From NCBI RefSeq assembly GCF_003334785.1, contig NZ_QOWV01000004.1: a stretch of 64,000 nt of DNA; one strand, given 5' to 3'. Made by a program: the position numbers and the translations under genes. Under the pieces are notes generated by a model, which had not been told where the DNA came from, did not search any database, and saw only the letters and a program-made list of their open reading frames with translations. This stretch comes from Escherichia coli (GTDB lineage: Bacteria > Pseudomonadota > Gammaproteobacteria > Enterobacterales > Enterobacteriaceae). Positions 1 to 64,000 of this stretch are shown here, piece by piece. Within the stretch, counting starts at the first letter, position 1; the number at the start of each line of letters is the position of its first letter.

Positions 1-23093: not shown

Positions 23094-25766
23094 TTAAGCA
23101 ATGGTACGTTGGATCTCGATGATTTCGAATACTTCGATCACATCGCCAGTGCGGACGTCGTTGTAGTTCTTAACGCCGATACCACATTCCATACCGTTAC
23201 GGACTTCGTTAACGTCATCTTTGAAGCGGCGCAGGGACTCCAGCTCGCCTTCGTAGATAACCACGTTGTCACGCAGAACGCGGATCGGGTTGTGACGTTT
23301 AACCACACCTTCGGTAACCATACAGCCTGCGATGGCACCAAATTTCGGCGATTTGAACACGTCACGAACTTCCGCCAGACCGATAATCTGCTGTTTCAGT
23401 TCCGGAGACAGCATACCGCTCATCGCCGCTTTCACTTCGTCAATCAGGTTATAGATGACGGAGTAGTAACGCAGATCCAGGCTTTCCGCTTCAATCACTT
23501 TACGTGCAGAGGCATCAGCACGTACGTTAAAGCCAACCAGGATGGCGTTGGACGCCGCAGCCAGGGTGGCGTCGGTTTCGGTGATACCACCTACGCCAGA
23601 ACCGATGATCTTCACTTTAACTTCGTCAGTAGACAGTTTCAGCAAGGAGTCGGAGATCGCTTCGACAGAACCCTGTACGTCTGCCTTCAGGACGATATTC
23701 ACTTCGTGAACTTCGCCTTCGGTCATGTTGGCGAACATGTTCTCGAGTTTAGATTTCTGCTGACGCGCCAGTTTAACTTCGCGGAATTTACCCTGACGAT
23801 AGAGTGCAACTTCACGCGCTTTCTTCTCGTCACGTACAACGGTAACTTCATCACCCGCAGCCGGTACGCCGGACAGGCCGAGGATTTCCACCGGAATGGA
23901 CGGACCCGCTTCCAGCACTTCCTGACCCAGTTCGTTACGCATCGCACGAACACGACCGTATTCGAAGCCACACAGAACGATATCGCCCTTGTGCAGAGTA
24001 CCTTCACGTACCAGAACGGTAGCAACCGGACCACGACCTTTATCGAGGAAGGATTCGATAACCGCACCGCTCGCCATACCTTTACGTACCGCTTTCAGCT
24101 CCAGAACTTCCGCCTGCAGCAGGATAGCGTCCAGCAGTTCATCGATACCGGTACCCGCTTTCGCAGATACGTGTACGAACTGGCTTTCACCGCCCCACTC
24201 TTCCGGCAGGATGCCGTACTGGGAGAGTTCGTTCTTAACGCGATCCGGATCAGCTTCTGGTTTATCGATCTTGTTCACTGCAACCACCACCGGTACCTGC
24301 GCCGCTTTCGCGTGCTGGATTGCTTCGATGGTCTGCGGCATCACACCGTCGTCGGCAGCAACAACCAGGACTACGATGTCCGTTGCCTGCGCACCACGAG
24401 CACGCATTGAAGTAAACGCGGCGTGCCCCGGGGTGTCCAGGAAGGTGATCATGCCGTTTTCAGTTTCAACGTGGTATGCACCAATGTGCTGGGTAATGCC
24501 GCCCGCTTCGCCAGAGGCCACTTTCGTTGAACGAATGTAGTCCAGCAGAGAGGTTTTACCGTGGTCAACGTGACCCATGATGGTCACAACCGGCGCGCGC
24601 GGTTCAGCCGCAGCACCCGTGTCACGGTCGCTCATTACCGCCTCTTCCAGCTCGTTTTCACGACGCAGGATAACTTTATGGCCCATCTCTTCAGCAACCA
24701 GCTGTGCGGTTTCCTGATCGATAACCTGGTTGATGGTTGCCATTGCGCCCAGTTTCATCATCGCTTTGATGACCTGAGAGCCTTTAACCGCCATCTTGTT
24801 CGCCAGTTCGCCAACGGTGATAGTTTCGCCGATCACAACGTCACGGTTAACGGCCTGAGCAGGCTTCTGGAAGCCTTGCTGCAGCGAAGAACCTTTACGT
24901 TTTCCGCCTTTACCGCCACGTACTGCTGCGCGTGCTTCTTCACGATCAGCTTTTGATTCAGCGTGTTTGTTGCCTTTCTTCGGACGCGCTGCTTTCGCGT
25001 TACGACCACGGCCACGGCCGCCTTCGACTTCACGATCGCTTTCGTCTTCTGCCTGGCGAGCATGTTGAGAAGTAGTGACGTGATAATCGCTGGAATCTTC
25101 AGTCGGTTCCGCGTTATCAGTCCATTTGTTTTCTTCCGCCATACGACGTGCTTCTTCAGCAACGCGACGTGCTTCTTCTTCGAGTTTACGACGCGCTTCT
25201 TCTTCAGCTTTACGCTTGAGCTCTGCAGCTTCCTGCTCACGGCGGGCTTTTTCAGCCTGGGCGTTTTTAGTCATATCGTCTTGTTGATTGCTCACTTTGT
25301 CTTTTTCCGCAGCTTCACGTTTCGCTTGTTCAGCAGCTTCACGCTTAGCTTGTTCTGCGGCCTCACGTTCAGCTTTTTGTTGCGCCTCGCGTTTAGCCGA
25401 TTCTTCTGCCTCACGACGGGCTTGCTCTTCCGCTTCACGCTGCGCTTGCTCTTCCGCTGCAAGGCGTTCAGCCTCTTGCGGATCGCGTTTCACAAAGGTG
25501 CGTTTCTTGCGGACTTCGATTTGTACCGATTTGCTTTTTCCACCGGTACCAGGAATGTTAAGGGTGCTGCGTGTTTTACGTTGCAGCGTCAATTTGTCCG
25601 GGCCTGAATTTTTCTGATTCAGGTGGTCAATCAAAGTCTGTTTCTCTTGTGCAGACACAGAGTCGTCAGCAGACTTCCGGATACCTGCATCAGCAAATTG
25701 CTGTACCAGGCGTTCCACGGAGGTCTGTCGCTCTGCGGCCAGCGTTTTAATCGTTACATCTGTCAT
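23094..25766 (-). CDS. infB: translation initiation factor IF-2, 890 aa
   Basis: 890-aa ORF; GTP-binding motifs [17 protein letters not shown]; N-terminal charged repeat region; internal in-frame GTG (codon 158, 25293-25295) and ATG (codon 165). Confidence 0.97.
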
Positions 25767-25790
25767 GCTGTTCCTTCCTGCTACAGTTTA

Positions 25791-27278
<1,488 letters not shown>

Positions 27279-27305
27279 CGCGGGCTTTTCACCTCATCCA
27301 GACTA

Positions 27306-27758
27306 TTAAAAGTGGGGAACCAGGTTCGCCTTCTGGATATTACTCAGCGCGAACACTTCATCTTTACCTTCGACGGTAACTGTGATCATTTCACCGTCTA
27401 CCGCTTTGATAACGCCCTGCCATTTACGACGGTTTTGTACCGCCATACGGAGAACCAGAGTCACCTCTTCTCCGACAAAACGGGCGTAGTGTTCAGCCGT
27501 GAACAGTGGGCGATCGAGACCCGGTGAGGAGACTTCCAGGTTATAAGCAACGGTGATGGGATCTTCAACATCCAGCACAGCACTTACCTGGTGGCTCACA
27601 TCAGCACAATCATCAACATTGATGCCATCTTCACTATCAATATAGATGCGCAGTGTGGATGTGCGACCGCGAATAAATTCGATGCCAACCAGTTCAAAAC
27701 CCAGGGCCTCAACTGGCGCAGTAATCATCTCTGTTAATTTTTGCTCTAATGTGGACAA
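27306..27758 (-). CDS. rimP: ribosome maturation factor RimP, 150 aa
   Basis: TTG start at 27758 giving [20 protein letters not shown]; ORF-track start at 27770 is an extension. Confidence 0.9.
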
Positions 27759-27812
27759 GCCCACCCCCAAGACATAAAAAAAGGGCCTAAAGCCCAGTTA
27801 TTCTGTAGTCAG

Positions 27813-27840
27813 ATAACAAAAAACCCCGATAAATCGGGGC
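27813..27840 (-). terminator. intrinsic (partial) terminator downstream of metY
   Basis: Hairpin ccccgataaatcgggg followed on minus strand by a U-run (plus-strand aacaaaaaa). Confidence 0.6.
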
Positions 27841-27964
27841 TTTATATAACTGAACCCTATAACCGCAACTGCGGTCTGGAGCACTTTCCAGAAGGATTTT
27901 TTCAAATCCCACTACGAAGGCCGAAGTCTTCACAGTATATTTGAAAAAGGACTCTAAGGGAAAG

Positions 27965-28041
<77 letters not shown>

Positions 28042-28189
28042 CCTGAAACGTGGCAAATTCTACTCGTTTTGGGTAAAAAATGCAAATACTGCTGGGATTT
28101 GGTGTACCGAGACGGGACGTAAAATCTGCAGGCATTATAGTGATCCACGCCACATTTTGTCAACGTTTATTGCTAATCATGTGAATGAA

Positions 28190-28228
28190 TATCCAGTTCA
28201 CTTTCATTTGTTGAATACTTTTGCCTTC
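28190..28228 (+). promoter_or_regulatory. ARG-box-like operator motifs upstream of argG
   Basis: tgtgaatgaatatccagt and adjacent ttcatttgttgaata resemble the TNTGAATWWWWATTCANW ArgR box; about 160-200 bp upstream of argG ATG. Confidence 0.4.
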
Positions 28229-28373
28229 TCCTGCTCTCCCTTAAGCGCATTATTTTACAAAAAACACACTAAACTCTTCCTGTCTCCGATAAAAGATGAT
28301 TAAATGAAAACTCATTTATTTTGCATAAAAATTCAGTGAGAGCGGAAATCCAGGCTCATCATCAGTTAATTAA

Positions 28374-29732
<1,359 letters not shown>

Positions 29733-29739
29733 TTCGACA

Positions 29740-31365
29740 TCAACCCTGCCCTTCAGGGGTGGGGTTACCTTGCTTATCCTCTGTAAACTCCTTTCTGAGC
29801 ATCACATAATCGAAAACATCATGGTTTGCATCCACAACCCGTGAGTCTCCTTTATAGTGTGCAATCACTTCCTCAAGCGTTTGCGGCTGTTCCGGCTTTG
29901 TTACCCCCATCCACGCATTAATAAGGTAATTATTGTAAGCTGTCGAAAAGATGTTGTTTTCCGTTGTGCGATCCACGCCATCCCCAAGAACGGGGCTATA
30001 CCAGATAAACATCGGGACATGATATGCCTGCTGGCTAGCCTCCCTGCCTCCATGAAAATAGACGTTCTTCTTCGTAGGGTCACGTTCCAGGCCGTGGTCG
30101 GCAAAATACATGACCGAGGCGCGGCGATCTTTTAATAATTCAAAAACCTGACCTAGCAAACTATCTGTGTAATGAATGGAGTTGTCATAGCAGGCATCCT
30201 GATCGTCCTGCGGTTGAAACACGGCGCTGGATTGCGGATAGGCGCTACAAGCCGGTTCATGGCTTCCATTTAAATGAAGAACAATCAGTTTCTTTTGCTG
30301 CGTATTTTGCTGTAATGCTTGCGATAAATGCGGCAACAACAATTCATCAAATCCTCTGACATAAACTGTTTCCATGGCGCGCATGGCGATACTGGTAACT
30401 GCTGTACCATTCTGCCGAAAAGCGGATTGCGAGCTTAGCCAGAAAGTCTGAAATCCTGCTTGATTAGCCATATTAATAATGTTGTCGGGGTAATTATGAA
30501 TGTCATGACTCAAAACAGAATCAGCAGTTAAAGAAAGGGGAACCGACAGCGCAGTGTAAGGTGCGCCGCTTATTGCTTGATTAAACAGTTTGATCTGTTT
30601 TCTTTGTGCTTCAACTTGCGGTGTCGTAGAGCGTGTATATCCATACAAAGACATATTGTCGACACGTACAGACTCCCCCACAATCAACACGTAGGTATCA
30701 ATACCTGTATCCCTGACTGATAATTGAAAATACGGCACCGTGTTTGCAATTGAGAGTAATCTTTGATGCTCTTTCGCTGCTAAAGCAAAATAGTTGAGAT
30801 TGAAAAACGGCGTATAGGTAGCAAATCGCGACGCTAGTATATATGGACTGAACGCTTTTTTATTTTTTGCATCTTTATAAGCAAATTGACAAGCGGAAAA
30901 TAAACTGCCCGAAATGACAATCAGCAATAATATTCCTGTCACTTTTTTTGTCGGCAAGGAAACATCATATTTTATTATTACTGCCAAAAAAAGAAGGGAT
31001 AAAAAAGCAAAGGCACATAGATAAGGGATATACATCCCCAGCATTTTGACAACTTCATCCGGATCACTCTGGAGCACACTAATCGCAAATCCATCATTGA
31101 AAGTTGTACCAAAGGTACACCATGAATAGAGGCTAATACTCATGTCTGCCGCAGTCAGTAACACAAATGGTGCGGCAACAAGCAGGCGAAGCGGAAGGGA
31201 TGATATACGTTTTACAACCAGGATGGTCAGAACGAAGAACAGCAAGCGCTGAACCATATGCGCTCCGGAAGAAGCGACTAAGTTCGTAATACCAAAAACA
31301 ATAACACAAAGATACAACAACCAATGAGATTTAAAAGTTCTAGCAAATTTGTTGAATACTGTCAT
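29740..31365 (-). CDS. yhbX: putative EptA/OpgB-like sulfatase-family inner-membrane hydrolase (phosphoethanolamine-transferase-like), 541 aa
   Basis: ATG at 31365 (MTVFNKFARTFKSHW); N-terminal TM helices plus C-terminal sulfatase-like domain; markedly AT-rich versus flanks; ORF-track start at 31398 is an extension. Confidence 0.85.
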   Translation of the reverse strand: MTVFNKFARTFKSHWLLYLCVIVFGITNLVASSGAHMVQRLLFFVLTILVVKRISSLPLRLLVAAPFVLLTAADMSISLYSWCTFGTTFNDGFAISVLQSDPDEVVKMLGMYIPYLCAFAFLSLLFLAVIIKYDVSLPTKKVTGILLLIVISGSLFSACQFAYKDAKNKKAFSPYILASRFATYTPFFNLNYFALAAKEHQRLLSIANTVPYFQLSVRDTGIDTYVLIVGESVRVDNMSLYGYTRSTTPQVEAQRKQIKLFNQAISGAPYTALSVPLSLTADSVLSHDIHNYPDNIINMANQAGFQTFWLSSQSAFRQNGTAVTSIAMRAMETVYVRGFDELLLPHLSQALQQNTQQKKLIVLHLNGSHEPACSAYPQSSAVFQPQDDQDACYDNSIHYTDSLLGQVFELLKDRRASVMYFADHGLERDPTKKNVYFHGGREASQQAYHVPMFIWYSPVLGDGVDRTTENNIFSTAYNNYLINAWMGVTKPEQPQTLEEVIAHYKGDSRVVDANHDVFDYVMLRKEFTEDKQGNPTPEGQG

Positions 31366-31783
31366 CCAGAAATCCAAGTTCACAACCAATATAAACAATT
31401 ATCAACAATGTTTAATTTTATATCAGACATGTTTTTCAACTCTGATCCATATCAGAACGAAACACTGTTAGTTTTTTCTTTTTAAATGATGCGGCCATTG
31501 CGTTCTCAGTAATTAAATAACATTATCAATGCGTCTCTAAACATTACGCAGAACGTAGCCATCAGTCGTTATACTGACAGGAGCAGGATGGTTTATCGAG
31601 AAGTAAACATATCCGTATTCGTACCGGAACTGGAGTTGACACAATAAAGTGCCAATTATGTCAGTAGAAGGGAAAAATTTATAACTAAGGCGTACCGGCA
31701 CCATCGTTTCAAGGTACCAGCTACGAGTAAAGCAACTGGACGAGATACAGATACCTGACAACCATTCCTCAGACCAGGACCAA

Positions 31784-31810
31784 AACGAAAAAAGACGCTT
31801 TTCAGCGTCT
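31784..31810 (-). terminator. intrinsic terminator of secG-leuU transcript
   Basis: Hairpin agacgcttttcagcgtct followed on minus strand by a U-run (plus-strand A-run 31786-31792), directly 3' of leuU. Confidence 0.65.
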
Positions 31811-31823
31811 CTTTTCTGGAATT

Positions 31824-31910
31824 TGGTACCGAGGACGGGACTTGAACCCGTAAGCCCTATTGGGCACTACCACCTCAAGGTAGCGTGTCTACCAATTCCA
31901 CCACCTCGGC
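31824..31910 (-). tRNA. leuU: tRNA-Leu (GAG)
   Basis: Reverse complement reads GCCGAGGTGGTGGAATTGGTAGACACGCTACCTTGAGGTGGTAGTGCCCAATAGGGCTTACGGGTTCAAGTCCCGTCCTCGGTACCA: 87 nt with long variable arm and 3' CCA. Confidence 0.95.
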
Positions 31911-31924
31911 ACGGATACTACTTT

Positions 31925-32257
31925 TTAGTTCGGGATATCGCTGGTCGGCTTAGCCGGAGCAGCTGGCTGAGTTTGTTCGGTTTTCGCCGGTGCACTCAGA
32001 TTTTCCCATTCGCTACCTTTATTGGTTTTGTTGCTATTGATGTTACCCAGCACCAGACTGATGATGAAGAATAACGTTGCCAGCAGCGCCGTCATGCGGG
32101 TCATGAAGTTACCAGAACCACTTGAACCAAACAGCGTAGCGGAAGCGCCTGCTCCGAAGGAGGCTCCCATATCAGCGCCTTTACCTTGCTGCAGCATGAT
32201 CAGACCAACAAGGCCAATTGCCACAATAAGGAAAACTACTAAAAGAGCTTCATACAT
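31925..32257 (-). CDS. secG: protein-export membrane protein SecG, 110 aa
   Basis: ATG at 32257 (MYEALLVVFLIVAIGLV); 14 bp upstream of leuU; ORF-track start at 32305 is an extension. Confidence 0.95.
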   Translation of the reverse strand: MYEALLVVFLIVAIGLVGLIMLQQGKGADMGASFGAGASATLFGSSGSGNFMTRMTALLATLFFIISLVLGNINSNKTNKGSEWENLSAPAKTEQTQPAAPAKPTSDIPN

Positions 32258-32484
32258 AATCAACCTGTTCCTTGCGGAGTTGCCGCGTACCAATGCTTCA
32301 ACCAATAAAGCGGGAGTTTTTAATCTTTCCCACTGAAGCGGGTGTGAATACTAACCAAAGCGAATGACCTTCGCAAGGGCAATTTTATCGCATTGTATCA
32401 ACTGCGGAAAAAAACAGCAAAACCGATGTGTTCGCTGAGAAAAAAGGCGACAATCGCCGCCTTTTTAGCCAGTTATCTAACGCT

Positions 32485-33822
32485 TTAAACGGCTTTTACT
32501 GCATCGGCGATGCGGTGTGCAAATTCAGTCACCTGCGCTTCGTCTTCGCCTTCCACCATCACGCGAATTAACGGTTCGGTGCCGGATTTACGCAGCAACA
32601 CGCGTCCACGGTTGCCCAGCGCAGCTTCAACCTCTGCGGTCACGGCTTTAACTGACTCATGCTCAAGTGGATCGCCGCTACCTGCGGTGTAACGTACGTT
32701 AACCAGAATCTGCGGGAACATTTTCATGCCGCTGCAAAGGTCGTGCAGGCTCATATGGTTACGTGCCATCGCCGCCAGCACCTGCAAGCCAGCAACGATG
32801 CCGTCACCGGTAGTAGTTTTATCCAGCAGGATCACATGACCGGAATTCTCTGCACCGATACGCCAGCCTTTCTCCTGCATTTTTTCCAGTACGTAGCGGT
32901 CACCCACTTTCGCGCGCGCAAATGGAATTCCTAACTGTTTCAGCGCCAGTTCAAGCCCCATGTTGCTCATCAATGTACCCACAGCGCCACCACGCAGCTG
33001 GCCCTGACGAAGACCTTCACGCGCGATGATATACATGATCTGATCGCCATCGACTTTATTGCCTTCATGGTCAACCATAATCACGCGATCGCCATCGCCG
33101 TCGAAGGCAATACCGAGATCCGCTTTTTCAGCCAGCACACGAGCCTGGAGCGCGCGAACGTCGGTAGCCCCCACTTCGGCATTGATGTTTACACCGTTTG
33201 GCTCACAACCGATAGCGATAACGTTCGCCCCCAGTTCGCGCAGCACGTTCGGCGCGATGTGATAAGTCGCACCGTTTGCACAATCCACCACAATCTTCAG
33301 TTCACTGAGGCTAAGTTCGTTCGGGAACGTGGCTTTGCAAAACTCGATATAGCGACCCGCGGCATCAACGATACGGCTGGCTTTACCCAGTTCTGCCGAA
33401 TCAACGCAGCTGATCTCCTTTTCCATTTCCGCTTCGATGGCCTCTTCTACCGCATCCGGCAGTTTGGTGCCGTCGATAGAGAAGAATTTAATGCCATTAT
33501 CGTAGAACGGGTTATGCGATGCAGATATCACAATTCCGGCCTCTGCGCGGAAGGTACGCGTCAGATAAGCCACGGCCGGTGTTGGCATCGGGCCAGTGAA
33601 GAGTGCGGAAAGGCCCGCTGCCGCCAGACCCGCTTCCAGTGCTGACTCCAGCATATAGCCAGAAATACGCGTGTCTTTACCAATAATAATCTTACGGGAG
33701 CCGTGGCGCGCCAGCACTTTACCCGCGGCCCAACCCAGCTTAAGCACAAAATCAGGTGTGATCGGCGCATCCCCTACACGACCACGAATCCCATCGGTAC
33801 CGAAATATTTACGATTACTCAT
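32485..33822 (-). CDS. glmM: phosphoglucosamine mutase, 445 aa
   Basis: 445-aa ORF with active-site motif SASHNP. Confidence 0.97.
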
Positions 33823-34663
33823 AGCGTTTGTTTTCCTTTGCAGACAGAGTGGCTTCCACCACCCGCATCGCTTCTACGGTTTCTTTGACGTCATGAACAC
33901 GAATGATGTGCGCGCCTTGCATTGCGGCAATGACCGCACAGGCCAGACTACCGCTCAGGCGCTCGGACGGCCCCACGTTCAGCAGCTGCCCAATCATCGA
34001 TTTTCGTGACATACCCACCAACAGCGGCAGGTTGAAATGGTGAAATTCAGCCAGGCGCGCCAGTAATGAATAGTTATGGGAGAGATTTTTACCGAAACCG
34101 AATCCGGGGTCGAGCAACAATTTCTCTTTTGCGATACCCGCCTGCTCGCAACGTGCTATTTGCTCAATAAAGTAGCGATTCACTTCTGCAAAGACATCGT
34201 CATACTTCGGAGCTTCCTGCATGGTTTTTGGATTTCCCTGCATATGCATCAGACAAACCGGTAAACCGGTTTCTGCAGCCGCCTCCAGAGCGCCAGGTTC
34301 GGAAAGGGAGCGGATATCATTAATAATGTGAGCGCCAACTTTCGCTGACTCACGGATGACTTCTGGTTTGGATGTATCGACTGAGATCCAGACTTCGAAG
34401 CGTTGAGCAATTGCCTCAACCACAGGAATAACACGTTGCAACTCTTCTTCAACGCTAACTTCCGCCGCCCCTGGGCGCGTGGACTCGCCACCAACGTCAA
34501 TGATCGTCGCGCCAGCGTTGATCATCAGATTCGCATGTTTCACCGCATCTATCAGCGAGTTATGCGTGCCACCATCCGAAAAGGAATCAGGCGTGACGTT
34601 GAGGATCCCCATTACGTGAGGATGGCTAAGGTCCAGTGAAGTACCCTGGGCAAAGAGTTTCAT
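33815..34663 (-). CDS. folP: dihydropteroate synthase, 282 aa
   Basis: ATG at 34663 ([28 protein letters not shown]); 3' end overlaps glmM start by 8 nt. Confidence 0.95.
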
Positions 34664-34752
34664 GATGTTATCCCTGGTATGAATTGATAAGAAAAAACCC
34701 CGGAGCACGCCCCGGGGTTTTCGGTACAAATACAGTCATCTGATGCGGGAAC

Positions 34753-36687
34753 TTACTTGTCGCCTAACTGCTCTGACATGGTGTTACCCGGGTTCGGCGT
34801 ACGCGGTTCATCAACCGGACGAGGAGCCTTTGGACTACCATTGTCGCCAGAATTGTTAGAAGCGCCTGGTTCTTCCCAGCCCGCTGGCGGACGTACATCG
34901 CGACGTGCCATCAGGTCATCAATCTGCGGTGCGTCGATAGTCTCATATTTCATGAGAGCATCTTTCATCGCATGCAGAATATCCATATTGTCGGTCAGAA
35001 GCTGACGCGCACGATTATAGTTACGCTCAATCAGTGCTTTCACTTCCTGGTCGATGATACGTGCAGTTTCATCGGACATATGTTTCGCTTTCGCTACGCT
35101 ACGGCCGAGGAACACTTCACCTTCTTCTTCCGCGTACAGCAGTGGACCCAATTTCTCAGAGAAGCCCCACTGAGTCACCATGTTACGTGCCAGGTTGGTC
35201 GCAACTTTAATATCGTTGGACGCACCGGTAGATACATGTTCCGGCCCGTAGATGATCTCTTCTGCCAGACGACCACCGTACAGCGTAGAAATCTGGCTTT
35301 CCAGTTTCTGACGGCTGGCGCTGATTGCGTCGCCCTCAGGCAAGAAGAAAGTCACACCCAGCGCACGACCGCGTGGGATAATCGTCACTTTGTGCACCGG
35401 ATCGTGTTCCGGCACCAGGCGACCGATAATCGCATGACCCGCTTCGTGGTAAGCCGTCGATTCTTTCTGCGCTTCCGTCATCACCATGGAGCGACGTTCC
35501 GCACCCATCATGATTTTGTCTTTCGCTTTCTCGAACTCAACCATCGACACAACGCGTTTGTTGCCACGAGCAGCGAACAGTGCCGCTTCGTTCACCAGGT
35601 TCGCCAGGTCAGCACCGGAGAAACCAGGAGTACCACGGGCAATGATTGCCGCGTCGATATCGGGTGCCAATGGTACGCGACGCATGTGAACTTTCAGGAT
35701 CTGCTCACGACCGCGAACATCTGGCAAGCCGACCACAACCTGACGGTCGAAACGGCCAGGACGCAGCAGGGCCGGGTCGAGAACGTCCGGACGGTTAGTC
35801 GCGGCGATAACGATGATACCTTCGTTACCTTCGAAGCCATCCATCTCAACCAGCATCTGGTTCAGAGTCTGTTCACGTTCATCGTGACCACCGCCCAGAC
35901 CAGCGCCACGCTGGCGGCCTACGGCGTCGATTTCATCGATAAAGATGATGCACGGTGCCGCTTTCTTCGCCTGTTCGAACATGTCACGAACACGGGATGC
36001 ACCCACACCGACGAACATTTCTACGAAGTCAGAACCGGAGATAGTAAAGAACGGAACTTTCGCTTCGCCTGCAATCGCTTTCGCCAGCAGCGTTTTACCG
36101 GTACCCGGAGGACCGACCATCAAGACGCCTTTCGGGATCTTACCGCCGAGTTTCTGGAAGCGGCTCGGCTCGCGCAGATACTCAACCAGTTCAGCAACTT
36201 CTTCTTTTGCTTCGTCGCAGCCCGCAACGTCAGCAAAGGTCGTTTTGATCTGATCTTCCGTCAGCATGCGCGCTTTGCTCTTACCAAACGACATGGCACC
36301 TTTGCCACCGCCGCCCTGCATTTGACGCATGAAGAAGATCCAGACACCAATCAGCAACAGCATCGGGAACCAGGAGATGAAGATAGAAGCCAGCAGGCTT
36401 GGTTCTTCAGGCGGTTCACCGACAACCTTGACGTTCTTGGTCAACAGGTTATCCAGTAATTTCGGATCCTGAACCGGAATGTAAGTGGTATAACGGTTAC
36501 TATCTTTCTTGGTAACGTTGATTTCACGTCCGTTGATACGCGCTTCACGAACCTGGTCGTTATTGACCTCTTGTAGGAAGGTAGAGTAATCCACCTTACG
36601 GCCATTAGACTCGCTGGGCCCAAAGCTCTGGAATACTGACATCAGCACAACGGCAATGACCAGCCAGAGTATTAGGTTTTTCGCCAT
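34753..36687 (-). CDS. ftsH: ATP-dependent zinc metalloprotease FtsH, 644 aa
   Basis: ATG at 36687 ([15 protein letters not shown]); Walker A GPPGTGKT, zinc site HEAGH. Confidence 0.97.
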
Positions 36688-36786
36688 GTCACTCAAGGGA
36701 TTAACCTCTTATTACAACTGTGTTAAAAACAGCGTCAGGATACTCTATATCCAGCATCTTTCAAACTTTCGTCTGAAATCTCCCGG

Positions 36787-37416
36787 TTAGGGTTTACGCC
36801 CGGTCGCTACAATATACACTTCCCGCGAACGTGCACGAGAAGAGTCCGGCTTACGAACTTTGACCTTCGTAAACAGGGAGCGAATTTCCCTTAGATACTC
36901 ATCGAAACCTTCGCCCTGGAACACCTTCACTACAAAACTGCCACCTGGCGCTAATACATCACGACACATTTCTAGCGCCAGTTCCACCAGATACATGGCA
37001 CGGGGGATATCCACCGCCGGTGTTCCGCTCATGTTTGGTGCCATATCGGACATGACAACCTGGACTTTGCTGTCGCCAACGCGCTCCAGCAGTGCTTTCA
37101 TCACCAGTTCATCACGAAAATCGCCCTGAAGAAAGTCCACACCAACGATAGGATCCATAGGTAAAAGATCGCAAGCGATGATGCGGCCTTTGCCGCCAAT
37201 TTGGGTGACCACATATTGTGACCAACCACCCGGAGCAGCACCAAGGTCGACAACCGTCATTCCCGGTTTAAAGAGTTTGTCACTTTGCTGTATTTCATCA
37301 AGTTTAAACCAGGCACGGGAACGTAACCCCTTTTTCTGTGCCTGTTGAACATATTTATCGCTAAAGTGTTCCTGAAGCCAGCGGCTGGAGCTGGCAGAAC
37401 GCTTCTTACCTGTCAT
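36787..37416 (-). CDS. rlmE: 23S rRNA U2552 2'-O-ribose methyltransferase, 209 aa
   Basis: 209-aa ORF; SAM-binding motif [13 protein letters not shown]. Confidence 0.97.
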
Positions 37417-37541
37417 TTAACTTTCCCATGGGGATAACTCATCGTAACCAATTGCGTAAATTTTTACGCGCCTATTTGGTGATATATGGGAGATGGCGGT
37501 AGAATGACCCGTTTTCAATCCCAACGTAAGCAAAAAATACG

Positions 37542-37835
37542 ATGAATCTGAGTACTAAACAAAAACAGCACCTGAAAGGTCTGGCACATCCGCTCAAGCC
37601 AGTTGTTCTGCTTGGCAGTAATGGTTTGACCGAAGGGGTGCTGGCCGAGATTGAACAAGCGTTAGAGCACCATGAACTCATCAAGGTGAAAATCGCCACC
37701 GAAGATCGCGAAACTAAAACCTTGATCGTGGAAGCTATCGTGCGCGAAACCGGCGCCTGTAATGTACAGGTCATCGGTAAAACGCTGGTGCTTTATCGCC
37801 CAACTAAAGAACGTAAAATCTCGCTGCCACGCTAA
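37542..37835 (+). CDS. yhbY: CRS1/YhbY-domain RNA-binding protein (ribosome assembly), 97 aa
   Basis: 97-aa ORF MNLSTKQKQHLKGLAHPLKPVVLLGSNGLTEGV; divergent from rlmE. Confidence 0.95.
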   Translation: MNLSTKQKQHLKGLAHPLKPVVLLGSNGLTEGVLAEIEQALEHHELIKVKIATEDRETKTLIVEAIVRETGACNVQVIGKTLVLYRPTKERKISLPR

Positions 37836-37923
37836 GATTATCCTAAAGTTACACACATTTGCTGTGTAAAACGAGGGGTTTTCCGCAGGCAGGAGAGCAA
37901 AATGCCACGCTCTGTTCGTTGAT

Positions 37924-37947
37924 AAAAGGCCGCATAGCGGCCTTTTT
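37924..37947. terminator. bidirectional intrinsic terminator between convergent yhbY and greA
   Basis: aaaaggccgcatagcggccttttt: GC stem flanked by A-run and T-run. Confidence 0.6.
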
Positions 37948-37990
37948 CCTTTCTTTACAATACATCAACATCTTGAGTATTGGGTAATTC

Positions 37991-38467
<477 letters not shown>

Positions 38468-64000: not shown

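Follow-up and report, generated by a model that had tools for sequence, protein, structure and literature searches.

The window analysed here, a stretch of 64,000 nucleotides of Escherichia coli DNA, is colinear with positions 1026886-1090885 (reverse strand) of the E. coli K-12 MG1655 record NZ_CM184145.1, from which it differs at 7 positions. Within it, infB, the gene for IF2, lies on the minus strand and, by gene order and RefSeq annotation, belongs to the operon metY-rimP-nusA-infB-rbfA-truB-rpsO, in which the rimP leader and tRNA-Met are located upstream. Residues 1-240 of the encoded protein are identical to the full-length E. coli IF2 chains in the PDB. Many E. coli genomes, those of K-12 and BL21(DE3) among them, match a 601-nt stretch around the repeats and internal starts at 100% identity, and each of the 5,426 complete E. 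coli genomes searched has this stretch annotated as infB. When Rfam families and structured RNAs were sought, none was found inside infB, and matches were restricted to the flanks (naRNA4, the rimP leader, the S15 leader, SraG and tRNA). The locus is the E. coli IF2 alpha/beta/gamma system itself, nucleotide for nucleotide, and as such is an already known, textbook feature. The features considered are collected in Table 1.

Table 1. Features of infB and of the opposite strand, in coordinates of the window (AF2, AlphaFold2; TRF, Tandem Repeats Finder)
Feature	Position	Strand	Basis or remark
infB coding sequence, IF2, 890 aa	25766..23094	-	ORF list; RefSeq annotation of the identical K-12 stretch
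IF2-1/alpha (full-length) start, ATG	25766..25764	-	Codon 1 of infB
IF2_N (N1) compact subdomain, aa 1-51, IF2-alpha only	25614..25766	-	Pfam PF04760; PDB 1ND9 matches aa 2-50
IF2_assoc, aa 56-94, predicted beta-hairpin	25485..25601	-	PF08364; AF2 strands 58-71 and 79-92
Predicted long alpha-helix 1, aa 96-161, about 9.9 nm	25284..25481	-	AF2, pLDDT about 87-93 for most residues
Repeat block 1, seven 24-nt/8-aa units, aa 98-153	25308..25475	-	TRF, repeat search, periodicity; whole-unit gain and loss
Internal translation-initiation region, codons 147-161	25284..25328	-	Synonymous-entropy minimum; mRNA-level constraint
IF2-2/IF2-beta start, GTG, codon 158	25295..25293	-	Sequence, conservation, literature
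Predicted inter-helix break, aa 162-166	25269..25283	-	AF2 non-helical; pLDDT <50 at 162-164
IF2-3/IF2-gamma (beta') start, ATG, codon 165	25274..25272	-	Sequence, conservation, literature
Repeat block 2, aa 170-213, looser 7/8-aa period, KAEEEARR-like	25128..25259	-	TRF, lag 7/8 periodicity
Antisense ORF	22695..24410	+	Codon-for-codon antisense frame
Antisense ORF	24561..24956	+	Codon-for-codon antisense frame
Antisense ORF, 214 aa, by-product, not gene	24963..25607	+	Codon-for-codon antisense frame
Antisense ORF, 109 aa, across block 1, plausibly a by-product of the GAA/GCN/CGT-rich repeat	25288..25617	+	Second frame
Antisense ORF over nusA	25623..27092	+	Codon-for-codon antisense frame

The degenerate tandem repeats that a preliminary description had reported in the N-terminal region of infB were recovered by Tandem Repeats Finder as period-24 arrays at 25301-25375 and 25402-25458 and, further downstream, as period 21/24 arrays at 25131-25214. 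A repeat search returned six successive copies in which the register is kept at a spacing of exactly 24 nt, and the octads of block 1 follow the consensus E-Q-A-K/R-R-E-A-A/E in perfect register. The two near-repeat DNA motifs singled out earlier recur on the plus strand at multiples of 24 nt, GCTTCACG at 25312, 25336 and 25432 and CTTGTTC at 25325 and 25349. Between aa 98 and 153, lag-8 identity is 0.67, a value that none of 5000 composition-preserving shuffles reached at any lag. Thus, block 1 is repetitive far beyond chance, in agreement with the preliminary description, the 52-residue peptide of which matches aa 104-155 exactly (25457..25302). The extent assigned to the repeat at that time (codons about 100-155) was slightly too narrow, although the repeat is indeed present there: the regular array occupies aa 98-153, and a looser block is found at aa 170-213. 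The lag 7/8 periodicity of this second block was matched by 93 of 5000 shuffles. Block 2 lies downstream of both internal starts, within the second predicted helix, and is kept in all isoforms.

At the DNA level, the units of block 1 are degenerate, with 9-21 of 24 nt in common. Positions at which two units carry the same amino acid use the same codon in 40 of 97 cases, compared with 47.6 expected from infB codon usage, and synonymous diversity over units 1-6 is average in an alignment of 80 Enterobacteriaceae sequences (0.70 versus 0.74 bits). Because the units do not share codons more often than expected and synonymous diversity is average, the array is taken to be old and to be maintained by selection that acts on the protein and not on the DNA or RNA. 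Recent duplication of units was rejected on the grounds that inter-unit codon identity does not exceed the codon-usage expectation; the exception is units 6 and 7, identical at 21 of 24 nt and the only ones that look recently homogenised.

Pfam contains no family that covers aa 96-216, which lie between the N-terminal domains listed in Table 1 and a second IF2_N match at aa 314-364. AlphaFold2, run with a 35-sequence alignment and returning a pTM of 0.30, predicted two long helices in this interval, helix 1 and helix 2 (aa 167-216), separated by a short break; codon 158 falls near the end of the former and codon 165 inside the break. Opposite-charge i/i+4 pairs number 17 in helix 1 against 7.6 expected and 20 in helix 2 against 7.9 expected, an excess equalled in at most 1 of 5000 shuffles, and like-charge i/i+4 pairs are absent from both. 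Charged residues make up 50-58% of the helices and hydrophobic residues 3-10% (3% in helix 1). A coiled coil was rejected as an explanation for these segments because the hydrophobic core of a heptad pattern is absent: in the best register, hydrophobic residues occupy only 2 of about 19 a/d positions in one segment and 3 of about 15 in the other. Published NMR work is said to have described residues 98-157, within the region of residues 51-157, as helical, with a sequence that is repetitive and hydrophilic, and published circular dichroism work, together with NMR, reportedly supports a helical state of the IF2 linker region.

Taken together, the predicted structure and the charge pattern suggest that the block 1 array would form a semi-rigid, charged helical spacer between N1 and the body of IF2. 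ER/K single alpha-helix spacers occur in myosin VI, myosin X and caldesmon, and the predicted helical repeat of IF2 resembles them in every feature that can be tested from sequence, namely the share of charged residues, the excess of opposite-charge i/i+4 (and i/i+3) pairs, the lack of like-charge pairs, the scarcity of hydrophobic residues, the missing heptad core and the length of the predicted helix, which runs without interruption. It differs from them in that the IF2 unit is rich in Ala and Gln (27% Ala), is octad-periodic and is bacterial, and in that the IF2 helix is a prediction.

Three in-frame starts have been published for infB, AUG1, GUG158 and AUG165, together with N-terminal proteoform evidence. 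The preliminary description had noted the latter two codons in frame and had named them as the known IF2-beta and IF2-gamma starts; both lie where it placed them, and the identification agrees with the published start set and with the published knock-outs g474c and t494c, which abolish IF2-2/3. As mapped here, g474c alters the third base of codon 158 and t494c the second base of codon 165. Internal-initiation peaks, which had been proposed as a check, exist in published Ribo-RET data at the known infB internal site. On the basis of these Ribo-RET data, the proteoforms and the start-codon mutants, GUG158 and AUG165 are used in vivo as internal starts. A study from 2025 described IF2-alpha, -beta and -gamma, of which alpha alone contains the 157-residue Domain I that binds NusA, and N1 is the reported NusA-binding part of this domain. 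In terms of the features described above, the short isoforms keep helix 2 but are without N1, the hairpin of IF2_assoc and nearly the whole of helix 1.

Conservation of the two internal starts was assessed in Enterobacteriaceae in the narrow sense. GTG is found at codon 158 in all 80 distinct sequences (81 of 81 aligned rows, the extra row being a near-identical E. coli sequence). Other conserved Val codons mostly vary synonymously, with codon 85 as an exception. ATG is present at codon 165 in 73 of the 81 sequences, and its loss in 8 of 81 species implies that certain lineages can do without the third isoform.

The synonymous-codon entropy of codons 147-161 is 0.20 bits, compared with a mean of 0.74 bits, and is the lowest of the first 255 codons; in the 80 Enterobacteriaceae sequences, none of 5000 within-amino-acid permutations gave a minimum as low. 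Of 5426 E. coli genomes, 5300 carry exactly the same 66-nt sequence around the starts. Some 45 nt around GUG158 are thus under constraint at the level of the mRNA across Enterobacteriaceae. When local folding of the infB mRNA was predicted, codons 158-167 were the most accessible of the 872 codons considered, with codon 165 ranked first and codon 158 in the 97th percentile; these values are thermodynamic predictions for naked mRNA, whereas ribosomes engaged in IF2-alpha synthesis pass through the region in vivo. Predicted anti-Shine-Dalgarno pairing amounts to -3.5 and -3.1 kcal/mol at the internal starts versus -6.5 kcal/mol at the main start.

The number of units in block 1 was compared both between and within species. 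Nearly all Enterobacteriaceae have seven units, and eight, one complete octad more, are found in Phytobacter, Kosakonia, Siccibacter, Mangrovibacter and one Enterobacter sp. Within E. coli, the 5,426 complete genomes were searched with a 211-nt query and then with baits of variant sequence. The query revealed one genome with 24 additional nucleotides and one lacking 96 nt, and the completed search identified alleles of six units (IF2 of 882 aa, five genomes), eight units (898 aa, six genomes) and nine units (906 aa, one genome), as well as a three-unit allele (858 aa) in one genome. For this last allele, a bait with the N68 sequence did not discriminate, because normal genomes also reach 100% through matches in two pieces. 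Variants therefore account for at least 13 of the 5,426 genomes (about 0.24%), a lower bound given that only some alleles were baited and that arrays of 4, 5 or at least 10 units lie outside the search, and at least 99.7% keep seven units. Variation of repeat number between strains, which the preliminary description had suggested looking for, thus exists but is rare.

The 24-nt insertions are of two kinds, with either unit 6 or unit 7 duplicated, and the 24-nt deletions are likewise of two kinds when classified by junction. The nine-unit allele also duplicates unit 2, and the 96-nt deletion of the three-unit allele runs between units 2 and 6 at the common CGTGAAGC. Given the different junctions, at least six independent events are implied. 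All of the length events found are in frame, with the GTG and ATG intact; no out-of-frame variant was seen among them. Exact matches to the variant proteins were present on public contigs, 398 for the 898-aa form, 353 for the 882-aa form, 44 for the 906-aa form and 1 for the 858-aa form, and the variants are not assembly errors. Overall, the array is polymorphic in E. coli but strongly held at seven units.

Long ORFs on the plus strand extend across infB and into nusA, and the preliminary description had attributed those across infB to the composition of the repeat. A stop in the codon-for-codon antisense frame requires TTA, CTA or TCA in the sense frame. Among the 98 Leu and Ser codons of infB, TTA and CTA do not occur and TCA occurs 4 times, leaving just 4 stops in the antisense frame across the gene; nusA has 2 such codons in total. 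The longest antisense ORF has 438 codons, compared with a mean of 427 after synonymous permutation and 151 with uniform codon usage. Given that permutation with infB usage reproduces the ORF length, its cause is the codon bias that runs through the whole of this highly expressed gene. The earlier attribution hence fails for the largest ORFs, and only the 109-aa ORF is plausibly due to the repeat itself. Although ORFs of 214 and 109 aa are present on the opposite strand, there is virtually no chance that either of them is a real overlapping gene: codon usage is sufficient to account for ORF length, an NCBIfam search of the long plus-strand ORFs gave zero matches, no promoter-like sites were found for them, RefSeq annotates nothing at their positions, and their translated products mirror the repeat and are of low complexity. 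Antisense genes were rejected for the three long plus-strand ORFs on the NCBIfam, promoter and permutation evidence. Where genes are highly expressed, as infB and nusA are, long antisense ORFs are a consequence of codon usage, and reporting them as candidate genes is unwarranted.

The observations on infB can be explained by the following model, which we regard as very probably correct: the N-terminal octad array serves as a charged helical spacer, after which independent initiation at GUG158 and AUG165 gives IF2-beta and IF2-gamma. Here, the seven degenerate 24-nt units encode octads rich in E, A, R, K and Q and, with block 2, would give two long charged helices of ER/K type, each probably monomeric. 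Helix 1 and N1, which are confined to IF2-alpha, would together provide a semi-rigid spacer or tether from N1 to the rest of the protein. Ribosomes initiate independently inside the ORF near the predicted helix break, yielding IF2-beta and IF2-gamma devoid of Domain I. For this, 30S subunits would load separately on a short, conserved stretch of mRNA, rich in A and predicted to be unstructured, that would reach from about 30 nt before GUG158 to about 10 nt after it. Recruitment of ribosomes at this stretch may be driven by accessibility, with weak Shine-Dalgarno help. Change in array length is rare and confined to whole units, and would arise when the units most alike in sequence recombine out of alignment or slip.

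One alternative explanation, in which the array acts as RNA, for instance by offering a purine-rich platform (standby or enhancer) that feeds ribosomes to GUG158, is suggested by the GAA/GCN-rich composition of the array and by the last unit (codons 146-153), which falls in the synonymously constrained window. Units 1-6, however, show average synonymous diversity, and the predicted accessibility peak lies outside the array. Furthermore, IF2-2/3 were still expressed in a published deletion that left 32 nt upstream of the IF2-2 start. This result, together with the natural three-unit allele, implies that the upstream array is dispensable for internal initiation, and a role as RNA is thus very unlikely. 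A contingency locus, in which a slippage-prone array would frequently switch copy number to vary IF2-alpha, could draw on the existence of three-, six-, eight- and nine-unit variants of at least six independent origins and on their clustering at units 6 and 7, the most similar in the array. Such loci have near-identical units and change copy number frequently within a species, and neither was found here. The near-fixation of seven units in the complete genomes, the constancy among genera, where nearly all have seven and a few eight, the degeneracy of the units, which disfavours slippage, and the lack of out-of-frame variants among those found make this reading extremely improbable.

Single alpha-helices are commonly scored as disordered. 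This bears on the reading in which the charged region is intrinsically disordered and undergoes RNA-dependent, cold-induced phase separation instead of forming a helical spacer. The region is scored as disordered by disorder predictors in a 2025 preprint, according to which the whole IF2 N-terminal region is intrinsically disordered and promotes RNA-dependent condensates. The same preprint concedes predicted helical stretches and reports them as consistent with spectroscopy, and the confident AlphaFold2 helices (pLDDT about 90 at aa 100-150) and the highly non-random ER/K i/i+4 pattern also argue for helix. Disorder in place of a helical spacer is consequently possible but unlikely. Given that single alpha-helices are so often scored as disordered, the two views are compatible.

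When the helical spacer with internal starts is set beside known systems, the closest is the tandem translation of E. coli infB into IF2-1/alpha, IF2-2/beta and IF2-3/gamma (beta'), with which the locus shares the gene, the codon numbers and the nucleotides, with zero differences. Other internal starts in E. coli, such as those of clpB and mrcB and the many detected by Ribo-RET, likewise allow one gene to produce both a full-length isoform and one truncated at the N terminus. By comparison with these, the internal starts of infB are two in number and close together, at a distance of 7 codons, and the calculated Shine-Dalgarno pairing is unusually weak. In Bacillus subtilis, where infB gives alpha and beta forms, and in other genera, several IF2 isoforms similarly arise from one gene by internal initiation. 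To our knowledge, the IF2 N-terminal regions of B. subtilis and other genera cannot be aligned with the enterobacterial octad array. What is added here to the known picture is modest, consisting of an allelic series of repeat lengths, a localised synonymous constraint and an accessibility maximum, all of which fit the existing model.

Among the repeat-length alleles, those encoding the 898-aa and 882-aa proteins are each carried by hundreds of public contigs. It is rather improbable that the octad array is a naturally length-tunable ruler whose variant alleles are adaptive and not neutral accidents. If this were the case, units of about 1.2 nm would alter the reach of N1, and with it of NusA binding, in IF2-alpha only, leaving beta and gamma untouched, and the variants could adjust transcription-translation coupling or the responses to cold and DNA damage. 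The natural repeat-length alleles provide a ready-made series for asking whether the length of the spacer matters, and the mRNA-level constraint on about 45 nt around GUG158 may be useful to those working on the IF2 isoforms.

The gene for the initiator tRNA-Met, metY, lies within the window, and sequence comparison with the K-12 MG1655 record (NZ_CM184145.1) revealed G rather than A at position 46 of this gene (window 27995). G here marks the tRNA-fMet1 type and A tRNA-fMet2, the latter being a peculiarity of K-12. Given that position 46 is G and not the A of K-12, the sequence argues that the window is probably derived from a strain other than K-12 itself, even though merely 7 differences were observed in 64 kb, the remaining six being located at 902, 8144, 8651, 26129, 53632 and 60821.

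Within infB, the gene for IF2, codon 85 (Val, window 25512-25514) was GTC in all 80 Enterobacteriaceae sequences compared, whereas other conserved Val codons of infB varied freely between synonyms in this set. This synonymously invariant codon is located outside the internal-start region (GTG158/ATG165). AlphaFold2 predicted a confident two-stranded β-hairpin (pLDDT ∼76-91) for residues 58-92 (window 25491-25595), coincident with the Pfam domain IF2_assoc; published accounts treat this stretch of IF2 as flexible linker sequence or as disordered.

A long ORF was also observed antisense to nusA. Stops in this frame require TTA, CTA or TCA sense codons, and of the 495 codons of nusA only two are of this kind, a single TTA and a single CTA. 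The ORF has the same cause as the codon-for-codon antisense ORFs over infB. Rfam matches in the regions flanking infB included naRNA4, a REP-derived nucleoid-associated RNA family. For rbfA, the RefSeq ATG is 6 codons downstream of the TTG in the ORF list, which is a trivial annotation difference.

Features in the window near infB
Feature	Coordinates	Strand	Remarks
tRNA-Met metY	27965..28041	minus	
naRNA4	23007-23077	-	Rfam match; infB-rbfA spacer
SraG	20979-21150	+	Rfam match
S15 leader	21380-21494	-	Rfam match
rimP leader	27776-27876	-	Rfam match
ORF antisense to nusA	25623-27092	+	489 aa; codon-for-codon antisense frame
rbfA, ORF list	22529-22948	-	TTG start; 139 aa
rbfA, RefSeq	22529..22930	-	ATG start; 133 aa

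Three of the 13 E. coli genomes found to carry a variant number of infB repeat units (24 nt, usually seven) belong to one series of human isolates. Isolates N10 (NZ_CM165902.1) and N25 (NZ_CM165897.1) carry 8 units each, and N68 (NZ_CM165878.1), from CSF, carries only 3. The occurrence of three variants within one series may reflect a lineage or sampling effect.

Follow-up and report, generated by a model that had tools for sequence, protein, structure and literature searches.

The AT-rich yhbX islet between argG and leuU of Escherichia coli as a probable single-gene xenologous replacement

The phosphoethanolamine-transferase family of E. coli K-12 comprises five genes, of which yhbX is the last one without a substrate. 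Among the described members, OpgE (YbiP), the enzyme of osmoregulated periplasmic glucans, shares with YhbX an N-terminal anchor and a periplasmic Sulfatase-type domain and is 30% identical to it, but the similarity is limited to the catalytic domain (aa 198-454), the GC content of opgE is 0.484 as compared to 0.431 for yhbX, and opgE lies in a different context (ompX-opgE-rybA). EptC (CptA), the heptose-I phosphate phosphoethanolamine transferase, can be aligned with YhbX over the full length (aa 18-457), although with 24% identity only and with a score far under the cut-off of 404 bits, and is not its ortholog. EptA (PmrC), MCR-1 and the Neisseria EptA have in common with YhbX the zinc ligands, the threonine nucleophile and a five-helix-type anchor, whereas YhbX is devoid of the EptA_B_N domain and lies outside any basRS operon. 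In the gene sets published for Salmonella enterica LT2 and Citrobacter rodentium, YbiP, CptA, EptA and EptB are named (in the C. rodentium listing ROD_08171 stands in for YbiP), whereas YhbX is listed for neither (PMC4013655).

We analysed yhbX within a 64-kb stretch of E. coli K-12 DNA (hereafter, the window), in which an initial annotation had described a membrane-anchored, sulfatase-family ORF that was "EptA-like". The first part of this description was borne out. Pfam assigned to YhbX the Sulfatase domain (PF00884, aa 224-467, E = 3e-56) and no other domain at E ≤ 0.001, therefore no EptA_B_N (PF08019), and hydropathy alone indicated N-terminal hydrophobic segments of 19 residues at about aa 16-34, 41-59, 61-79, 113-131, and 144-162. 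The relatives of known structure are NmEptA and EptC (5zzu), with E = 7e-24, and MCR-1. In the alignment to NmEptA (5fgn), which begins at aa 41, residues E231, T271, H369, D423, and H424 correspond to residues of the GET, STA, GSH, and DHG motifs, and they are invariant in 12 sequences of the YhbX clade; H449 aligns with a conserved histidine of EptA but varies within the clade. The protein has the sequence traits of the YhbX/YhjW/YijP/YjdB phosphoethanolamine transferases, namely the domain, the threonine nucleophile with the metal ligands, and the anchor, and gave no match in PADLOC. Family membership suggests that YhbX is an enzyme anchored in the inner membrane by about five N-terminal helices, and that its periplasmic domain is zinc-dependent and of the alkaline-phosphatase type; Thr271 would there accept phosphoethanolamine from phosphatidylethanolamine and hand it to an acceptor at the periplasmic face.

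This acceptor might be lipid A, as for EptA and MCR, in which case YhbX would be linked to cationic-peptide or polymyxin resistance. The full-length match to NmEptA, which is among the best in the PDB, speaks in favour of this possibility, and so does the fact that the top NCBIfam model is NF028537, "phosphoethanolamine--lipid A transferase". However, the 156 bits obtained with this model are far under its cut-off of 500, and the EptA equivalog models NF008619 and NF007160 gave 94.5 and 122 bits as compared to cut-offs of 660 and 561. The CptA models scored 142 (subfamily PRK10649, second-best; cut-off 404) and 124 (cut-off 900), the EptB model 105 (cut-off 493), and all MCR models at most 71, with cut-offs above 1000. 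When the K-12 paralogs were scored against YhbX, values of 122 (OpgE), 111 (EptC), 102 (EptB), and 85 bits (EptA) were obtained, and no linkage of yhbX to basRS was found, yhbX being a solitary gene and eptA being fused to basRS. Since EptA is, of these paralogs, the one farthest from YhbX, the EptA_B_N domain is missing and all curated cut-offs are far away, "EptA-like" is an imprecise label, and the lipid A function is unlikely. The affinities of YhbX are with OpgE, EptC and PMI3040-type proteins, and not with EptA, EptB or MCR; for this reason, judging from sequence, its acceptor is more likely a core sugar, a glucan or another glycan than a lipid A phosphate. A literature search found no functional study of yhbX (b3173) and no biochemical data, in agreement with the earlier statement that the substrate is not established.

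The nearest relative of YhbX is an E. coli paralog (64.7% amino acid identity), whose gene occurs both on a circular element of 62 kb and in islands flanked by an integrase. The closest representatives of 50%-identity clusters other than the E. coli cluster were at most 48% identical, and only 121 clusters at E ≤ 1e-30 were retrieved among 1.84 billion representatives. A word-indexed protein search was swamped by near-identical E. coli entries, and a scan of contigs with YhbX peptide patterns gave no confirmed locus. Fragments that looked like homologues with 74-88% identity came from E. coli assemblies with many errors and not from other species. No similarity was seen between the region upstream of yhbX and those upstream of its homologues.

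The features of the locus are collected in Table 1. In the comparison with the second E. coli allele described below, the sequences are homologous up to 29733 and again from 31782 on, which places the islet borders at 29734 and 31781. As had been noted, a gap of 7 bp (29733-29739) separates the end of yhbX from the argG stop; on the other side, the start of yhbX is 458 bp away from leuU, and the gene is not, as had been proposed, directly beside the tRNA. The leuU terminator, a 13-pair stem followed by a T-run that the terminator scan scored on the + strand too, falls outside the islet, whose right junction lies 42 bp past leuU; it is kept in the E. coli alleles, in Salmonella and in Citrobacter. 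Translation of yhbX from an alternative upstream TTG, instead of the annotated ATG, would give 552 aa.

Table 1. Positions of the features of the argG-yhbX-leuU locus in the window.
Feature	Position	Strand	Remarks	Basis
argG (argininosuccinate synthase)	28389..29732	+	conserved left flank/anchor of the slot	ORF and RefSeq annotation
variable yhbX cassette (islet proper)	29734..31781	.	from argG stop to leuU terminator	comparative breakpoints and genome counts
yhbX CDS	29740..31365	-	541 aa, putative phosphoethanolamine transferase	ORF, Pfam Sulfatase, PDB relatives
yhbX codons 1-165	30871..31365	-	predicted N-terminal membrane anchor, about 5 hydrophobic segments; most AT-rich part of yhbX	hydropathy
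yhbX codons 224-467	29965..30696	-	predicted periplasmic alkaline-phosphatase/sulfatase-type catalytic domain	alignment to NmEptA 5fgn
GC-rich hairpin	29742..29766	.	11-bp stem, in the last yhbX codons	centroid fold, -17.1 kcal/mol
AT-rich yhbX upstream region	31366..31781	-	part of the cassette; GC 0.38	
leuU/secG operon intrinsic terminator	31787..31816	-	bidirectional hairpin, conserved right border of the slot	terminator scan
leuU, tRNA-Leu(GAG)	31824..31910	-		ARAGORN; Rfam tRNA, 52.8 bits

The visibly higher AT content of the islet with respect to its neighbours, reported in the initial annotation, was confirmed. In sliding windows, GC was 0.53-0.55 in argG, dropped to 0.36-0.42 across 30600-31800, and was back to 0.52 in secG. 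The GC content of yhbX was the lowest of the 65 genes of the window (0.431 vs. a mean of 0.523, sd 0.026, for the other 64; z = -3.55), as were its GC3 (0.421, z = -2.61) and its codon-adaptation index (0.361, taking the highly expressed genes of the window as reference set), so that the gene stands apart from its flanks in both composition and codon adaptation. Seven rare codons account for 5.4% of its codons, as compared to a mean of 2.5%. Within the gene, the first 570 nt have a GC of 0.391 vs. 0.452 for the remainder, and the 458-bp spacer (31366-31823) has 0.382. The K-12 paralogs eptA, eptB, eptC and opgE, in contrast, show values of 0.48-0.50.

We then compared the content of the slot in complete E. 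coli genomes. The yhbX cassette was found in 5179 of 5426 genomes (about 95%), while in 237 (about 4%) it is replaced by a 1.2-kb cassette with a gene encoding a 317-aa helix-turn-helix (HTH) protein; one genome contains a 273-bp spacer alone, and 9 fit neither cassette. The borders, that is the argG stop and the leuU terminator, are identical in all E. coli alleles. Among K-12, O157, Nissle and SCU-306, four phylogroup-diverse strains, the 541-codon ORFs are intact, with no internal stops, yhbX dS is 0.054-0.097 and dN/dS is about 0.1 (0.08-0.15). The gene is under purifying selection, as these four-strain dN/dS values show, and is old within E. coli, its dS being comparable to that of the flanks.

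Outside E. coli, yhbX was absent from the slot in a genome resembling E. marmotae as well as in Salmonella and Citrobacter; universal presence with conserved synteny is therefore not observed. In the E. marmotae-like contig, the HTH gene occupies the same slot in the same orientation, and the slot is 89.8% identical in nucleotide sequence, as compared to 92.4% for argG and 90.8% for glmM. The HTH gene is also found in the slot of S. enterica (71% amino acid identity) and C. koseri (73%). In S. enterica diarizonae, whose ArgG is 95.5% identical, in S. enterica arizonae, in Citrobacter sp. MGH106 and in C. amalonaticus S646, the slot measures only about 180-210 bp and consists of the argG terminator, a REP-like spacer and the leuU terminator. 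A scan of genome contigs with the leuU sequence gave no more than 16 loci, with E. coli itself not among them, and the genera are therefore sampled thinly; within Escherichia, the comparison covered E. coli and the E. marmotae-like contig, so that the timing within the genus is loose. An alteration of the last two ArgG residues by insertion of yhbX was considered and ruled out, because NKGQ is the end of ArgG in the E. marmotae-like allele too. The HTH protein belongs to a widely conserved family; its AlphaFold model (pLDDT 81) had no significant fold match in the PDB, and PADLOC gave weak matches confined to the HTH region.

The presence of the HTH cassette in the E. marmotae-like genome, in Salmonella and in C. 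koseri indicates that yhbX is the derived state. We consider it probable that the segment 29734-31781 is a cassette of one gene that arose by xenologous replacement, yhbX having displaced the ancestral HTH gene. The slot of the common ancestor of Escherichia, Salmonella and Citrobacter would have contained the argG terminator followed by an XRE-HTH gene of 317-319 aa; in the line leading to E. coli, both would have given way to foreign AT-rich DNA, made of yhbX with its native upstream region of about 420 bp, and the allele would have been inherited since about the time of phylogroup divergence and kept intact by purifying selection. It should be considered that the HTH gene diverges between genera faster than its flanks (70-74% nucleotide identity vs. 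85% for argG), which makes its independent acquisition at the same site in different genera conceivable. The earlier proposal of an old horizontally acquired gene is in any case supported by the atypical composition, by the absence of yhbX from the outgroup slot and by the lack of a close homologue in other genera.

As for the way the cassette arrived, we found in it no mobility gene, att repeat, terminal repeat or IS remnant, nor did we find a donor, so that the insertion mechanism can only be inferred; the cassette may have spread, and may still move, through homologous recombination between conserved flanking sequences and not by means of a tRNA-targeted integrase. The initial annotation had instead pointed to the tRNA as a classic integration hotspot. 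The islet could be an eroded island, integrated by a tyrosine integrase into the 3' end of leuU, with integrase and att repeat since lost. The leuU slot does hold different cargo across Enterobacteriaceae, such as a sugar-acid dehydratase and an MFS transporter in C. amalonaticus ku-bf3 and a chaperone-usher fimbrial operon with an ABC exporter in Intestinirhabdus alba, and the YhbX paralog mentioned above does travel on an integrase-bearing element. However, the islet contains no integrase or integrase fragment, a search of the window with the 25-nt 3' end of leuU, in which 3 mismatches were allowed, gave one match and no second copy, the junction lies beyond the tRNA and outside its terminator, and the exact coincidence of the borders in all E. 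coli alleles is what exchange through flanking homology predicts. The slot can thus be regarded as a recurrent accessory-gene slot, while classic tRNA-targeted integration is unsupported, and we judge the eroded island quite unlikely.

The replacement would have had a consequence for the neighbouring gene. The ancestral argG terminator (GGCCGC..GCGGCC, then a T-run) is present in all non-yhbX alleles and missing in K-12, and the terminator scan detected no canonical terminator on the + strand between the argG stop and 31793. The only terminator-like candidate for argG and yhbX is the hairpin at 29742-29766, 10 nt past the argG stop, which has no canonical T-run. Having lost its ancestral intrinsic terminator through the swap, argG would now form with yhbX a convergent, overlapping transcription pair. 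In MG1655, the two genes belong to the convergent "excludome", and their RNA-seq-defined transcription units overlap in at least 50% of the data sets (PMC12288877). The swap might even be more than neutral, with argG transcription acting antisense through yhbX and the two alleles representing a long-lived selected polymorphism, but we regard this as a rather doubtful extension. If it were true, ArgR-controlled argG transcription running antisense through yhbX would make an E. coli-specific phosphoethanolamine modification respond inversely to arginine limitation; the modified acceptor would be other than lipid A (core sugar, glucan, ECA or protein); and the yhbX (about 95%) and HTH (about 4%) alleles would have been held by selection since before phylogroup divergence.

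A different possibility is that yhbX has no function and persists by drift alone, as a xenogene whose transcription is shut off by H-NS/StpA. The GC content over 30600-31800 (0.36-0.41) is in the range typically bound by H-NS, the Shine-Dalgarno sequence of yhbX is weak, and the promoter scan, not above chance, gave one sigma-70-like site, at 31426-31398 on the - strand; Rfam had no match in the islet and spacer. Moreover, yhbX carries IS insertions in several genomes (IS10, IS1 and IS1203 among them), K-12 knockouts are viable, and the locus serves as a neutral insertion site. On the other hand, the low dN/dS and intact ORFs of the four strains, the invariance of the catalytic residues, the overlap of the argG and yhbX transcription units and the phenotypes of yhbX knockouts in two screens (PMC4551910; PMC9765716) are difficult to reconcile with such a state. 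Purifying selection and the published overlapping transcription, in particular, argue against a permanently silent yhbX, which seems improbable.

Finally, the view that yhbX is ancestral in the enterobacterial slot and was lost elsewhere, its low GC deriving from membrane-protein composition and low expression, is largely refuted and most improbable: yhbX is near-universal in E. coli and weakly expressed genes of the window are also lowish in GC or codon adaptation (yraK 0.479, hpf 0.448, lptC 0.464), but the slot is filled by an orthologous HTH gene in the E. marmotae-like genome, Salmonella and C. koseri, the HTH cassette of the E. marmotae-like contig has diverged in step with the flanks, the 48% limit of YhbX homologues outside the E. 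coli cluster compares with 95-96% for ArgG and SecG in Salmonella, and paralogs of the same architecture have a GC of 0.48-0.50.

The yhbX islet is genuine and, as an old horizontal acquisition, of a fairly ordinary kind that does not overturn the current understanding. Its specificity for the E. coli lineage, purifying selection and the position of YhbX outside the EptA/MCR branch narrow the search for the acceptor, and the same three points bear on the reading of "mcr-like" matches in resistance screens. The slot also offers a clean, dated case in which a one-gene xenologous replacement, as we reconstruct it, would have rewired transcription termination of a neighbour.

With respect to known systems, the YhbX clade includes PMI3040 of Proteus mirabilis and proteins of Buttiauxella, Mixta, Pectobacterium, Microvirgula and Providencia; they align with YhbX over the full length (31-46% identity) and have the same length and domain order (PMC4013655). 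Like yhbX, their genes are solitary, and the Buttiauxella copy is AT-rich with respect to its flanks (0.426 vs. 0.516), but all are found in unrelated genomic contexts. The argG/yhbX pair resembles the convergent excludon pairs, since the two genes are 7 bp apart, convergent and with no canonical terminator in between (PMC12288877); it differs in that the overlap would be an evolutionary by-product of cassette replacement, any regulatory effect being putative. With the tRNA-adjacent islets and replacement islands of E. coli, the yhbX islet shares atypical composition, strain-variable content, borders that are fixed within conserved flanks and a tRNA neighbour. It differs from them in its size of 2 kb, in consisting of one gene with no integrase and no att duplication, in having its border outside the tRNA terminator, and in that the alternative allele is probably the ancestral gene and not an empty site.

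The window is collinear with the chromosome of E. coli strain 52148, from which it differs by 15 mismatches over 64 kb, and with other E. coli chromosomes. Its counterpart in K-12 MG1655 is the region around yhbX (b3173), with the local order rimP, metY, argG, yhbX, leuU, secG and glmM. The rimP leader found in the same region is a known and expected element. The initial annotation had described yhbX as an AT-rich islet ending 7 bp from the argG stop codon; the distance holds and the composition is real, since sliding windows over 30600-31800 gave a GC content of 0.36-0.42 as compared to 0.52-0.55 in the flanks. None of the other 65 annotated genes in the window is as low as yhbX in GC (0.431, z = -3.55) or GC3 (0.421, z = -2.61), yhbX itself being counted among the 65; its codon-adaptation score, calculated with the window's own highly expressed genes as reference, is also the lowest in the window, and its rare-codon content is twice the average. 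The yhbX-leuU spacer (458 bp) has a GC content of 0.38. The four K-12 paralogs, which share the yhbX architecture, have a GC content of 0.48-0.50, and therefore membrane-protein composition cannot explain the low value of yhbX.

Coordinates of the features discussed (window positions, unless preceded by an accession or by an L number, which denotes a locus in another genome)
Feature	Location	Strand	Remarks
rimP leader, RF01770	27776-27876		upstream of rimP, adjoins metY; Rfam, 102 bits
argG	28389-29732	+	
Hairpin	29742-29766		within last nine yhbX codons, 10 nt past argG stop; 11-bp stem, -17 kcal/mol, no T-run
yhbX	29740-31365	-	
leuU terminator hairpin	31787-31816		
leuU, tRNA-Leu(GAG)	31824-31910	-	
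HTH gene, E. coli 2013C-3264	L001:2417-3370		
HTH gene, other copies	L051:1904-2857; L044:5001-5960; L046:5001-5960		
Spacer, E. coli E7-1N7	L031:1831-2103		
Gene-less spacers, Salmonella and C. amalonaticus	L030:3825-4021; L020:724-932		
Cargo by leuU, C. amalonaticus ku-bf3	L023:1-1981		sugar-acid dehydratase and MFS transporter genes
Cargo by leuU, Intestinirhabdus alba	L026:1393-10804		chaperone-usher fimbrial operon and ABC exporter
YhbX paralog (64.7%)	L035:438-2099		on pRHB40-C01_2, 62-kb circular element
YhbX paralog (64.7%)	L038:6137-6778		strain CNR20180903, chromosomal island near glnH, adjoining tyrosine recombinase
eptB, K-12	L041:1117-2976; NC_000913.3 3708616-3710475		91 bp from proK

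When the window was aligned to the yhbX-less E. coli strain 2013C-3264, homology stopped at 29733, immediately past the argG stop, and restarted at 31782, just short of the leuU terminator hairpin. This delimits a variable unit of 29734-31781, which consists of yhbX and about 420 bp of upstream DNA. Besides yhbX, this unit contains no credible ORF, and neither an Rfam family, nor terminal repeats, nor an integrase was found in it.

The content of the slot, i.e., the interval between argG and leuU, was counted in 5426 complete E. coli genomes. The yhbX cassette is present in 5179 of them, with an identity of 97.5-100% except for one genome at 90-95%, while in 237 the slot is filled by a 1.17-kb cassette (GC 0.37), whose + strand encodes a helix-turn-helix (HTH) protein of 317 aa. 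A unique third, gene-less state was observed in strain E7-1N7, whose slot holds only a 273-bp spacer that keeps the argG terminator; about 75 bp of it are common to the HTH allele and about 160 bp, which follow, are confined to this strain among the complete E. coli genomes. The slot content of the remaining 9 genomes is unassigned. A more sensitive search of E. coli genomes for diverged yhbX alleles gave none. In several genomes (matches H1, H56, H76 and H151) yhbX is interrupted by independent insertions, namely IS10/ISVsa5 in ET12567, IS1A, and IS1203 in STEC-like strains. The borders, identical in all alleles, fit an exchange via homologous recombination in the flanks.

The HTH protein of the minority allele has homologues in Escherichia marmotae (89% identity), C. 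koseri (73%) and S. enterica (71%), whose genes occupy the identical site, with the argG terminator on one side and leuU on the other, and have the same orientation. The E. coli HTH allele and the entire slot of an E. marmotae-like contig share 89.8% identity, and argG and glmM of that contig are 92.4 and 90.8% identical to those of K-12; slot divergence thus matches that of the flanks, which is the signature of vertical descent. Moreover, the ancestral argG terminator is kept in all non-yhbX alleles and is absent from the K-12 allele. Taken together, these sequence comparisons indicate that the HTH gene is most probably the ancestral occupant of the slot, and yhbX a derived replacement. The HTH gene is itself AT-rich, with a GC content of 0.375-0.40 across the four copies measured in enterobacteria. 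Its product (317-319 aa) has an XRE-type HTH at the N-terminus followed by an all-helical domain of about 270 aa, belongs to a family with 52-57% identity across Gamma- and Betaproteobacteria, and matched no PDB entry by sequence or by fold (AlphaFold model, pLDDT 81).

An exact-match leuU scan yielded 16 loci; within Escherichia the comparison covered E. coli and E. marmotae. yhbX was absent from the slot in the sampled Salmonella and Citrobacter. The slot is gene-less (180-210 bp) in S. enterica diarizonae and arizonae, Citrobacter sp. MGH106 and C. amalonaticus S646, where it comprises, after the argG stop, a hairpin terminator (GGCCGCGCAAGCGGCC with its T-run), then a REP-like spacer and finally the leuU terminator. 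Palindromic units of the REP/BIME-like type (GCCGGATG..., CTTATCAGGCCTAC) occur in the spacers of Salmonella and C. amalonaticus; REP elements were left or attracted there when the HTH gene was deleted. In Edwardsiella, Hafnia and Tenebrionibacter rimP adjoins leuU, and the slot lacks argG. Directly downstream of leuU, C. amalonaticus ku-bf3 and Intestinirhabdus alba carry different cargo. This difference among Enterobacteriaceae indicates a recurrent accessory-gene slot downstream of leuU, and to this extent the proposal of a tRNA-side hotspot stands. However, nothing favours integrase action at the tRNA, given the absence of an integrase and of any duplicate of the leuU 3' end.

The sequence shows that, with the replacement by yhbX, argG was deprived of its terminator. 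Scanning of the + strand gave no terminator between argG and the leuU hairpin at 31793, and the sole terminator-like structure left after the argG stop is the hairpin inside yhbX. Consistent with this loss, the 'excludome' of 165 convergent overlapping pairs of MG1655 includes argG-yhbX (PMC12288877).

YhbX relatives were searched without a word index, in a set with a single sequence for each 50% cluster. No representative beyond the E. coli cluster exceeded 48% identity, as compared to 95-96% for ArgG and SecG between E. coli and Salmonella, and only 121 clusters reached E <= 1e-30. Named relatives occur in Buttiauxella, Mixta, Pectobacterium, Providencia and the betaproteobacterium Microvirgula; in Buttiauxella and Mixta the genes are solitary and in unrelated contexts, and the Buttiauxella copy is AT-rich with respect to its own flanks. 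Published listings for Salmonella LT2 (YbiP, CptA, EptA, EptB) and C. rodentium (ROD_08171, CptA, EptA, EptB) do not list YhbX (PMC4013655). The closest relative overall is a second gene of the clade in E. coli (64.7% aa identity, GC 0.437), with full-length copies in 455 of the 5426 genomes. Since it is found both on a circular element and on a recombinase-flanked island, the YhbX clade travels on mobile elements; the circular record may represent the island after excision.

YhbX, named 'putative hydrolase YhbX' in RefSeq K-12, has about five N-terminal membrane segments by hydropathy, and Pfam matches no domain in it but Sulfatase, at aa 224-467 (E = 3e-56). Among solved structures it is closest to Neisseria EptA, over the full length, and to E. 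coli EptC, both with E ~1e-23. Residues E231, T271, H369, D423 and H424 align to the EptA metal ligands and Thr nucleophile and are invariant in 12 members of the clade, whereas H449 varies. YhbX scored far below every cut-off of the curated NCBIfam models for EptA, EptB, CptA and MCR. Domain, residues and scores place it in the phosphoethanolamine-transferase family, in none of its characterised subfamilies. EptA is the most distant K-12 paralog (85 bits, as compared to OpgE 122, EptC 111 and EptB 102), and of the available labels 'EptA-like' fits least. The islet gene is a member of a separate YhbX clade, which is in part mobile, and not of EptA. The paralog gene eptB also adjoins a tRNA gene, proK. 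At the periplasmic face Thr271 would, as is standard in the family, take phosphoethanolamine from phosphatidylethanolamine, to pass it on to an acceptor, which we infer is more likely a non-lipid-A glycan than lipid A. The literature searched describes no YhbX function and offers screen-level hints only: the knockout is one of six raising a pspA bypass reporter (PMC4551910), the deletion came up in a screen for drug tolerance (PMC9765716), and genomic SELEX with a minor sigma factor gave a weak peak that was attributed to the yhbX-leuU spacer (PMC5493296).

Among K-12, O157, Nissle and SCU-306, yhbX has intact 541-codon frames, dS of 0.054-0.097 and dN/dS of 0.08-0.15; for argG, glmM and folP, dS is 0.036-0.17 and dN/dS does not exceed 0.044. 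Purifying selection maintains yhbX, less tightly than its housekeeping neighbours, and the comparison of dS values dates the gene to about the time of the phylogroup radiation. The main interpretation, that of an old islet with one horizontally acquired gene for an envelope enzyme, is correct, with dS near that of the flanks and three refinements: an ancestral HTH gene was replaced, the newcomer belongs to its own clade, and argG lost its terminator. yhbX is an already known and annotated gene, and the islet is a known kind of genome feature.
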